Below are positions 1 to 64,000 of a DNA stretch of 64,000 nucleotides, piece by piece; positions within the stretch are counted from its first letter, which is position 1, and each line of letters begins with the position of its first letter. The translations under genes and the position numbers were made by a program. The notes under the pieces were generated by a model, which saw only the letters and a list, made by a program, of their open reading frames with translations, made no database searches and was not told where the DNA came from. Location: contig JAUVRX010000001.1 of assembly GCA_030597375.1 (NCBI GenBank), positions 54,818 to 118,817 on the forward strand. The letters are read 5' to 3'. The DNA is from Acidobacteriota bacterium (GTDB taxonomy: Bacteria; Acidobacteriota; Thermoanaerobaculia; Multivoradales; JAHEKO01).

Positions 1-1189
1 TCCACCCGCAGCAGCTCGTTCTCCGACAACTGCGATAGCAACTCCGGCGGCATGAACTCCAGGTCGGCCGCCTGTCCAATCGCCGCCAGGACCCGGTCTG
101 CCTCCACCCTGAACTCACTGCCCGGAATCTGGATGGGTCTACGACGGCCAGAGGAGTCGGGTTCGCCCAGGCCTACCCGTACGCACTCCAGGGCCCCGAG
201 AGCCCCGCCCTCGACGATGAGACCGGTCGGGGCCACCAGAAACCTGAACGCGATGCCCTCCGACTCAGCGGCCCGAATCTCTTCTTCATCCGCCAACAGC
301 TCTTCGCGATAGCGTCGATAGAGGATGTCCACCGAGTCGGCTCCGAGACGCAGCGCCGAACGAGCCGCCTCGACCGCTGTCGCGCCACCGCCGATAACGA
401 CAACTCGACCCCTGACCGGCGACCGGTCGCCTTCGTTCACTCGACGCAAGAAGGCCAGGGCGTCCTCGATTCCCGCACAGGCCTCCGCGCCTGGGATCCT
501 CAGGGGGCGCCCGCGCTGAGCCCCGACGGCCAGCAACGTGGCAACGTACCCCTGCTCGAGCATCTCTTCGAATTGCAGATCCCGGCCGACACGACAGCCC
601 GTCTCGAACTCCAGTCCGACACCTGCGAGGTATTTGATCTCCGAATCCAGAACATCCCTGGGCAAGCGATACTCGGTAATGCCATAGCGCAACATTCCCC
701 CCGCCTCCGGCTCCGCTTCGAAGATCGTCACCGGATACCCGGCCCGACGCAGGTCGTAGGCGGCAGTCAGGCCGGCAGGGCCAGAACCTACGATTGCCAC
801 CCTGGCCTCCTTGTCGACCAGGGGCCAGGGTGCTGGTGGGGCCTCATCAATCGCCAGATCGGCCACGAACCGCTTCAAAGAGCGGATGGAGATGGGCTCG
901 TCGACCGTTCCTCGGCGGCAGACCGCTTCACAGGGGTGATGACAGATCCGGCCGCAGACACCGGGCAAGGGACAGTGCTGTCGAACGACTTGCAGGGCCT
1001 CGGCAAAACGACTCTCCGCAATCAGCGAGACATAGGCCTTGACGTTGATCCCTGCCGGGCAGGCCTGGGTACAGGGTGCCGGCTCGACCGGCAGAATCGG
1101 TAGCGGCTCAGCCTGCACGTCCGGAATCAACAGACTGCAACCCGCGATCTCCGGTGCACCGCCTCCGATCTCGCAGACAGGGGCGCTCA
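1..1189 (-). CDS. GltD/NfnB-like NAD(P)H-dependent Fe-S flavoprotein oxidoreductase (glutamate-synthase-small-subunit family); 5' partial in window, start codon at 1189
   Basis: Reverse-strand translation from ATG at 1187-1189 gives MSAPVCEIGGG...CTQACPAGINVKAYV...CPLPGVCGRICHHPCEAVCRRG (two Cys clusters), then VAIVGSGPAGLTAAYDL (FAD Rossmann) and VVVIGGGATAVEAA (NAD(P) Rossmann). The RBS gaggtgag sits upstream and the gene is translationally coupled downstream of korC. The frame is open to the window edge, so the C-terminus lies outside. The six-frame track does not list it as one ORF. Confidence 0.7.
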
Positions 1190-1780
1190 TGGGCTCACCT
1201 CCTCCAGAATCGGCCTGGCGACACCCACGGCTGGCTGACTCACTGACTTTCGGGCGTACTCCAGACCCTTGTCGAAGGCCTCGAGATTCAGGTCCTCCGT
1301 TCCGGCCGGCACCGACCCCCTGACCGCGGCGCGCATGGCCTCGTCCGGAACCAATTGTGTGACGCCGGTGAAGAAACCCACCATGACGATGTTCTGGACA
1401 ATTGTCTTTCCCAGGGATTCCGCGAGGCGGGTCGAAGGCACACCGAAGGCTCTCTGTCCCTCCACCGTGGTGGGGTGCACCAGATCCTGTTCGAAGACCA
1501 GGGTTCCATCCTTCTTGAGCTCCTGCCCGTACTTCTCGTAGCCCTCACCAGACATGACGACAAAGATGTCGGGACGCCGAAGGTAGGGGTAGAGGACCTC
1601 GCTTTCGGAGATCACGAGGGTGGCGCTGCAAGCCGAGCCCCTGGCTTCCGGACCAAAACTCTGGATCATGGTGGCGTGGCGCCCGGCATGGATGGCGCAG
1701 GCACAGCCGATGATATGCCCGGCGAGCACGACTCCCTGTCCACCGAAGCCGGTGATCCGGATCTCGACCTTACTGCTCAT
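1187..1780 (-). CDS. korC: 2-oxoacid:ferredoxin oxidoreductase gamma subunit
   Basis: ORF 1187..1813 trimmed to the internal Met of MSSKVEIRITGFGGQGVVLAG, preceded by the RBS gagggggg. The pyruvate/ketoisovalerate oxidoreductase gamma-domain signature GFGGQG is present. It overlaps the korB stop by 11 nt. Confidence 0.8.
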   Translation of the reverse strand: MSSKVEIRITGFGGQGVVLAGHIIGCACAIHAGRHATMIQSFGPEARGSACSATLVISESEVLYPYLRRPDIFVVMSGEGYEKYGQELKKDGTLVFEQDLVHPTTVEGQRAFGVPSTRLAESLGKTIVQNIVMVGFFTGVTQLVPDEAMRAAVRGSVPAGTEDLNLEAFDKGLEYARKSVSQPAVGVARPILEEVSP

Positions 1781-2672
1781 GGAGCATTCCCCCCTCTGGT
1801 GGCGTCGGAACATAACGGTCGCCCAGCTGGTCGCTGTAGTGGTTGTGCATCAGATCGAGGAACGTGGGCCGCTCCTCGTCCACGAACTTGCCGCATGTGA
1901 TCTCGCTCTGGAAGGAGATGTCCAGCTCACGGGTGTCGGCATCGTTCCGTATCACGGCCGTGTCGTGGTAGAAGCGCATGGCATCGAGCCCGGTCCCCAA
2001 CTTGTTCAGGCGGGCGTAGAGAGTCGGACAGGGCGCGATGACCTCGATGAACCGGAAGCCCCTCTTGTGAATGGCCTCCTCGATCGACCAGGTGAGGCGG
2101 CGAATGTGAAGGCAGGTCCAACGGGCCACATAGGAGGCACCACTCGAAGCGGCCAGATGGGGCAGGCTGAAGGGCGTTTCGAAATTTCCGTAGGGCATCG
2201 TCGACGACCGTGCTTGTTGAGGCGTTGTCGGAGCGTTCTGTCCCCCGGTCATGCCGTAGATGAAGTTGTTGATCAGGATGACCAGGAGGTCGATATTACG
2301 GCGTGCCGCGTGAATGAAGTGATTGCCGCCGATGCCCACCAGATCGCCATCGCCCGAGATCACCGTCACCAACAGCTCGGGCCGACCCAGTTTGAGTCCT
2401 GTGGCAAAGGGAAGAGCTCTCCCATGGGTGGTATGGAAGCCGTCCAGCTTGAGATAACCGGCTACCCGACCGGAGCAGCCGATGCCCGACACCACCGACA
2501 CCTTGTCGAGATCCACGCCGCTGCGCTCGAGGGCCGTGGCATAGCACTTGACCACCGTGCCGATTCCGCAGCTCGGACACCAGACGTGGGGAATGCGCTC
2601 CATTCGCAGGAGCGGAGCACTGGGATGCTCCAGTTCCTGGCTGGCTGTAGTCGATTTCGTTGCCACAGTCAT
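1770..2672 (-). CDS. korB: 2-oxoglutarate/2-oxoacid:ferredoxin oxidoreductase beta subunit (TPP-binding)
   Basis: 300 aa with WCPSCGIGT...GIGCSGR...GDGDLVGIGGNH (TPP-binding GDG) motifs typical of KorB/PorB. It sits between the alpha and gamma genes with overlapping stop/start codons. Confidence 0.9.
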   Translation of the reverse strand: MTVATKSTTASQELEHPSAPLLRMERIPHVWCPSCGIGTVVKCYATALERSGVDLDKVSVVSGIGCSGRVAGYLKLDGFHTTHGRALPFATGLKLGRPELLVTVISGDGDLVGIGGNHFIHAARRNIDLLVILINNFIYGMTGGQNAPTTPQQARSSTMPYGNFETPFSLPHLAASSGASYVARWTCLHIRRLTWSIEEAIHKRGFRFIEVIAPCPTLYARLNKLGTGLDAMRFYHDTAVIRNDADTRELDISFQSEITCGKFVDEERPTFLDLMHNHYSDQLGDRYVPTPPEGGMLHEQ

Positions 2673-3826
2673 GACGCCGCCTTGACGATGATTTCGGTGA
2701 TCGCGTCGGGGTCATGCACGGCTCCACCAGCGTGGTTTACCGGCCACGTCACGGCCTGTCCTGCCGCGACGCGCTCGACCTCCAGGGCGATCTGTCCAAG
2801 GTTGATCTCGGGCACCACGAAGGCTGCGACGGAACCGGCGAGCTCTCGGATGCGCTTCTCTGGAAACGGCCAGATCACCACCAGGCGTAGAAAGCCGACC
2901 CTGATGCCCCGCGAACGCGCCTCCTCGACAGCCAACCTCGCCACCCTGGCCGTAATGCCAAAGGACACCACGACGACCTCCGCATCGTCCATCCCCTCCT
3001 CTTCGAAGCGGACGATGCTATCGGCGTTATCCCGGATCTTCCCGACCAGACGGCGTACACTCGCATCGTGGCATTCGGCGTTCATCACCGGATAGCCGCG
3101 CTCGTCGTGGGTCAAGCCGGTGGTATGGAACCGGTAGCCGTCCCCGGCTCGGGCAAACTCCGGTATCTGGCCACCGTTGATCTGATAGGGACCGAACTCC
3201 TCTGGGCTCTTGTCGGTCAGTCGTCGGGGCTCGACCTCGATGGCGTCGGCCTCGGGTATCACCACCTTCTCGGTCATGTGACCGACGCACTCGTCCATCA
3301 GGAACATGACGGGGAGCCGATAGATCTCGGCCAGGTTGAAGGCGTCGATGGTGAGATCGAAGGCTTCTTGGGGCGATTGGGGGCACAAGGCGATGACCTC
3401 GTAGTCCCCATGAGAGCCCCAACGGGCCTGCATCACATCCCCCTGGCCCACCATCGTCGGCAGTCCGGTGGAGGGCCCACCCCTCTGCACGTTGACGACG
3501 ACACAGGGGGTCTCCATCATGGCGGCCAGGCCGATGTTCTCCATCATGAGGCTGAAGCCCGGACCGCTGGTCACGGTCATGGTCTTGGTGCCGGTCCAGG
3601 CTGCTCCGACCACGGCTGCCATGCTGGCCAGCTCGTCCTCCATCTGGATGAAGGTGCCACCCAAGGTTGGAAATCGCCTGGCGATGCGCTCCACGACCTC
3701 GGTGGATGGAGTGATGGGATAGCCGGCGACAAAGCGGCACCCCGCCGCCATGGCCCCTTCACCACAGGCGACGTCGCCGTCGAGATAGTGAGAGCCCGTG
3801 AGGACGCCTGCCGGATCGGCCTTCAT
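2669..3826 (-). CDS. korA: 2-oxoglutarate/2-oxoacid:ferredoxin oxidoreductase alpha subunit
   Basis: ORF 2669..4069 trimmed to MKADPAGVLTGSHYLDGDVACGEGAMAAGCRFVAGYPITPSTE (start 3826, RBS gggaggggg). The GYPITPSTE motif of the KorA/PorA N-terminal domain is present. The start overlaps the korD stop in an ATGA. Confidence 0.9.
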   Translation of the reverse strand: MKADPAGVLTGSHYLDGDVACGEGAMAAGCRFVAGYPITPSTEVVERIARRFPTLGGTFIQMEDELASMAAVVGAAWTGTKTMTVTSGPGFSLMMENIGLAAMMETPCVVVNVQRGGPSTGLPTMVGQGDVMQARWGSHGDYEVIALCPQSPQEAFDLTIDAFNLAEIYRLPVMFLMDECVGHMTEKVVIPEADAIEVEPRRLTDKSPEEFGPYQINGGQIPEFARAGDGYRFHTTGLTHDERGYPVMNAECHDASVRRLVGKIRDNADSIVRFEEEGMDDAEVVVVSFGITARVARLAVEEARSRGIRVGFLRLVVIWPFPEKRIRELAGSVAAFVVPEINLGQIALEVERVAAGQAVTWPVNHAGGAVHDPDAITEIIVKAAS

Positions 3827-4146
3827 GGCGCCCCCTCCCCGGCCCCAGTATTCGCCGGGGCTGAGACGGTGGCCAGATTGCCCGCGCGGTCGGCTGGATC
3901 GACGCAGAAGATCGCGAACTCGGGACAGATCATCTCGCACAGCCCGCAGTTCACGCAGGCTTGCGCGTCGACAATTTCTGGTGGGTGATAACCCTTGCGA
4001 TTGAATTCCCGGGACATCTCGAGGACCTGCCTGGGACAGTACTCGACGCAGAACGCACACCCCTTGCATCGGTCCGCGAGGATGTGCACATCTCCCCTGG
4101 GGGCTTCAACCTGACCCGCATCCAGGGGTTCTCGCCAATACCTCAT
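3823..4146 (-). CDS. korD: 2-oxoacid:ferredoxin oxidoreductase delta subunit (2x[4Fe-4S] ferredoxin)
   Basis: ORF 3823..4185 trimmed to MRYWREPLD (RBS gggagggcgg). Two CxxCxxCxxxCP ferredoxin motifs are present: CKGCAFCVEYCP and CVNCGLCEMICP. Confidence 0.8.
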   Translation of the reverse strand: MRYWREPLDAGQVEAPRGDVHILADRCKGCAFCVEYCPRQVLEMSREFNRKGYHPPEIVDAQACVNCGLCEMICPEFAIFCVDPADRAGNLATVSAPANTGAGEGAP

Positions 4147-4236
4147 GCCGCCCTCCCGCAGTTTCAAGATACCTCTCGCCATCAAAGCGACGCAGTCACG
4201 ATGACATCCTTGTCAGCTGTGCCATCACCCGGAGAA

Positions 4237-4872
4237 TCAACCCTCCCTTTCGCTGATCGCAGCTCCGCCATGGTCCTTCACCCTCTTGTAGGGACAGCCA
4301 TCTCTGAGATGGGGAACTGCACAGTGGTCATCGTAGTAGGCCGAGCAACGCAGACAAATCTGGGACATGGGCTCCTGGGTATTGATGAGCCGCAGCGAGA
4401 AGCGTTCCAGCAGACCTGTCAGTTGCTTCAGTTCCTCGGCAGAGAAACCGTCGAGCACCGGTGCCAAGCGGGCTTCCTTCAAGGCTTCATAGCGGCTCAC
4501 CAACCGGCGACCTCGTCGACTGGCCGCCAACAGCGTCGCCCGTCGATCGTCGGTAGAAGGTGTGCGACTGACCAGTCCAAGACGTTCCATCTTGTCGATG
4601 TTCTTGGTCGCCGCCGGGGGGCTGATTCCCAGGAACTCCGCCACTTGTCCCATCTGGTGCTCGCCATCCAGCGTGATCAGTTTCAGGAGGTGAAACTGCG
4701 AGAGCGACAGATCCTCATCGCTCACCTCGTGCAGAAGCTGCAACTCCAGGTATTCCCGGATGACGGAGGCGAAGATGTGCGAGAAACGCAGAAGACGGAA
4801 GACATCATCGTGTCCGTTGCCATCCGAGGCACGTTTGCGACTTCGCGTGGATGCCAGACCTGACCGGGCCAT
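4237..4872 (-). CDS. MarR-family transcriptional regulator with C-terminal 4-Cys extension
   Basis: 211 aa with a winged-helix MarR core (LSLSQFHLLKLITLDGEHQMGQVAEFLGISPPAATKNIDKMERLGLV...DRRATLL). The unusual C-terminal tail is CLRCSAYYDDHCAVPHLRDGC, with C-x2-C-x7-C-x8-C spacing. It is divergent from gltA. Confidence 0.8.
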   Translation of the reverse strand: MARSGLASTRSRKRASDGNGHDDVFRLLRFSHIFASVIREYLELQLLHEVSDEDLSLSQFHLLKLITLDGEHQMGQVAEFLGISPPAATKNIDKMERLGLVSRTPSTDDRRATLLAASRRGRRLVSRYEALKEARLAPVLDGFSAEELKQLTGLLERFSLRLINTQEPMSQICLRCSAYYDDHCAVPHLRDGCPYKRVKDHGGAAISEREG

Positions 4873-4888
4873 TTACTTAACCAAGGAA

Positions 4889-4909
4889 CTATTTAACTAC
4901 ATTAAATAG
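4889..4909. promoter_or_regulatory. AT-rich perfect inverted repeat (CTATTTA-N7-TAAATAG) in the marR/gltA divergent promoter region; candidate MarR operator
   Basis: A 21-bp palindrome ctatttaactacattaaatag sits in a ~50-bp stretch of about 25% GC within a 64% GC genome. It lies immediately upstream of the marR start (4872) and about 200 bp upstream of gltA. Confidence 0.4.
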
Positions 4910-5108
4910 TATATTCCAAGAAGGGATATCCCGCAAGAGATCTTCTTTCGCCCCACACAAACCATCAAATGCATGACGCAATGACTGCCCCGGAGGGTGG
5001 TCACAGACTCCCATCGCGGGAGGATAATTAATGGAGGCGTCGTCAGCTCACAATGAGGGGGAGCATTTTCACACGACGTTCAATCGACAACCTGGGAAGG
5101 AGTACGAG

Positions 5109-6431
5109 ATGAACAAAGCAAGACTCTCATTGGACGGCAAGGACTTCGAATTTCCGATCCTGGTGGGCTCGGAAGACGAGGTGGGTGTCGACTTCACGAC
5201 CCTACGCAACACCACTGGAGCCATCAGTCTCGATCCGGGTTACGGCAACACGGGCTCCTGCACCAGCACCATCACCTTCATCGACGGAGAGAAGGGAATC
5301 CTCCAGTATCGGGGTTATCCCATCGAGGAGATTGCTGCCTCGGCCAGCTTCGAGGAGGTCTGCTACCTGCTGGTGTACGGCCATCTGCCGACGGTCGATG
5401 AGCTCCGTGACTTCCACGACACGTTGACCCACCACAGCATGATTCACGAGGCGATGAAGGACTTCTTCCAGGGCTTCCCGCCCTCCGCACACCCCATGAT
5501 GGTGCTCTCCGCCATGGTGGCCTCTTTGTCCGCCTACTACACGAGGGGCGCAGTCGACGAAGACGTTGACCTCAACATCATTCGGCTTCTCGCCAAGGTC
5601 AAGACCATCGCGGCCTTCTCCTACAAGAAATCGATCGGCCAGCCCTTCATCTATCCACGCAACGATCTCTCTTTCACCAAAGACTTTCTGAACATGATGT
5701 TCGCCGTCCCGACGGAACCCTACGCGGTGCCCGACGTCATGGACCGTGCTCTCAACCTTCTGTTGATCCTGCATGCGGATCATGAGCAGAATTGCAGCAC
5801 CTCTACGGTGCGGATGGTCGGCAGCAGCCAGGCCAATCTTTTCGCCTCCATATCCTCTGGCATCTCTGCGCTCTGGGGACCGCTGCATGGCGGTGCCAAC
5901 CAGAAAGTCATCGAGATGCTGGAACACATTCAGGCCGACGGTGGCGACTACCAGAAGTACGTCGACATGGCCAAGGACCCCGACTCTTCCTTCCGCCTGA
6001 TGGGTGTCGGTCACCGGGTCTACAAGAACTTCGACCCCCGTGCCACCATTCTCAAGGAGTCCGCTGCCGACGTCCTGCGTGAGCTGGGTACCTCCGATCC
6101 TCTGCTCGATATCGCCAAGAACCTCGAGCGAATCGCCTTGGAGGACTCCTACTTCGTGGACCGCAAGCTCTATCCCAATGTCGACTTCTACAGTGGCATC
6201 CTGTACCGGGCCATGGGCATTCCGACCGAGATGTTCACGGTCATGTTTGCCCTCGGTCGCCTGCCTGGCTGGATCGCCCAGTGGAAGGAGGGGAGAGAGG
6301 ATCCGAAGGCCAAGATCAGCCGGCCCCGACAGATCTATCTCGGTGCAACGAAACGCCCGTTCGTGCCACTCGAGGACCGCGTGGCCGAAGAGACCGTCCC
6401 GGTTGAAGAGCCCGAACTGGTACCAGCCTGA
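5109..6431 (+). CDS. gltA: citrate synthase family (type II GltA; possibly PrpC-like 2-methylcitrate synthase)
   Basis: ORF 5031..6431 trimmed to MNKARLSLDGKDFEFPIL (RBS ggaagga). The central catalytic-His region (GPLHGGAN) is followed by MGVGHRVYKNFDPRA and DFYSGI, all citrate synthase hallmarks. Confidence 0.85.
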   Translation: MNKARLSLDGKDFEFPILVGSEDEVGVDFTTLRNTTGAISLDPGYGNTGSCTSTITFIDGEKGILQYRGYPIEEIAASASFEEVCYLLVYGHLPTVDELRDFHDTLTHHSMIHEAMKDFFQGFPPSAHPMMVLSAMVASLSAYYTRGAVDEDVDLNIIRLLAKVKTIAAFSYKKSIGQPFIYPRNDLSFTKDFLNMMFAVPTEPYAVPDVMDRALNLLLILHADHEQNCSTSTVRMVGSSQANLFASISSGISALWGPLHGGANQKVIEMLEHIQADGGDYQKYVDMAKDPDSSFRLMGVGHRVYKNFDPRATILKESAADVLRELGTSDPLLDIAKNLERIALEDSYFVDRKLYPNVDFYSGILYRAMGIPTEMFTVMFALGRLPGWIAQWKEGREDPKAKISRPRQIYLGATKRPFVPLEDRVAEETVPVEEPELVPA

Positions 6432-6455
6432 GGTCTTGAAATCCAGGATAACTAT

Positions 6456-6490
6456 GAGGGGGGCACGGATGTGCCCCCCTCTTTCTTTTC
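6456..6490. terminator. Rho-independent terminator (GC hairpin plus T-tract) shared by convergent gltA and citF
   Basis: The sequence gaggggggcac-ggat-gtgcccccctc is followed by tttcttttc. It lies between the gltA stop (6431) and the citF stop (6535). Confidence 0.5.
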
Positions 6491-6534
6491 AACTCACGAG
6501 GTCGGTCGGCACAGTAGGCCGCTCCATCCGGGCT

Positions 6535-8100
6535 CTACTGAGCTACCTGAAACACAGTATCGATGAGGGTGCCGTCGACCCATTTGATGACCGCGACCGG
6601 CTTGTCGGTCACCTGTGCCTTCTTCGGCTTACCACCACAGAACCTCTCCACTTCGGCCTTGATTTCCTCGATCGGGCGCAGCGGTAGATCCGAGCCTTTG
6701 AGCGCCTCCAGGAGGTCCTGCCGGGCAGGATTCACAGCGATCCCGCGCTCGGTGGCGACGACGTCGATGAGCTGCCCTGGGCCGGTCACCGTGGTGACCT
6801 CATCGACGATCACCGGAATCCGATCTCGGAATGAGGGCACCGCGAGGATGGTGCACCCTGCCGCCAGACAGTTCTGCCAGCCGCCGATACCGTGCAGAAG
6901 GCGACCATCGGAGTGGGTGTTGACGTTGGCGTTGAAGTTGACGTCGACCTCGGTCGCACCCAGGACCGCGACATCCACCATCGAGGCGAAGTTGCCTTTG
7001 CCATGAAAGTTGTAGGAGGTGAACGGCGAGGTGGGCACATGGCGCGGGTCCGTAGCAATCGAGTGAACCGCATCGAGGTCGAAGGTCTGGCCGTCCAGGA
7101 TGTACCCCGTCAGCCCCTCCTGGAGCATCTCCACGAGGTACTTTGTCGATCCCCCGCGCACGAAACTGGCTTTGACCCCGGCCTGACGCATCATCCGGCT
7201 GAGATAGGTGACGAATGCGAGCGCGATGCCTCCGGCACCGGCCTGGAAGGAGAAACCGAGACGCATGATTCCGCTGTCCCGCACGAAGCGCGCCACGAGC
7301 TCTGCGATTCGCTGTCGATCCGGGCTACGGGTAATGACGGTGGTACCTGAGACGATCTTCGAGGGATCGCCGATGGAGTCCACCTCGACGACGAAATCGA
7401 CGTTGTTGCCCTGGATCTGCCAGGGAATGCACGGGAAGTCCACCAGATTGTCCGTCACGACGATCACCCGGTCGGCATAGATCGAGTCCGCCAGGCCGAA
7501 ACCCAGAGAGCCGCAGGCCGTTGGACCGTGTGACCCATTGCAGTTCCCGAAGGCATCCGCTGAGGGCGCGGCGATCACAGCGATGTCGATCTCGACCTCT
7601 CCATCCTGAATCGCCTGCCATCGTCCGCCGTGAGATCGCAGCACTCCCATGCCTTGCATCCGGCCCTGGGAGCAGTAGTCCCCCAGTGGACCGTTCATGC
7701 TGCCTTCGATGTGGTGGACGACCCCTGCCTCCATCAGGTCGATGACCGGCTCCTGACAGGGAAACGAAGCGCTGGGGAACCACATCAGGTCCCTGACTCC
7801 CATCTTGCCCGCCGTCTGCAGCGCCTCGAGAGCTACCCGATCCCCGTTCCTCAGATGGTGATGGTTCGAGATCACCATGCCGTCCCGCAAACCGCATCGT
7901 TCGAGGGCTTCTTGCAGACTGCCTACCCTCTTGTCACCACTCGGCGGGTAGTCTTTGCAGCTCCTTACCGGCGGCGCCTGTTTGTGCCCGGTGGGGTCGG
8001 TCTGGGCCACACCCTTGTAGGGAGCCTGTTCCTGGCCGTTGACGACCGTTGGAACGGGCCTGCCAATCGCATTGGTTACGAGCTTTGCTCTCTCATTCAT
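6535..8100 (-). CDS. citF: citrate lyase alpha subunit (citrate CoA-transferase)
   Basis: 521 aa, the usual CitF length, with CitF-like blocks (GMVISNHHHLRNGD, RDLMWFPSASFPCQEP). The start overlaps the upstream CitD-CitE stop in an ATGA. Confidence 0.85.
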   Translation of the reverse strand: MNERAKLVTNAIGRPVPTVVNGQEQAPYKGVAQTDPTGHKQAPPVRSCKDYPPSGDKRVGSLQEALERCGLRDGMVISNHHHLRNGDRVALEALQTAGKMGVRDLMWFPSASFPCQEPVIDLMEAGVVHHIEGSMNGPLGDYCSQGRMQGMGVLRSHGGRWQAIQDGEVEIDIAVIAAPSADAFGNCNGSHGPTACGSLGFGLADSIYADRVIVVTDNLVDFPCIPWQIQGNNVDFVVEVDSIGDPSKIVSGTTVITRSPDRQRIAELVARFVRDSGIMRLGFSFQAGAGGIALAFVTYLSRMMRQAGVKASFVRGGSTKYLVEMLQEGLTGYILDGQTFDLDAVHSIATDPRHVPTSPFTSYNFHGKGNFASMVDVAVLGATEVDVNFNANVNTHSDGRLLHGIGGWQNCLAAGCTILAVPSFRDRIPVIVDEVTTVTGPGQLIDVVATERGIAVNPARQDLLEALKGSDLPLRPIEEIKAEVERFCGGKPKKAQVTDKPVAVIKWVDGTLIDTVFQVAQ

Positions 8101-9335
8101 GATTCGCCCCCCGTCGCTTCCCCGTCGGCCATCAAACCGAGTTGGTTGGCCTGTTTGACGAGACGCAGGGCCTGTTTGACCACGGGTGGGTCGATCATCT
8201 TCGACCCCAGGCTGACCACGCTCAAGCCCTTCGCCTCCGCCTCCTCGAAGGCGGCAACGATTCTCAGAGCCTTGTCGATCTCCGCACGGGTAGGCCGATA
8301 GGCCTCATGGATCACGGCGATCTGCCTCGGATGCAGGCAGCCCATCCCCTGGAAACCTAGTGCCCGGGAGCTCATACCCCAACGACTCAGCCCTTCCATG
8401 TCATCGACGTTGCCGAAAACCGAGTCGATGGCCTGCAAGCCCGATGCACGAGCCGCGTTGACGACCCGGGTTCGGGCATAGAAGGATTCCTCGCCCTCGG
8501 CCGATTTCGGCACTCCGAGATCAGCAGCGTAGTCCTCCAGACCCAGGGTCAGGGCCACAATCCTGGGACTCGCCCTGCCGATCTCGAAGGCGTTCTCGAT
8601 TCCCAGAGCGGATTCCAGGATTGGCATCAGCCACAGATCCCGTTCTATTTCCGACTCTGCCAGCGCCCTGGAGATCGCCTCGTCGACCTCGCGAACCTGC
8701 TCCGGCGTCTCCACCTTCGGAATGAGAATCAGGTCGGGCGCCTGGGGGACGATCTCCTCGAGGTCCTCGAGGCCCAGGGGGAGTTGGTTGATCCGGACCA
8801 TGCGTTCCGCACCCGCGAAATCGACGGCCCTCAGGGCATTGCGGACCACCAATCGCGCCGCATCCTTGTGGTCTGGCGACACCGAGTCCTCGAGATCCAG
8901 GATGATGGCATCGGGCCGATGCAGACCGGCGTTGATGAAGAACTTCGGTTCGTTCCCTGGCAGGTAGAGACGGGAACGCCGCAAGCGGCCCGCCGAGGTC
9001 GCACGTGGAGGCACGTCGATCGCCTCCGGCAACCACCGATTTTTCGGCGCCCATCCCGCCCGACGCACGGCCGCCTCCAGTCTCGCACCGATCACGAAAG
9101 GCAGAGCGCCTGCATCCTCGATGGTGACGATGGCACCGCGAACGCCCAGCTCGCTCAGTACCTCCTTGACCTGCTGCCGAATCGCGTCGCCGAAGTAGGC
9201 CTCCACCCGTGAGCTCAGCTTCACCTCGATCTGCTCTGCATCCAACCCTTCGATGGCAACAAACAGATCTGAGCGGACATCCTGACCCCGTCGACCTGCG
9301 ACACCCCTCCGATCTCTGTTCACGGCACCGCTCAT
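8097..9335 (-). CDS. citE: citrate lyase gamma (acyl-carrier) and beta (citryl-CoA lyase) fusion protein, CitD-CitE
   Basis: ORF 8097..9398 trimmed to MSGAVNRDRRGVAG (RBS gagggag). About the first 100 aa align with CitD (GVAG..RSDLFVAIEGLD...ALPFVIGARLEAAVRRAG). The remaining ~300 aa are CitE/HpcH-aldolase family (RSRLYLPGNEPKFF...LDLEDSV...). The start is less certain; Met13 and Met1 are alternatives. Confidence 0.8.
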   Translation of the reverse strand: MSGAVNRDRRGVAGRRGQDVRSDLFVAIEGLDAEQIEVKLSSRVEAYFGDAIRQQVKEVLSELGVRGAIVTIEDAGALPFVIGARLEAAVRRAGWAPKNRWLPEAIDVPPRATSAGRLRRSRLYLPGNEPKFFINAGLHRPDAIILDLEDSVSPDHKDAARLVVRNALRAVDFAGAERMVRINQLPLGLEDLEEIVPQAPDLILIPKVETPEQVREVDEAISRALAESEIERDLWLMPILESALGIENAFEIGRASPRIVALTLGLEDYAADLGVPKSAEGEESFYARTRVVNAARASGLQAIDSVFGNVDDMEGLSRWGMSSRALGFQGMGCLHPRQIAVIHEAYRPTRAEIDKALRIVAAFEEAEAKGLSVVSLGSKMIDPPVVKQALRLVKQANQLGLMADGEATGGES

Positions 9336-9430
9336 TCCGAACTCCCTCACCGCCCGATTCATACCCGGGGCAGCAGTCAATCGTTGCGTCGAAACCAATC
9401 CGCCTGGCCTTCTCCGGTCTTCGCCCCGAA

Positions 9431-10615
9431 TCAGAGAGTGGCGATCACCGCGTCGGTCAGTTGAATCGTCGAGGCGGCTCCCTTCGAGATTACGTCGGCG
9501 CCGCCCGGTAGCATCCTCATGTCGTAGGCCCGAACCTTCCCGGCCTTGACGACTGCGGCAACGGCATCGCGGATCTGTCCCGCCTTCGCCGTCTCTCCGA
9601 TGTGGTCCAGCAACATTGCCGACGCCAAGAACATGGCGGTCGGGTTGACGATGGGTGGGTCGAGCTCGAAGTACTTGGGGGCCGAGCCGTGCGTCGGCTC
9701 GAACACCGCCACTTCTTCACCGATGTTGCCGGAGGCCGCGAAGCCGAGACCGCCGACCAGTCCGGCGAAGCCGTCGGAGACGATGTCGCCGAACAGATTG
9801 CCGGCGACGATGACACCGTAGTTCTCCGGATTCTTGGTGAGCCACATCATCTGGGCATCGATGTTGGTCGACCAGAGCTCGATGTCGGGGTAGTCGGCAT
9901 GGATCTTCTTGGCCTCCTCCTCCATCATCCCCGAGGTCTCGCGCAGCACATTGGGCTTCTCACAGACCGTCACCGACTTGTAACCGTGCTTGCGGGCATA
10001 TTCGAATCCGGCCGTGATTATCCGGCGGCAGGCCCCGCGGGTGAAAATCCGAGTGCTGATCGCCAGGTCCCCGGGAGGCGTATCGGCGAAAGCCTTGAAC
10101 TTGGAATGCTGGTTCAGGGCCTGGAGGACCTGCTCAGGAGGGTCGGTCCACTCGACACCGGCGTACATGCCCTCGGTATTCTGGCGAAAAATGACCGCGT
10201 CGACGGTCGGTTCCATGAACCCTCCATCTGCGGTTCGTCGAATGAAGTTGAGCGGATTGCCCGGAAACGAACGGCACGGCCGAATACAGATGTCGAGTCC
10301 GAAACGCTGTCGCATGGAGACGATGGGGCTGAAATACACGTAGCCCTTGTCCTGCAGCTCCGGCTTCAACTCAGCTGCGGCTTGCGGCTTTGGCTTCGAG
10401 GTAATCGCTCCGAACAGACCCAGCTTGTGCTGTTCCAGCAGCTCAACCGTCCTGTCCGGCAGGGCGTTGCCCTCGTTGATCCAGAACTCCCATCCGATTT
10501 CCCCCTGCACATAGTCGGCATCGAATCCGACAGCATCCAGGACGCGCAGCGCCTCCGGTAGAACGATCTTTCCGATGCCGTCACCCGGCATCACAACCAC
10601 GGTTGGTTTGGCCAT
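9431..10615 (-). CDS. isocitrate/isopropylmalate dehydrogenase family beta-decarboxylating dehydrogenase (Icd/LeuB/HICDH-like)
   Basis: 394 aa. The N-terminal VVVMPGDGIGKIV and the motif NLFGDIVSDGFAGLVGGLGFAASGNIG are both diagnostic of this family. Substrate cannot be assigned from sequence alone. Confidence 0.8.
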   Translation of the reverse strand: MAKPTVVVMPGDGIGKIVLPEALRVLDAVGFDADYVQGEIGWEFWINEGNALPDRTVELLEQHKLGLFGAITSKPKPQAAAELKPELQDKGYVYFSPIVSMRQRFGLDICIRPCRSFPGNPLNFIRRTADGGFMEPTVDAVIFRQNTEGMYAGVEWTDPPEQVLQALNQHSKFKAFADTPPGDLAISTRIFTRGACRRIITAGFEYARKHGYKSVTVCEKPNVLRETSGMMEEEAKKIHADYPDIELWSTNIDAQMMWLTKNPENYGVIVAGNLFGDIVSDGFAGLVGGLGFAASGNIGEEVAVFEPTHGSAPKYFELDPPIVNPTAMFLASAMLLDHIGETAKAGQIRDAVAAVVKAGKVRAYDMRMLPGGADVISKGAASTIQLTDAVIATL

Positions 10616-10635
10616 GTTCTTCCTCCGCTGACTTC

Positions 10636-10679
10636 CTATTCGGTTAGCGATGTCGTTCTATTCGGTTAGCGATGTCGTT
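10636..10679. repeat. perfect tandem direct repeat 2 x 22 bp (ctattcggttagcgatgtcgtt) in the acn-like/icd intergenic leader
   Basis: Read directly from the sequence. Two identical adjacent 22-mers lie about 20 nt upstream of the icd-like RBS (ggaggaag) on the transcribed strand. Confidence 0.6.
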
Positions 10680-10715
10680 GCATCGGTACCAGCTTGCCGG
10701 CTATCCAGGCCAGAC

Positions 10716-12665
10716 TCATCCGATGCCCAGCCGCTGGCGGACCTGATTCTCTACCCCACCCGCCACGACCAGAGCCTGTGGCACGGACCCGAGGGCCGGA
10801 AAACGAAAACTCTCTCCACCGAGACGGATCGCGCCGGAAGAGAAATCGACCTCGAGATCCTGTCCCGGAATGATGGTCTTGGCCTCGCTGTCCACATCTT
10901 CCGCCGTCAGCAGGCGTACACTCTGGACCAGCTCGGGGCACTGGATGCAGGTGAAGCCGTTGTTGAACGCGTTGCGCAGGTAGGTTTGCGAATAGCTGGC
11001 CGCGATGACCATGGCGATCCCCTTGGCCTGCAGAGACGTGACGGCCTGTTCGCGACTCGATCCGGTACCGAAGTTCCAACTCCCTACCAGAATGTCGCCG
11101 GCTTGCGCGACTCCAGCGAACTCGGGATCGTAGTTCTCGAAAACGACCTCCGCCATCATTGCGGGCGTCATGTCATCTCGGTAGGTGTAATCCTTGCCAT
11201 AGATTCCATCGGTATTCAGGTTGTCCTGCGGCAGGAAGACCAGCCGTCCACGAATCCGCTCCGGAAAACCTGGCAGGATCTCGACCTTCTCCTCCGGTTC
11301 AACTGTCGAGGGAAGGGATCGCAGATCGCTCGCCAGCCGTCGATCCGCGACGTCCCCAGGCCCGCAAATGTAGCCCGCTACCGCAGAAGCGGCGACGACC
11401 GCCGGACTCGCCAGGTAGCACTCGGCTTCGCGTGAGCCCATGCGGCCCTTGAAGTTGCGGTTGGTGGCGGAGATTCCGACCTCCCCCGCCTCGAGCAGAC
11501 CCGTACCCAGCCCGATGCAGGGACCACAGCCTGGCGGCAGAGGTATGGCGCCGGCATCCAGGAGCGTCCTCCAGGAGCCGTTGTCCTCACAGTCGCGCTG
11601 CACCTCCTTGCTGGCCGCGGCGACATACAACTCGACGCCATCGGCAACGCGTCTGCCCTTCAAGACAGCCGCCGCCTTGGCGATGTCCTCGGAGCGGGAG
11701 TTGACGCACGACACCAGATAGGCTTTCTGGACCTCGATCCTCTTGCTTTCGATCTCCCCCAGCGCCGTCGCCACCTGGACCGTGTCGGGACCGGAAACGT
11801 GGGGTGAGACCGAGCTCAGATCCAGATCTATGCGGGCGGCATAGGCCGCGTCCTCATCGCCCCACAACGGGTCCTCTTTCCACCCGGCCAGGTCCTCCTC
11901 GGTAACCCGCTCGACACCGCGAGCCAACAGGATCTCCCGGCGGCGTCGCAGGAACTCCAGGGTCGTTTCATCGACAGGGAACCAGCCTACCAGCGCTCCC
12001 CATTCGGTCGTCATGTTGGAGATCGCCAACCGCTCATCCATGCTGAGAGTGGCGACACCAGGGCCGATGAACTCCACCGCGGCGTTCAATACCTCGCCCT
12101 GGTTGTAGAGACCGCAGAGGGCCAGGATCACGTCCTTGCCCGACGCCCCTTCCGGCAGCTCACCCGTCAGCACGACCTGCACGCTACGGGGGATCTGCCA
12201 CCAGAACGTACCTGTTGCCCAGATGGCTGCCGCATCCGTGCGCACCACCGGCGTACCCACCGCTCCGACCCCACCGTACATGTTGGAGTGGGAGTCGGAA
12301 GCCACGACAAAGGACCCAGGCACCACATATTGCTGCTCGACCATGACCTGGTGACCGATGCCCGTACCGGCAGGATAGAACTCCACACCCTGCTGGCTGG
12401 CGAACTCCTCGATCGAGCGATACTTGGTCAGGTTGGCCTCCGAGGTGTTCTGGATGTCGTGATCCAGGATGAAGACCGGCTGTTTCGGATCGAGGACCTT
12501 GGGAGCGCCGATGGCCTGGAACTTCTGCATCACCGGCGAGGTGTTGTCGTGGGTCATCACATGGTGGGGGCGAATCGAAAGGAAATCCCCGGCGCGCAAG
12601 GGTCTTCCGGACGGACCCTCGGCCATGTGGCTCTGGGCGATTTTCTCGACGACGGTTTGTCCCAT
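10716..12665 (-). CDS. aconitase-family hydro-lyase, fused large (LeuC-like) and small (LeuD-like) subunit
   Basis: ORF 10716..12752 trimmed to MGQTVVEKIAQSHM (RBS aggaga). The N-terminal ~420 aa has large-subunit motifs (HDNTSP, ASDSHSNMYGGVGAVG, SCVNSRSEDI, three Fe-S ligand-cysteine regions). The C-terminal ~200 aa is a swivel small subunit (GDILVGSWNFGTGSSREQA). This domain order is LeuCD-, homoaconitase- or AcnX-type rather than AcnA/B. Confidence 0.8.
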   Translation of the reverse strand: MGQTVVEKIAQSHMAEGPSGRPLRAGDFLSIRPHHVMTHDNTSPVMQKFQAIGAPKVLDPKQPVFILDHDIQNTSEANLTKYRSIEEFASQQGVEFYPAGTGIGHQVMVEQQYVVPGSFVVASDSHSNMYGGVGAVGTPVVRTDAAAIWATGTFWWQIPRSVQVVLTGELPEGASGKDVILALCGLYNQGEVLNAAVEFIGPGVATLSMDERLAISNMTTEWGALVGWFPVDETTLEFLRRRREILLARGVERVTEEDLAGWKEDPLWGDEDAAYAARIDLDLSSVSPHVSGPDTVQVATALGEIESKRIEVQKAYLVSCVNSRSEDIAKAAAVLKGRRVADGVELYVAAASKEVQRDCEDNGSWRTLLDAGAIPLPPGCGPCIGLGTGLLEAGEVGISATNRNFKGRMGSREAECYLASPAVVAASAVAGYICGPGDVADRRLASDLRSLPSTVEPEEKVEILPGFPERIRGRLVFLPQDNLNTDGIYGKDYTYRDDMTPAMMAEVVFENYDPEFAGVAQAGDILVGSWNFGTGSSREQAVTSLQAKGIAMVIAASYSQTYLRNAFNNGFTCIQCPELVQSVRLLTAEDVDSEAKTIIPGQDLEVDFSSGAIRLGGESFRFPALGSVPQALVVAGGVENQVRQRLGIG

Positions 12666-12688
12666 GGGAGGATCTCCTGTGCTTACCT

Positions 12689-14065
12689 CTAGCCTCGAGC
12701 CTGCAACAGCAGCATCAATTCGGTGATCGACTCGAGACTCTCGAGATTCCATACGGTCTCTTTGACACGTTTGCCCATTTCTAGAGTCAATACACCCTCC
12801 GCCAGGGCATCGAACTTCTCTTCGATCTCCCGATCGGTGAGCGGATTCCTCGGATCGCCCTTGGGATAGTCGATCTGCTTGGTGAACTCTCGACCATCCG
12901 TTGTCACCACGGTCACGATGACTCTCTGCAGCTCCGGAAACAGCGCCTCGATCTCGGGGTCGGCCACCACTTCGACCTTGTTCAGCTGAGCCCGAATGGT
13001 GGGATCCATGATCTTCTCGTCGGTGAACTGCAACGGGGTGACCTGACGCTCAGCGACAGCCGCCGCGATCACATAGGGCAGGCTGTGATCCGCAGTCTCC
13101 TTGGACCGGGGATCGTACTTCGAGGGGTCGGCCAGAATGTCGGCCGCCCGCGCCAGGGACCGGATGCGGACCTTCTCCACCTGCTCGGGCGCCAGATCGT
13201 TCTCCTTGATCAGGTCCAACGTGCAGGAGATGGGAGCGTGAGTCAACGCTTCGGTGGGAAAAGCCTTCATCCCACACTGCGTGATGCGAAATCCGTCTCC
13301 AAGACCTTCTTCGAGCAGCTCCAGCTTCCACTCCGGACCCATACAGTGCACCAGGCCCTCCTTGCCGTCGATGACGTGCTCCGGCCCGGTGTAACCACGC
13401 TCGGCCAGCAGGGCAGCCAGCACGCCACTCTGGGTGGCCATCGGATCCACGGTGTTCTTCATCATGGTCAGCTTGCCAGCGGTGACCGCACCGAAGGTCC
13501 CCATCCGCGAGCCCGAGATGCCGATGGCGTGCTGCATCTGCTCCCAGTCGAGATCGAGCAGTCTGGCAGCCACGATCGGGGCGACGAACGCCGTCAGGGT
13601 CGCGTGATGCCAGCCCCGTTCACGGATGCCCGGGAAAGCGGCCTCGCAGAGCCGCATCTCGAATTCGTGCCCGAGCACGATGCCCAGGATCAGGTCCCGA
13701 CCACCCTTGCCGCTCCTCTCACCGCAAGCCATGGCGGCCGGGATGATGTCTGACGGATGGGAGGGGTCCTGCTTCCAGTAGATGTCGTTGTAGTCCATCA
13801 CGCGCACCATCAGGGCGTTGAGCAGCGATGCCGAAACCGCATCCATCTGCCTACCGGTACCGATGACGGTGGCGGGTCCCGAACCACCGTTCTCTTCCAG
13901 GACCTCGATAGCGATTTTGACGTCGTATTGCTGATATCCCCCCAGAGCACACCCGAGGGAATCGAGCAGGTAGCGTTTCGCTTCACGAATCGCATCGTCG
14001 GTCAATTGGTCGTACTGCAACTCGGTGGCCCAACGTGAGATTCGGGCAGTTATCGTCTCAGTCAC
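12689..14065 (-). CDS. MmgE/PrpD-family protein (2-methylcitrate dehydratase / cis-aconitate decarboxylase family)
   Basis: ORF 12689..14134 trimmed to the GTG start VTETITARISRW (RBS aggagga). The full-length PrpD family fold has N- and C-terminal domains (LLDSLGCALGG; MACGERSGKGGRD). Confidence 0.8.
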   Translation of the reverse strand: MTETITARISRWATELQYDQLTDDAIREAKRYLLDSLGCALGGYQQYDVKIAIEVLEENGGSGPATVIGTGRQMDAVSASLLNALMVRVMDYNDIYWKQDPSHPSDIIPAAMACGERSGKGGRDLILGIVLGHEFEMRLCEAAFPGIRERGWHHATLTAFVAPIVAARLLDLDWEQMQHAIGISGSRMGTFGAVTAGKLTMMKNTVDPMATQSGVLAALLAERGYTGPEHVIDGKEGLVHCMGPEWKLELLEEGLGDGFRITQCGMKAFPTEALTHAPISCTLDLIKENDLAPEQVEKVRIRSLARAADILADPSKYDPRSKETADHSLPYVIAAAVAERQVTPLQFTDEKIMDPTIRAQLNKVEVVADPEIEALFPELQRVIVTVVTTDGREFTKQIDYPKGDPRNPLTDREIEEKFDALAEGVLTLEMGKRVKETVWNLESLESITELMLLLQARG

Positions 14066-14168
14066 TTTCAAGTCCTCCGTCCTGGATTCGAGGAGATCGT
14101 TCCCTCGTGGTCGTCCTGGGCTCGGCTCAGACACCCGATCATAGGCGAGGGGCAGCCGAGGTCCCTTT

Positions 14169-14708
14169 TCATTTGAGGTTCTTGAAGGGCTCGTAGCTCA
14201 TGAAGTCGGCGTGGTGAACGATGTAGGCCTCGGTGCTGCGCTTCACCAGATCGCCCTCGGCCGCATGGGTGGCGATGATGTGACAGACGGAGTCCGGCAC
14301 TCCGCACTCCATGGCCACGTGCACCCCGGTGAAGGGGTGACGGAGCTTCTTGCCTCGGTCGCTCTGCACCGCTTTGCCATCGACCACCTCGTACTCGAGG
14401 AGCTTGCCGACGTCGGCCAGGATGGCACCGGCGATCACCACATCCGTATCGATGGGAAGAGCTCGACCCAGAAACTCGTCCATCGCCTCCGCCGATCTCC
14501 GAGCGATGTGCACTACGCACCGCTTGTGCTCCATGAAGGTCGCGGGGCAGTCTGGGATCAGAAGAGTGAACGGGATCTCTTCGAGGTCGCCGGGCTCCAG
14601 CGGGCTGTTCTCCAAAGCGCGGACCCAGGTCTCACGAACACTTGCGCGCAGTTCCTCGTCACCGATCCAAGCCAGCTCCGGCCACAACTTGTCTACCGCC
14701 TCACTCAT
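14169..14708 (-). CDS. HD-domain metal-dependent phosphohydrolase
   Basis: 179 aa with His-Asp motifs (HIARRS...H..D; IIATHAAEGD). It is divergent from the Lon-like gene. Confidence 0.7.
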   Translation of the reverse strand: MSEAVDKLWPELAWIGDEELRASVRETWVRALENSPLEPGDLEEIPFTLLIPDCPATFMEHKRCVVHIARRSAEAMDEFLGRALPIDTDVVIAGAILADVGKLLEYEVVDGKAVQSDRGKKLRHPFTGVHVAMECGVPDSVCHIIATHAAEGDLVKRSTEAYIVHHADFMSYEPFKNLK

Positions 14709-14967
14709 GCGATTATCCTCGATTCCGGTGGATTAGAAAGCCATGACTCTGTGACCACACGGGTAACAATATTGACCCTCCTGCCCGATGTCCAGTCCTC
14801 TTTCAAAAATCCTCGACATCTCCTCTCAGACCTGTCGTCACATCCGACGTAGGGTGCCCATTGAATGCCTGTCCAGCGCGCTGCGCGTTGCGTATACTGG
14901 AGTCGAAGCGATAGATTCTTCGCGGCACGCGGAGCGCTCGAGCGGCAACAGACGAGGGGGATGGATC

Positions 14968-17394
14968 GTGGCCACAGTCAAAGGGCTGGACGCCCAGGAG
15001 CTATACCGCCATTGCGACTTCGGCGATCTCCGTTTCGACACCACCGATGATCTCGGTGACCTACAAGGCCTTCTCGGTCAGCCCCGCGCTGAAGCGGCGA
15101 TCGAATTCGGCATCGGCATCGAGCATGAGGGCTACAACATCTTCGCCTTCGGGCCAACCGGTACCGGCAAACATACAGCGGTCAAGCAGTATCTCGAGGG
15201 AAAAGCTGCCACTGCGGAGATACCACCCGATCTCTGCTATGTGAACAACTTCGCAGAGCCTCACAAACCCAACATTCTTCAGCTTCCAGCCGGCCGTGGG
15301 AGCGAGCTCAAGAAAGCCATGCGCGGGCTTCTGGAAGAGGTCCGCACGGTTCTCGAGACGGCTCTGGAAAGCGAGGACTACCAGGCGCGCAAGCAGGTCC
15401 TCGAACAGCAGTTCGAGGAGCGGCAAGGCAAGACCCTGTCGGATCTCGGCGACAAGGCCGGCAAGAGGGGCCTGGCCCTGGTCCGTACGCCTGTCGGCAT
15501 CGTCTTCGCGCCGATGGGCGAAGAGGAGGTTCTCTCGCCCGAGGAGTACCAGAAGCTTCCAGACAAGAAGCGGGAGCGACTCGAGAAGGAGATCGAACGG
15601 CTCAAGGAGGAGCTTCAGAAGGTTCTTCGCCAGTTTCCGCGGTGGCAACGGCAGGCCAGCGAGGCGTTTCGCAAGCTCAACCTCGAAGTGAGTCGGTTCG
15701 CCGTCAATCCCCTCTTCGACGAGCTGCGCGAACAGTTCGAAGGGCTGGACCAGGTGCAGGCCTTCCTGGACGCGGCGGAGAGCGACATCGTGGAGAAGGC
15801 CGGTCGCCTCGGTTCCCGTGGTGAGAAAGCAGCTTCCATGGCCATGGACGAGATCTCGGGAGGGGACGACACCGAGAAACCGAGCCTGCGTCGGTATCGG
15901 GTCCATCTCATCGTGGATCATCGAGAGACCACCGGCGCTCCGGTGGTCTACGAAGACAATCCCACCTACCAGAACCTCTTCGGACGTGTCGAGCACATAC
16001 CGCAGATGGGCGCCGTGGTGACGGACTTCAATCTAATCAAGGCCGGGGCCTTGCACCGAGCCAACGGTGGGTACCTGCTGGTAGACGCTCTGAAGGTCCT
16101 GCAACAGCCCTATACCTATGAGGGTCTCAAGAGGGCCCTGCAATCGAGGAAGATCAAGATCGAGTCCCTGGGCGAGGCGATGAGCTTGATCAGCACCTAC
16201 TCGCTCGAGCCGGAGCCAGTCGACCTGGCGGTCAAGGTCGTTCTGCTGGGCAGCCCGATGGTCTACTACCTGCTGCCCAATCTGGATCCGGAGTTCGGTG
16301 AGCTGTTCAAGGTCGGCGCCGACTTCGCCGGAGTCATCGAGTGGAACGACGAAAACCAGGAGCTCTATGCCCGGCTCATCGCCAAGCTGGTGCGGGAGGA
16401 GGGTCTCCGTCCCTTCGATCGGGCAGCGGTAGCACGGGTCATCGAGCACAGCGCCCGCTCGGTCGGTGACGCCCAGAGGATGTCACTCCTCATGAGCCGC
16501 ATACTGGACCTCATGCGAGAGGCGGACCACTGGGCCGGGAATGGCGACAGACCCTCAGCGACCAGCGAAGATGTCCAGCGCGCCATCGACAATCGGGTCT
16601 TCCGAAGCGATCGCCTGCGCCAAAGAACCCAGGAGGAGATCGAGCGCCGCACCGTACTGTTGGACACCGAAGGTGAGCAGATCGGCCAGGTGAACGGGCT
16701 GTCGGTCATCCAGATGGGTGACTTCGCGTTCGGCAGGCCCAGCCGCATCACGGCCCGTGTTCGACTCGGCAAGGGCGAGGTGGTGGACATCGAGCGTGAG
16801 GTCGAGCTCTCCGGGCCGCTCCACTCCAAGGGTGTGCTGATCCTGACCGGGTTCCTGGGAGCGCGGTATGCGCCCCGCCGGCCCCTCTCTCTCTCCGCCA
16901 GCCTTGTATTCGAGCAATCCTACGGCGGTATCGACGGCGACAGCGCTTCTTCGGCCGAGCTCTACGCCCTGCTCTCCGCCATCGCCGGGGTGCCCATCCG
17001 CCAGTCTCTGGCCGTCACCGGCTCGGTCAACCAACTGGGGCAGATTCAAGCCATCGGCGGCGTCAACGAGAAGATCGAAGGCTTCTTCGACGTCTGCTCC
17101 CGCCGCCGCCTGACCGGTGACCAGGGAGTGCTGATCCCGGCTTCCAATACCCAACACCTCATGCTGCGCCAGGACGTGGTAGAGGCCGTCAGGGAGGGCA
17201 AGTTCCACATCTTTCCAGTGGAGACCGTGGACCAGGGAATCGCGTTGTTGACCGGCTGGAGCGCCGGTGAACCCGGAGAAGATGGAGGCTATCCCGAAGG
17301 CAGCCTGAACCAACGAGTCGTCGAGCGTCTCGAGCAGCTGGCGGCCGACGCGAAAGCCTTCTCCACCCCCCCGTTCATGAACAATGCGGGCTAA
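14968..17394 (+). CDS. Lon-like AAA+/S16 protease with large helical insertion (LonC-type / Lon-related ATP-dependent protease)
   Basis: ORF 14788..17394 trimmed to an in-frame GTG start (VATVKGLDAQELY; RBS agggggatgg). The first ~60 aa of the listed ORF look non-coding. Walker A (GPTGTGKHT) is followed by a ~180-aa charged coiled-coil insertion, then NGGYLLVD (Walker B region) and a C-terminal Lon S16 domain (GPLHSKGVLILTGFLGARYA...ASLVFEQSYGGIDGDSASSAELYALLSAIAGVPIRQSLAVTGSVNQLGQIQAIGGVNEKIEG). Confidence 0.8.
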   Translation: MATVKGLDAQELYRHCDFGDLRFDTTDDLGDLQGLLGQPRAEAAIEFGIGIEHEGYNIFAFGPTGTGKHTAVKQYLEGKAATAEIPPDLCYVNNFAEPHKPNILQLPAGRGSELKKAMRGLLEEVRTVLETALESEDYQARKQVLEQQFEERQGKTLSDLGDKAGKRGLALVRTPVGIVFAPMGEEEVLSPEEYQKLPDKKRERLEKEIERLKEELQKVLRQFPRWQRQASEAFRKLNLEVSRFAVNPLFDELREQFEGLDQVQAFLDAAESDIVEKAGRLGSRGEKAASMAMDEISGGDDTEKPSLRRYRVHLIVDHRETTGAPVVYEDNPTYQNLFGRVEHIPQMGAVVTDFNLIKAGALHRANGGYLLVDALKVLQQPYTYEGLKRALQSRKIKIESLGEAMSLISTYSLEPEPVDLAVKVVLLGSPMVYYLLPNLDPEFGELFKVGADFAGVIEWNDENQELYARLIAKLVREEGLRPFDRAAVARVIEHSARSVGDAQRMSLLMSRILDLMREADHWAGNGDRPSATSEDVQRAIDNRVFRSDRLRQRTQEEIERRTVLLDTEGEQIGQVNGLSVIQMGDFAFGRPSRITARVRLGKGEVVDIEREVELSGPLHSKGVLILTGFLGARYAPRRPLSLSASLVFEQSYGGIDGDSASSAELYALLSAIAGVPIRQSLAVTGSVNQLGQIQAIGGVNEKIEGFFDVCSRRRLTGDQGVLIPASNTQHLMLRQDVVEAVREGKFHIFPVETVDQGIALLTGWSAGEPGEDGGYPEGSLNQRVVERLEQLAADAKAFSTPPFMNNAG

Positions 17395-17425
17395 GGGCTC
17401 GAGGGCGTAGGGGCGTAATCGGTGC
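17380..17425. repeat. mosaic short repeat (family B core tcatgaacaatgcgggcta + agggcgtagggg module) overlapping the Lon-like stop codon
   Basis: ttcatgaacaatgcgggctaagggctcgagggcgtaggggcg; compare 29404, 40630 and 49864 for the core, and 40651 and 61046 for the gggcgtagggg module. Confidence 0.35.
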
Positions 17426-17456
17426 CGGGGCGGCGAAGGGGTCGGCAGCTGAAGAG

Positions 17457-19154
17457 TCAGAACCCGGCCGCCTGGCCGTCCTTGCGGGACTCGGAGGCGC
17501 CGTAATAGACGCCCTGGTCGGCATCGAAGAGGATGGCCTGGTAACCCCCGTAAGGCCCGACGTCCCAACCCACGGAGTGACCTCGCTCCACCAACTCACG
17601 GATCGTCGCATAGGGAAAACCGGACTCCAGAGTCACCGTCCCCCCGTCGATCATCTTCTCTCCGGTCGGCTGAGAGGAGCCCTGATGCAGAATCCTCGGG
17701 GCGTCGCCCGCCTCCTGCAGGTTCATCCCGAAATCGACCATGTTGATGACGATCTGGGCATGGGCCTGGGGCTGCGTCGCACCTCCCATCACGCCGAAGC
17801 TCATATAGGGCTCCCCATTCCTGGTGACGAAGGCCGGAATGATGGTGTGGAAAGGGCGCTTGTGGGGCTCATAGGTGTTGAACTGCCCCTCCTCGAGGGT
17901 GAAGAGCTCCCCACGATCCTGGAGGATGAAACCCAGGCCGTCCGGTGACAGTCCGGTACCCATTCCGCGGTAGTTGGACTGGATCAGGGAGACCATGTTG
18001 CGGTCCTTGTCGGCCACGGTCAGGTAGATCGTGTCTCCCTCTTGAAGCGCCGGGTTGCCCGCTTCGAAGCTCTCCGCCGCGCGCTCCGGATCGATGAGTC
18101 GACGCCGCCGAGCCGCATACTCCTTGGAGATGAGCTCTTGAACCGGAATGTCATTGAAATCGGGGTCGGCGTACCAGCGGGCCCGATCCTCGAAGACCAG
18201 CTTCTTGGCCTCCACGAAGTAGTGGACGTAGTCGGCGCTGCCGAATCCCATGGCCGACAGATCGTAGGACTCGAGGATGTTCAGGATCTGCAGCGCCGCG
18301 ATGCCCTGGCCATTGGGGGGCAGCTCCCAGACCTCATAGCCGCGGTAGTCGGTAGAAACCGGCTCCACCCATTCGGAGGTGTGCTCCGCCAGATCTCGAT
18401 AGGAAAGGAAACCGCCCTCACGCTTCATGAACGCATCGATGGCGAGAGCGACGTCTCCCTTGTAGAAGACATCCCTGCCGCCCTCGGCGATCTGCTGGAG
18501 CGTCTTCGCCAGAGCCGGATTGCGGAAGATCTCTCCCTTCCGAGGCGCCCTTCCACCCGGCATGAACACCTCCCGGAAACCGGCCCAGACCTCGAGGGTC
18601 GGGACGCTTCGCTGCCAGTAGTAGGCAATCAATTCACTGACCGGAAAGCCCTCTTGCGCATATCGGATCGCCGGCGCCAGGACCTGCTTCATGGGCAGCT
18701 TGCCGAAGCGCTCGTGCAGCTCGAACCAACCGTCCACCGCACCCGGCACGGTAACCGGCAAGGGGCCATGGCTGGGGATCGACTCCAGACCCTGTTCCTG
18801 GAGCCACGCCAAGGTGAGCGAATAAGGCGAACGCCCACTGGCATTGAGCCCGTACAGCTTCCGGCTTTCGGCATCCCAGACGATGGCGAACAAGTCGCCA
18901 CCGATGCCGTTCCCGGTGGGCTCCACAAGGCCCAACATGGCGTTGGCTGCGATCGCTGCATCGACCGCACTGCCGCCCTGCTTCAGGATGTCGAGGGCCA
19001 CCTGCGTAGCCAGCGGCTGGCTGGTAGCCGCCATGGCATGCGGGGCGATCACCTCCGATCGCGTCGCAAAGGCCTTGCCGGTGATGCGGTCGGCGGCGCT
19101 CAGACTGACGGCCACAAGGGCGACACTTCCGATCAGTAGCAGGACTCGCTTCAT
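17457..19154 (-). CDS. ggt: gamma-glutamyltranspeptidase (secreted)
   Basis: ORF 17457..19673 trimmed to MKRVLLLIGSVALVAVSLSA (signal peptide; RBS gagggtga). GGT motifs are present: TGNGIGGDLFAIVWD and TIYLTVADKDRNMVSLIQSNY with the autoprocessing Thr region, then GGATQPQAHAQ. Confidence 0.9.
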   Translation of the reverse strand: MKRVLLLIGSVALVAVSLSAADRITGKAFATRSEVIAPHAMAATSQPLATQVALDILKQGGSAVDAAIAANAMLGLVEPTGNGIGGDLFAIVWDAESRKLYGLNASGRSPYSLTLAWLQEQGLESIPSHGPLPVTVPGAVDGWFELHERFGKLPMKQVLAPAIRYAQEGFPVSELIAYYWQRSVPTLEVWAGFREVFMPGGRAPRKGEIFRNPALAKTLQQIAEGGRDVFYKGDVALAIDAFMKREGGFLSYRDLAEHTSEWVEPVSTDYRGYEVWELPPNGQGIAALQILNILESYDLSAMGFGSADYVHYFVEAKKLVFEDRARWYADPDFNDIPVQELISKEYAARRRRLIDPERAAESFEAGNPALQEGDTIYLTVADKDRNMVSLIQSNYRGMGTGLSPDGLGFILQDRGELFTLEEGQFNTYEPHKRPFHTIIPAFVTRNGEPYMSFGVMGGATQPQAHAQIVINMVDFGMNLQEAGDAPRILHQGSSQPTGEKMIDGGTVTLESGFPYATIRELVERGHSVGWDVGPYGGYQAILFDADQGVYYGASESRKDGQAAGF

Positions 19155-19332
19155 GACATTCACCCTCGCGTTTTCGTTCAGGCCTCTCAGCCGGGTCTCT
19201 TCAAGTCTCTTCAAGGCGTCGAGGCTCTGGCCGCAAGCCTGCCTTCTGCCTGCACCTGATCCAGGACAAGCGAGGCTTCGCAGCCGTAGACTGCAGCCAG
19301 CGCAAGACCTCAGCGCGCAGCGGCACGGACTC

Positions 19333-19584
19333 CTAGCCGACGGTTCTGTCCAGCACTTCGCGTGGGATCTTCCATCCCACGGGCTCGCCGTCGCAGAAGA
19401 CGTTTCCGTCGCTGTCGGCTTCGAACTCGACGACGTCGTCGGACTCCCAGTCCTCAGGAGATCGCAGAGCGTATCCAGACTCCGTTCCGCAAACCAGGAA
19501 CTCTCGTCCATCCGGCGCTTTCCAGGCGATGGCCTGGGTTTCTCGATCGAACGCGTCTCGGTACCGCACGTTGGAACCACCCAT
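19333..19584 (-). CDS. small acidic hypothetical protein (83 aa)
   Basis: Internal Met of ORF 19333..19809, MGGSNVRYRDAFDRETQAIAWKAPDGREFLVCGTESG..., preceded by a strong RBS aaggagg at the correct spacing. No family recognised. Confidence 0.45.
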   Translation of the reverse strand: MGGSNVRYRDAFDRETQAIAWKAPDGREFLVCGTESGYALRSPEDWESDDVVEFEADSDGNVFCDGEPVGWKIPREVLDRTVG

Positions 19585-19715
19585 CGACGCCTCCTTTCGT
19601 TGCGGACCGGCCGGGGCCGCTGCCAGACAGCCGGCCTCTGCTTCAACCATAGGGGAACCCCAGGATACAGCAAACATACAAACAGGTAGAACCCACACTA
19701 CCCCCCGGGGTAGCT

Positions 19716-20948
19716 TCAGGAGCCGGACCCCAGACCACCGAAGACGAAGATCAGCTGAGCCAGGCCGGCAAGCAGACCGAGCACCCCTCCCAGCAGGATG
19801 AGCTTCCACTCGTCTTCCTGAAAGCAGGGACGCAACAGGTCCTGAAACTCATCAGGCGGCAGCTGCACCATCCTCTCTCGCAGCAGCTCCTCGAGGACAC
19901 CGGCCCGATCTTCGGTGAAACCCCAGTGCTTGAACGGCTCGATCGAGACCTCGACCGCCTTGTCCCCCACCGACTCCCGAATGTCCTCGAGGCGCGAGCC
20001 GACCGTGAGCTCCGCAGCCGGCAAGAACCCTCCCAGAGCCTCGTCCGCTATGGGCTCGATGTGCCGTTTGATCAGGGCTTCGACCGTTTCGGACCTGGGG
20101 CCGGTCAGCATGGCTTCGATGATCTGTCGCAGGGTTACGACCTCTCTGGTGACGAGATGGGTCCAGATGGTCGCTACCTCCTCCTGGCGCTTCAGGAAGA
20201 GCCCCTGAACCGTCCACGGACCGATCTTTTTGGGATGCAGAGGCCGGAAGATCAGGTTGATGGCAATCCAGTTCGTCGCATAGCCAACCAGGGCGCCAAA
20301 GAAGGGCAGCACCCACCACCCCTGGTAAAAGACCCAAACGATCAATTGTACGAGGCCGAAGATGCCCCCGAAGTAGAGCCCCGACCGGATAATGAACTTG
20401 AACTCCTCTTCACCCGATTCGATGAAGAGTCGGTTCAACAGCGCCTTGTCCCCTTCGAGCTCAGTCACCAGCATGTGCTTGAAGTCCACCAGTTCCTCGA
20501 TCTGCTCGCCGATGTCCTGCATCAGATCGTGCACCAGGGCGGGCATCTCCTGGCGCACACGAGAGTGGATCCGGCCCTTCACCAGCGAGGGGAGCGAACG
20601 CCAGAGGGCGCCGTGGCCGCCATAGAACATGACCTCGTCCGTGTACCCATCGAGGCGCGGCTCGATCACTTCGGTGATGTGATCGGCCATCGCCTCGGGA
20701 TCCATCTGTTGAAAGATCTCACCCAGTGTTCCGAGGCGGAACATCGTGGTCTCCGCAAAAAGCCCTGCCATCTTGCCGGCCTTGGACGGAATGATCCCCT
20801 GCCAGCCCAGATATGGACGAATGCCCCGAAACTCCAACGGCAGGAAGGTCATCTTGATGGCCACCCAATTGGTGGCCCAGCCGACCAGGCCCGCCACGAA
20901 TGGGATCGAGACGTGCTTCCAGAATTCGAGGTCGCGCAGGAGGTCCAT
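19716..20948 (-). CDS. DUF445-family membrane protein
   Basis: 410 aa with the two characteristic repeats GWATNWVAIKMTF and GYATNWIAINLIFRP, each followed by a TM segment. Confidence 0.7.
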   Translation of the reverse strand: MDLLRDLEFWKHVSIPFVAGLVGWATNWVAIKMTFLPLEFRGIRPYLGWQGIIPSKAGKMAGLFAETTMFRLGTLGEIFQQMDPEAMADHITEVIEPRLDGYTDEVMFYGGHGALWRSLPSLVKGRIHSRVRQEMPALVHDLMQDIGEQIEELVDFKHMLVTELEGDKALLNRLFIESGEEEFKFIIRSGLYFGGIFGLVQLIVWVFYQGWWVLPFFGALVGYATNWIAINLIFRPLHPKKIGPWTVQGLFLKRQEEVATIWTHLVTREVVTLRQIIEAMLTGPRSETVEALIKRHIEPIADEALGGFLPAAELTVGSRLEDIRESVGDKAVEVSIEPFKHWGFTEDRAGVLEELLRERMVQLPPDEFQDLLRPCFQEDEWKLILLGGVLGLLAGLAQLIFVFGGLGSGS

Positions 20949-20978
20949 AGGGTTCAGCCGAAAGAAGAAACGCTCCGG

Positions 20979-22382
20979 TCAGTGCTCATCAGCCAGATCC
21001 AGCATGGCCGAGAACTCCTCGTGGAGTCCGGTCACGATGGCCTCGGGGTCGGCCACCAGCCCCTCGTCGGTAGCAATACCGATTCGGACCTGACCGGCGT
21101 AGCTACCGATGGCGATACCCATGCCCAACCTGCCAGACTGCGGCACCCATAAGACGAAGCTGCGGATCGGCTTACCCGTCAGGTAGAGGGGTTCTTCGGG
21201 ACCGGGCACATTGGTGAGAACTGCGGTTCCCTTGGTACCGAAGATCTTCACCACGAGCTCCTGGATCTTCTTCGGCGACGCCCCCAATGCCCCCAGCACC
21301 TGCAAGACCACCACCGGCTCGAAGGAGTGCTTCAGTCGACCCATACGACGCTGGAGCTCCGCCAGGCGCTGCCGGGGATCCTCGATGCCGACCGGCAGCG
21401 AGAGGAAGACGAGGCCGAACCGATTGCCGAGCTGCGCCATCTCCTCCAGCGGCCTCAGGCTCACCGGGACGAGGGCTCGGAAGCTGAGCGTCTGCTTCAC
21501 CTCCCCCTTGCCGGCGAGATAGCGTCTCAGGCCCCCTGCGACGGCATTGGTCAGCACGTCGTTCAGCGTCCCGCCAAGTGCCTCGCGTACTCTTCGCACG
21601 TCCTCCAGAGAGATCGGGTCCGACCAGGCCGCTCTCTTTGGCACGCCCAGGCGACCCTTGAATAGCGTCCGTGTGTCCGGGAGGCGCACCGCCATCCGAC
21701 CAAAAGTAGGGACGAAGACCCCGCTCTTGATCCACTTGCTGACGGACGCGAGCTGCTCGGCCGGACCGGTCAGAAGCCGCACCGCGGCCGGCATCACCTG
21801 CTCGAGATGGCGTCGGGCCTCCTCCTTGCCGGGTGGATCTTCGCCGAACAGGAACCTCAATGGGTTGACGGATCCCTGCGCTTCCTCGGCTCCCGAATCA
21901 TGAGTCGGCTCCAACTCCGTTATCGAAAGCAGCACCAGCATGAGCACCAGCCCGTCTCCCATGCAGTGATGGATCCGCCAGAGCATCGCAGTGCCACCTT
22001 TGTAGTCGTGAACCAGGTGGCACATCCAAAGCGGCCTCGAGCGGTCCAAAGGCGAGCTCATCCAGCGACTCACCAGATCCTGCAGCGCTGCATCGTCTCC
22101 CGGTGAAGGCAACGCCTCCTCGACCAGATGGGCGTCGATGTCGAAGCTCGGATCGAGCTGCCACGAGAACCTCTGTCGCCGTCCCGACTGAACCACCCGC
22201 TGCCGAAAGCGTGGAATCACGAGTAGTCGCTCTTCCAGAACCTGCTTTACTTCCTCCAGAACCAGCGGCTGATCGAAGAACAGGACACCGTTGATCATCA
22301 TCAGGTTGTCCGGTTCGTCCATGCGCAGCCATGCGTGGTCCACCCGCTTCATCTTCTCTGGAGACACCTGGACTGGACTCAT
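20979..22382 (-). CDS. wax ester synthase / diacylglycerol O-acyltransferase (WS/DGAT) family
   Basis: 467 aa with the active-site motif HHCMGDG (HHxxxDG) near residue 130 and a C-terminal DUF1298-like region. Confidence 0.8.
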   Translation of the reverse strand: MSPVQVSPEKMKRVDHAWLRMDEPDNLMMINGVLFFDQPLVLEEVKQVLEERLLVIPRFRQRVVQSGRRQRFSWQLDPSFDIDAHLVEEALPSPGDDAALQDLVSRWMSSPLDRSRPLWMCHLVHDYKGGTAMLWRIHHCMGDGLVLMLVLLSITELEPTHDSGAEEAQGSVNPLRFLFGEDPPGKEEARRHLEQVMPAAVRLLTGPAEQLASVSKWIKSGVFVPTFGRMAVRLPDTRTLFKGRLGVPKRAAWSDPISLEDVRRVREALGGTLNDVLTNAVAGGLRRYLAGKGEVKQTLSFRALVPVSLRPLEEMAQLGNRFGLVFLSLPVGIEDPRQRLAELQRRMGRLKHSFEPVVVLQVLGALGASPKKIQELVVKIFGTKGTAVLTNVPGPEEPLYLTGKPIRSFVLWVPQSGRLGMGIAIGSYAGQVRIGIATDEGLVADPEAIVTGLHEEFSAMLDLADEH

Positions 22383-22557
22383 GACCCCACCTCCACCTGG
22401 ACTGGACTACCGACTCGAATCTAGTTTAACGAAAAGACTCCCCTGGACGGCGCAGGGATCTCCGGCCTCCGGTGTTCCATGAATAGGAGCCAGAGTGAAA
22501 CGCAAGTTCGGAAACAAGAAACTCGACTCAGAATCATCAAGAAAAGGAGCCATCGAA

Positions 22558-23070
22558 ATGCGTCACAGAATTCTCGCAACCGCTGCCATAGGTCTGATGG
22601 TCCTGCCGATGGCCGTTTATTCTCAGCCTCATGGAGGGAAAGGCTTTTTTCAACCCGAAGGGGAGCACTTTCCGGGTGGCGACCGTCGCCTCGAAGCTGC
22701 GGCCGAGTACCTGGAGCTGACCGACGGACAGCAAGTTGAATGGGAAGGGATTCTCGAACGCCATAGGGAGACTGTGCGCCTGGAGTGGCAGGGTCTGGCC
22801 GAGCTCCGGCAGCAGTTTCGGGACCTGGCGGAGACCGAGAACCCCGATCTCGCCGAGCTTGGAGGCATCGCACTGGCGATGCACCGAGGTACCGAAGCCA
22901 GGCGCGACATGCGGTCGGACTTCCACGCAGAGCTGCAATCGATCCTGACTCCTGAACAGGCGGAGAAGTTCGAAGCTCTCCAGGCTGCGAGAGAGACTGT
23001 TCGGCCTCGAGGCGAGCGGCGACGCCCACATCACGGGGCAAGATCCGGCTCGGGTGGCTGGGCCGACTGA
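22558..23070 (+). CDS. periplasmic Spy/CpxP-like (LTXXQ motif) protein
   Basis: ORF 22495..23070 trimmed to MRHRILATAAIGLMVLPMAVYS (signal peptide; RBS aaaggag). It contains LTDGQQ and LTPEQ motifs. Confidence 0.65.
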   Translation: MRHRILATAAIGLMVLPMAVYSQPHGGKGFFQPEGEHFPGGDRRLEAAAEYLELTDGQQVEWEGILERHRETVRLEWQGLAELRQQFRDLAETENPDLAELGGIALAMHRGTEARRDMRSDFHAELQSILTPEQAEKFEALQAARETVRPRGERRRPHHGARSGSGGWAD

Positions 23071-23255
23071 GGCAAAGCCATGGCGGGGCCCTCCCCCTCT
23101 GGAGGGCTCCGCCTGTCCCGGAGCGAGCTCATTCGCCGGTCGCCGCCTCGACCCTCCTTGCCCTTGCGGCATTGCAGAGCCCCTCCCCAGCCGTTACTAT
23201 TTCAAAGGAGACGGATTTCCCCCGGGAAGTCTGCCAACGGGACCCCGGAGTTGCC

Positions 23256-24179
23256 ATGGCTGGTTCCGACCCTTCACCGTCCGAAGCGGGGACGGTCGTC
23301 GCTGCTACCGATCTCTCTGAGACCGCGAATGCTGGAGTTCGCTGGGCCGTTCAGGTCGCCAGACAGAGAGGCTCCGCGCTCCACCTGATCCACGGTCTCA
23401 ATCTGGCCGGCTGGACCCTGGACTACAGCGAGCTCCAGGCCAAGATCCCGGTGCAGTTGGAGGATGCCGCCAGAGAGCATCTCGATCGAATCGCCCGAGA
23501 GACGAGGCAACAGGGGGTAGCCGCCACCTGGGAAGTGAGAATCGGCCAACCCTCCGAGATCATCGTCGGGGAGGCCCAGCGGTTGAACGCCGAGTTGCTG
23601 GTTCTCGGCGCCAGAGGGCATCGACCCCTCGATCATGTCCTTCTCGGGAGCACGGCCGAGCGGGTCGTACAGAGGGCGACCTGCGCCGTGCTCACGGTTC
23701 ATCTTGAAGATCCCCCGCCTACGGGCAGGGTCCGCCGTATCCTCTCGGCGACGGATTTCTCGGAGGAAGCGGAGTGGGCTCTCCGGGCTTCGCTCGAGCT
23801 CTTCACTGAAGCCGACTCGGTTCCTCCAACGGTCGTGCTGCTGCACGCCTACCACGTGCCCTACGAGCTCAGCATGGATAGTATCTACGGCCCAGCAGCA
23901 CCCGACGCATCGGTCTGGAAGGCTGTCGCCAGGGAGGTGGAGAGTCGCCTGGAAGGACGTGTACAGGCCCTCGAGGCCGACCTGGGAATCGACATCGTGC
24001 CGTTGAGCCGAAGCGGATTCCCACCTCAAGTGATTGTCCAGCAGGCCGTCGAGTCGGCCGTCGATCTGATCGTTTTGGGAACTCACGGTCGTACCGGCCT
24101 GGCCCACGTACTGCTGGGAAGCACCGCGGAGCGAGTCATACAGATGGCTCAGTGCCCCGTGCTCACGGTCCGTAGATAG
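23256..24179 (+). CDS. tandem universal stress protein (2 x UspA domain)
   Basis: ORF 23172..24179 trimmed to MAGSDPS. Both halves end in the UspA signature (VLGARGHRPLDHVLLGSTAERVVQRATCAVLTV and VLGTHGRTGLAHVLLGSTAERVIQMAQCPVLTV). Confidence 0.8.
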   Translation: MAGSDPSPSEAGTVVAATDLSETANAGVRWAVQVARQRGSALHLIHGLNLAGWTLDYSELQAKIPVQLEDAAREHLDRIARETRQQGVAATWEVRIGQPSEIIVGEAQRLNAELLVLGARGHRPLDHVLLGSTAERVVQRATCAVLTVHLEDPPPTGRVRRILSATDFSEEAEWALRASLELFTEADSVPPTVVLLHAYHVPYELSMDSIYGPAAPDASVWKAVAREVESRLEGRVQALEADLGIDIVPLSRSGFPPQVIVQQAVESAVDLIVLGTHGRTGLAHVLLGSTAERVIQMAQCPVLTVRR

Positions 24180-24220
24180 ATGGACGAATCGAAGCGTTTC
24201 GACCTCGGAAGGAGAGAATC

Positions 24221-24691
24221 ATGCCGCTACAGAAGCTGCGAGAGTTTCTCGACCAGAACAGTGTCAAGTACGTCAGTGTCAGCCATTCACCCGCCTACAC
24301 CGCCCAGGAGATCGCTGCCTCGGCCCACATACCGGGTCAGGAGCTGGCCAAGACGGTCATGGTGAAGCTCGACGGCGAGATGGCCATGGCCGTGCTGCCT
24401 GCCTCCTTCAAGGTGGATCTCGAGCAGCTCCGCTCTGCCGCCGGCGCGACCGAAGTCGCTCTGGCCACGGAAGATGAGTTCAGGGGTCTTTTCCCCGGCT
24501 GCGAGCCTGGAGCGATGCCACCTTTCGGCAATCTCTGGAACATGTCGGTCTTCGCTTGCGAGACCCTGGCGGAGGACGAGGAGATCGCCTTCAACGCCGG
24601 GTCCCACACGGAGCTGGTGAAACTCGCGTTCGTCGACTTCGCCAGGCTGGTGAACCCCAAGGTGACTCGCTTCTCCACCACGGAATCCTAG
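24221..24691 (+). CDS. YbaK/EbsC (ProX)-type aminoacyl-tRNA deacylase domain protein
   Basis: 156 aa with RBS ggaaggagag. The fold is YbaK-like (KTVMVKLDGEMAMAVLP...). Its stop codon lies inside the left arm of the repeat element. Confidence 0.65.
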   Translation: MPLQKLREFLDQNSVKYVSVSHSPAYTAQEIAASAHIPGQELAKTVMVKLDGEMAMAVLPASFKVDLEQLRSAAGATEVALATEDEFRGLFPGCEPGAMPPFGNLWNMSVFACETLAEDEEIAFNAGSHTELVKLAFVDFARLVNPKVTRFSTTES

Positions 24692-24855
24692 GAGTCTGCG
24701 CGGCAGAAAGCTACCCTACTGTGAAAGCGGTGTCGGCGGCCCAGATTCGACCGGGTCCTCGTTACGTAGCACCACTACGCGCCTCGGATCCGGTCGAATC
24801 TGGACTCACCGCTCCACTTTCTCGCGACGGGCGTTTCTACCGCGCAGACTCCTAG
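24688..24855. repeat. 168-bp palindromic MITE/REP-like element (family A full copy): 67-bp arm + 35-bp loop + diverged inverted arm, with terminal IR ctaggagtctgcgcgg
   Basis: Read directly. The outer 15-bp inverted repeat is taggagtctgcgcgg / ccgcgcagactccta. The inner inverted repeat is cccagattcgaccgg / ccggtcgaatctgg. The left arm matches the 48352..48418 copy 67/67 (reverse complement) and the 49882..49948 copy 66/67. Confidence 0.6.
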
Positions 24856-24977
24856 CCCGCATAGCTTGACATCGTCATGTACGAGTCAAGCTCCGTGGGG
24901 CGGTGCCGACACCCCTCGCGACGGTTCCCCAGAGACCTGGCGTCAGCGGACCGGTGGCCGGCTAGAATAGCCGTCCG

Positions 24978-25565
24978 ATGACCAGAGATCCCGATCCCCT
25001 GGCCGAGGTCCGCCGCCTGCTGTCCCGGGCACAGATTGAAGAGAGTCACGACGCGACGGTAGCCACCCTGGCCACTGCAGACGCCGCCGGTCGGCCCTCG
25101 GCTCGAATCGTCCTCGTCAAGAACATCGACGCGGCTGGAATCACGTTCTACACGAATCTGGAGAGCCGCAAGGCACTCGATCTGAAGGTCAACCCCCAGG
25201 CCGCGTTGTGCATCTACTGGCCGACCCTCCACAAACAGGTACGGATCGAGGGGAAGGTTCAGGCGGTCACCGAAACGGAAGCCGAAGCGTACTTCGCTTC
25301 GCGACCCCGCGGCAGTCAGATCGGTGCCTGGGCATCCAAGCAGAGTGAGCCTCTGGCTTCACGCCGGGAACTGGTCGCACGATACCTGAAGATCCAGGCC
25401 CGCTTCGCCGGCCAGCCGGTGCACCGACCGCCCTTCTGGGGTGGTTATCGACTCATCGCCGACCGCATCGAAATCTGGCACAACCAGCTGTACCGACTTC
25501 ACGACCGATTCTTGTACGAGCGTAAGGCAGAGCGCGGCTGGACGGCACAGCGACTGTACCCGTGA
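24978..25565 (+). CDS. pdxH: pyridoxamine 5'-phosphate oxidase
   Basis: 195 aa with the PNPOx fold and the C-terminal signature IEIWHNQLYRLHDRFLY (cf. IEFWQ...RLHDR). Confidence 0.85.
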   Translation: MTRDPDPLAEVRRLLSRAQIEESHDATVATLATADAAGRPSARIVLVKNIDAAGITFYTNLESRKALDLKVNPQAALCIYWPTLHKQVRIEGKVQAVTETEAEAYFASRPRGSQIGAWASKQSEPLASRRELVARYLKIQARFAGQPVHRPPFWGGYRLIADRIEIWHNQLYRLHDRFLYERKAERGWTAQRLYP

Positions 25566-25587
25566 TCACATCCCCGCACGAATACCG

Positions 25588-27822
25588 TCACCTCTCGACT
25601 CGGGAGTGGCTGCAGTAGAGCTCCAGGAGTCGGATCGCCCGATCGGCAGAGCGAAAGACCGGGATCCCTCCTTCCTGGAGCACCCTCGCCATGGTGTCGT
25701 AGGCACAACCAGCATCGACCACCGCCACCCAGGGCTTGCAGGTCTGGCGCCATACCTGCGCCAACCTGGACGCGATGGAGCTCGGGCTCTCCACATTCTC
25801 ATCATGTTCACTCGACGCAGGAAGGGTGTTCAGGGCGCCGGTAAACGGAACACAACCAACCACCCCGACATCGACCCCCGGATCCTGAAGTACGAGTCGA
25901 ACCGCTGCCTCATACTGGGCATCCTGGACAATTGGAGTCAGATCCAGGGGGTTTCGGACGTCCACGACCTGGTGAATCCGGCTCGCCTGGAAGATCTCCG
26001 AAAGCGCCTTACGGGTCTCAGGCGAGAACGCAGCCGGTTGCAGGCCTCTCAGGCCGTCCCAGATGGCAACACACTCGTAGCCGGCGTTGGAGACCGCCCC
26101 GACCCGATTACCCTTTGCAGATCTGCCCTCGAATCTCGAGAACAGCAGGAGCAGGTCCTCGAAGTCCTCCAGAGTCTCCGCCACCAGGATTCCCGCTCCA
26201 CGGGCGAGAGCCCGGGTAATTCGATAACTGCCGGCCATGGCCGCGGTGTGACTCGCCGCAGCGTCGACGCCTGATCGGCTGCGACCGGCACGGTAGAGGA
26301 TTACCGTTCGTCCGCTGGCCGTGATTCGACGAGCTGCCTCGAGAAATCTCCAACCATCGAGATCCCTGAACCCTTCAACGTACACCGCGAACAGAGAGAC
26401 CCCCTCGTCCGCCTGCAGATAGGTCAGATAATCGCCCAGGGTCAGGTCGATCTGGTTGCCGATGGAGATCGCGTACCGAATGGGAAGCTTTGGGAGCTTG
26501 CTCGTCTTGGAGGCGAGGAAGGCTCCGCTCTGGGCCAGAAGCGCCACGTTGCCCTCGTCGCACCCGACCGGCGGCATCTTGTACTGCCGCAGAAAGAAGG
26601 TGTCGTATCGCCCCGGCTGGGAGCGAATTCCGAGGCAATTCCCTCCGTTCACAAGGGGTCCTCCCCATTCAGACGACCGCGTTTCAGAAAGAGACCGGCG
26701 AATCTCGTCGCTGATGTGCGCGGAGCCTGGTTTTTCATCGAGTCCGCCTGGGATCAGGATGATCGTCTCCGCCTTGCGATGATCGATCGTCGCTTGAATG
26801 ACCTCGGGAACCCGATCGGCGGCGACGCTGACAATCAGGAGATCCACCGACCCCGGCAGCGAGGCAATGTCCGCGTAGCAGCGACACCCTTCGATGGACT
26901 CGAGCCTCGGCTTGACCACCGACACGTTCTCAGGGTCGAAGCCTCCTCTCAGCAGGTTCTTGAGAATGAGCCGGCCCGGATTCAGCCGCTCCGCCACCCC
27001 AATGAGGGCCACGGACCTGGGTCGCAAGAGTCGATCGAGTTTCTCGATAGGCCGGACTGGTGACAGCCGCGGCCGGGAAGCCGCGCGCCTGGCCAAGACA
27101 TCCAGCGCAACTAATGAGCCACTGTGGACGACGAGAGGATTGATCTCGACTTCATCCAGGAGCTCCGGCAAGAGCAGGGGGGCGGCCGCAACGAATCGGC
27201 GAAGCACTTCCACGATCTGCTGTATGGCAAGACGGGCAGGCTTCCCCCGCTGAGTCTGCGCCATGAGATCGGTCACCAGGAGACCCGAGATCTCCTGTTC
27301 GATCGAATCGCGCCCTTCCCGCTCGGGTACCAAGATGGCCAGGGCCGCCTCTTCGTGCAAGGCCGCTGTCACTTTCTCAGCCTGGACTCCGCCGATGCCA
27401 AAGGTAATGACGGCACCAAACTCCCTGTCCCAGCGCATGCTCAGCAGCGCCTCGCTACCTGGAGAAGGGTCGTATTCGACGAACTCCTGAACCATCAGGC
27501 CACGGAGATCGAGATCGCTCATGGACCGTGCCATTTCCTGCGCAGCGATCCTTGCCTGCTGTCGGGTCTTCGGGACGATGCGCACCCCCCCGACCTCGCT
27601 CTTGTGCAGCAGATCGCTGGCGATGGCCTTCAGCACCACCCTTTCTCCTGGCAGGCTGGCCAGAAACTCCTCGCTGATCTCGTCTGGGCTGGCGATCACC
27701 TCGAAGCGAGGAACCGAAATCCCCATGGCCCGCAGGAGCTCGAAGCCCTCCGGCTCGAGCAGCTGATGCCGCCCCTCCTCGATGGCGTGTTTCAGATGCG
27801 ACTCGAAATCGTCGATTCTCAT
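25588..27822 (-). CDS. ADP-forming acyl-CoA synthetase (NDP-forming acetate--CoA ligase family), fused beta-alpha arrangement
   Basis: 744 aa. An N-terminal ATP-grasp domain (RVVLKAIASDLLHKSEVGGVRIV) is followed by a CoA-binding Rossmann (SVALIGVAERLNPGRLILKNL) and a ligase-CoA/flavodoxin-like domain. There is no GNAT domain, so it is not Pat. Confidence 0.8.
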   Translation of the reverse strand: MRIDDFESHLKHAIEEGRHQLLEPEGFELLRAMGISVPRFEVIASPDEISEEFLASLPGERVVLKAIASDLLHKSEVGGVRIVPKTRQQARIAAQEMARSMSDLDLRGLMVQEFVEYDPSPGSEALLSMRWDREFGAVITFGIGGVQAEKVTAALHEEAALAILVPEREGRDSIEQEISGLLVTDLMAQTQRGKPARLAIQQIVEVLRRFVAAAPLLLPELLDEVEINPLVVHSGSLVALDVLARRAASRPRLSPVRPIEKLDRLLRPRSVALIGVAERLNPGRLILKNLLRGGFDPENVSVVKPRLESIEGCRCYADIASLPGSVDLLIVSVAADRVPEVIQATIDHRKAETIILIPGGLDEKPGSAHISDEIRRSLSETRSSEWGGPLVNGGNCLGIRSQPGRYDTFFLRQYKMPPVGCDEGNVALLAQSGAFLASKTSKLPKLPIRYAISIGNQIDLTLGDYLTYLQADEGVSLFAVYVEGFRDLDGWRFLEAARRITASGRTVILYRAGRSRSGVDAAASHTAAMAGSYRITRALARGAGILVAETLEDFEDLLLLFSRFEGRSAKGNRVGAVSNAGYECVAIWDGLRGLQPAAFSPETRKALSEIFQASRIHQVVDVRNPLDLTPIVQDAQYEAAVRLVLQDPGVDVGVVGCVPFTGALNTLPASSEHDENVESPSSIASRLAQVWRQTCKPWVAVVDAGCAYDTMARVLQEGGIPVFRSADRAIRLLELYCSHSRVER

Positions 27823-28154
27823 CGGCTGTCCCTGAATGTCTACTTATCGACTGCGGCAGGTCGCCCCGGCAATCCGCGGACAAGGACCCCGAGAGCCGTT
27901 CCAGAACAGACTACCAGAGCAACGCCGGCCCTCTTCAGATCGCTCCCCATCACACCTGGAGAGAAGTTCGACTGGGAGCTCCCGGCTGCTATCCTCCGCC
28001 AGCGGCATCGTGCCACTCTGGCCGGCGTACAGTCCTGGCACCCACCACCGAGGCCCACACCCAACCCCATGCAGTCTTCGTTTTCCAGAAGGCTCAGGCC
28101 GACATCGGACCGAGCGTAGTTTGTCGCCTCGGTGGAAGGGATCTCGAGGCCGAC

Positions 28155-29261
28155 ATGACACCGATTCCGATCGCCTTCTTCGTCTCCTCACACGGATTCG
28201 GACATGCCGCACGCAGCGCCGCCGTCATGGAAGCGCTCCACGATCAGAGCCCGGAGGTCAGCTTCTCGATCTTCACTGGCGTCCCCAGGTGGTTCTTCGA
28301 GGATTCGATGAACGCACCCTTCGAGTACCTGAGATGCCGCACCGATGTCGGGCTCGTCCAGACGACCCCCATGGAGGAAGACCTCGCAGCGACGATCGAT
28401 GAGCTCTCGAGCTTTCTTCCCCTTTGTCGTCAGCTGATCACGGGTGCGGCAGACGAGGTTCGAAGCAGAAAATGCCGCCTCATCGTCAGCGATATCTCTC
28501 CCCTCGGCATTGCCGTGGCGGCCGAGCTCGGTCTGCCATGCGCCCTGGTCGAGAACTTCACCTGGGACTGGATCTATCGTGCCTATCTCGAAGTCGAACC
28601 GCGGTTCGATTCCTTCATCGCCGAGATGCGTCGCCTCTACTCGGCGGTACACCTGAGAATTCAGGCCGAGCCCTTCTGCGCAGCGGTGCCGGGTTCGGCC
28701 CAGGTTGCACCGATCAGTCGATCGGTTCGGGAGCCGCCAACCGTGATTCGTCAGCGCTTGCAGCTGGCTGGCGACTCACCGTTCGTGCTGGTAACCATGG
28801 GAGGTTTCCCGGCCACCTACCGTTTCCTCGAGCGCCTTCATCGGTATCCCGAGATCACCTTCGTGATCCCGGGCGCCAGTGACGCCATGCACCGGGATCA
28901 GAATCTGATCCTGTTACCCCATCGCACGACGTTTCAGCACGCCGACCTGGTGGCCGCTGCCGACATGGTGGTTGGCAAGCTCGGCTACAGCACCCTGGCG
29001 GAAGTTTTCCAGGCCGCGACACCCTACCTGTTTTTGCAGCGGCGCCGTTTCCCCGAATCGCCGGCCCTCGCCCGATTCGCCGAGCAGCGCCTGGTGAGTG
29101 GAGAGATCACCGAGACCGAGCTCGAAGCGGCCGACTGGCCGAGCCGACTCCCAGCCATGGAGACCGATCGCCGATCGCCCGCCACAGAGCCGTCCGGCTC
29201 GCTTCAAACGGCCGATCTTCTGCTGGATCTGCTTCAGGGTCGCTGCCCGCATTATTCATGA
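28155..29261 (+). CDS. glycosyltransferase (GT1/GT28-like UDP-glycosyltransferase fold)
   Basis: 368 aa. The N-terminal SSHGFGHAAR motif is typical of MGT/GtfA-like glycosyltransferases. The C-terminal half is a nucleotide-sugar binding Rossmann domain. Confidence 0.65.
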   Translation: MTPIPIAFFVSSHGFGHAARSAAVMEALHDQSPEVSFSIFTGVPRWFFEDSMNAPFEYLRCRTDVGLVQTTPMEEDLAATIDELSSFLPLCRQLITGAADEVRSRKCRLIVSDISPLGIAVAAELGLPCALVENFTWDWIYRAYLEVEPRFDSFIAEMRRLYSAVHLRIQAEPFCAAVPGSAQVAPISRSVREPPTVIRQRLQLAGDSPFVLVTMGGFPATYRFLERLHRYPEITFVIPGASDAMHRDQNLILLPHRTTFQHADLVAAADMVVGKLGYSTLAEVFQAATPYLFLQRRRFPESPALARFAEQRLVSGEITETELEAADWPSRLPAMETDRRSPATEPSGSLQTADLLLDLLQGRCPHYS

Positions 29262-29428
29262 CCCCGCGTGCAAATTGTGGAAAGCGTCCGTCAGATCTGG
29301 TCACCCGCAGGAAGGAGCACTGGAGGCAACCTTGCGGGTTGTTGAGGAGCGACGAGCGAGGTCGGCCTGAGGTGGCGGGCGATCTCGACCAGATGCCGTG
29401 GGGCTCATGAATAATGGGGGCTAGGAGG
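29244..29428. repeat. inverted pair of family B core motifs flanking the GT / repeat-protein convergent intergenic region
   Basis: gcccgcattattcatga at 29244..29262 supplies the GT stop codon. tcatgaataatgggggctagg at 29404..29424 is its near reverse complement about 140 bp away, and is preceded by ggcgggcgatctcgaccagatgccgtgggg. Confidence 0.4.
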
Positions 29429-29432
29429 CCTG

Positions 29433-31664
29433 CTATCCCCCGCCACGCAGGCCGCTGCCGACGAGCTCCACGGTGCTTTCGCCGGCAAAGGCATTGCTCC
29501 TCACCTCCAAGGTTGCCCGTCTCTGACCTGCCGCCGAGGGCACGAAGCGAACACCGATGGTGCAGTCGCTGCCAGCCAGGATCTTCGGAACAGCCTGGCA
29601 GGTGGCGGGCACGATACGGAAGTCGTCCCGCGCCGGTCCTGTGAGATCGAAACTACCGAACTCCAGCCCTCCGGTTCCTACGTTTCTGATGGTCACCGTC
29701 AAGATCGCCGTTCGCCGGCCCACCGGCTGGGGACCGAATTCCAGGAGCCGGGGGCTGACTCTTATCTGCGGCGTCGGTGGAGGCAGCCCGGTTCCCCCCA
29801 GAGGTACGCGCCGTGGTCCCGTCAGGCCGTCATGCTCGAGCTCGAGAGTGCCGGTCAAGCGACCCTCGGTACCGGGCGAAAAGCGTAGACTCAGAGTGCA
29901 AGTCTCCCCCGGCGCAACGACCGATTCCGGCAGGCAGGATCCTCCCAGGAGCCGGAAATCGCTCGCCACCTCGGTCACCACCCTGGCACCGCGGATCTCG
30001 AGGTCGGCATTGCCCCGATTCGAGGCCGTCAGGTGAATGTCCTGAGAGGTGTTTCGGCGGACGTTGCCGAACTCCACCATCTCGAGATTCAGCGTCAGGC
30101 GCGGAGCTGCGCCCGACCCCAGGAGCCCCACCCGGGCAGCGTCGCGCAACTCCGAGGCGCCGAACACCACCTCCGCCTGGTGCCCTCCCACCCGCTGGGG
30201 CCGGAATTCGATCTCCACCGCGCATCGATCTCCAGGCCGCAGGGCCTTCTTCGAACAGCCGTCACCCCGTTTGCTGAAGGCTGCAGCGTCCTGCCCCTCG
30301 ATGACGACCCCGCGGAGATTGGCCACAGCGGTTCCCTCGTTGGAGACAACGATCCTCTGACGGCTGACCTCCGCACCGACGAGTGCGGAGCCGAACTCCA
30401 ACCTCTCTTTGTCCAGGAACAGTCGGGGGGCCACTCCCCGGCCCGTGAGCTCCACCTGCAGAGTCCCCGCCTCGTGCCCGATAGCCAGGATCGAGGCGGA
30501 AGGACCCTCTCGGGTAACCTCGAACTTCACCTCGATCCTGCAGGCCTCACCAGGCGCGATCGATCGACCGCTGCAGGTCTGCCTGATGATGGCGAACGGT
30601 CCCGCGCCCTCGAGCAACCTGACCGACAACCCGGAGACCGCGGCAGCGTGACGATTCGTCACCTCGACCGAGAGACTCGTGGCCTCGCTCCCCACCAGTT
30701 GATTGCCGAAATCCAGGGAGTCGCGGCTCAAAGCCAGGGTCGGTCCGCTCCATTTCCCCTTGCCCTCCAGACGAACGGCTGGTGCGGCTGCGAGAGAATC
30801 GCTCGTGAACGACACCTCCGCCGAGCGCCGTCCAGCCGCTCGCGGTGAGAACACCATTTGAAAGCTGCACTCCTCACCAGCCTGGAGCGAAACCGACGTG
30901 CACCGATCCCGTTGACGGCGAAAATCGCCTCTCGAGGCGCCCCTCAGCTCGACAGCCTCGATCGCCAGAGGTGCTGTGCCTCCGTTGGTCACCGTGATGG
31001 TGGAAGCGCGACTCGCCGAACCGACATCTCGGCTGCCGAAATCAATCTCTTCCGGGCTCACCTGCAACATCGGAGCGATGCCAGTGCCGTCCAGCTCCAC
31101 ACGGACGGGCGCCTGGCGAAAGTCCCCGTTCAGCTCGACCACCGCCTCCCTCGAACCGACGGCAGCCGGAGTCAGCCTGAGCTCGATCTTGCAGCTCTCG
31201 AGCGAGGCCAGTTGACGCGCACTGCAGTTCTCCGAGACCAACTCGAACTCCCCAGCTGCCGGCCCCCTGAGGATCAAACCCGACACCGGCATGGGGCGCT
31301 CACCTTCGTTGGTGACCGAGAGAATCTGGATTTCGCCAGGGGATCCGACCCTCTGCTGCCCCATGCTCATGGGGGCGGGATGGTAGACCGCCTTCGGTGG
31401 CGAGGGCCAGAAAAGAAGATAGGCGAGCGCCGCGAGCAGAAGCACGACAGCCAGAGCCGCACCGGCCCTGCGTCGGAGCACTTCGCGATCTCGCGCGGAC
31501 CTGCGGCGACGAGGCGGCGGCTGAGCGGTCGGTGGCGCCACGCGATCCACATCATCCAGCCTCAGCCCAGGGGTCGGGCGCCCTTCGCCCCGAAGGGGAA
31601 GATCCCACATCTCCCGGGGTTCGCGGCGGCCGGAGCCCTTGCCAGGTGGATCTCTGTCGGTCAT
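29433..31664 (-). CDS. membrane-anchored repeat protein: 7 tandem ~95-aa beta-sandwich repeats (choice-of-anchor D / ASH-like)
   Basis: 743 aa. An N-terminal Arg/Pro-rich cytoplasmic segment precedes a TM helix (ALAVVLLLAALAYLLFW) and seven repeats of the pattern L.FG...VG......V.N.G.A.L.I........F......C....L.PG..C...V.F.P...G....... Confidence 0.7.
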   Translation of the reverse strand: MTDRDPPGKGSGRREPREMWDLPLRGEGRPTPGLRLDDVDRVAPPTAQPPPRRRRSARDREVLRRRAGAALAVVLLLAALAYLLFWPSPPKAVYHPAPMSMGQQRVGSPGEIQILSVTNEGERPMPVSGLILRGPAAGEFELVSENCSARQLASLESCKIELRLTPAAVGSREAVVELNGDFRQAPVRVELDGTGIAPMLQVSPEEIDFGSRDVGSASRASTITVTNGGTAPLAIEAVELRGASRGDFRRQRDRCTSVSLQAGEECSFQMVFSPRAAGRRSAEVSFTSDSLAAAPAVRLEGKGKWSGPTLALSRDSLDFGNQLVGSEATSLSVEVTNRHAAAVSGLSVRLLEGAGPFAIIRQTCSGRSIAPGEACRIEVKFEVTREGPSASILAIGHEAGTLQVELTGRGVAPRLFLDKERLEFGSALVGAEVSRQRIVVSNEGTAVANLRGVVIEGQDAAAFSKRGDGCSKKALRPGDRCAVEIEFRPQRVGGHQAEVVFGASELRDAARVGLLGSGAAPRLTLNLEMVEFGNVRRNTSQDIHLTASNRGNADLEIRGARVVTEVASDFRLLGGSCLPESVVAPGETCTLSLRFSPGTEGRLTGTLELEHDGLTGPRRVPLGGTGLPPPTPQIRVSPRLLEFGPQPVGRRTAILTVTIRNVGTGGLEFGSFDLTGPARDDFRIVPATCQAVPKILAGSDCTIGVRFVPSAAGQRRATLEVRSNAFAGESTVELVGSGLRGGG

Positions 31665-31710
31665 GAAAATGCGTGCCCTATCCTGCTCAGGATTCTACCG
31701 ACTTTGGTGA

Positions 31711-33150
31711 CTAGCGAATCAGGTGCCACCGGGTCTGACGACCAGCCAGATAGTAAACCTTGTGACCGTCGAACAACGCACTCTGCTCTAGCTTGATCTG
31801 CACCCACTGATCGTCCCACTCGGAGAGTCGAACTTTGTTGTTGCCCTCGATCGCATAGGCCGTATCAGCATACAGCTTCCAGTCACCTCTAACGGGGGTC
31901 GGGCCCTGGTTGTCCCACATGCCGATAGTGGGACCCGGCGCGTGGCCAAAGAAACCGATCGGGTGACTGTAGATACTGACCACGATACCGGCATGGTCGG
32001 CCTCGGCCAGGGCGGCAGCTACGATCTCGTTCCCCGTCCTACCTTCCTGAAACTGCCCGGTCAACAGATCCTGCCAGCGGTTGCCCTCCTGCATCGCTCG
32101 CTGGAGCTCGGCGGGCACCTTCTCCTCGCCATGGCGCAGTACGTACCCCATCTCCTGCGTGTCGGTGCAGAGCCGGAGATAGCAGACGCCTACATCTGTG
32201 TGCAGGAGGTCACCCGGCTGGATGACCACTTCGGTCTCACCGCAGAATGGCGAGTCCTTCTCGCAGTCGGTCCCCCGACGCTGGATGTCGACGTCGGGCA
32301 TGAACCAGGCCTCGAGGTTCAGGTCGGCGAAGCGTTGTCGGATGAACCAGGCGACGTCGTCCGCCGTTGTCGCCCCTGGTGTGATGACGCGGTTCGAGAA
32401 GGCCTCCGCGATCACACCCCGCGCCAGGGCCACGATGTGGGGATAGCTTTCCTGTTCGAGAGGGGAACGGGTCTCGAGCCAGCGAACCGCCAACTCCTCA
32501 GCGCTCACCAGTCTCTTCGAGAGCTCAGGTCCCAAAGACTCTTCGAGTCGGTCCTGAAGAGAGGCTGTCAAACCGTCGGCCACCGGCCAGTGACGGCTGA
32601 CGTTGATACCGATCCGCTGCGGATCCCGCTCTTCGATGACCTCGGCCAGGCGCTCCCACTGCTCGTCGAGATCGCCGCCTTGCCAGACCGCCTCATAAAG
32701 CCCCCCAAGCGGGTAGCGACTGACCGTCAGGCGCTCGACCTCCTCATCGTCACCGGGGTCGTGAAACACCAGCATGGTCGTGCGACGCGCCGCAAATACC
32801 GGCTCTGGTACGAGAGTGAGGTAGACGGGATCTTCAGCGTACTCCCGATTGATCACCAGCCACATATCCAGCCCGACCTCTCCCATGAGACGAGGCAAGA
32901 GCTCTGTCAGGCGCTCCTCGAGAGCCCGGTTGACGGGTTCGATCCGCTGTCGCTCGCTCAGTACCGCACCGGGCGCATCGATCCACCTGCCCTGTTGTAC
33001 CTCCTCGGCCGCTTCCGAATCCGGCTTCGGCGAGGCGTACAGCCCCCCGCCCATCCACACCGGACCGATCAGGGGCACCGCCATCAGGAAGAAGGCCAGC
33101 TTCGAGAATCGGGCTCCTTCACGGCTCTCCGACGCGTTCCATGACGACAC
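31711..33150 (-). CDS. M24-family metallopeptidase (Xaa-Pro aminopeptidase/creatinase-like), secreted
   Basis: 479 aa with an N-terminal signal/TM segment. Pita-bread fold motifs with metal ligands are present (HTDVGVCY...D.; HPIGFFGHAPGP). Confidence 0.7.
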   Translation of the reverse strand: MSSWNASESREGARFSKLAFFLMAVPLIGPVWMGGGLYASPKPDSEAAEEVQQGRWIDAPGAVLSERQRIEPVNRALEERLTELLPRLMGEVGLDMWLVINREYAEDPVYLTLVPEPVFAARRTTMLVFHDPGDDEEVERLTVSRYPLGGLYEAVWQGGDLDEQWERLAEVIEERDPQRIGINVSRHWPVADGLTASLQDRLEESLGPELSKRLVSAEELAVRWLETRSPLEQESYPHIVALARGVIAEAFSNRVITPGATTADDVAWFIRQRFADLNLEAWFMPDVDIQRRGTDCEKDSPFCGETEVVIQPGDLLHTDVGVCYLRLCTDTQEMGYVLRHGEEKVPAELQRAMQEGNRWQDLLTGQFQEGRTGNEIVAAALAEADHAGIVVSIYSHPIGFFGHAPGPTIGMWDNQGPTPVRGDWKLYADTAYAIEGNNKVRLSEWDDQWVQIKLEQSALFDGHKVYYLAGRQTRWHLIR

Positions 33151-33251
33151 GATTGATCCTCTCCTTCCTGGGACACCTGGCCCCGAGATCGGCAGCGTAG
33201 CACGCCATCGGCGAGTGCTAGACTACTTGGACGCACTGAGGATCTCCTCCT

Positions 33252-34073
33252 TTGGGATACGGTATGTACGAGCAGTTCTACGGGTTCTACGAGTCGCCGT
33301 TCAACATCACTCCCGATCCACGCTTCCTCTTCTTGAGCTCGAAGCATCGTGAGGCTCTGGACCATCTACTGTTCGGCATTCAGCAACGCAAGGGCTTCAT
33401 CCAGCTCACCGGCGAGGTGGGCACCGGCAAGACGACCCTCTGTAGGGCACTGCTGGAGGAGCTGGGGCCGACGTATAAGACGGCTCTCATCCTGAATCCG
33501 TGCATGACCGCTCCCCAGATGCTGCGCACGATTCTCACCGAGCTGCATCAGAAGCTACCCCGCAACGACCGCGTCGCCTGGCTCGAGGCCCTCAATCGGT
33601 ATCTTCTGGACCAGGTTCACGAGGGCAATGATGTCGTTCTGGTGATCGATGAGGCCCAGGACCTCGATCCGAAACTCATGGAGCAGGTGCGGCTTCTCTC
33701 GAATCTCGAGACCGATCAACAGAAGCTCCTGCAGATCGTCTTGATCGGCCAGCCGGAGCTGCGTGAAATGTTGGACGCCCGCGCTTTGCGTCAGCTGCGC
33801 CAACGCATCACGGTTCGCTACCACCTCAAACCACTCTCCCTCGACGAGACCAACGAGTACATTCAGCATCGGCTCAACGTAGTGGGCAGCAACGGCAAGC
33901 CGACCTTCACGACGTGGGCCCTGCGCAGAATCTACGGTTACTCCAAGGGCGTGCCGCGCCTGATCAACGCCATCTGCGACAAGACCCTGCTTTGCGGTTA
34001 TGTCCTGGGAGTGGACCACTTGACAGGCAGACACGTGGGTCGTGCCATCCGGGAGCTGGAGGGGCGTACCTGA
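33252..34073 (+). CDS. ExeA/GspA-like AAA+ ATPase (type II secretion / secretin-assembly associated)
   Basis: 273 aa. Walker A is GEVGTGKTT and Walker B is VVLVIDEAQDL. It shows the ExeA-family N-terminal region FYGFYESPFNITPDPRFLF. A start at Met5 (33264) is possible. Confidence 0.8.
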   Translation: MGYGMYEQFYGFYESPFNITPDPRFLFLSSKHREALDHLLFGIQQRKGFIQLTGEVGTGKTTLCRALLEELGPTYKTALILNPCMTAPQMLRTILTELHQKLPRNDRVAWLEALNRYLLDQVHEGNDVVLVIDEAQDLDPKLMEQVRLLSNLETDQQKLLQIVLIGQPELREMLDARALRQLRQRITVRYHLKPLSLDETNEYIQHRLNVVGSNGKPTFTTWALRRIYGYSKGVPRLINAICDKTLLCGYVLGVDHLTGRHVGRAIRELEGRT

Positions 34074-34795
34074 TGAGTCTCATCAACGAGGCGCTGCAAC
34101 GAGCCCGTCAGGAGTCGCGCCGTCGACAGGCGCTCGCCAAGGGGCTGCCCCTGACGCCGCCTCCCCGCTCGGTTCCGCATCGCTCCTGGTTGACAGCGGC
34201 TGTGGTAGCGCTGGCCTTGGCATTGCTCGTGAGTCTGGTCGCCATCGCTCGCCTGGCCAGGAACGAGCCCGAGGCATCGGCACACGTTGCCACGAGCGCC
34301 GAGAGGATCGACGTTCCCCAAGGCGAAGGACAGGCGGCAGAACCGATTGCGACCCAGGCCCCTCCCGAGCCGACAGTCGCTCGAATCCCGGTGTCCGAGC
34401 CTCGAGAAGACCGGGCCAAGCCCCAATCCGAGACCGATGAGGTCGTTCAACCGGAGCCTCGGCCGGCTGCCCCTGTTCCAAGACCAACCGGTGCCGCCAG
34501 TCCACCCACTGAAGGTGTACGATTGACACCGAGTCCGCGCATATCCACCGCCGACAACTCGCAAACAGACTCCTCGCCGGCGCCACGGATCTTCATCGGT
34601 ACCGCGACCCTGGCCAGCGGCGACACGCTGGAGCTGGGCGGCATTGCGTGGTCCGAGACGGGTCCCTACGCACTCCTGGACCAGCGAGTCGTGGGCCTTG
34701 GTGAAAGAGTCATGGGTTACCTGGTGACCCGAATCGCACCGCATGAGGTAGAGCTCGAAGGCGACGACGGAGCGATCCTCATTCGCCTCGAATAG
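34073..34795 (+). CDS. GspB-like partner protein: N-terminal helix, TM segment, Pro/Ala-rich linker, conserved C-terminal domain
   Basis: MSLINEALQRARQE... starts at the ATG overlapping the ExeA stop (TGATG). It is the in-frame internal start of ORF 33914..34795. The TM segment is WLTAAVVALALALLVSLVAI and a ~120-aa low-complexity Pro-rich linker follows. Confidence 0.55.
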   Translation: MSLINEALQRARQESRRRQALAKGLPLTPPPRSVPHRSWLTAAVVALALALLVSLVAIARLARNEPEASAHVATSAERIDVPQGEGQAAEPIATQAPPEPTVARIPVSEPREDRAKPQSETDEVVQPEPRPAAPVPRPTGAASPPTEGVRLTPSPRISTADNSQTDSSPAPRIFIGTATLASGDTLELGGIAWSETGPYALLDQRVVGLGERVMGYLVTRIAPHEVELEGDDGAILIRLE

Positions 34796-34835
34796 GACCG
34801 ACACCGATGAACGATCACCGCTGGAGAACGAGGCC

Positions 34836-36332
34836 ATGAGAACCACGACCCTTGCCTGCTGCACGATGGTTGCAATAACGCTGATCATGACCGTCGGCTG
34901 CTCGAAGACGTCCGACAAGTCGCTTCCTGCCCTCGCCGGCGACGGGCCGCTCTCCGTATTCGATTCCGGAGAATCGCAAATTCCAGAGGTGCTTCGAAAG
35001 TCGCAAGAGCCGTGGAAGGGCGACCTCGATGGAATGGCGGATCGGCGCTATATCCGGGCACTGGTGAACCCCAACCGCACCCAGTACTTTCTCGACGGAG
35101 CCGAGCAGAAAGGGACGGCCTACGAGCTGCTGAAGCAGTTCGAAGACGAGCTCAACAAGGAACTGGGCACCAAGACGCTCCGGATTCATGTACTGATCAT
35201 TCCCACAGCGCGAGATCGCCTCCTCTCCGACCTGGCGGAAGGCCGCGGCGACATCGCAGCCACCAACCTCACCATCACTCCCGAGAGGCAGGAACTGGTG
35301 GACTTCGCTGATCCGCTGATAACAGTGGACGAGATCATCGTCACAGGACCTGCCGTGCAAGAACTGACTTCTCTGGAAGACCTCGCAGGGTCGAAGATAT
35401 ACATCCGCCGGTCGAGCAGCTATTGGGAGAGCCTCGAAGCCCTCAACGGGCGGTTGGCCGAGCAGGGCCTCGAGAAGGTTCGCCTCGAGCCGGCCAACGA
35501 GCTCCTGGAAACCGAGGACATCCTGGAAATGGTCAATGCGGGCGTCATCGACATCACCGTCGCCGACTCCTATCTGGCCTCATTCTGGTCCGAGATCTAC
35601 GAGAATCTGGCCGTCTACCCCGACCTCGCGGTACGTACCGGGGGGCAGATCGCCTGGGCGTTTCGCAAGGACAGCCCGAAGCTCGAGGCAGCTCTCAACA
35701 GGTTCATGAAAGATCGCAAGAAGGGCACCCTGTTGGGCAACATGCTCTTCAAACGATATTTCGAGAATACGGACTGGCTCCGAAATCCTTCCAGTCAGGA
35801 GGAGATGGAACGGTTCGACGAGGCCGTCCAATTTTTTCAGAAGTACGGTGACGAGTACGACTTCGAGTATCTGATGATCGCCGCTCAGGCCTATCAGGAA
35901 TCTCGGATCGACCAGAACCAGCGGAGCAAGGCAGGAGCCATCGGTGTCATGCAGCTCCTCAAGAGCACGGCGAACGACCCCAATGTGGGCATCTCGGAAA
36001 TCGAAGAACTGGAGAGCAACATCCACGCAGGCGTGAAGTACCTCCGCTTTCTGACCGACCGATATTTCGATGACGAGGGGATCGACATGGCCAATCGAGG
36101 CCTCTTCGCCGTTGCCGCCTACAATGCCGGCCCCAGTCGCGTCGCTGGCCTGCGAAAGAAAGCTGCCGAGAAGGGTCTCGACCCCAATCTCTGGTTCAAC
36201 AACGTCGAGGTGGTGGCGGCGCATGAAATCGGCCGCGAAACGGTGCAGTACGTGAGCAACATCTACAAGTACTACCTGGCCTACTCGCTGATCGTCGATC
36301 AGGAGCAACGCAAGGCGAAGGCCCGCGGCTGA
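34836..36332 (+). CDS. mltF: membrane-bound lytic murein transglycosylase F-like lipoprotein (periplasmic solute-binding domain + SLT domain)
   Basis: 498 aa with a lipobox LIMTVGCS. An N-terminal type 3 periplasmic-binding-protein domain is followed by a C-terminal SLT domain with the catalytic-Glu block (AQAYQESRIDQNQRSKAGAIGVMQL). Confidence 0.85.
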   Translation: MRTTTLACCTMVAITLIMTVGCSKTSDKSLPALAGDGPLSVFDSGESQIPEVLRKSQEPWKGDLDGMADRRYIRALVNPNRTQYFLDGAEQKGTAYELLKQFEDELNKELGTKTLRIHVLIIPTARDRLLSDLAEGRGDIAATNLTITPERQELVDFADPLITVDEIIVTGPAVQELTSLEDLAGSKIYIRRSSSYWESLEALNGRLAEQGLEKVRLEPANELLETEDILEMVNAGVIDITVADSYLASFWSEIYENLAVYPDLAVRTGGQIAWAFRKDSPKLEAALNRFMKDRKKGTLLGNMLFKRYFENTDWLRNPSSQEEMERFDEAVQFFQKYGDEYDFEYLMIAAQAYQESRIDQNQRSKAGAIGVMQLLKSTANDPNVGISEIEELESNIHAGVKYLRFLTDRYFDDEGIDMANRGLFAVAAYNAGPSRVAGLRKKAAEKGLDPNLWFNNVEVVAAHEIGRETVQYVSNIYKYYLAYSLIVDQEQRKAKARG

Positions 36333-36361
36333 GGAGCGGCCTGCACCAGACCCGAGCCAGA

Positions 36362-36850
36362 ATGAACGACATACCAGCCTTCGAACCCATCAGCGAGTTC
36401 CGCACCACCAGGCGGATCGAGTTCGCCGACACCGACATGGGTGGAATCGTCCACTTCGCCCGCTATCTGGTGTTCATGGAGACTGCCGAACATGAGTTTC
36501 TTCGAACCCTGGGAACCACTGCAATCGCCACGACCGAAGGAAGAACCATCGGCTGGCCGCGGGTGGAGGCCTCCTGCCAGTACCTGAGTCCTGCTCACTA
36601 CGGGGACGAGTTGGACATTCACCTGCGAGTCGCGAGAAAGGGCATGAGCTCGCTGACCTACGCCATCACTTTCTCCTGCGATGGCCGGCTCGTCGCCCGG
36701 GGACGCATGTCGTCCGTCTGCTGCATCCTGCGCGACGAAGAGGGTCTCGAATCGATCCCCATGCCTGAGGCCCTCGCCCAGCGGTTGGCTGTGTCCCCTA
36801 CCGAGGGAGATCACGAATCTGGAGAACGCGGCTCAGCGGGATCCGACTGA
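36362..36850 (+). CDS. 4HBT/YbgC-type acyl-CoA thioesterase (hotdog fold)
   Basis: 162 aa; the block TTRRIEFADTDMGGIVHFARYLVFMETAEHEFL is typical of the YbgC/4HBT family. Confidence 0.7.
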   Translation: MNDIPAFEPISEFRTTRRIEFADTDMGGIVHFARYLVFMETAEHEFLRTLGTTAIATTEGRTIGWPRVEASCQYLSPAHYGDELDIHLRVARKGMSSLTYAITFSCDGRLVARGRMSSVCCILRDEEGLESIPMPEALAQRLAVSPTEGDHESGERGSAGSD

Positions 36851-36862
36851 GATCGTCGCCCC

Positions 36863-37501
36863 ATGATCATCAGTGAGCCCATGACCCTGTTCACCGATTA
36901 TCTGGTGGCCGCTCTGGCCGCCAGTCTCGGAACTCACCTGGTCATCGAAGGGCGGGCCCGCAGCACACAATCCGAAGTTCTCTGGGGCTGGGCGCTCCTG
37001 GCCACGGCCCTGGGGGCACTGGCGGGAGGAACCTCACACGGTTTCGTTCAACAGCTGGGAGAAGGGGGCTGGCAGGTCCTGTGGAAGATCACCGTCTATG
37101 CCATCGGCGCGGCCAGCTTCCTTCTGCTGGCTGGTGCCCTCGTGGCGTCTCTGGCCGGTCCCTGGAGAAGGCTGACGCTCGTCGTCGCCGGCCTGAAGCT
37201 CGGAGGCCATCTCTGGTGGATGGCCTCTCACGACGACTTTCGCTTTGTCATCAACGACTACGGAACCACCATGGTCGTGATTCTTCTGCTCCAAATCTGG
37301 CAATGGCGGGCTCGACGAGCCGCCAGCGCCCCCTGGGTGGTGGCCGGGATCCTCGTTTCTTTCGCCGCCTCGGTCATCCAGCAGAGCGGTTTCACGCTGC
37401 ATCCCCACTTCAACCACAACGACCTGTTCCATGTGATCCAGATGCTCGCCCTGTGGTTGCTCTACCGCGGCGGCAGGCTGCTGGACGACGCCGGCGTCTG
37501 A
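36863..37501 (+). CDS. hypothetical integral membrane protein (about 6 TM segments)
   Basis: 212 aa, hydrophobic, in an operon-like position directly after the thioesterase. No family recognised. Confidence 0.5.
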   Translation: MIISEPMTLFTDYLVAALAASLGTHLVIEGRARSTQSEVLWGWALLATALGALAGGTSHGFVQQLGEGGWQVLWKITVYAIGAASFLLLAGALVASLAGPWRRLTLVVAGLKLGGHLWWMASHDDFRFVINDYGTTMVVILLLQIWQWRARRAASAPWVVAGILVSFAASVIQQSGFTLHPHFNHNDLFHVIQMLALWLLYRGGRLLDDAGV

Positions 37502-37515
37502 CAGATCTCGACGGG

Positions 37516-37995
37516 CTACCAGCGGTAGTGGGCTGGGTGACCTGGCTCGACTGCGACGAAGTGGCCGACACAGGTGGCGGTGATTCGCCCACCTCCGGAG
37601 AGTGTGGCCTCCACCCTGACGCGCGGCCCATCCGAGGAGACCACTCGAGCCGAGAGGCGCACCGCCCCACCGGTCGGAGTCGGGCGCTTCATGGTCACAT
37701 GGAAGTCTGCGGTCACCATCGGCGGGGCCGTCTCCAGACCATCCCGGTTGATCATGTGCCAGATCGCAGTCCAATTGCTGTGGCAATCCATCAGGGTGCC
37801 GATGATGCCGCCGTTGAGCACATTGTGGAAGGCCTCGTGATGGGTCTCGGGAGTCCACTCGGCCACGACCTCCGAGTCCGGGGAGCTACCGGTCGGAAAG
37901 CTGCGGATGCGAAGACCCCTTTCGTTGGCTGGGCCACATCCGAAGCAAGCATTGCGGGGAGCGAAGCGCTCCTGCAGGCTGAGCTCTGTCTCCAT
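37516..37995 (-). CDS. PaaI/YiiD-type thioesterase-superfamily protein (hotdog fold)
   Basis: 159 aa; the block NVLNGGIIGTLMDCHSNW is typical of the PaaI family. Confidence 0.6.
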   Translation of the reverse strand: METELSLQERFAPRNACFGCGPANERGLRIRSFPTGSSPDSEVVAEWTPETHHEAFHNVLNGGIIGTLMDCHSNWTAIWHMINRDGLETAPPMVTADFHVTMKRPTPTGGAVRLSARVVSSDGPRVRVEATLSGGGRITATCVGHFVAVEPGHPAHYRW

Positions 37996-38009
37996 GCTCC
38001 GACCTCCTC

Positions 38010-40475
38010 TCAGTTGGCCACGATGTTGACCAGCCGCCCCGGCACCACGATGACCTTGCGTACCGTCTTGTCCTCGGTGAAGCGCCGAGCCCCTTCGCAG
38101 GCCAGAGCCATCTCGCGGGCCGTCTCGTCGTCGATATCGACCGGCACGACCAGTCGGTCTCTCACCTTGCCGTTGACCTGAACGACCAGCGTTACCTCAT
38201 CGTCCGCCGCCGCTTCCTCATCCACCTCGGGCCAGGACTGAGTGTGGATCGAGTAGCTCTTGCCCAGACGCTCCCAGAGCTCTTCCGCAATGTGGGGTGC
38301 TATGGGAGCCAGCATGCGCAGATAGATGTCACAGGCCTCGTCCCAGGCTTCGGTTCCGACCGCTCCTTCGGCGCGGGCCTGCTGCATCTCGTTCATGAGC
38401 TCCATGAGAGCGGCAACGATGGTGTTGAACTCATAGCTCTCGAAATCGCCGCTCACCTGTCGCAGGGCCTGATGGACCTTGCGGCGCAAACGGCGCTCGA
38501 CTCCGGGCTCGGCGACGGCCTCCTCGGAGGACTCCAACAGCAGAGACCAGAGCCTCTTGAGCCACCGCCATGTACCTTCGATGCCTCGACTGTTCCATGG
38601 ACCCCCCTGCTCCCAGCGGGCGAAGAACATCAGATAACTACGCACTGCATCCGCGCCGTAGCGATCGACGAGATCATCGGGGGCGACGACGTTCCCACGG
38701 CTCTTGGACATCTTCTCGAAATCCTCGCCCAGGACGGTGCCCTGATTCCGCAGCTGAAGCATCGGCTCGTTTCCAGCGACGATGCCCATGTCGTGGCAGG
38801 CCTTATGGAAGAACCGGGTGTAGATGAGATGCATCGTGGCGTGCTCGATGCCCCCGGTGTAGCTGTCGACCGGCATCCAGTAGGCATACTCCTGTGGGTC
38901 GAAAGGACCCGAATCGTAGTGCGGGCTCAGATACCGCAGGTGGTACCAGGAGGAGCACATGAAGGTGTCCAGGGTGTCGGTCTCACGCTCGGCCTCCGAG
39001 CCGCACTCGGGACAGGTAGTAAATCGCCACGTCGGATGGAGCTTCAGCGGGCTCTCCCCGGTCGGCGTCCACTCGACGTCCTCGGGGAGCGTCACCGGGA
39101 GCTCGGAGTCCGGAACCGGGACGACCCCACAACGCTCGCAGTAGACCACCGGGATAGGCGCACCCCAGTAGCGTTGGCGTGAGATCAGCCAGTCGTGGAG
39201 GCGATATCGGACCGCACCGCGGCCGGTACTCTTCTCCTCGAGAAATTCGATCGCCGCCGACACCGATTCGTCCGCAGGGGTACCGGTGAGCGGTCCGGAG
39301 TTGACCATGGTGCCCTGGTGGGTCGTGGCCACCGCCATCGCTTCACCCGACGGCACATCCTCCCCGGGAGCCTGGATGACGGGCCGCACTTCGAGATCGA
39401 ACTGCCGTGCGAATTCGAAGTCGCGCTGGTCGTGAGCCGGTACAGCCATGATGGCACCGGTACCGTAGGTCATGAGGACATAGTCGGCGATCCAGATCGG
39501 AATTCTCTCGTCGGTCACCGGATTGATGGCGTAGGCCCCGGTGAACACGCCGGTCTTTTGCCGATCGGCCGCCTCGCGCTGAATGTCGGTCTGGCGCTGA
39601 GCCTGGGCTATGTATTCCTCCACCGCTTGCCGCTGCTCTTCGGTCGTCAGCTCGGCCACGAGAGGGTGCTCTGGCGCCAGGACCATGAAGGTGGCGCCCC
39701 AGAGCGTGTCGGGCCGCGTCGTGAAGACCTGCAAGGGTTCCCCAGTCTCGGTCTGAAAGACGACGTCGGCGCCCTCCGAACGGCCGATCCAGTTTCTCTC
39801 GAGGACCTGCACCCGTTCCGGCCAGTCGATCTGGGAGAAGTCGAGCAGCTCTTCCGCATAGCGGGTGGTGCGAAAGAACCACTGCTCCAGCTCCTTCCGC
39901 ACGACGGGCGTCTTGCAGCGCTCGCAGCGCCGGTCATCGCCCCACACCTGCTCCCGCGCCAGCGTCGTGTTGCAGCTCGGGCACCAGTCGACGGCCGCCC
40001 TGTTCCGATAGGCCAGGTCGGCCTCGAGAAGCTGGAGAAAGAACCACTGGGTCCACCGGTAGTACTCAGAGTCGGCGGAAGCGGTCTGCCGACGCCAGTC
40101 GATCATGGTGCCCATCCGCCTCAGCTGGCGACGCATCCGTTCGATATTCGTGTAGGTCCACTCTCGCGGATGGACCTTTCGCTGGATGGCGGCGTTTTCC
40201 GCTGGCAGTCCGAAGGCGTCGAAACCCATGGGGAAGAGCACGTTGAAACCTCGGAGACGCATGTATCGAGCCCTGGCGTCGGGCGGAGCCATCGCATACC
40301 AGTGGCCGATGTGGAGATCTCCCGACGGGTACGGCAGCATGGTCAGGGCGTAGTGCTTGGGGCGCTCCGGGTCGACATCGGACTCGTAGAGACCATCGGC
40401 CTCCCACCGTTTCTGCCACCGGGACTCGACCTCGGTTGGGTCGTAGGGGACGACTTCTCGCTCAGCGCTGCTCAT
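38010..40475 (-). CDS. leuS: leucyl-tRNA synthetase
   Basis: 821 aa with a HIGH motif (PYPSGDLHIGHWYAM) and KMSKS (EKMSKSRGN). The overall length and domain order match bacterial LeuS. Confidence 0.95.
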   Translation of the reverse strand: MSSAEREVVPYDPTEVESRWQKRWEADGLYESDVDPERPKHYALTMLPYPSGDLHIGHWYAMAPPDARARYMRLRGFNVLFPMGFDAFGLPAENAAIQRKVHPREWTYTNIERMRRQLRRMGTMIDWRRQTASADSEYYRWTQWFFLQLLEADLAYRNRAAVDWCPSCNTTLAREQVWGDDRRCERCKTPVVRKELEQWFFRTTRYAEELLDFSQIDWPERVQVLERNWIGRSEGADVVFQTETGEPLQVFTTRPDTLWGATFMVLAPEHPLVAELTTEEQRQAVEEYIAQAQRQTDIQREAADRQKTGVFTGAYAINPVTDERIPIWIADYVLMTYGTGAIMAVPAHDQRDFEFARQFDLEVRPVIQAPGEDVPSGEAMAVATTHQGTMVNSGPLTGTPADESVSAAIEFLEEKSTGRGAVRYRLHDWLISRQRYWGAPIPVVYCERCGVVPVPDSELPVTLPEDVEWTPTGESPLKLHPTWRFTTCPECGSEAERETDTLDTFMCSSWYHLRYLSPHYDSGPFDPQEYAYWMPVDSYTGGIEHATMHLIYTRFFHKACHDMGIVAGNEPMLQLRNQGTVLGEDFEKMSKSRGNVVAPDDLVDRYGADAVRSYLMFFARWEQGGPWNSRGIEGTWRWLKRLWSLLLESSEEAVAEPGVERRLRRKVHQALRQVSGDFESYEFNTIVAALMELMNEMQQARAEGAVGTEAWDEACDIYLRMLAPIAPHIAEELWERLGKSYSIHTQSWPEVDEEAAADDEVTLVVQVNGKVRDRLVVPVDIDDETAREMALACEGARRFTEDKTVRKVIVVPGRLVNIVAN

Positions 40476-40628
40476 CTCTCACCTGTTGCCTCTGGCAGGG
40501 GTAACCGTGCCGGATTCTTCGAATCGGGCCGACCTTCGCTCGATCGCCAGCCAACGAATCACGCGATCTTATCGTGAAACCACACGGGAGGGCGGAGGCT
40601 GCGGCAGATGATCGAAGACCGGTCCTGG

Positions 40629-40700
40629 CCCGCATTATTCATGCGGGCCAAGGGCGTAGGGGTGGACGCGACCGGGCGTTCCTTCGGCCGGTCTTTGGGG
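40629..40700. repeat. mosaic short repeat copy in the rnd/leuS intergenic region (hairpin cccgcat-tattc-atgcggg + agggcgtagggg + ccttcggccggtctttgggg)
   Basis: Read directly; the modules recur at 17380, 61046 and 61061. Confidence 0.4.
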
Positions 40701-40773
40701 CTCGAGGTTGAGACGAAGCTCTGCTGGGAGCCCGTCGATACTCGAGGTGCTGCAGGAAAACACCGAGCGAAAC

Positions 40774-41901
40774 TCAGGGCCGACACAGCTCTTCGAGCTC
40801 TGAGCCGTAGCGAGCGATGCGTTTCGGCCCCAGCTGCGGAACCGATTGGAGGTCCTGGGTGCCGTAGCGCTGCAGATGACGCACGGCTGCGACCGGCAGC
40901 ACGACCAGCAAGGGTACGCCTCGGCGGGACGCCTCTTGCCGACGCCAGGCCTTCAGTCGGTCCCCTCGGCGCTGCGCCTCGGGGTCGGACCTCTCGCGTC
41001 TGGCCCCCTCGATGACGGGAGCCGGTTGGCGACGGGCCTCCGCGATCTTCTCCAGGAGCTCGGCCGAATACCGGGAGCGGATCCGCGACGGCAGGCCCAG
41101 CCGATTCAGGTCCTGGAGGGTCGCTGGCGCATTTCGACTCAGAGCCACGAGACTCGAGTTGTTGAGCACCCTGCCGGGCGGCAGATCCAGATCGCGCGCG
41201 ATCGAGTCACGCCAGAAATAGAGAGAGCGGAGAATCGACCGACTCTCTGCCGGTAATTGGCGGGCTCCCTTGAGGCTCCAGATTCCGTTCACCTGAAAGC
41301 CGCCGTTCCAAGTGGCCTCCTCCACCACGCGATTGGCGATCTCCACTTCCTCTACGAGGTCTGCCTCCTCTACCATCTGGCAGAGCCTCTGTCCGACCGT
41401 CGGTAGGTAGTGCACGTCATCGAGGGCGTAACGCAACGGAGCCGGATCCAGGGGTCTCGTCCCCCAGTCGTATCTTGCGAAACCCTTCGGCAGGCTGACC
41501 CCACAGACCTTCTCGACGACCGCTCCGTAGCCGGTCTTTTCCCAGCCCAGGAAGGTCGCGGCCTGCTGGGTGTCCCAGACCCCTTGCAGAGCCATTCCGT
41601 AGTCTCGCTTCAGACAACCGACGTCGAACTCGCCGCCGTGGAGAAAAACTCTCATGGACGGGCTCTCGAGTGGCAGGCGAAGGGGATCCAGAGCCTGCCT
41701 ACCTCCCGGCAAGGCCGTCAGATCCACCACCCACAGCTGTTCGGCAACGTTGAGCTGCAATAGGCAGAGGCGCTCCTCATAGACGAAGCCGGAATTGGAC
41801 TCGCTGTCTACCGCAATCCATTCACAAGAACGGACCTGTTCGGCAAGAGCGCGCAAGCCGTGCTCGTCCTCGACCCGTTGATGTGGTGGTAGCTCGACCA
41901 T
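40774..41901 (-). CDS. rnd: ribonuclease D (3'-5' exonuclease + HRDC domain)
   Basis: 375 aa. DEDDy exonuclease motifs are present (IAVDSESNSGFVYEERLCLLQL; HYL...D). A C-terminal HRDC region is present. Confidence 0.8.
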   Translation of the reverse strand: MVELPPHQRVEDEHGLRALAEQVRSCEWIAVDSESNSGFVYEERLCLLQLNVAEQLWVVDLTALPGGRQALDPLRLPLESPSMRVFLHGGEFDVGCLKRDYGMALQGVWDTQQAATFLGWEKTGYGAVVEKVCGVSLPKGFARYDWGTRPLDPAPLRYALDDVHYLPTVGQRLCQMVEEADLVEEVEIANRVVEEATWNGGFQVNGIWSLKGARQLPAESRSILRSLYFWRDSIARDLDLPPGRVLNNSSLVALSRNAPATLQDLNRLGLPSRIRSRYSAELLEKIAEARRQPAPVIEGARRERSDPEAQRRGDRLKAWRRQEASRRGVPLLVVLPVAAVRHLQRYGTQDLQSVPQLGPKRIARYGSELEELCRP

Positions 41902-42197
41902 CGCGGTCTCCTCCCGACCGAAAGGCGGAGCTCATGTTACCAAGCCGAGTCGGGAGCGGGAGCAGATCGAGACCAAACTCGACAGGCTCCGCGCCTTGTA
42001 ATCTCAGGAATCTGCTAGACTTACGCCGATCTTGCGGTGGGGAGCCAAGCAGACGACCCACCCATTTTTCATCTCGACAACCGTAATCACCGCCGGCCGG
42101 CGCAGCTCGCGTTGCCCCAATTGCATTCAATCTGCAGTGACACCGACTGAGACGGTCAGCGGCTTCAGTAACTGATAGAAAAACCAACGGAGACAGT

Positions 42198-44060
42198 GTG
42201 ACACGCAGAATGTTGATCAACGCGCGAGTTCCTGAGGAGCTGCGCATCGCAATCATGGACGGCGACGTCCTCGAGAACTATCAGGTCGAGGTCTCCGATC
42301 GCGACCTCACCCGCGGAAACATCTACCGCGGCACCATCAATTCGATTCAGCCCAGCCTGAATGCCGCTTTCATCGACTATGGCGCCGAGAGACATGGCTT
42401 CCTGCCCGTCCAGGATGTCGTGCCGGCGGCCTACTACCGCAATCCCGAAAAGTCGGGCCGACCTCGCATCGAAGAGGTCCTGGAAAAGGGCAAGCCCATC
42501 GTCGTGCAGGTGACTCGGGAGCCGGAGGGCAACAAAGGTGCCGCTCTGACCACCAACCTCAGCCTCGCCGGACGCTATCTAGTCCTCACTCCATTCGACG
42601 ACACCCACGGAGTGTCGAGAAAGGTCGAGGACGAGGAGACTCGGAAGCAGCTCAAGGAACAGGTCGCCAAACTGAATCGACCGTCGGGGTCCGGGATCAT
42701 CGTTCGAACCAACGCCCTGGACCAGAACAAGGCCGCTCTGACCCGGGACATGAATGCGCTGCATCGCCTCTGGAAGAGCGTCGGTACCGAGGCCAGACGG
42801 GGTAAGGGCATTCAGCTGCTCTACAGCGATCAAGACATCATCCTGCGGACTCTCAGGGACTATCTGGACAACTCGATGCAGGAGGTCCTGATCGACAACG
42901 ATGCCGCCTACGAAAAGACCCGGCTGTACATGCGGGCCTTCATGCCGAGGAGCAAGACCCGGTTGGTGCGCTACTCGGAGAGGACGCCGCTTTTTGCACG
43001 CTTCGAGCTCGAGCCCCAGATCGAGAGAATCTACGACCGGCAGGTCGGGTTGCCCAGTGGTGGTTCCATCGTCATCGATGCCACAGAGGCACTGGTCGCC
43101 ATCGACGTCAACTCGGGTAGATCGACACGCGCCTCGAGCCAGGAAGCGACAGCTCTCAACACCAATCTCGAAGCTGCCGCTGAGGTCGCGAGACAGCTGC
43201 GGTTGCGCGATATCGGCGGCCTGATCGTCGTCGATTTCATCGATATGCAGGCCTGGAAGAATCGCAAGTCGGTCGAGAAGGCCCTGCGCGACGCGATGAA
43301 GAGTGACAAGGCTCGCTTCACTGTCGGTCGAATCAGTCCCAACGGCCTCCTTGAAGTCAATCGTCAACGGATTCAGCAGGCACTCCACTTGCGCACCCAT
43401 CGCGCTTGCCCTACCTGCACGGGAACCGGTCGCATCGCCAGCCCGGAAATGGTCGGCCTCAAGGTACTGAGAAAGATCGAGGCCAGGGCTGCCTCCGGCT
43501 TCACCGGCACCGTCCGGATCTCCCTTCACCCCGAGTTGGCCGACTCGATTCAGAACAAGCGGCGCCACGACATCGCCAACCTGGAAGAGGAGTTCGGTCT
43601 GCGGGTCGAGATCATCGCCTCGAATCGCCTGCATCGATCGGAACAGGAGATCGACTGGATCGAGTCTTCGAACGGCGACCTGCGGGTTCCCAAGACTCCC
43701 CGCGCAGGCACCGACCCGAAGCGCACCTCGCTGAGCATCGAAGACGCCGCCTCGGTTTCGGAATCGAGCTCAGACCCCAAGAAGAGCAGTTCGAGGAGGC
43801 GCCGCAGACGCCCATCGAAAGGGAGCAGGAAGCCGGCCGAGGGTCAGCAGACCCCTTCCACCGACCAGCAGGCAGCTCCAACACCTGTCGCCACGAGCCC
43901 ATCGTCTTCCGGTTCTGATGCCGGTTCTGACCCGAGTGGCTCCGACCAGGGCGCCTCGAAAACGAGTGCCTCCACCGGAAAGCGCCGGAGTGGAAGAAGT
44001 CGCTCTCGAAGAGGCGGCCGACGGCGCAAGCCCGCCGAGGCCTCCAACAAGCCGGATTGA
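42198..44060 (+). CDS. ribonuclease E/G family endoribonuclease with Arg/Ser-rich C-terminal tail
   Basis: 620 aa. An S1 domain (GNIYRGTINSIQPSLNAAFIDYG) is followed by DNase-I-like catalytic blocks (GGSIVIDATEALVAIDVNSG) and a Zn-link CPTCTGTGR. The last ~130 aa are low-complexity basic sequence (SSRRRRRRPSKGS...RSRSRRGGRRRK). Confidence 0.85.
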   Translation: MTRRMLINARVPEELRIAIMDGDVLENYQVEVSDRDLTRGNIYRGTINSIQPSLNAAFIDYGAERHGFLPVQDVVPAAYYRNPEKSGRPRIEEVLEKGKPIVVQVTREPEGNKGAALTTNLSLAGRYLVLTPFDDTHGVSRKVEDEETRKQLKEQVAKLNRPSGSGIIVRTNALDQNKAALTRDMNALHRLWKSVGTEARRGKGIQLLYSDQDIILRTLRDYLDNSMQEVLIDNDAAYEKTRLYMRAFMPRSKTRLVRYSERTPLFARFELEPQIERIYDRQVGLPSGGSIVIDATEALVAIDVNSGRSTRASSQEATALNTNLEAAAEVARQLRLRDIGGLIVVDFIDMQAWKNRKSVEKALRDAMKSDKARFTVGRISPNGLLEVNRQRIQQALHLRTHRACPTCTGTGRIASPEMVGLKVLRKIEARAASGFTGTVRISLHPELADSIQNKRRHDIANLEEEFGLRVEIIASNRLHRSEQEIDWIESSNGDLRVPKTPRAGTDPKRTSLSIEDAASVSESSSDPKKSSSRRRRRRPSKGSRKPAEGQQTPSTDQQAAPTPVATSPSSSGSDAGSDPSGSDQGASKTSASTGKRRSGRSRSRRGGRRRKPAEASNKPD

Positions 44061-44108
44061 GCTTCACCGCCATGGTGAGGCGGCGTCCATGGCCGTAGGA
44101 GCAGAGCC

Positions 44109-45155
44109 ATGCAGGCACTGACCTTTCAGGGCGTCGAGCAGGTTCGATTCCAGTCGATTCCAGATCCGCTGGTTACCGACGGCGGCGACGTCATCGTTCG
44201 AACCCGGATGGCCGCAATCTGCGGGTCCGATCTTCACGTTTATCACGGCAGGGAGACGGGCCTCGACCACGGGACGGTCCTGGGTCACGAGTTCATGGGT
44301 GAGATCGTCGAGATCGGCTCCCGGGTGGAGCGGTTCCGAGTCGGAGATCAGGTCATCAGCCCTTTCTCCACGAACTGTGGAGACTGCTTCTACTGCCGCT
44401 CGGGTCTGACGGCTCGTTGCGAGAAAGGACAGTTGTTCGGCTGGCGCCAGAGCGGCCAGGGTCTGCATGGCGCCCAGGCCGAGTATGTTCGGGTTCCACT
44501 CGCGGATTCCACCTTGGTGTCGGCGCCCGAAGATCTACCACCGGAGGAGGTGCTTCTAGCCGGCGATGTTCTCTCGACAGGCCTCTTCTCGGCCGAGTCG
44601 GCCGGCGTCGGAGATGGCAGTCTGGTCAGCGTGGTCGGCTGTGGCCCAGTCGGCCTGATGGCCATAGCCGCTGCCCGCTCCCTCGGAGCCCGGGTCGTCT
44701 TCGCCGTCGACTGTGTCCACGAGCGCCTCGATCTGGCAGCCGATTTCGGAGCGGTTCCGGTCAACTTCCACGAGGTGGAGCCAGCACCCTTGGTCCATGA
44801 GGCGACGGAAGGTCGGGGGGTGGATGCGGTCCTGGAGGCGGCCGGAAACCTTGCGGCTGGCCACCTCGCCATGAGCCTGGTGCGCCCTGGCGGCACGATC
44901 ATGGCGGTGGGCGTACACACAGAGCGTGAGTTCCCCTTCACCCCTACAGAGGCCTACGACAGGAATCTCACCTTCAAGACCGGCCGTTGTTCAGCCCGCC
45001 ACTACCTCGAGCGCTCTCTAGAACTGGTGAGGTCCGCACGCCTTCCCCTCGGCAGCATCATCTCCCACCGCCTGCCTCTGGAGGATGGCCCGGAGGCCTA
45101 CCGGATCTTCGCCGAAAAGCTCGACGGCTGTACCAAGGTGATTCTCATCCCCTGA
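44109..45155 (+). CDS. zinc-dependent medium-chain alcohol dehydrogenase (threonine/sorbitol dehydrogenase-like)
   Basis: 348 aa. It has a catalytic Zn motif (GHEFMGEIVEIG), a structural Zn Cys cluster (CGDCFYCRSGLTARC) and NAD Rossmann (VVGCGPVGL). Confidence 0.85.
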   Translation: MQALTFQGVEQVRFQSIPDPLVTDGGDVIVRTRMAAICGSDLHVYHGRETGLDHGTVLGHEFMGEIVEIGSRVERFRVGDQVISPFSTNCGDCFYCRSGLTARCEKGQLFGWRQSGQGLHGAQAEYVRVPLADSTLVSAPEDLPPEEVLLAGDVLSTGLFSAESAGVGDGSLVSVVGCGPVGLMAIAAARSLGARVVFAVDCVHERLDLAADFGAVPVNFHEVEPAPLVHEATEGRGVDAVLEAAGNLAAGHLAMSLVRPGGTIMAVGVHTEREFPFTPTEAYDRNLTFKTGRCSARHYLERSLELVRSARLPLGSIISHRLPLEDGPEAYRIFAEKLDGCTKVILIP

Positions 45156-45161
45156 TCAGGG

Positions 45162-46124
45162 TCAGGAAGTGCCACGGCGCCGGTAGCCATGCACCGATTG
45201 GAAGACGATCGACTCCGCGCCCAGCAGGCAGATCCGAAGCACCCATCGCAGCAGAAGATAGAGTTGACCGATCATCAGTGCCAGGGCGATGGCCCCGGAG
45301 CCCGAGTTCGCGACCGAGGGTGCCGCCAAGTAGTAGACCGCCGTCAGCAGCAGCCCCAGAAGCCCCATGACGAAGTAGACGCCCAACGTTCGAATCGGAT
45401 GAGTAGCCACGGTCTGCAGCCCTCGCATTGCGGCCCGCACCATGCTGCGCTGTTCTTCGACGACAGTGGAGATCTTGGCGTAATCGACGGTGATCTTGAC
45501 GAGGACGAGCAGCAGCACCACGAAGGCTGCTGCGAAGAGGTTGTAGGTCAGGACGATTCTCTCCATCGTCACATCTCGGGTCTCTTGCTCGATCCAGGGG
45601 AACAGCCACGTGCTGAACCGGTAGATGAGGAAGTAAGCCAGACCCGCCGCAACAACCAGTCGTAGAAATCGGAAGAAGTAACGGCTGCTGGCTGCCAGGA
45701 ACGTCGCCAGGTCCCGGCCATCCTCGGCACCGGTCACATGAGCCAGAACACCACCACTCATCAGAGTCCAGAAAAGGGCGAAGAGCACTCCGAGGGCTGC
45801 AACGCCCTTGTCCTCCTTGAACAGATCACCCGAGAACCAGAGCTCGAGATTGTCGAGTGCTCCGGCAGGACTCAGCCTGGATGGAGTGAGCAGGGAGCTC
45901 ATCCCTCCGACATCGTCCTTGAACTCCTGCAGCCAGGTCAGATCCATCGGGCCGCGAAGGGTCTCGTGCGCCAGGCTCGAGCCGATGAACTCGTGGATCG
46001 CCTCCTCCATGAAGACAGCAGCAGGAAGGGCAAACAGCAGCCCCATCAGCCAGAGCCGCAGGGCGAGCCTCCAAGAGCTCAATCCCGTTGCGAGTCCGCC
46101 ACCGATGGTTTTGAACAGGGTCAT
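45162..46124 (-). CDS. hypothetical polytopic membrane protein, translationally coupled downstream of the M1 peptidase
   Basis: ORF 45162..46415 trimmed to MTLFKTIGGGLATGL, 13 nt after the peptidase stop. The upstream part of the listed ORF overlaps the peptidase and looks non-coding. About 7 TM segments. Confidence 0.5.
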   Translation of the reverse strand: MTLFKTIGGGLATGLSSWRLALRLWLMGLLFALPAAVFMEEAIHEFIGSSLAHETLRGPMDLTWLQEFKDDVGGMSSLLTPSRLSPAGALDNLELWFSGDLFKEDKGVAALGVLFALFWTLMSGGVLAHVTGAEDGRDLATFLAASSRYFFRFLRLVVAAGLAYFLIYRFSTWLFPWIEQETRDVTMERIVLTYNLFAAAFVVLLLVLVKITVDYAKISTVVEEQRSMVRAAMRGLQTVATHPIRTLGVYFVMGLLGLLLTAVYYLAAPSVANSGSGAIALALMIGQLYLLLRWVLRICLLGAESIVFQSVHGYRRRGTS

Positions 46125-46137
46125 GGCTCGACGCTTC

Positions 46138-48273
46138 TTATCCGAAGAAGGCGAAGGTGGTGAGCACATCCTGAAGCCACACCAGCCAACGCGACGCCCA
46201 CTTGATGGCCGGAGCCCGGTCCGGTGGCTCCAGAGCTCGGCTGTTGTTGGAAGGTCGGACATCCAGCAGGAGCACCCTGTCGGGGTCGACGACCGCGTAT
46301 GCCAACTTCGAGGTCTGCTCCACCACGATCCGCTTCCACCGGTCCCGTCCGTCCCATCGATAGCGGACTTCTTCTCCATCCTCGAACGCCATGAGGACCT
46401 CGACCGGGAAGACACCGCCGCCGAATCGGCGCACTACGACCTCCGATCGGTACAGGGTGTCGGAGTCCTCCCCTTCAGCAGAGGATCCGTCTTCGTCCTC
46501 TTCCTCCGAGGCCCCGGCAACCAGGGTCAGCTCACCTTCGGCCGACACCCAGCCCTCGACCGCCGCAGGCTCGCTGGAAACGGAGAGCACCGCGTAGTCG
46601 AACACCTCAGAGCTGTGGTAGACCTGCTCGAAGAACCAGGAAAGATCCTGGCCCGCCACCTCGCTGAGAGTGTCGAAGAAGTCGTCCGGCTGCGGATGTC
46701 GGTATTTCCAGTCATGGAAGAACCGCGACATGGCAGGCTGCAAGACCTCCCAGCCGAGGTACCGTTCCAGGGTAGCCAGCCAGAGGGCCGTCTTGCCATA
46801 GCTGAGAGCACCGCCGGCGCCTGGAAAGTAGAGATAGGAGGGAGTACTCTGCCGATCGATGGTCCCCAGCTCACGATAACCACGAAGTCGATCATCGAAG
46901 AGGCTTCCGGGATAGCCGAACCCATCCAGCAGCAGTGGGAAGAAGCCCCGTCCTTCGGTTCCTGGTGGCTTGAAATACCGACGCACAACCTTCTTCGGGG
47001 GGTAGGCCTGATCGTAGGTGCGAATCGTCGAGAAGGTGTTCAGTCCCTCGTCCAGCCAGGCATCCTCGAACTCGTTGTTCCCCACCAGTGCGTACCAGAA
47101 CTGGTGGCCTGCTTCGTGAATCGTCACTCCCTCCGGTGAGCCACCTCCGTACGGATTGAACAGACGAGTGCCGGCCGTGAAGAGGGTCGGATACTCCATG
47201 CCTCCGGCGCCACTCCCGTAGGCCGGATCCACGATCGTGACGTGGCCATAAGGGTAGGGACCGTACCAGGTGCCGTAGTACTGGAGAGCGGCCTTGGTGG
47301 CGTGAAAATGGCGCTCTGCCTGACCGAGGTGTTCGGGTTGGATCAGCAGGCGAAGATTCACCGGCGGCAAGCCCTCGTGCTCGAACCGGTCGGTCAGAAC
47401 CAGATAGTCCGGGCTGGCGGTCCAGGTGAAGGAATGGACATCCTCCTGGATGTGTCGATGGGTGACGGTACCGTCGGCGTTCTCGACCGACTCCACCAGG
47501 AGCCCGGTCGCGCCCAGGACGTATTCGCCCGGCAGGGTGATGGCGACGTCGTAGATACCGTAGTCGGAGAAATACTCGGTGCTCGAGTGGTACTGGTGGC
47601 AATTCCAGCCATCACCTTCGAACACACCCAGCTTCGGGAACCAATGGGCGATGAAGAAGTAATGGCCTCGAAAGCCGGTTCGGGCGAACGTCCGGGGGAT
47701 CTTCGCTCTCCATGAGAGCTCCACGGTGACGGACTGACCCGGTTCTACCGGGGTCGGCAGCGTCATCACCATGACGGTTCGATCGTCGGGATTGCCGTCG
47801 TCGGGAGAGGCGAATCTCGTCATCGGTTCGAGGTCCGCCCCTTCGATCCCTTCGGTGGGCGACAACCGGACGGAATCCACTTCCAGGTAGCTCCAGTCCT
47901 CCTCCATGACTTCGGCGCCGAGGCTGCTTCTCTCGCGGATCTGATCCTCCTGCATCCAGGTACTGCGGCTGTTGCGCCAGCCATTCCAATACAGATGGAA
48001 CCAGAGCTCATCGGTGGCCGCATCCTGGATGTTGCGCCAGACTACGGTCTGTCGGCCCTCGAGCGTTTTCGCGACCGGATCGAGTCGCACCTCGATGGTG
48101 TAGTTCGCATTACGGGGAGAGTCGGCCGACGGCGAACCGCCCCGGCCCGTGGTTTCAACCTGCTGGCCTGAAACCTGGCCCGACAGCGCCAGCAGCCAGA
48201 CAGAGCACACCCCGATCGCCCGTCGAATCGTCGACCGAAGATGACCAGTGGTGGTTTGAGAAAGGACTCTCAT
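46138..48273 (-). CDS. M1-family zinc metallopeptidase (aminopeptidase N-like), secreted
   Basis: ORF 46138..48294 trimmed to MRVLSQ...AIGVCSVWLLALSGQVSGQ (signal peptide). It contains HEAGHQFWY ... NEFEDAWLDEGLNTF (HExxH + E gluzincin) and a GAMEN-like GGMEYPTL. Confidence 0.85.
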   Translation of the reverse strand: MRVLSQTTTGHLRSTIRRAIGVCSVWLLALSGQVSGQQVETTGRGGSPSADSPRNANYTIEVRLDPVAKTLEGRQTVVWRNIQDAATDELWFHLYWNGWRNSRSTWMQEDQIRERSSLGAEVMEEDWSYLEVDSVRLSPTEGIEGADLEPMTRFASPDDGNPDDRTVMVMTLPTPVEPGQSVTVELSWRAKIPRTFARTGFRGHYFFIAHWFPKLGVFEGDGWNCHQYHSSTEYFSDYGIYDVAITLPGEYVLGATGLLVESVENADGTVTHRHIQEDVHSFTWTASPDYLVLTDRFEHEGLPPVNLRLLIQPEHLGQAERHFHATKAALQYYGTWYGPYPYGHVTIVDPAYGSGAGGMEYPTLFTAGTRLFNPYGGGSPEGVTIHEAGHQFWYALVGNNEFEDAWLDEGLNTFSTIRTYDQAYPPKKVVRRYFKPPGTEGRGFFPLLLDGFGYPGSLFDDRLRGYRELGTIDRQSTPSYLYFPGAGGALSYGKTALWLATLERYLGWEVLQPAMSRFFHDWKYRHPQPDDFFDTLSEVAGQDLSWFFEQVYHSSEVFDYAVLSVSSEPAAVEGWVSAEGELTLVAGASEEEDEDGSSAEGEDSDTLYRSEVVVRRFGGGVFPVEVLMAFEDGEEVRYRWDGRDRWKRIVVEQTSKLAYAVVDPDRVLLLDVRPSNNSRALEPPDRAPAIKWASRWLVWLQDVLTTFAFFG

Positions 48274-48351
48274 GTCGGCAAGGGCCCCCCGCATTGAATG
48301 CCCCCTGCAGTGTAGGCCATTGTATGGGCAGGCACTCCAAGCGGCAAACCC

Positions 48352-48418
48352 CCGGTCGAATCTGGGCCGCCGACACCGCTTTCACAGTAGGGTAGCTTTC
48401 TGCCGCGCAGACTCCTAG
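48352..48418. repeat. family A repeat, 67-bp arm copy, reverse orientation, upstream of agcS
   Basis: Exact reverse complement (67/67) of the left arm of the 24688..24855 element. Confidence 0.55.
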
Positions 48419-48455
48419 CCCGGATAAGATCCTGGCGCGTCGAAACGAGCCAACC

Positions 48456-49805
48456 ATGAGTCAGTGGATCCAGAGCGCCAGCGATTTCCTGTGGGGCTTG
48501 CCGATGCTGGGCCTCGTCCTCGGAGTGGGGATCTACCTCATGGTCCGCCTCCGTGCCGTGCAGATTCGGCAGTTCGGCCAGGCCCTCCGCGACCTTTTTC
48601 AACCTCCAATCACAGACGCCTCCTCGGGTGACATCTCGCCCTTCGGTGCCCTGATGACTGCCGTGGGCGGCATCGTGGGAAACGGCAACATCGCTGGTGT
48701 TGCCACCGCCATCACCTCGGGCGGGCCTGGGGCTCTCTTCTGGATGTGGGTCAGCGGCCTGGTGGGCATGGGAACCATGTTTGCCGAGTCGGTCCTGGGG
48801 ATCGTCTACCGGCGGAAAGGCGATGACGGTCTCTTCCTGGGTGGTCCCATGTACTACCTCGAGAGTGCCCTCGGCTGGCCCGCGATCGCGTCCTTCTTCG
48901 CCATCGGCATGGCCTTGAAGACGCTGCTGGCGACGACCACCGTGCAGAGTAACTCCATGTCCCTGGTGGCGGCCAGTGAGCTGGGCTGGAGCCCGATGTT
49001 CACCTGCTCTCTGGCGGCTTTGGTGACGGGTGCCGCTGTGGTCGGTGGAGTTCGCTCCATCGCTCGGGTCTCCAAGATCCTCTCCCCGCTCATGGGCCTC
49101 CTCTATCTGGCTGGAGCTGCGGGCGTGCTATGGGCATTCCGCTCGGCACTGGCGGCCTCGTTGGCTCTGGTGATGGAGCATGCCTTCACGCCGATGGCTG
49201 CCGGCGGTGGATTCCTCGGTGCCAGCGTCCGCCAGGCGTTTCGATTCGGTCTCGCCCGCGGCGTCTACTCCAACGAGGCCGGTACCGGCTCGGTACCGAT
49301 CGCACACGCCTCGGCCCGAACCGACGATCCGGTCGCCCAGGGGAGGATCGCCATGCTCGGGGTGTTTCTCGACACCATGGTGGTCTCGAGCGCTACCGGC
49401 CTCGTTCTGCTGGTCACCGGAGCCTGGCGCTCCGGGTTGGAATCGACGACCCTCACGGCGCAGGCATTCTCCGAGGGACTGGGACCCATGGGTGGCACCG
49501 TTGTCCTGGCAGCCTCACTGCTGTTCGGCCTGTCGACACTCATCACCTGGGCCTTCTACGGCGAGCAATGTGCGGTCTATCTCTTCGGCCCCAAGGCCAG
49601 GGGACCCTATCGTCTGCTCTACTGTGTCGCTATCCTGGGCGGCTCCCTGGCAGGCGCCCAGGCTATCTGGGCCTGGGCTGACCTGCTCAACGGCATCATG
49701 GCCATCCCGAATCTCGTCGCATTGGCTCTGCTCGCCGGCCCGGTAGCACGGCGACTGGCCGGGGCCTCGGGAGACAGCCAGCTCGATTCCGCCACCTCTG
49801 CCTGA
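48456..49805 (+). CDS. agcS: sodium:alanine (amino acid) symporter family (AGCS) transporter
   Basis: 449 aa and polytopic. AGCS-family blocks are present: GPGALFWMWVSGLVGMGTMFAE and YSNEAGTGSVPIAHASA. Confidence 0.85.
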   Translation: MSQWIQSASDFLWGLPMLGLVLGVGIYLMVRLRAVQIRQFGQALRDLFQPPITDASSGDISPFGALMTAVGGIVGNGNIAGVATAITSGGPGALFWMWVSGLVGMGTMFAESVLGIVYRRKGDDGLFLGGPMYYLESALGWPAIASFFAIGMALKTLLATTTVQSNSMSLVAASELGWSPMFTCSLAALVTGAAVVGGVRSIARVSKILSPLMGLLYLAGAAGVLWAFRSALAASLALVMEHAFTPMAAGGGFLGASVRQAFRFGLARGVYSNEAGTGSVPIAHASARTDDPVAQGRIAMLGVFLDTMVVSSATGLVLLVTGAWRSGLESTTLTAQAFSEGLGPMGGTVVLAASLLFGLSTLITWAFYGEQCAVYLFGPKARGPYRLLYCVAILGGSLAGAQAIWAWADLLNGIMAIPNLVALALLAGPVARRLAGASGDSQLDSATSA

Positions 49806-49960
49806 GGCGGCGGGCGATCTCCACAGTGGACTGTGGGCATGACAGTCCACTAGATGCCGTGAGGATCATGAACGATGCGGGCTAGGAGTCTGCGCGGCAG
49901 AAAGCTCCCCTACTGTGAAAGCGGTGTCGGCGGCCCAGATTCGACCGTGCAGACTCCTAG
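49803..49960. repeat. composite repeat downstream of agcS: family B motif (ggcgggcgatctc...agatgccgtgaggatcatgaacgatgcgggctagg) interrupted by a 27-nt perfect hairpin, then a family A short copy (49882..49960) with 12-bp terminal IR
   Basis: Read directly. The segment 49803..49880 matches 29381..29425 except for an inserted palindrome agtggactgt-gggcatg-acagtccact (49825..49851). The segment 49882..49948 matches the family A arm 66/67 and is closed by gcagactcctag. Confidence 0.55.
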
Positions 49961-49998
49961 AGTATCCTTGGGTCCGATCAGAAGGGAGTAGAAGAACC

Positions 49999-51081
49999 AT
50001 GCGAGCCGACAGCCAGCTGTTCCTGCAGGAGTTCCTCCAACTTTTTGGGGACAACCCTTATGTTCACGCCGCGGTACTCGTGGTCGTCTCTCTGGTGGCC
50101 GCCAAGATGGTGGACTGGGTCGTGATTCGGTTCGTGGCGCGTTGGGCGAAGAAGAGCCGCACCGACATCGATGATCGTCTGGTCGCCAATCTTCACAAGC
50201 CCCTCTTTCTGACCCTCCTACTTTTCGGCCTCTGGCTCGCTCTGGCCCAGCTCGAGCTGCCCGAAGGCGTCGCCCTCTTCTCGACGAGATCCCTGAAGAC
50301 CATCGTCCTGCTTCTCTGGGGGGGCTTCGCGCTCAGGAGCTGCTCCATTCTTCTCGGCCTGCTCAGCCACATGGAACGGCGCTTCGCCGTCGTTCAACCC
50401 AGAACCGTCCCCCTGTTCGACAATGTTACGAAGATCCTGGTGGTGGGCGGTGCAATCTACTTCCTGTTCCTGATCTGGGGCGTCGACGTGGGAGCCTGGC
50501 TGGCGGGGGCCGGCATCGTCGGCATCGCCGTCGGCTTCGCGGCGAAGGACAGCCTGGCCAATCTTTTCGCGGGCCTCTTCATCGTTGCCGACGCCCCCTA
50601 CAAGATCGGTGACTTCATCGTTCTCGATACCGGCGAACGGGGGCGCGTCTCACAGATAGGCCTGCGCAGCACCCGCCTGCTGACACGGGACGACATCGAG
50701 ATCACGGTGCCCAACGCTGTGATCGCCAACGCCAAGATCACAAATGAGAGCGGCGGTCCATCCGAAAAGGAGCGAGTACGGGTTCCGGTGGGAGTCGCCT
50801 ATGGCAGCGATATCGATCGGGTCCGAGAGGTACTCCTGGAGGTAGCTCACTCCAACGACTCGATCGACACCAATCCAGAGGCACGAGTGCGCTTCCGATC
50901 GTTTGGCGATGCGGGTCGCAAGTTCGAGCTCCTGGGCTGGATCCACGAGCCGGTTCTCAGGGGCCAAGTGATCGACGCCCTGAACACCGAGATCTATAAG
51001 CGCTTCGCGGCAGAGGGCATCGAGATTCCCTATCCAAAGAGGGATGTCTACCTGCACCAGGCACCGGATTCGGATCGCTGA
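49999..51081 (+). CDS. mechanosensitive ion channel (MscS family)
   Basis: ORF 49915..51081 trimmed to MRADSQLFLQ (RBS aagggag). The first 28 codons of the listed ORF translate the repeat element. Three TM segments are followed by the MscS pore and beta-domain (ANLFAGLFIVADAPYKIGDFIVL...GRVSQIGLRSTRLLTRDD). Confidence 0.8.
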   Translation: MRADSQLFLQEFLQLFGDNPYVHAAVLVVVSLVAAKMVDWVVIRFVARWAKKSRTDIDDRLVANLHKPLFLTLLLFGLWLALAQLELPEGVALFSTRSLKTIVLLLWGGFALRSCSILLGLLSHMERRFAVVQPRTVPLFDNVTKILVVGGAIYFLFLIWGVDVGAWLAGAGIVGIAVGFAAKDSLANLFAGLFIVADAPYKIGDFIVLDTGERGRVSQIGLRSTRLLTRDDIEITVPNAVIANAKITNESGGPSEKERVRVPVGVAYGSDIDRVREVLLEVAHSNDSIDTNPEARVRFRSFGDAGRKFELLGWIHEPVLRGQVIDALNTEIYKRFAAEGIEIPYPKRDVYLHQAPDSDR

Positions 51082-51159
51082 GCCTGGACCGAAGCGATCC
51101 TGCAGCCTGTCGTTTTCGAAGAAGGATTCCAGAGCACCGACTTCCGAGGGAATCTTGCC

Positions 51160-51840
51160 ATGACACTACGGCTCGAGCCGCTGAGTGAGTATCGCCAGTA
51201 CCCAATCGACAAGATGCGTCAGAGAACGACCGATTTCCTGGCTGAGATGCGTCGGAGGCGGTCCGTCCGTCACTTCTCTTCGCGACCGGTACCACGCGAT
51301 ATCGTCGAGGATTGCATCCGCGTCGCCATGACGGCGCCGAGCGGCGCCAATCGTCAGCCCTGGCACTTTACGCTGGTTGGGGATCCAGAGGTCAAGCACC
51401 GGATTCGGGTCGCCGCCGAAGAGGAGGAGCGCGGCTTCTACGACGGCCGGGCCCCGGAGGAGTGGCTCGAGGCCCTGGCTCCACTGGGCACCGATGCGCA
51501 CAAGCCCTTCCTCGAGACCGCTCCCTATCTCGTCGTCATCTTCGCCCAGCTCCACGGAGAGGAGACCGATGGGGCCAAGATGAAGCACTACTATGTGAAC
51601 GAGTCGGTGGGAATCGCCACCGGAATGTTGATCACGGCCCTGCACCACGTCGGCCCTGCGAGCCTGACGCACACCCCCGCACCCATGCGCTTCCTGAGCG
51701 AGATTCTGGGGCGTCCGGCCCACGAGAAGCCATACCTGATTCTCGTCGTCGGATACCCCGAGAGCGATACCAAGGTGCCGGTTCTTTCCAAGAAGAGCTT
51801 CGAGCAATCCTGCGAGATCATCGACCTCGACATCGGGTGA
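51160..51840 (+). CDS. nitroreductase-family flavoprotein (iodotyrosine deiodinase / NADH oxidase-like)
   Basis: 226 aa; the motif [38 protein letters not shown] is the canonical nitroreductase N-terminal motif. Confidence 0.8.
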
Positions 51841-52124
51841 CCAGCAGGAGTCCAGCAAATCCTTGAGTTTTTCGCCGTGGATCGTGTTAGAATCTCGCCA
51901 TCTCGAAGGATCAGGGGTACGCCCGACGAGGACTTTCGATTCACTCAACGGCAGTACGCCAACTCGAGGGTCGATTGGCCCTCCTGAACCAAAGAGGTCG
52001 ATGGACCAAGAAAAGCAGTCACTCATACGCCGTCGACAGGAAGCTGTCGGCAAATCGTTGACCTGGGGGGAGAACAGGGTCCGATAGTGACCCCTTCCCG
52101 ATCAAGAAACCTTGAGGAGTGGAA

Positions 52125-52418
52125 ATGAACAAGACGGAAATGGCTGAGAAGCTCGCCAAGAACAGTGACCTGTCGCAGGCGAAGGCTCTGGAGATTGTCT
52201 CCATGATCTTCGACACCAAGCCTGGAACTGGCATCATCGCCATCGAGCTGGATGCCGGTGGCAAGGTCCAGATCCCCGGCTTCGGCACCTTTGGCTCGAA
52301 GAGTCGCGCCGCCCGGCAGGGCCGCAACCCCGCCACCGGCCAGACCATCATGATCGCCGCCAAGAAGTACCCGTTCTTCAAGCCCGGTAAGGGCCTCAAG
52401 GACCGGGTCGCCGACTGA
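52125..52418 (+). CDS. hup: HU/IHF-family nucleoid-associated DNA-binding protein
   Basis: 97 aa starting MNKTEMAEKLAK (RBS gaggag, 5-nt spacer). The beta-arm signature is GFGTFGSKSRAARQGRNPATGQTI. Confidence 0.9.
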   Translation: MNKTEMAEKLAKNSDLSQAKALEIVSMIFDTKPGTGIIAIELDAGGKVQIPGFGTFGSKSRAARQGRNPATGQTIMIAAKKYPFFKPGKGLKDRVAD

Positions 52419-52463
52419 CGGGTCCAGGCTCTCAACGGCATTTTTCAGAAGCAAATCATGAGG

Positions 52464-52500
52464 CCCCGTCGCGGACTTCTCCGCGGCGGGGTTTGTTCTG
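52464..52500 (+). terminator. Rho-independent terminator after hup
   Basis: The hairpin ccccgtcgcgg-acttct-ccgcggcgggg is followed by tttgttctg. Confidence 0.6.
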
Positions 52501-52578
52501 TCCGATGCCGGAACCTTGTAGCCAAGTTCACTCCAAGGAAAGTTGTTACACTCCCTCAGCCAACAGGCGATCCTGAAG

Positions 52579-54570
52579 ATGAGTGAAGTCGGCAAGACCA
52601 TCCTGCACTACCGCATTTTGAAGAAGCTGGGCGAAGGCGGTATGGGGACCGTCTATCTCGCCGAGGACACCAAGCTCAACCGCAAGGTCGCCGTCAAGTT
52701 CCTACCCGTGGAGATGGCTTCCGACCCCACTCGCTTGAAACGATTCGAACGGGAAGCGAAAACGGTCGCCAGCCTCAACCACCCCAACATCGTCACCCTG
52801 TTTGCCGTCGAGGAACACGACGGAGTCCCATTCCTGGTCATGGAATTGGTAGAGGGCGAGCCTCTCGGTGAGGTCATTGCCGAAGGGGGAATGGAAGTCC
52901 AGCGGTTCTTCCAGATCGCCATCCCCATGACCGATGCCCTGGCCGCCGCTCATGCCAGCGGCATCACCCACCGTGACCTAAAGCCCGGCAACATCATGCT
53001 GACGGCCGATGGCCGGGTCAAAATCCTCGACTTCGGACTGGCGAAGCTCCTCGAGGAGCCCGAACAGGATGCTACCGCCACTCTGTCCACCCAGGCATTG
53101 ACGCGAGAAGGCAGCGTCCTGGGCACCGTCCCCTACATGGCTCCCGAGCAGCTCAAGGGAACCGGACCCGATCCTCGATCGGACATCTTCTCCCTGGGAA
53201 TCGTTCTCTACCAGATGATCAGTGGGAGGCGACCCTTCAAGGGCGCCACCTCCGCCGAGGTCATCAGCTCGATCCTGCGGGACAGTCCACCGCCGGTGAC
53301 CGATCTCAAGATGGATCTACCTCCCCACCTCGGGAGAATCGTCAAACGCTGCCTCGAGAAGGACGTCTCACGACGTTATCAGTCGTCTGCCGACCTTCGA
53401 AATGAGCTCGAGGAGCTCAAGCGGGAGATCGAGACCGGCCAGATGTTCGAGACCAAGGCACGGCCGGCAGTCCTGCCCGAGCCGAGGTCACCCAGGTCCA
53501 GAACGAAGCCACTGCTGGCCATCCTGGCTGTCGTCGTCATCGTAGCCGCGGCCGCCCTTTTCCTTCTACGAGCCCAACACCCAGCCTCGACTCCAGAACC
53601 TCAGAGTGCGGCTCCTCCCCCTGCCGTCACGGAGACCGTCGCTGTGCTCCCTTTCAAGAGCCTGGGGGGAGAGGGTGGTGACGATCTGACGAACGGTCTG
53701 GCCGAGGAAATCACCAGCAAACTCACCGATCTCGAAGATCTCCAGGTGGTCTCCACTGCGACTGCGGCGCGCCATGCCCGCGCCGAGACCGGTACCCAGT
53801 TGATTGGTGAGCGGCTCGGAGCAACCTACCTAGTCCTGGGTACCGTCCAGTGGGACGACAGCGACACGCGCAATCCGCAGGTCCGGGTGACGCCCCAACT
53901 CGTTCGGGTCGCCGACGATATCCAGATCTGGTCCGAGAGTTTCGACCGGTCAGCGGCCCAGCCTCTCGAGGTCCAGTCCGAGATTGCCGGAATCGTCGTG
54001 CGGCAGGTGGGGGTGTCGCTTCTGGGTTGGGAGGGAGAGGAGGTGTTGCAGGCCCTCCTGGAGGACCAGGAGGTCGACCTCCCGATTCCAGAATCAGAGC
54101 CGACAAGATCCGCCAGCGCAACAGGTGGCGTCGGCGCTGCAAGCTCTCAGCCACCAGCAGGCTCGGAAGCCGGCGATGCCTCCAGTCGACAACAGGTCAT
54201 CGTCACCGAGACCGAACTGCAGAGTCAGCCATCTGCCGGGGATCCGGCTGTCGGACCGGTAACTCTGCACATTCAATTCGCCAGCCGAATGCCCGAAGGC
54301 GTACTGACCCTTTATGCCGACGAGAAGCAGATTCTCAAGGAGCAGTTCCGCTACCAGAAGAAGTCCCGCCTCCTGAGGCCAAAGCGCTCTCTGGGCGGCT
54401 TCGACACCACCCGTGAGATCTCGTCATCCACCCGCACCCTGAGGATCTACCTCCTGGTGGAAGGAGAATCCAAGCTCACTACCGTCACAACCGACCTTCT
54501 GGCGGCAGAAGAGCGGACGCTGACCATCGAACTGTTTCGCAAGGGGACGATCGAGGCCAGCCTCGAATAG
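52579..54570 (+). CDS. transmembrane Ser/Thr protein kinase with extracytoplasmic TolB-N-like sensor region
   Basis: ORF 52543..54570 trimmed to ATG (MSEVGKTILHYRI). Hanks kinase motifs are present: GEGGMGTVY, VAVK, HRDLKPGNIM, DFGLA, APE. A TM segment (LLAILAVVVIVAAAALFLL) precedes a C-terminal ~300-aa extracellular domain. Confidence 0.85.
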   Translation: MSEVGKTILHYRILKKLGEGGMGTVYLAEDTKLNRKVAVKFLPVEMASDPTRLKRFEREAKTVASLNHPNIVTLFAVEEHDGVPFLVMELVEGEPLGEVIAEGGMEVQRFFQIAIPMTDALAAAHASGITHRDLKPGNIMLTADGRVKILDFGLAKLLEEPEQDATATLSTQALTREGSVLGTVPYMAPEQLKGTGPDPRSDIFSLGIVLYQMISGRRPFKGATSAEVISSILRDSPPPVTDLKMDLPPHLGRIVKRCLEKDVSRRYQSSADLRNELEELKREIETGQMFETKARPAVLPEPRSPRSRTKPLLAILAVVVIVAAAALFLLRAQHPASTPEPQSAAPPPAVTETVAVLPFKSLGGEGGDDLTNGLAEEITSKLTDLEDLQVVSTATAARHARAETGTQLIGERLGATYLVLGTVQWDDSDTRNPQVRVTPQLVRVADDIQIWSESFDRSAAQPLEVQSEIAGIVVRQVGVSLLGWEGEEVLQALLEDQEVDLPIPESEPTRSASATGGVGAASSQPPAGSEAGDASSRQQVIVTETELQSQPSAGDPAVGPVTLHIQFASRMPEGVLTLYADEKQILKEQFRYQKKSRLLRPKRSLGGFDTTREISSSTRTLRIYLLVEGESKLTTVTTDLLAAEERTLTIELFRKGTIEASLE

Positions 54571-54625
54571 CAGGTCGGCCCTGGTTCTCGGCCCCGCGAA
54601 AGACCCACTCTTCGCCTCGCACCGC

Positions 54626-55144
54626 GTGCCGTACGCCTACTACCACCGCCTCAGCGCAGGAAAGAGGCGAATCTACCGCCGTAGCGACTCCATCGATTCG
54701 GTAGATCTCCCGGGACCCGAGGATCTGCCGTCTCTGACCAGGAACCTGAGAAGGGCTCTCCAGTCGGAAAGCCGCAGCGCTGTGACAGCGGCCTGCCAAA
54801 GTCTGGCCGACGGGTTGACTCGGTCGCTACGAGTACCACCACTCGAGGTTGTGGTACACCTCGTCCGACCCCGAGGGTCTCGCAGCGAGCTCCACGGCCT
54901 CTATGAGCCTGGTGCATTCCGCCGCGATGCCCGAGTCTCTTTGTGGATGCGCACAGCCCAACGTCGGCAGGTCGTGGCCTTTCGGACTTTCTTGCGCACC
55001 TTTCTCCACGAAGTCTGCCACCACCTCGACTACGAGCTGTTCGGACTGCGCGAGAGCTACCACACTCAGGGCTTCTTCAAGCGAGAATCCAGCCTCTACC
55101 GCCAACTCGTAGGTTCCGAGACTGGAGTGCAACCAGGCCCATGA
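54626..55144 (+). CDS. hypothetical protein with HExxH-type motif (putative small zinc hydrolase)
   Basis: 172 aa from a GTG start; contains LHEVCHHLDYE. Family not recognised and start uncertain. Confidence 0.4.
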   Translation: MPYAYYHRLSAGKRRIYRRSDSIDSVDLPGPEDLPSLTRNLRRALQSESRSAVTAACQSLADGLTRSLRVPPLEVVVHLVRPRGSRSELHGLYEPGAFRRDARVSLWMRTAQRRQVVAFRTFLRTFLHEVCHHLDYELFGLRESYHTQGFFKRESSLYRQLVGSETGVQPGP

Positions 55145-55201
55145 AGAAACCCGACCCGCAAGTGCGGGCCGGGCAATCGAGTCGGCGATCTTGAACGGAT
55201 C

Positions 55202-55654
55202 CTAGATCCAGCGTGCCAGCCGCTTGGCGTTGCGCTCGACCGCGCGAGTGGGAACCGCAACGCGAATCCTGACGTCGTCCTGGTCCACCTCGACCTTCAA
55301 CACTCCGTGCTCCTTGTATACCTTGACATGCTCCGAGCCATCCTGGACCTCGACCAACGTGACATCGGGACAGTCATCCAGAGCCTCGACCAGACTTCGC
55401 AGCATGGGCTCCCACTGCCCCAGGTCAACGTCGAGCTCGAGCAGTCGCTCGTCAGGCAGCATCAGTCCGCCGGTGATCAACGCAGCATCAACCACGGCTA
55501 TCGGCAACGGAAGATAGAGATTCACTCCCTCGTCGCGGTCCTGAACCTGCACGGTCATGACACCGCCCCAGGCGTAGACAGCACCGATCAGCACGACCCA
55601 ACTCAGGATCAGAACTGCGAATCCGGCGGCAACAAATGTCAGGATTTTCTTCAT
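55202..55654 (-). CDS. secreted/anchored hypothetical protein, paralog 1 of tandem pair
   Basis: ORF 55202..55708 trimmed to MKKILTFVAAGFAVLILSWVVLIGAVYA (strong RBS ggagggagg). It shares blocks with the adjacent gene. Confidence 0.55.
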   Translation of the reverse strand: MKKILTFVAAGFAVLILSWVVLIGAVYAWGGVMTVQVQDRDEGVNLYLPLPIAVVDAALITGGLMLPDERLLELDVDLGQWEPMLRSLVEALDDCPDVTLVEVQDGSEHVKVYKEHGVLKVEVDQDDVRIRVAVPTRAVERNAKRLARWI

Positions 55655-55673
55655 GGTCGAACCTCCCTCCGCG

Positions 55674-56240
55674 TCAGTCGGCCTCTGCAACCCGATCCAC
55701 CCACACACGGACCTTTTCGTCGTTTCCGCTGACGGTCACCAGCTCACCTTCGCCCTCTTCGACCAGGGCCTCGATGGCGGCCGTGATATTCAACTCGTTG
55801 TCATCGCCCGACAGCAGCGCATCGACAACCGCCAGAGGAAGACTGACATCGACATTGTCGCCACCCGCCTCCTCGTTCGCGCCTTCCCGAACACTGACTT
55901 TCAGGTAGCCCGACTCCTTCCAGACCCTCACAGACTCGTCGTCCTCCTGCACGGTGACGAAGGTCATGTCCGGGCTGTTCTTGAGCTCTGCCCAGAGCTC
56001 GCGGAGATCGGCAGTGCTCGTGTGCCACTCATCGATCTCGATCCGCCCGTCTCGGAAGTGCTCTTCGGGAATCATGCTGACCGCCTTCTCCAGCATGGTC
56101 ACCGGCAGGTTTACCTTCACCGTGGCGCCGTCTTTCTCCTCGACTCGGACGTGAAGCCATAGGTCAGCAGCCATGGCGCTGCCGGCACCCAGGATCAAAA
56201 CTGATGCCAGGCCTGCGATACGGAGTGTTCTCTGTCGCAT
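55674..56240 (-). CDS. secreted hypothetical protein, paralog 2 of tandem pair
   Basis: ORF 55674..56285 trimmed to MRQRTLRIAGLASVLILGAGSAMA (RBS aaggagag). Blocks VNLPV.., TFVTVQEDDESVRVWKE.G.LKV.V and DV...LP.AVVDA align with paralog 1 (VNLYLP.., VTLVEVQDGSEHVKVYKEHGVLKVEV). Confidence 0.55.
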   Translation of the reverse strand: MRQRTLRIAGLASVLILGAGSAMAADLWLHVRVEEKDGATVKVNLPVTMLEKAVSMIPEEHFRDGRIEIDEWHTSTADLRELWAELKNSPDMTFVTVQEDDESVRVWKESGYLKVSVREGANEEAGGDNVDVSLPLAVVDALLSGDDNELNITAAIEALVEEGEGELVTVSGNDEKVRVWVDRVAEAD

Positions 56241-56430
56241 TTCGATCTCTCCTTCGGTTCTTGCTACAGCCTTCGAACTCGTCAACTACTCCCTATGACG
56301 GCTGACGACGCAGAAAGTTTCACCCATCTTCTTGGCGCCCAGCTCCGGATATAGTAGGCCTTCGTCTTCTAGGAGCCCCTGGGAAGAGTACGGGGGCCGC
56401 TGACAACAACTCGATTTCGAGGGCAACGAC

Positions 56431-59298
56431 GTGCGAACGACAAGATCACTCCTTCTGCTCATCATCGGACTTCTGGCAACCGTAGGAGCCTCGGCGCAGG
56501 ACCCGGCCCCGGCGTCAGAACCTGGGTTCGACCTCTCGGCCAAGCTACCCATTGACTCCGATGTGCTGAAAGGTCAGCTGGACAACGGGCTCACCTACCT
56601 CATTCGGGCCAACCAGAAGCCTGAGAATCGCGCCGAGCTGTGGCTGGTCGTCAACGCCGGATCCATCCAGGAGGACGATGACCAGCAGGGACTCGCCCAC
56701 TTCGTCGAGCACATGGCTTTCAACGGCACCCGCAACTTCGAAAAACAGGAACTGGTGGACTATCTCGAGCGCATCGGCATGACATTCGGGCCCGACATCA
56801 ACGCCTTCACCAGCTTCGACGAGACGGTCTACAACCTGACGATTCCGACCGATGACGACGAGACTGTGGCGACAGCGTTCCAGATTCTCGAGGACTGGGC
56901 GCACGGTCTGGCCTTCGAGGATGAGGAGATCGACAAGGAGAGGGGGGTTGTCATCGAAGAGTGGCGCCTCGGCCGGGGAGCTCAGGCCCGGGTCCGGGAC
57001 AAGCAATTTCCGGTGCTGTTCAAGGGCTCGAGATATGCCGAACGCCTACCGATCGGCAAGAAGGAGATCCTCGAATCGGCGCCCCACGATGTGCTGCGTA
57101 GGTTCTATCGCGACTGGTACCGGCCCGATCTCATGGCGGTGATCGCTGTTGGAGATTTCGAGCCTGAGGTCATGCAGAAACTCATCCGCAAGCACTTTGC
57201 GAACCTCGAGATGCCCGACGAACCTCGCAAACGCGAGACCTATCCAGTACCGGACCAGGACGAAGATCTGTTCGCCATTACCACCGATCCCGAGGTTACG
57301 ATGACTTCGGTGGGCGTCTACTACAAGTTACCCAAGCGCCCACAGGGCACGGCCGGCGACTACAGGCGTCAGGTCGTCGAACAGCTCTATCACGCCATGA
57401 TCAACTCCCGACTCGGCGAGCTGACCCAGAAAGCCGACCCTCCCTTCCTCTATGCGGTCTCGGCCTCTGCCGGCATCGTTCGATCGCGCGACTTCTTCCT
57501 GCAGGTCGCAGGTGTGCGTGAGGGACAGGTGATCCGCGGTCTGGAGGCCCTTCTGACCGAAGCAGAGCGGGCCGATCGCTTTGGTTTCACCGAGACGGAG
57601 CTGAACCGGCAAAAGGCCGACCTGTTGCGCGCCTACCAGCAGGCCTACGCCGAAAGAGACAAGCGCGAATCAGCTTCCCTGGCTTCGGAGTACATGCGCC
57701 ATTTTCTCGACGACGAGCCCATTCCAGGGATCGAGATGGAGCTCGAGATCGTCGAGGAGTTCCTGCCGACCATCACCCTCGAAGAGCTCAACGAGTTGGC
57801 CGACAAAGCGATCACGCAAACCAATCGGGTAGTGCTGTTGAGTGGCCCCGAGAAGGCTGATCAACCGCTGCCGGACGAGAAGGCCCTGACCGCCGCGTTC
57901 GGCAACGTAGCCGACTCCGAGATCGTGGCCTATGTCGATCGAGTCAGGGACAAGCCGCTTCTCGAGCACGAGCCCACTGCCTCGGCCGTAGTCGAGGAAC
58001 GTTTCATCGAAGAGATCGACGTCACCGAGTGGCGTCTCGAGAACGGCATTCGAGTCGTCTTGAAGCCGACTGACTTCAAGAACGACCAGGTCCTCCTGAC
58101 CGGCTTCAGCCCGGGCGGACACTCCCTGGTGCCCGACGCGAAGTACAGCTCGGCTGTCTTTGCCGACACCATCATGTCCGAGGGCGGCGTTGGCGAGTTC
58201 GACGCCATCGAGCTCCAGAAGGCCATGGCCGGCAAACTGGTCAGCCTCGGTCCCTTCATCGGCGAGCTCGAGGAAGGGATTACCGCCAGCGCCTCGCCGC
58301 AGGATCTGGAGACCATGTTTCAGCTGCTCTACCTATCCATGACGGCGCCAAGGGCCGATCCCGAGGCCTACCAGGCTTTCATGACCAAGATGGAGTCCTT
58401 CCTCGAGAACCGCCAGTCTCGGCCAGAGCTCGCCTTCAGTGACGAGGTGCAGAGCGTCACCTACGGGGGACATTTCCGAAGACGTCCCATCTCCACTGAG
58501 ATCCTCCAGGAGATCGACCTGGAAACGGCCCTGGAAGTCTTCCAGGACCGGTTCGCCGACGCCGGCGACTTCACGTTTCTCATCGTCGGCAACTTCGAGC
58601 TCGACGGCATTCGCCCCCTTGTCGAACGCTACCTTGGAGGACTGCCCACGACCGGTCGCGAAGAGACCTGGAGGGATATCGGTGCCGATCCGGTCGAGGG
58701 AAGGCTCGAGGTTACGATGCATCGCGGCCTGGAGCCCAAGAGTCGGGTGCAAATGCTCGTCCGAGGACCTGCCGAATGGAGCCGAGAGAGCCTGCATGAC
58801 ATCCAATCCCTGGCCGCCGCGCTGCGAATTCGCCTTCGAGAGGTTCTGCGGGAGGACATGGGTGCCACCTACGGCGTCGGGGTGAACGGGCTTCTCGTGG
58901 ATCGGCCCAAGGAACGGTACCTCTTCGCCATCGGCTTCGGCTGCGCCCCAGAGAACGTCGAAGAGATGATCGCAGCCGTCAGGACGGAGATTCAATTCGT
59001 ACAGGAGAAGGGTCTCGACGAGACCTACGCCGAGAAGGTGCGCGAAGCTCAGCGGCGTCGCCGCGAGGTCAGTCTGAAGGAGAACGATTTCTGGGTTGCA
59101 GCCCTCAGGACCTACTACACGCGGCAGATGGACCCTCGGTTGATCCTGGACTACGAGGCCCTCGTGGAGCGGGTGACCCCCGAGAACCTCAAGGCCTCCG
59201 CTCGGAAGTATCTGAGCAGCGAGAATTCCCTCGAAGCCATTCTCTATCCGGAAGAACCGGCAGAAACCGGCGTTGAGACAACCGGAGGCGAGCAGTAG
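56431..59298 (+). CDS. M16-family zinc metallopeptidase (pitrilysin/insulinase-like), secreted, two M16 halves
   Basis: 955 aa with a signal peptide MRTTRSLLLLIIGLLATVGASAQ. The inverted zinc motif is HFVEH...E (HxxEH), followed by a duplicated inactive C-terminal half. Confidence 0.85.
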   Translation: MRTTRSLLLLIIGLLATVGASAQDPAPASEPGFDLSAKLPIDSDVLKGQLDNGLTYLIRANQKPENRAELWLVVNAGSIQEDDDQQGLAHFVEHMAFNGTRNFEKQELVDYLERIGMTFGPDINAFTSFDETVYNLTIPTDDDETVATAFQILEDWAHGLAFEDEEIDKERGVVIEEWRLGRGAQARVRDKQFPVLFKGSRYAERLPIGKKEILESAPHDVLRRFYRDWYRPDLMAVIAVGDFEPEVMQKLIRKHFANLEMPDEPRKRETYPVPDQDEDLFAITTDPEVTMTSVGVYYKLPKRPQGTAGDYRRQVVEQLYHAMINSRLGELTQKADPPFLYAVSASAGIVRSRDFFLQVAGVREGQVIRGLEALLTEAERADRFGFTETELNRQKADLLRAYQQAYAERDKRESASLASEYMRHFLDDEPIPGIEMELEIVEEFLPTITLEELNELADKAITQTNRVVLLSGPEKADQPLPDEKALTAAFGNVADSEIVAYVDRVRDKPLLEHEPTASAVVEERFIEEIDVTEWRLENGIRVVLKPTDFKNDQVLLTGFSPGGHSLVPDAKYSSAVFADTIMSEGGVGEFDAIELQKAMAGKLVSLGPFIGELEEGITASASPQDLETMFQLLYLSMTAPRADPEAYQAFMTKMESFLENRQSRPELAFSDEVQSVTYGGHFRRRPISTEILQEIDLETALEVFQDRFADAGDFTFLIVGNFELDGIRPLVERYLGGLPTTGREETWRDIGADPVEGRLEVTMHRGLEPKSRVQMLVRGPAEWSRESLHDIQSLAAALRIRLREVLREDMGATYGVGVNGLLVDRPKERYLFAIGFGCAPENVEEMIAAVRTEIQFVQEKGLDETYAEKVREAQRRRREVSLKENDFWVAALRTYYTRQMDPRLILDYEALVERVTPENLKASARKYLSSENSLEAILYPEEPAETGVETTGGEQ

Positions 59299-59684
59299 AA
59301 ACGTCTAGCCCTCGAAGGCAGAAGGCAGAGCGCAGTTCTAAGGTAACGTCGGTATCTGCTCCGGCGGAGCCAGCAGGAGCATCGGGTCGATCCTGGCTCC
59401 GCACCGTTCGACCTCGTCCCCAGGCCAGCGTTCGATGCCACCCGGCGCCACAGAGAGGGTCCCGGCCGTCGCCGGCATCGCCAGGCTAGCGATCAGCAGC
59501 AGGAAGCGAACCGGTGACAACTTCGATCTCACCGACACCCCGAATCTCCTCTCCAAGGATCCGAGAGCCAGTCCCGAAGGCACATTGATCGTCGCAGAGG
59601 ACTTCCGAGACACGTCCTGGAGTAGCATGAGACCATCACGAAGACCGTCGGATCCTGTCGGTGTTGGAGAGAGGACAAGAATCC

Positions 59685-60059
59685 ATGTGGCGCACCAAAG
59701 CCGTGATCTCGATGCTGGTGGAAGATGTGGCCGAGCTCCGAATCTTGGAGTCACCAGACGAAACATCCGCCGAGAAAGGGGAAAGCGAGAGGGATGAGCG
59801 TCCCGAGATGGAAGCCCTGGTCAAGGCCCGCCGAAAGGCCATCCTGGTCTGCATCGTCGACTGGATCGCCATCGTCGTCCTATTGACCTTCCACTCCGGG
59901 TCGGGATCTTTTCTACCTCTCGAGCCCTCCATCGACACTGTGTTCACACTGGGGGTGCTGGTTGTCGCCATGCATTCCGGCTTTCGCCTGGGCCAGGGCC
60001 GAACCTACCAAGCGGTGGCCCGCGTCTGCCAGGAGCTTTGGGAGCGCGAGAGCGGCTGA
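59685..60059 (+). CDS. small hypothetical membrane protein
   Basis: Internal Met of ORF 59661..60059 (RBS ggagagagga). It has two predicted TM segments and no recognised family. Confidence 0.35.
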   Translation: MWRTKAVISMLVEDVAELRILESPDETSAEKGESERDERPEMEALVKARRKAILVCIVDWIAIVVLLTFHSGSGSFLPLEPSIDTVFTLGVLVVAMHSGFRLGQGRTYQAVARVCQELWERESG

Positions 60060-60108
60060 CATCTCGGCCGGCGGCGCCCCTGCAGCGCAAATCCTGCCCC
60101 CCCGGCCT

Positions 60109-60927
60109 TCAGTTCAGGTCCAAACCAGCCAGGGCTGAAATCTCCCTCGCCTTCGACTGCAGCTGACGCAGGTTCTGGGGCCCGAAGCGAACGAAGTTCT
60201 TGGAGGCGGAAGGGAGCTTCTCGAGCTCCGGATCCGCGAACTCGTACGAAGAGACCTTCGGGTTGACCTCGACCTCCCCGCTGACCACAGGCGCCGCCAG
60301 CAGCCGACCGACTGCCTGCTCCATGGTGTCGTCGAAGCTCTGGCTCGGGTAGCCAAGATCGCGGTAAGCCTCACGAAAGAGCGGTAGAAGAGCCCTGTAG
60401 AGTTGGGCTGCTCCTTCGCTGTCGATCGAGCTCACGACCTGCACGACCGTATCGTAGCGCTCGTAGCTTGTCGGATCGATGAAGGTCCGGCCGTTCCTCT
60501 CCTCCACCTGGAACCGCTCGTCGGGCCACATGAACGGCAGGTGACTCCTTGGGCTCGTGCCCTCGGCCAGATTGTCCACGGCAGCTACGAAACGCCGGAT
60601 CATCTCGTCGGTGACGAGCCATTCCGCCAGCTCCGGATGGGCTGAAAGCTGTCCCACCAGCCCACGCAACCAGCCATCGCTGTCGTCCAGCTGAGGCAGG
60701 TCACCGATTTCCAGAGGTGCTTTCTCGAGGGGTGCCGGTGCCTGCTCGGCGACGGGAGGCGCTGTCGTCGGCTCTTCCGACACCTCGGAAGGCCGGTTTC
60801 TGAGCATCACGACCGCTACGATTACGGCCACCAGCAATAACGCTCCCACCCAATACGGCCAACGGGGGAGAGCCGATGACTCACTCTCCAGAGTCGGCTC
60901 CTTCTCGAAGTCCTCGAGCTCACTCAT
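60109..60927 (-). CDS. membrane-anchored hypothetical protein (N-terminal TM, Pro/Ala-rich linker, conserved C-terminal domain; DUF3014-like)
   Basis: ORF 60109..61038 (TTG-initiated as listed) trimmed to MSELEDFEKEP by codon count. It has a TM segment WVGALLLVAVIVAVVML. Start and family assignment are tentative. Confidence 0.5.
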   Translation of the reverse strand: MSELEDFEKEPTLESESSALPRWPYWVGALLLVAVIVAVVMLRNRPSEVSEEPTTAPPVAEQAPAPLEKAPLEIGDLPQLDDSDGWLRGLVGQLSAHPELAEWLVTDEMIRRFVAAVDNLAEGTSPRSHLPFMWPDERFQVEERNGRTFIDPTSYERYDTVVQVVSSIDSEGAAQLYRALLPLFREAYRDLGYPSQSFDDTMEQAVGRLLAAPVVSGEVEVNPKVSSYEFADPELEKLPSASKNFVRFGPQNLRQLQSKAREISALAGLDLN

Positions 60928-61186
60928 CGTTCCGTCACTCCTTGTCTGGCGCGCCTCCCGCATTGGAGCTCCGCACCCTTCACCCTTCATTCTATTCCGA
61001 TCCACCCTCACCCGCCCCGGCCGCTTCCATATCCCCAAACCCCTACGCCCTTACGCCCCCAAAGATCGGCCGGAAGGTATGCCCGGCCGCCTCAACCCCC
61101 AAGGCCTCAGGGCCTCGTGCCATTCCCCATCCGTTAGGATCCCAATCGAGGGCCGACCAGGCCCGAGAGTCCAAGGGAGCCGACGA

Positions 61187-62149
61187 GTGGAGACTGTCCG
61201 TTTGGGAAGAACCGAAGCTCGAGTGCCGCGGGTCGCACTCGGGACCTGGGGCCACGGTGGCCCGAAGACCGTCGGCAAGCATCCGGTAGGCTGGTCTGGA
61301 TACGACCCCGAAGCCGCCCGAACCGCTCTTCTGCTGGCCTTCGACAGGGGCCTCACCCACTGGGACACGGCTGACGTCTATGGCGATGGACAGGCCGAAC
61401 GCTCCATCGGAACCCTCTGGGAGATCCGGCCGCGAGATCAGGGGTTTCTCGCCAGCAAGGTGGGATGGGACCCAGGAGCCTACAGCCACTTCTACCATCC
61501 CGATCAGATTCGCCAGCAACTGGAACGATCCCTCGACAATTTGCAGACCGACCACCTCGATCTGTACTACCTGCATCATTGCGACTTCGGGCCAGACGAC
61601 GAGTACCTCGATGACGCGGTGGCGCTGCTGCGCCGATTTCGGGAGGAAGGCAAGATTCGATTCATCGGTCTTTCCGACTGGAAGGCGGCGAAAGTGGTCC
61701 GCTACGCCGACACGGTCGACCCCGACGTCGTGCAGCCCTACCGCAATGTCGTCGACGACTCCTGGGAGTCCAGTGGTCTCAAAGAATGGGCCGACAACAA
61801 CGACGCCGGAGTCGCCTTCTTCTCACCTCTCAAGCATGGCCTCCTTCTCGGCCGCTACGATGAGCCGCCAACGTTCGGTCCCGGAGATCACAGGAGCCGC
61901 ATCCCGGGGTTCAGCGACCCCGAGCAACTGGCACACTTTCGCCGATGCCGCGAAGCGCTGGAACACCGTTGGCCGTCACTTCCCCATCCGGTCCTGGATG
62001 CCCTGATAGGGGTACTGCTGACCGATGCCAAGTCGAGCTGTGTGCTCGTAGGCCTCCGGCAGCCCCATCATGTGGAGGCGGCCGTCCAGACAGGTCACCC
62101 TCTTTCGCCAGAGGACACAGCCTGGGTTCGGAGCCTCTATCGAGGATGA
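61187..62149 (+). CDS. aldo/keto reductase
   Basis: ORF 61079..62149 trimmed to the GTG start VETVRLGRTEARVPRVALGTWGHGG (RBS aagggag). The block GLTHWDTADVYGDGQAERSIG is the AKR catalytic D/Y/K region. Confidence 0.75.
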   Translation: METVRLGRTEARVPRVALGTWGHGGPKTVGKHPVGWSGYDPEAARTALLLAFDRGLTHWDTADVYGDGQAERSIGTLWEIRPRDQGFLASKVGWDPGAYSHFYHPDQIRQQLERSLDNLQTDHLDLYYLHHCDFGPDDEYLDDAVALLRRFREEGKIRFIGLSDWKAAKVVRYADTVDPDVVQPYRNVVDDSWESSGLKEWADNNDAGVAFFSPLKHGLLLGRYDEPPTFGPGDHRSRIPGFSDPEQLAHFRRCREALEHRWPSLPHPVLDALIGVLLTDAKSSCVLVGLRQPHHVEAAVQTGHPLSPEDTAWVRSLYRG

Positions 62150-63048
62150 AGACCAGGAGCCGGGTCGGGAAGACCCCAGTCCGGTAGGTGCAGGGCCTCT
62201 GAGTCCTGCCAGGCTGTAAGGATAAGACTGGCAGAAAAGAGAACAGCGGCTCGGAAGCGCTCGCGAGTGAACGACCGCAATTCGGACGACGGCTCACCGC
62301 CGGCCTCCAGGGCCACGAGGTCTTCCTCCAGCCCATACAGCCTTTCCACCTGGGAGTGGCTGCGCTCCAGTTCCTCGATGACAGCGGCAAAGAGTGGCTC
62401 CAATTCACGTGGCTCGAGCCCCTCGAAGCTGACTTCCTCTTGCGGCTCCAGGCGGCCGATCAATCTGTCGACCTGTTGATGAATTCCACTGTGCGGAGAG
62501 GACCGGCCCTCGATGGCGCGCCCATCGTAATGGATCGTGGTGTGGAGAGGCTGGCAAAGATCCTCGGCATAGTGGGCCAGATGCGCGGCGTAGATGATCG
62601 CCTTCGCCTGCAGGTGCCGACTGGAGGGCTGCTGCCGGTAGAGCGCGAATGCAAGGGTCAGTCTCTGGGTCGCTTCGACGACGGCAAAAGGCAGTGCGCC
62701 CACCTGCTCGACTCCCTTGTCGGGCCCCGACCTGTCGATAGATCTGAGGAGCTCGGCTCGCGTCTCGGGGAACTCTCCGCCCGGCAGCAGCTCGACGTTC
62801 AGGTAATGATCAGGAGCCTCTCGATCCCGCAGATGGGGTAGCGCGTCGTTCCGCATCAAGTCGGGTTCGATTGAATCCCAGGCCAGCTGGTTCCGATCCT
62901 CCTGAAGAAACTCGGGCAACTCACCAGCCAGCAGCTCGACCGCCTCCAGGGTCACCACCTGGTGCCCATGGGAGTCCCAGGCCCGCAGAAGGGAGGTCGA
63001 GCTCAGGGCGACGATGCCCAGAACCAACCCCACTCGAGGGGTCTTCAT
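62137..63048 (-). CDS. S1/P1 nuclease / zinc-dependent phospholipase C superfamily protein, secreted
   Basis: 303 aa. A signal peptide is followed by AWDSHGHQVV (the mature N-terminal W..GH of S1/P1 nucleases) and His-rich zinc ligands (AAHLAHYAEDLCQPLHTT). Confidence 0.7.
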   Translation of the reverse strand: MKTPRVGLVLGIVALSSTSLLRAWDSHGHQVVTLEAVELLAGELPEFLQEDRNQLAWDSIEPDLMRNDALPHLRDREAPDHYLNVELLPGGEFPETRAELLRSIDRSGPDKGVEQVGALPFAVVEATQRLTLAFALYRQQPSSRHLQAKAIIYAAHLAHYAEDLCQPLHTTIHYDGRAIEGRSSPHSGIHQQVDRLIGRLEPQEEVSFEGLEPRELEPLFAAVIEELERSHSQVERLYGLEEDLVALEAGGEPSSELRSFTRERFRAAVLFSASLILTAWQDSEALHLPDWGLPDPAPGLHPR

Positions 63049-63404
63049 GATTGATTCGAATCACCCCGAGGCGGTTGCGGCGTGTAGATCGAGCTCGGGA
63101 ACTCCGAGACGTTGCCCTCGCCTTCCTGGCGAGTGATGCGTGCAACACCTTCCTTTTCCACCTCGTCGATGCGCACGATGGAGTGCATCGGCACGAAGAT
63201 TCGCCTGACTCCTCGAAACTCACTCTTCATCCGTTCCTCGGAAGGGTCCACGACTACCTGTGAGCGCTCACCGAAGAGGATCTCCTCGACTTCCACGAAG
63301 CCGAAGAGGTGGCCCTGATCGACGCTCTTGGCGTAGATCTCGAATACTTCTCCCTGATTGTGGAAGATGATCTTGTAGATGCGCTTCGTTTCGCTCTTGG
63401 GCAT
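63045..63404 (-). CDS. DUF1820-like small protein
   Basis: ORF 63045..63773 trimmed to MPKSETKRIYKIIFHNQGEVFEIYAKSV...VVDPSEERMKSEFRGVRRIFVPMHSIVRIDEV. The upstream part of the listed ORF is low-complexity and looks non-coding. Its stop overlaps the S1/P1 nuclease start. Confidence 0.55.
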   Translation of the reverse strand: MPKSETKRIYKIIFHNQGEVFEIYAKSVDQGHLFGFVEVEEILFGERSQVVVDPSEERMKSEFRGVRRIFVPMHSIVRIDEVEKEGVARITRQEGEGNVSEFPSSIYTPQPPRGDSNQS

Positions 63405-63696
63405 GCGATCGAGTTCCCGAGCCAGCTTCCAGATTTCAGAATAGCACAGCGGCTGCCGCGTCCTGCCTCGATCCACCCGACCTTCGGGTCCTGTCGCGAA
63501 GGTCAGCGAAACTCCCTTGCAGGTGTCGCGTAGTAGGAGGTGACGGGAGAAGGAGGCAAGCTGGCCAAGAGGTACACATCGGAGTAAACCTCTCGCCTGC
63601 AGTTGCCATCCAAGTACAAGAGGCCGAGAGCATCCGGTTCGATATGCCCTAGCAGAATGCGCTGATTTTGCAGACAACACGAGGAGGACTGAGCGG

Positions 63697-64000
63697 ATGA
63701 ACCCGAAGACACGATCACAATTCATCTGGGCCCTGGCTGTGGGTCTCCTGGCGGCAGGAGCCGCCAGTGCCACGACACTCGAGGAGACCTTCGACCAGAC
63801 CTATGCCTTCGCCTCCGGTGACCTTCTGGAGCTCGACAACACGAACGGTAATGTCTACATCGAGACCTGGGACCGTCAGGAGATCCACATCCAGGCCACC
63901 AAGAAGGTCAAGGCCAGCGGTAGCGAGAAAGCCGCGGCCGCCATGCGGGATCTGAAGATCGAGGTGGAACCCTCCCCTGGACGCATTCGAATCGAGACGA
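63697..64000 (+). CDS. secreted DUF4097-like (putative adhesin/beta-rich) protein, 3' truncated at window end
   Basis: MNPKTRSQFIWALAVGLLAAGAASA (signal peptide; RBS aggagga), then GNVYIETWDRQEIHIQATKK, a repeat style typical of DUF4097. The ORF is open to the window end and is not in the track because it is incomplete. Confidence 0.5.
   Translation, partial: MNPKTRSQFIWALAVGLLAAGAASATTLEETFDQTYAFASGDLLELDNTNGNVYIETWDRQEIHIQATKKVKASGSEKAAAAMRDLKIEVEPSPGRIRIET

Follow-up and report, generated by a model that had tools for sequence, protein, structure and literature searches.

The gene agcS lies in a 64-kb stretch of DNA (the window) from a bacterium of the Thermoanaerobaculia, with an inverted, nearly identical repeat on either side of it, and the question raised by this locus is whether the repeats move the gene, flip or regulate it, or only happen to be its neighbors. 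In the preliminary description the arrangement was called transposon-like, with a mobilizable cassette and a pair of REP-like elements as the two possibilities. The features of the locus and the reference copy of the repeat are as follows.

24688..24855, plus strand: intact 168-bp family-A MITE, the reference copy, inserted in a CTAG which holds the stop codon of a YbaK-like gene.
46138..48294, minus strand: M1-family peptidase gene (Pfam Peptidase_M1), the left neighbor, transcribed away from agcS and conserved as a neighbor in relatives.
48319..48347, minus strand: promoter-like site TTGCCG-17-TACAAT for the peptidase gene, with a -10 invariant in the alignment of relatives.
48351..48418, minus strand: solo arm of a family-A MITE (ISKpn6-type, IS1182 family), with terminus GCAGACTCCTAG at 48418 facing agcS.
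48456..49805, plus strand: agcS, sodium:alanine symporter family (Pfam Na_Ala_symp, E = 4e-112), a resident gene.
49807..49881, plus strand: right-end remnant of a family-B MITE with an IS1380-type terminus (...TGAACGATGCGGG followed by CTAG), aligning to the B element of locus L121 and to a flank in locus L133.
49825..49851, no strand assigned: 27-nt perfect hairpin (10-bp stem, 7-nt loop), unique in the window and located inside the family-B remnant.
49882..49960, plus strand: 79-bp family-A mini-element, an internal-deletion derivative with CTAG on both sides.
49999..51081, plus strand: gene of an MscS-type mechanosensitive channel (Pfam MS_channel_2nd and MS_channel_3rd), the right neighbor.

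The inverted pair itself was confirmed: segments 48353–48425 and 49875–49947 are 97% complementary over 73 nt, with 1449 nt between the arms, and the core arm is 98–100% identical among its copies over 66–68 nt. The core arm was present at three loci of the window (24688–24755 on the plus strand, 48351–48418 on the minus strand and 49882–49947 on the plus strand), the reverse complement of the second being identical to the first at 100% over 68 nt and the third being 98% identical to it. Searches with 25- and 37-nt pieces of the arm returned three matches each in the window versus none in 100 shuffles. The left copy ends at 48418, 37 nt ahead of the agcS start codon (ATG 48456), and the right copy begins at 49882, 76 nt behind the stop codon at 49805, close to the 38 and about 80 bp given originally. 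Two further details of the preliminary description also stood: the right copy has its own perfect 12-nt terminal inverted repeat (CTAGGAGTCTGC / GCAGACTCCTAG, extending to 21 nt at 86%), and a 27-nt perfect hairpin precedes it at 49825–49851. Read on the plus strand, the left copy has an R-type end (...GCAGACTCCTAG) at 48418 and the right copy an L-type end (CTAGGAGTCTGC...) at 49882, so that the CTAG termini of both copies are directed at agcS and the gene lies outside both elements. The nearest L-type end to the left of agcS is the one at 24688.

The nature of the arm was revealed by the copy at 24.7 kb, in which a 34-nt loop separates the arm from a diverged inverted partner and CTAG borders the whole element on either side; the DNA fold of 24680–24880 reached -56.1 kcal/mol (z = -7.3). 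An alternative end at 24863, giving a 176-bp element, was rejected: the extra 8 nt are a similarity of the flank, and the true span is 24688–24855. The 22-nt terminus CTAGGAGTCTGCGCGGYAGAAA was found at no fewer than 120 loci of the genome collection, distributed over the Acidobacteriota (Thermoanaerobaculia, Vicinamibacteria), the Burkholderiales (Massilia, Janthinobacterium, Rubrivivax) and the Gammaproteobacteria (Marinobacter, Tamilnaduibacter, Vreelandella, Granulosicoccaceae). The elements bounded by it fell into size classes of 37–71 bp, about 167 bp (the commonest), about 279 bp and 1532–1640 bp. Members of the longest class have termini identical to the 22-nt termini of family A and encode a 438–452-aa protein, which scored 381.8 bits against the NCBIfam model of the IS1182 transposase (cutoff 270) and also matched Pfam DDE_Tnp_1 and DUF772; such a full-length copy is present in another MAG of the Thermoanaerobaculia (L001).

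ISKpn6 is an insertion sequence of the IS1182 family which adjoins blaKPC in Tn4401. The Janthinobacterium copy showed 69% DNA identity to it. On plasmid pBIC-1a, where ISKpn6 spans 1546 bp, it is bordered by CTAG on each side, and its termini differ from those of family A by one or two mismatches. The terminal inverted repeats of ISKpn6, CTAGGAG[T/C]CTGCGCGGCAGA...TCTGCCGCGCAGACTCCTAG, are the same as those of the window elements, and an IS1182-family transposase is encoded by the full-length relatives that share them. From this sharing of termini it follows that the arm is half of an ISKpn6-type (IS1182-family) MITE, and the MITE origin considered in the preliminary description was thereby substantiated. 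Unlike ISKpn6, the elements in the window (168 bp, 79 bp and 68 nt) are non-coding derivatives whose length falls far below that of a transposase gene. Inside, they are not related to the insertion sequence and contain instead a long hairpin kept across phyla by paired changes, and they reside in a Thermoanaerobaculia bacterium rather than on an enterobacterial plasmid. No homologue of the cognate transposase was found in the 64-kb window (best tblastn E = 3.8), and the elements presumably depend for their mobilization on a DDE transposase of the IS1182 family supplied in trans from another part of the genome. The terminus string also occurs inside a blaKPC-3 cloning primer adjoining ISKpn6, in a paper on carbapenem resistance. 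A description of the about-167-bp MITE was not found in the searchable literature, including queries for IS1182 together with MITE or CTAG; this family of hairpin MITEs with ISKpn6 termini in Acidobacteriota and Proteobacteria is undescribed but ordinary.

An end-to-end alignment was obtained for 15 elements of about 167 bp taken from different phyla, all of which kept one long hairpin. In this alignment 92.9% of the cells were paired, versus 36–43% when the partners were slid by 1–3 columns, and changes on both sides were seen in 29 of the 59 pairs, values reached by none of 500 shuffles. Very few G-U intermediates occurred, and several internal, unpaired motifs were invariant. Such a pattern points to palindromy being maintained at the level of DNA, which is unusual in extent but of a kind known for MITEs. 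Comparable small elements are the Correia elements of Neisseria, ERIC, RUP and Nezha: about 100–300 bp long, non-coding, intergenic and hairpin-prone, they have terminal inverted repeats, generate a short duplication at a specific short target and include internally deleted variants. Family A is similar to them in size class, absence of coding capacity, termini, target duplication, intergenic position, hairpins and deletions, but its parent is an IS1182 element (ISKpn6-like), its target is CTAG rather than TA, and evidence for a promoter, a terminator or RNase III processing is lacking in its case; a sequence relationship to these elements would not be expected. A candidate likeness of another kind, that of GGTCGAATC in the arm to a tRNA T-arm, had suggested a tRNA-like sequence or attachment site, and was dropped after ARAGORN had detected no tRNA or tmRNA genes and Rfam at gathering thresholds no family in the 64-kb window.

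The target site was established from an empty site. In two related loci (L135 and L136, with pdxH 95% identical) the sequence reads GGACTC CTAG CGCGCATAGC, i.e., CGCGCAT follows a single CTAG, while the window has CTAG-164 bp-CTAG at the same position, a 4-bp duplication of CTAG; this empty-site evidence concerns the 24.7-kb copy only. The CTAG used there includes the TAG stop codon of the YbaK-like gene. In other genomes abutting elements have one CTAG in common (L031). At the insertion point upstream of agcS no CTAG was visible in the alignment of either L121 or L122. A recurrent flank, TGARWAATSCRGG followed by CTAG, had given rise to the idea of an extended target motif, since the empty site at 24.7 kb already reads CTAG-CGCGCAT. 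For the long motif this preference was rejected, the flank being the terminus of a second, IS1380-type MITE family. A weak preference for CTAG followed by CSCGSAT is possible.

A metagenome scan with an arm-internal 23-mer recovered four contigs, all of them from one metagenome (PVMS01). The PVMS01 strain (L131) is 99% identical to window positions 49038–52995 and has kept the mini-element, and three further full copies, 98.8% identical, are located at unrelated loci in PVMS01. In a sister lineage, a 16-nt terminus stands alone at a locus which is empty in the window, and all three of the window loci are free of family-A elements there. The family is thus present in multiple copies and differs in presence and absence between close relatives. 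The PVMS01 copies and strain, together with the solo terminus of the sister lineage, therefore indicate that family A was active recently and left debris, as does the 98–100% identity among the window copies.

The orthologues of agcS are 84–97% identical, and an exact-protein look-up with the AgcS of the window returned no identical record. Nine loci from several samples (L122–L130), with agcS 88% identical, share the order RNase E/G, ADH, hypothetical protein, M1 peptidase (minus strand), agcS (plus strand), MscS (plus strand), nitroreductase and HU. A tenth (L121, agcS 97% identical) is a short contig limited to agcS and the first part of the next gene, and the beginning of the latter can be aligned with the MscS start of the window. 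The 16-nt terminus, allowing up to 3 mismatches, had no match in these ten loci. In the alignments the upstream arm and the downstream block appeared as lineage-specific insertions in otherwise alignable spacers: the arm at 48351–48418 and the mini-element are both absent from L121 and from L122–L130, and the agcS–MscS spacer measures 44 nt in the nine 88% loci versus 193 nt in the window. The true MscS start is ATG 49999, with GAAGGGAG ahead of it and aligned with the start in relatives; the true start of the M1 peptidase may be ATG 48273. The gene agcS is an old resident, not cargo.

Both flanking copies are incomplete. The mini-element on the right consists of the arm and the last 13 nt of the other terminus, and its junction lies in TTCGACCG / TTCTACCG, two stretches identical at 7 of 8 positions in the full element, with 89 nt lost between them; it would have been formed by a deletion between these short repeats. 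It still folds strongly (-44.6 kcal/mol, z = -4.9), and the segment preceding it reaches -31.5 kcal/mol. In the left copy the match to the full element stops after 68 nt; both the inner part and the other terminus are gone, and this copy therefore lacks an outer end. The inner boundary of the left copy falls on a patch which is ancestral (CCCACGGACGAACCT in L121) and similar to CCCGGTCGAATCT of the element, which suggests that a similar deletion removed the other arm together with about 41 nt of the flank. Immediately beside this inner boundary, the promoter-like site of the peptidase gene is intact.

The segment between agcS and the mini-element belongs to the second family, B, which comprises 183–185-bp MITEs and 1725-bp full-length copies of the form CTAG CCCGCATTWYTCA ... 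TGARWAATSCRGG CTAG; the 472-aa ORF of the full-length copies is a transposase of the IS1380 family (NF033539, 390 bits, cutoff 180). Family B is akin to family A in being bounded by CTAG and in accumulating in the same spacers, where the two have CTAGs in common, but has different termini (CCCGCATTWYTCA...) and a different transposase family. A full B copy is located in the window at about 29244–29424, and in L121 a full 183-bp B element (1549–1731) directly follows the agcS stop codon. In the window, the left ~128 nt of the B element were probably deleted between a GCCTGAGG repeat at the agcS stop and a second GCCTGAGG repeat within the element. The 99%-identical L131 has the 27-nt hairpin, while L121 and L133 lack it in their copies of this segment; from this comparison the hairpin appears to be an additional insertion or expansion inside the B remnant.

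These results are best explained if the repeats flanking agcS are decayed MITE remnants which landed separately beside a resident gene and then lost sequence by deletion, a reading to which we assign a probability of about 90%. Family-A MITEs insert at the tetranucleotide CTAG and duplicate it, and would have entered three spacers in separate events: the one behind the YbaK-like gene, the one separating the M1 peptidase gene from agcS, and the one separating agcS from mscS. The last of these insertions would have used the CTAG ending an older IS1380-type MITE remnant. The copy at 24.7 kb has stayed intact, while both copies flanking agcS would have decayed as stretches between short similar sequences were deleted, so that a solo arm with one end remains on the left and the 79-bp mini-element on the right. 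The gene would then happen to lie between two remnants, which as a pair are unable to move it. In this scheme we infer the order of events and the microhomology-based deletion from the junctions and alignments.

It is mildly unusual that, of the three family-A loci in 64 kb, two lie beside the same gene: with three random insertions among the 41 spacers of the window, an adjacent pair was obtained in about 14% of the trials, and this chance is higher with a restricted set of targets or with new CTAGs provided by earlier elements. The tetranucleotide CTAG occurs 26 times in the 64-kb window versus about 220 occurrences expected from base composition; it is thus 8.5-fold depleted, and targets are therefore scarce. 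Nine of the 41 spacers contain a CTAG, including those created by the elements. Given the about 14% chance and the scarcity of CTAG, the bracketing of agcS is not statistically remarkable. The locus also illustrates the accumulation and decay of CTAG-targeting elements from two IS families at the small number of CTAGs in a CTAG-depleted genome.

A composite transposon, in which the inverted copies are the ends of an agcS-carrying unit moving between genomes, would account for a near-identical inverted pair bracketing a single 1.35-kb gene, and the repeats do bear genuine termini of the type recognized by a transposase. It is nevertheless extremely improbable. The termini face agcS, no L-type end is found leftward nearer than 24688, and the left copy has no outer terminus, so that outward ends enclosing a cargo were not found; nor does agcS come and go with the repeats as a unit. 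Direct repeats at the outer boundaries are missing in the comparison of 48343–48350 with 49961–49968, and no outer target duplication was seen (left boundary GCAAACCC, right boundary AGTATCCT). The GC content of agcS is 0.65–0.66 versus 0.62 in the flanks, and its GC3 of 0.793 lies inside the 0.72–0.82 range of its neighbors and is typical of the window. Finally, ten related loci (nine 88% and one 97% identical, the latter as a short contig) have agcS at the same syntenic position but no repeats; conserved order without the repeats had been set in advance as the observation that speaks against a transposon, and the transposon reading is refuted on this ground. In Tn10- and Tn5-type composite transposons inverted copies of a transposable element also lie on both sides of a gene, but here the outer ends are missing or face the wrong way, an outer target duplication is absent, and the enclosed gene is syntenic without repeats in relatives. 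Taken together, the locus gives no evidence for horizontal mobility of agcS. An invertible segment, with recombination between the inverted repeats flipping agcS relative to a promoter as in phase variation, fares just as badly, although inverted repeats of 66–73 nt and 97–100% identity do flank the gene: agcS had one orientation in 11 of 11 related loci, including the 99% strain which carries the repeat, the annotated neighbors contain no recombinase domain, and the repeats are already explained as transposon ends. The REP-like alternative of the preliminary description was likewise abandoned, since REP and BIME units are 20–40-nt imperfect palindromes associated with a RAYT transposase and devoid of IS-type terminal repeats, and the arm is half of a 168-bp element with IS1182 terminal repeats and a CTAG duplication.

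More room is left for an effect on expression. Remnants co-opted for regulation might uncouple agcS from mscS or stabilize the 3' end of the agcS mRNA through the hairpin-rich insertions (the B remnant, the 27-nt hairpin and the 79-nt mini-element); in addition, the upstream arm might alter the divergent promoter region, and the two arms might pair to a 66–73-bp duplex across the transcript. The 44-nt gap between agcS and mscS in the 88% relatives looks like that of an operon, and 149 nt of strongly folding sequence have been added here; the 99% strain keeps the arrangement, and the arm adjoins the conserved peptidase promoter without disrupting it. It is plausible that these 149 nt would modify the coupling of two genes which are seemingly co-transcribed in relatives. 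Against co-option speak the absence of a U-tract terminator and of a promoter-like site inside the elements, and the absence of any Rfam family at gathering thresholds, an E-value scan of 24600–24950 giving only weak, generic microRNA-precursor hairpin matches far below gathering. Furthermore, the remnants look like products of neutral decay, and at this position a sister lineage contains other debris. Regulatory co-option is therefore considered unlikely, if much less so than a transposon or a switch, and a regulatory role maintained by selection would be slightly less likely still. A more elaborate version, in which the arms and hairpins would insulate agcS and form a long-range duplex acting as an RNase III or stability switch, is equally doubtful, and so is the separate idea that the conserved hairpin is needed for ISKpn6-like mobilization; if the hairpin were indeed needed, it would constitute a constraint on mobilization beyond recognition of the terminal repeats.

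Another idea, that of a shared 5' leader or promoter, came from the position of the flanking arms, which in forward reading lie about 51–58 nt upstream of the outward-facing peptidase and MscS genes. It was rejected: the genes of the relatives lack the arms, the third copy is followed by its inverted partner, and the arms contain no promoter-like site.

With decayed MITE remnants as the preferred reading, the locus represents ordinary MITE decay in a Thermoanaerobaculia genome, and its biological import is modest. The practical consequences concern annotation and assembly. As claimed originally, the repeat contaminates a listed ORF, with the GTG start at 49915 falling within it (VKAVSAAQIRP), and such repeats should be masked as MITE debris when ORFs are called. 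Many of the copies carrying CTAGGAGTCTGCGCGGYAGAAA are located at contig ends, showing that family-A repeats break assemblies.

CTAG is scarce in the window: base composition predicts 220 occurrences and 26 are present (about 8.5-fold under-represented), and five of the 26 are bounds of family-A elements, the hairpin MITEs with ISKpn6-type (IS1182-family) termini. With so few sites available, two CTAG-targeting IS families are in competition for them, and their elements stack on one another's ends. Of the five family-A termini that the window contains, three have the motif CSCGSAT adjoining their CTAG:

24855-24862, CSCGSAT beside CTAG
48418-48425, CSCGSAT beside CTAG
49875-49881, CSCGSAT beside CTAG

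In one case a relative's empty site (locus L135, approximately 9886-9895) already has the motif, and in another the motif belongs to the terminus of a family-B remnant. A weak extended target preference of family A for CSCGSAT beside CTAG is possible.

The family-B MITEs are about 183 bp long, with the termini CCCGCATTATTCATGA...TCATGAATAATGSGGG and CTAG at both bounds. An IS1380-family transposase is encoded by their full-length relatives, which are 1725 bp long and occur in other Acidobacteriota. Within the window there is a single full copy together with several solo ends, and the family-B remnant downstream of agcS includes a perfect hairpin:

29244-29424, full family-B copy
17378-17394, family-B-type end
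40625-40641, family-B-type end
49869-49885, family-B-type end
49825-49851, 27-nt perfect hairpin, AGTGGACTGT GGGCATG ACAGTCCACT

The corresponding agcS-downstream spacer of the sister lineage (L121, the 97% relative, 1549-1800) carries a full family-B MITE with TTAG flanks and, at the place of the family-A mini-element of the window, a further 35 nt, TTAGGGGTCCGGAAGTTGGCAACTGGCCAGGCGGG. The 27-nt hairpin occurs only once in the window and is shared with the 99% metagenome strain, while the other family-B copies are free of it; it is an insertion or a palindromic expansion within the family-B remnant.

A single long hairpin is conserved in the roughly 167-bp family-A MITE from Acidobacteriota to Proteobacteria, as compared among loci L002, L019, L020, L037, L043, L052, L057, L059, L073, L076, L091, L100, L106 and L133 from other genomes and the window copy at 24688-24855. 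Both sides had changed in 29 of the 59 pairs and, in the same set of elements, G-U intermediates were almost absent; several internal positions were invariant, such as CTG in alignment columns 32-34, TCG in 72-74 and TCGC in 135-138. The terminal repeats and CTAG bounds of these environmental Acidobacteriota elements are the same as those of ISKpn6 (L138, K. pneumoniae pBIC-1a, NZ_CP022574.1, 504-2049), the neighbour of blaKPC-2 in Tn4401. ISKpn6-like transposases could in principle mobilise the family-A MITEs.

A presence/absence difference of family A in the reverse direction, i.e., present in the sister lineage and absent from the window, is found in the spacer that separates the gene for Lon protease from that for gamma-glutamyltranspeptidase: L135 has a solo 16-nt family-A terminus there (2569-2584), and the window has unrelated sequence at this position (17400-17460).

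The longest ORF of the M1 peptidase, the left neighbour of agcS, begins at window position 48294, and the gene callers of the relatives placed the start further into the gene. The ATG at 48273, which would give a plausible signal-peptide N-terminus (MRVLSQ...RRAIGVCSVWLLALSG), is a candidate for the true start.
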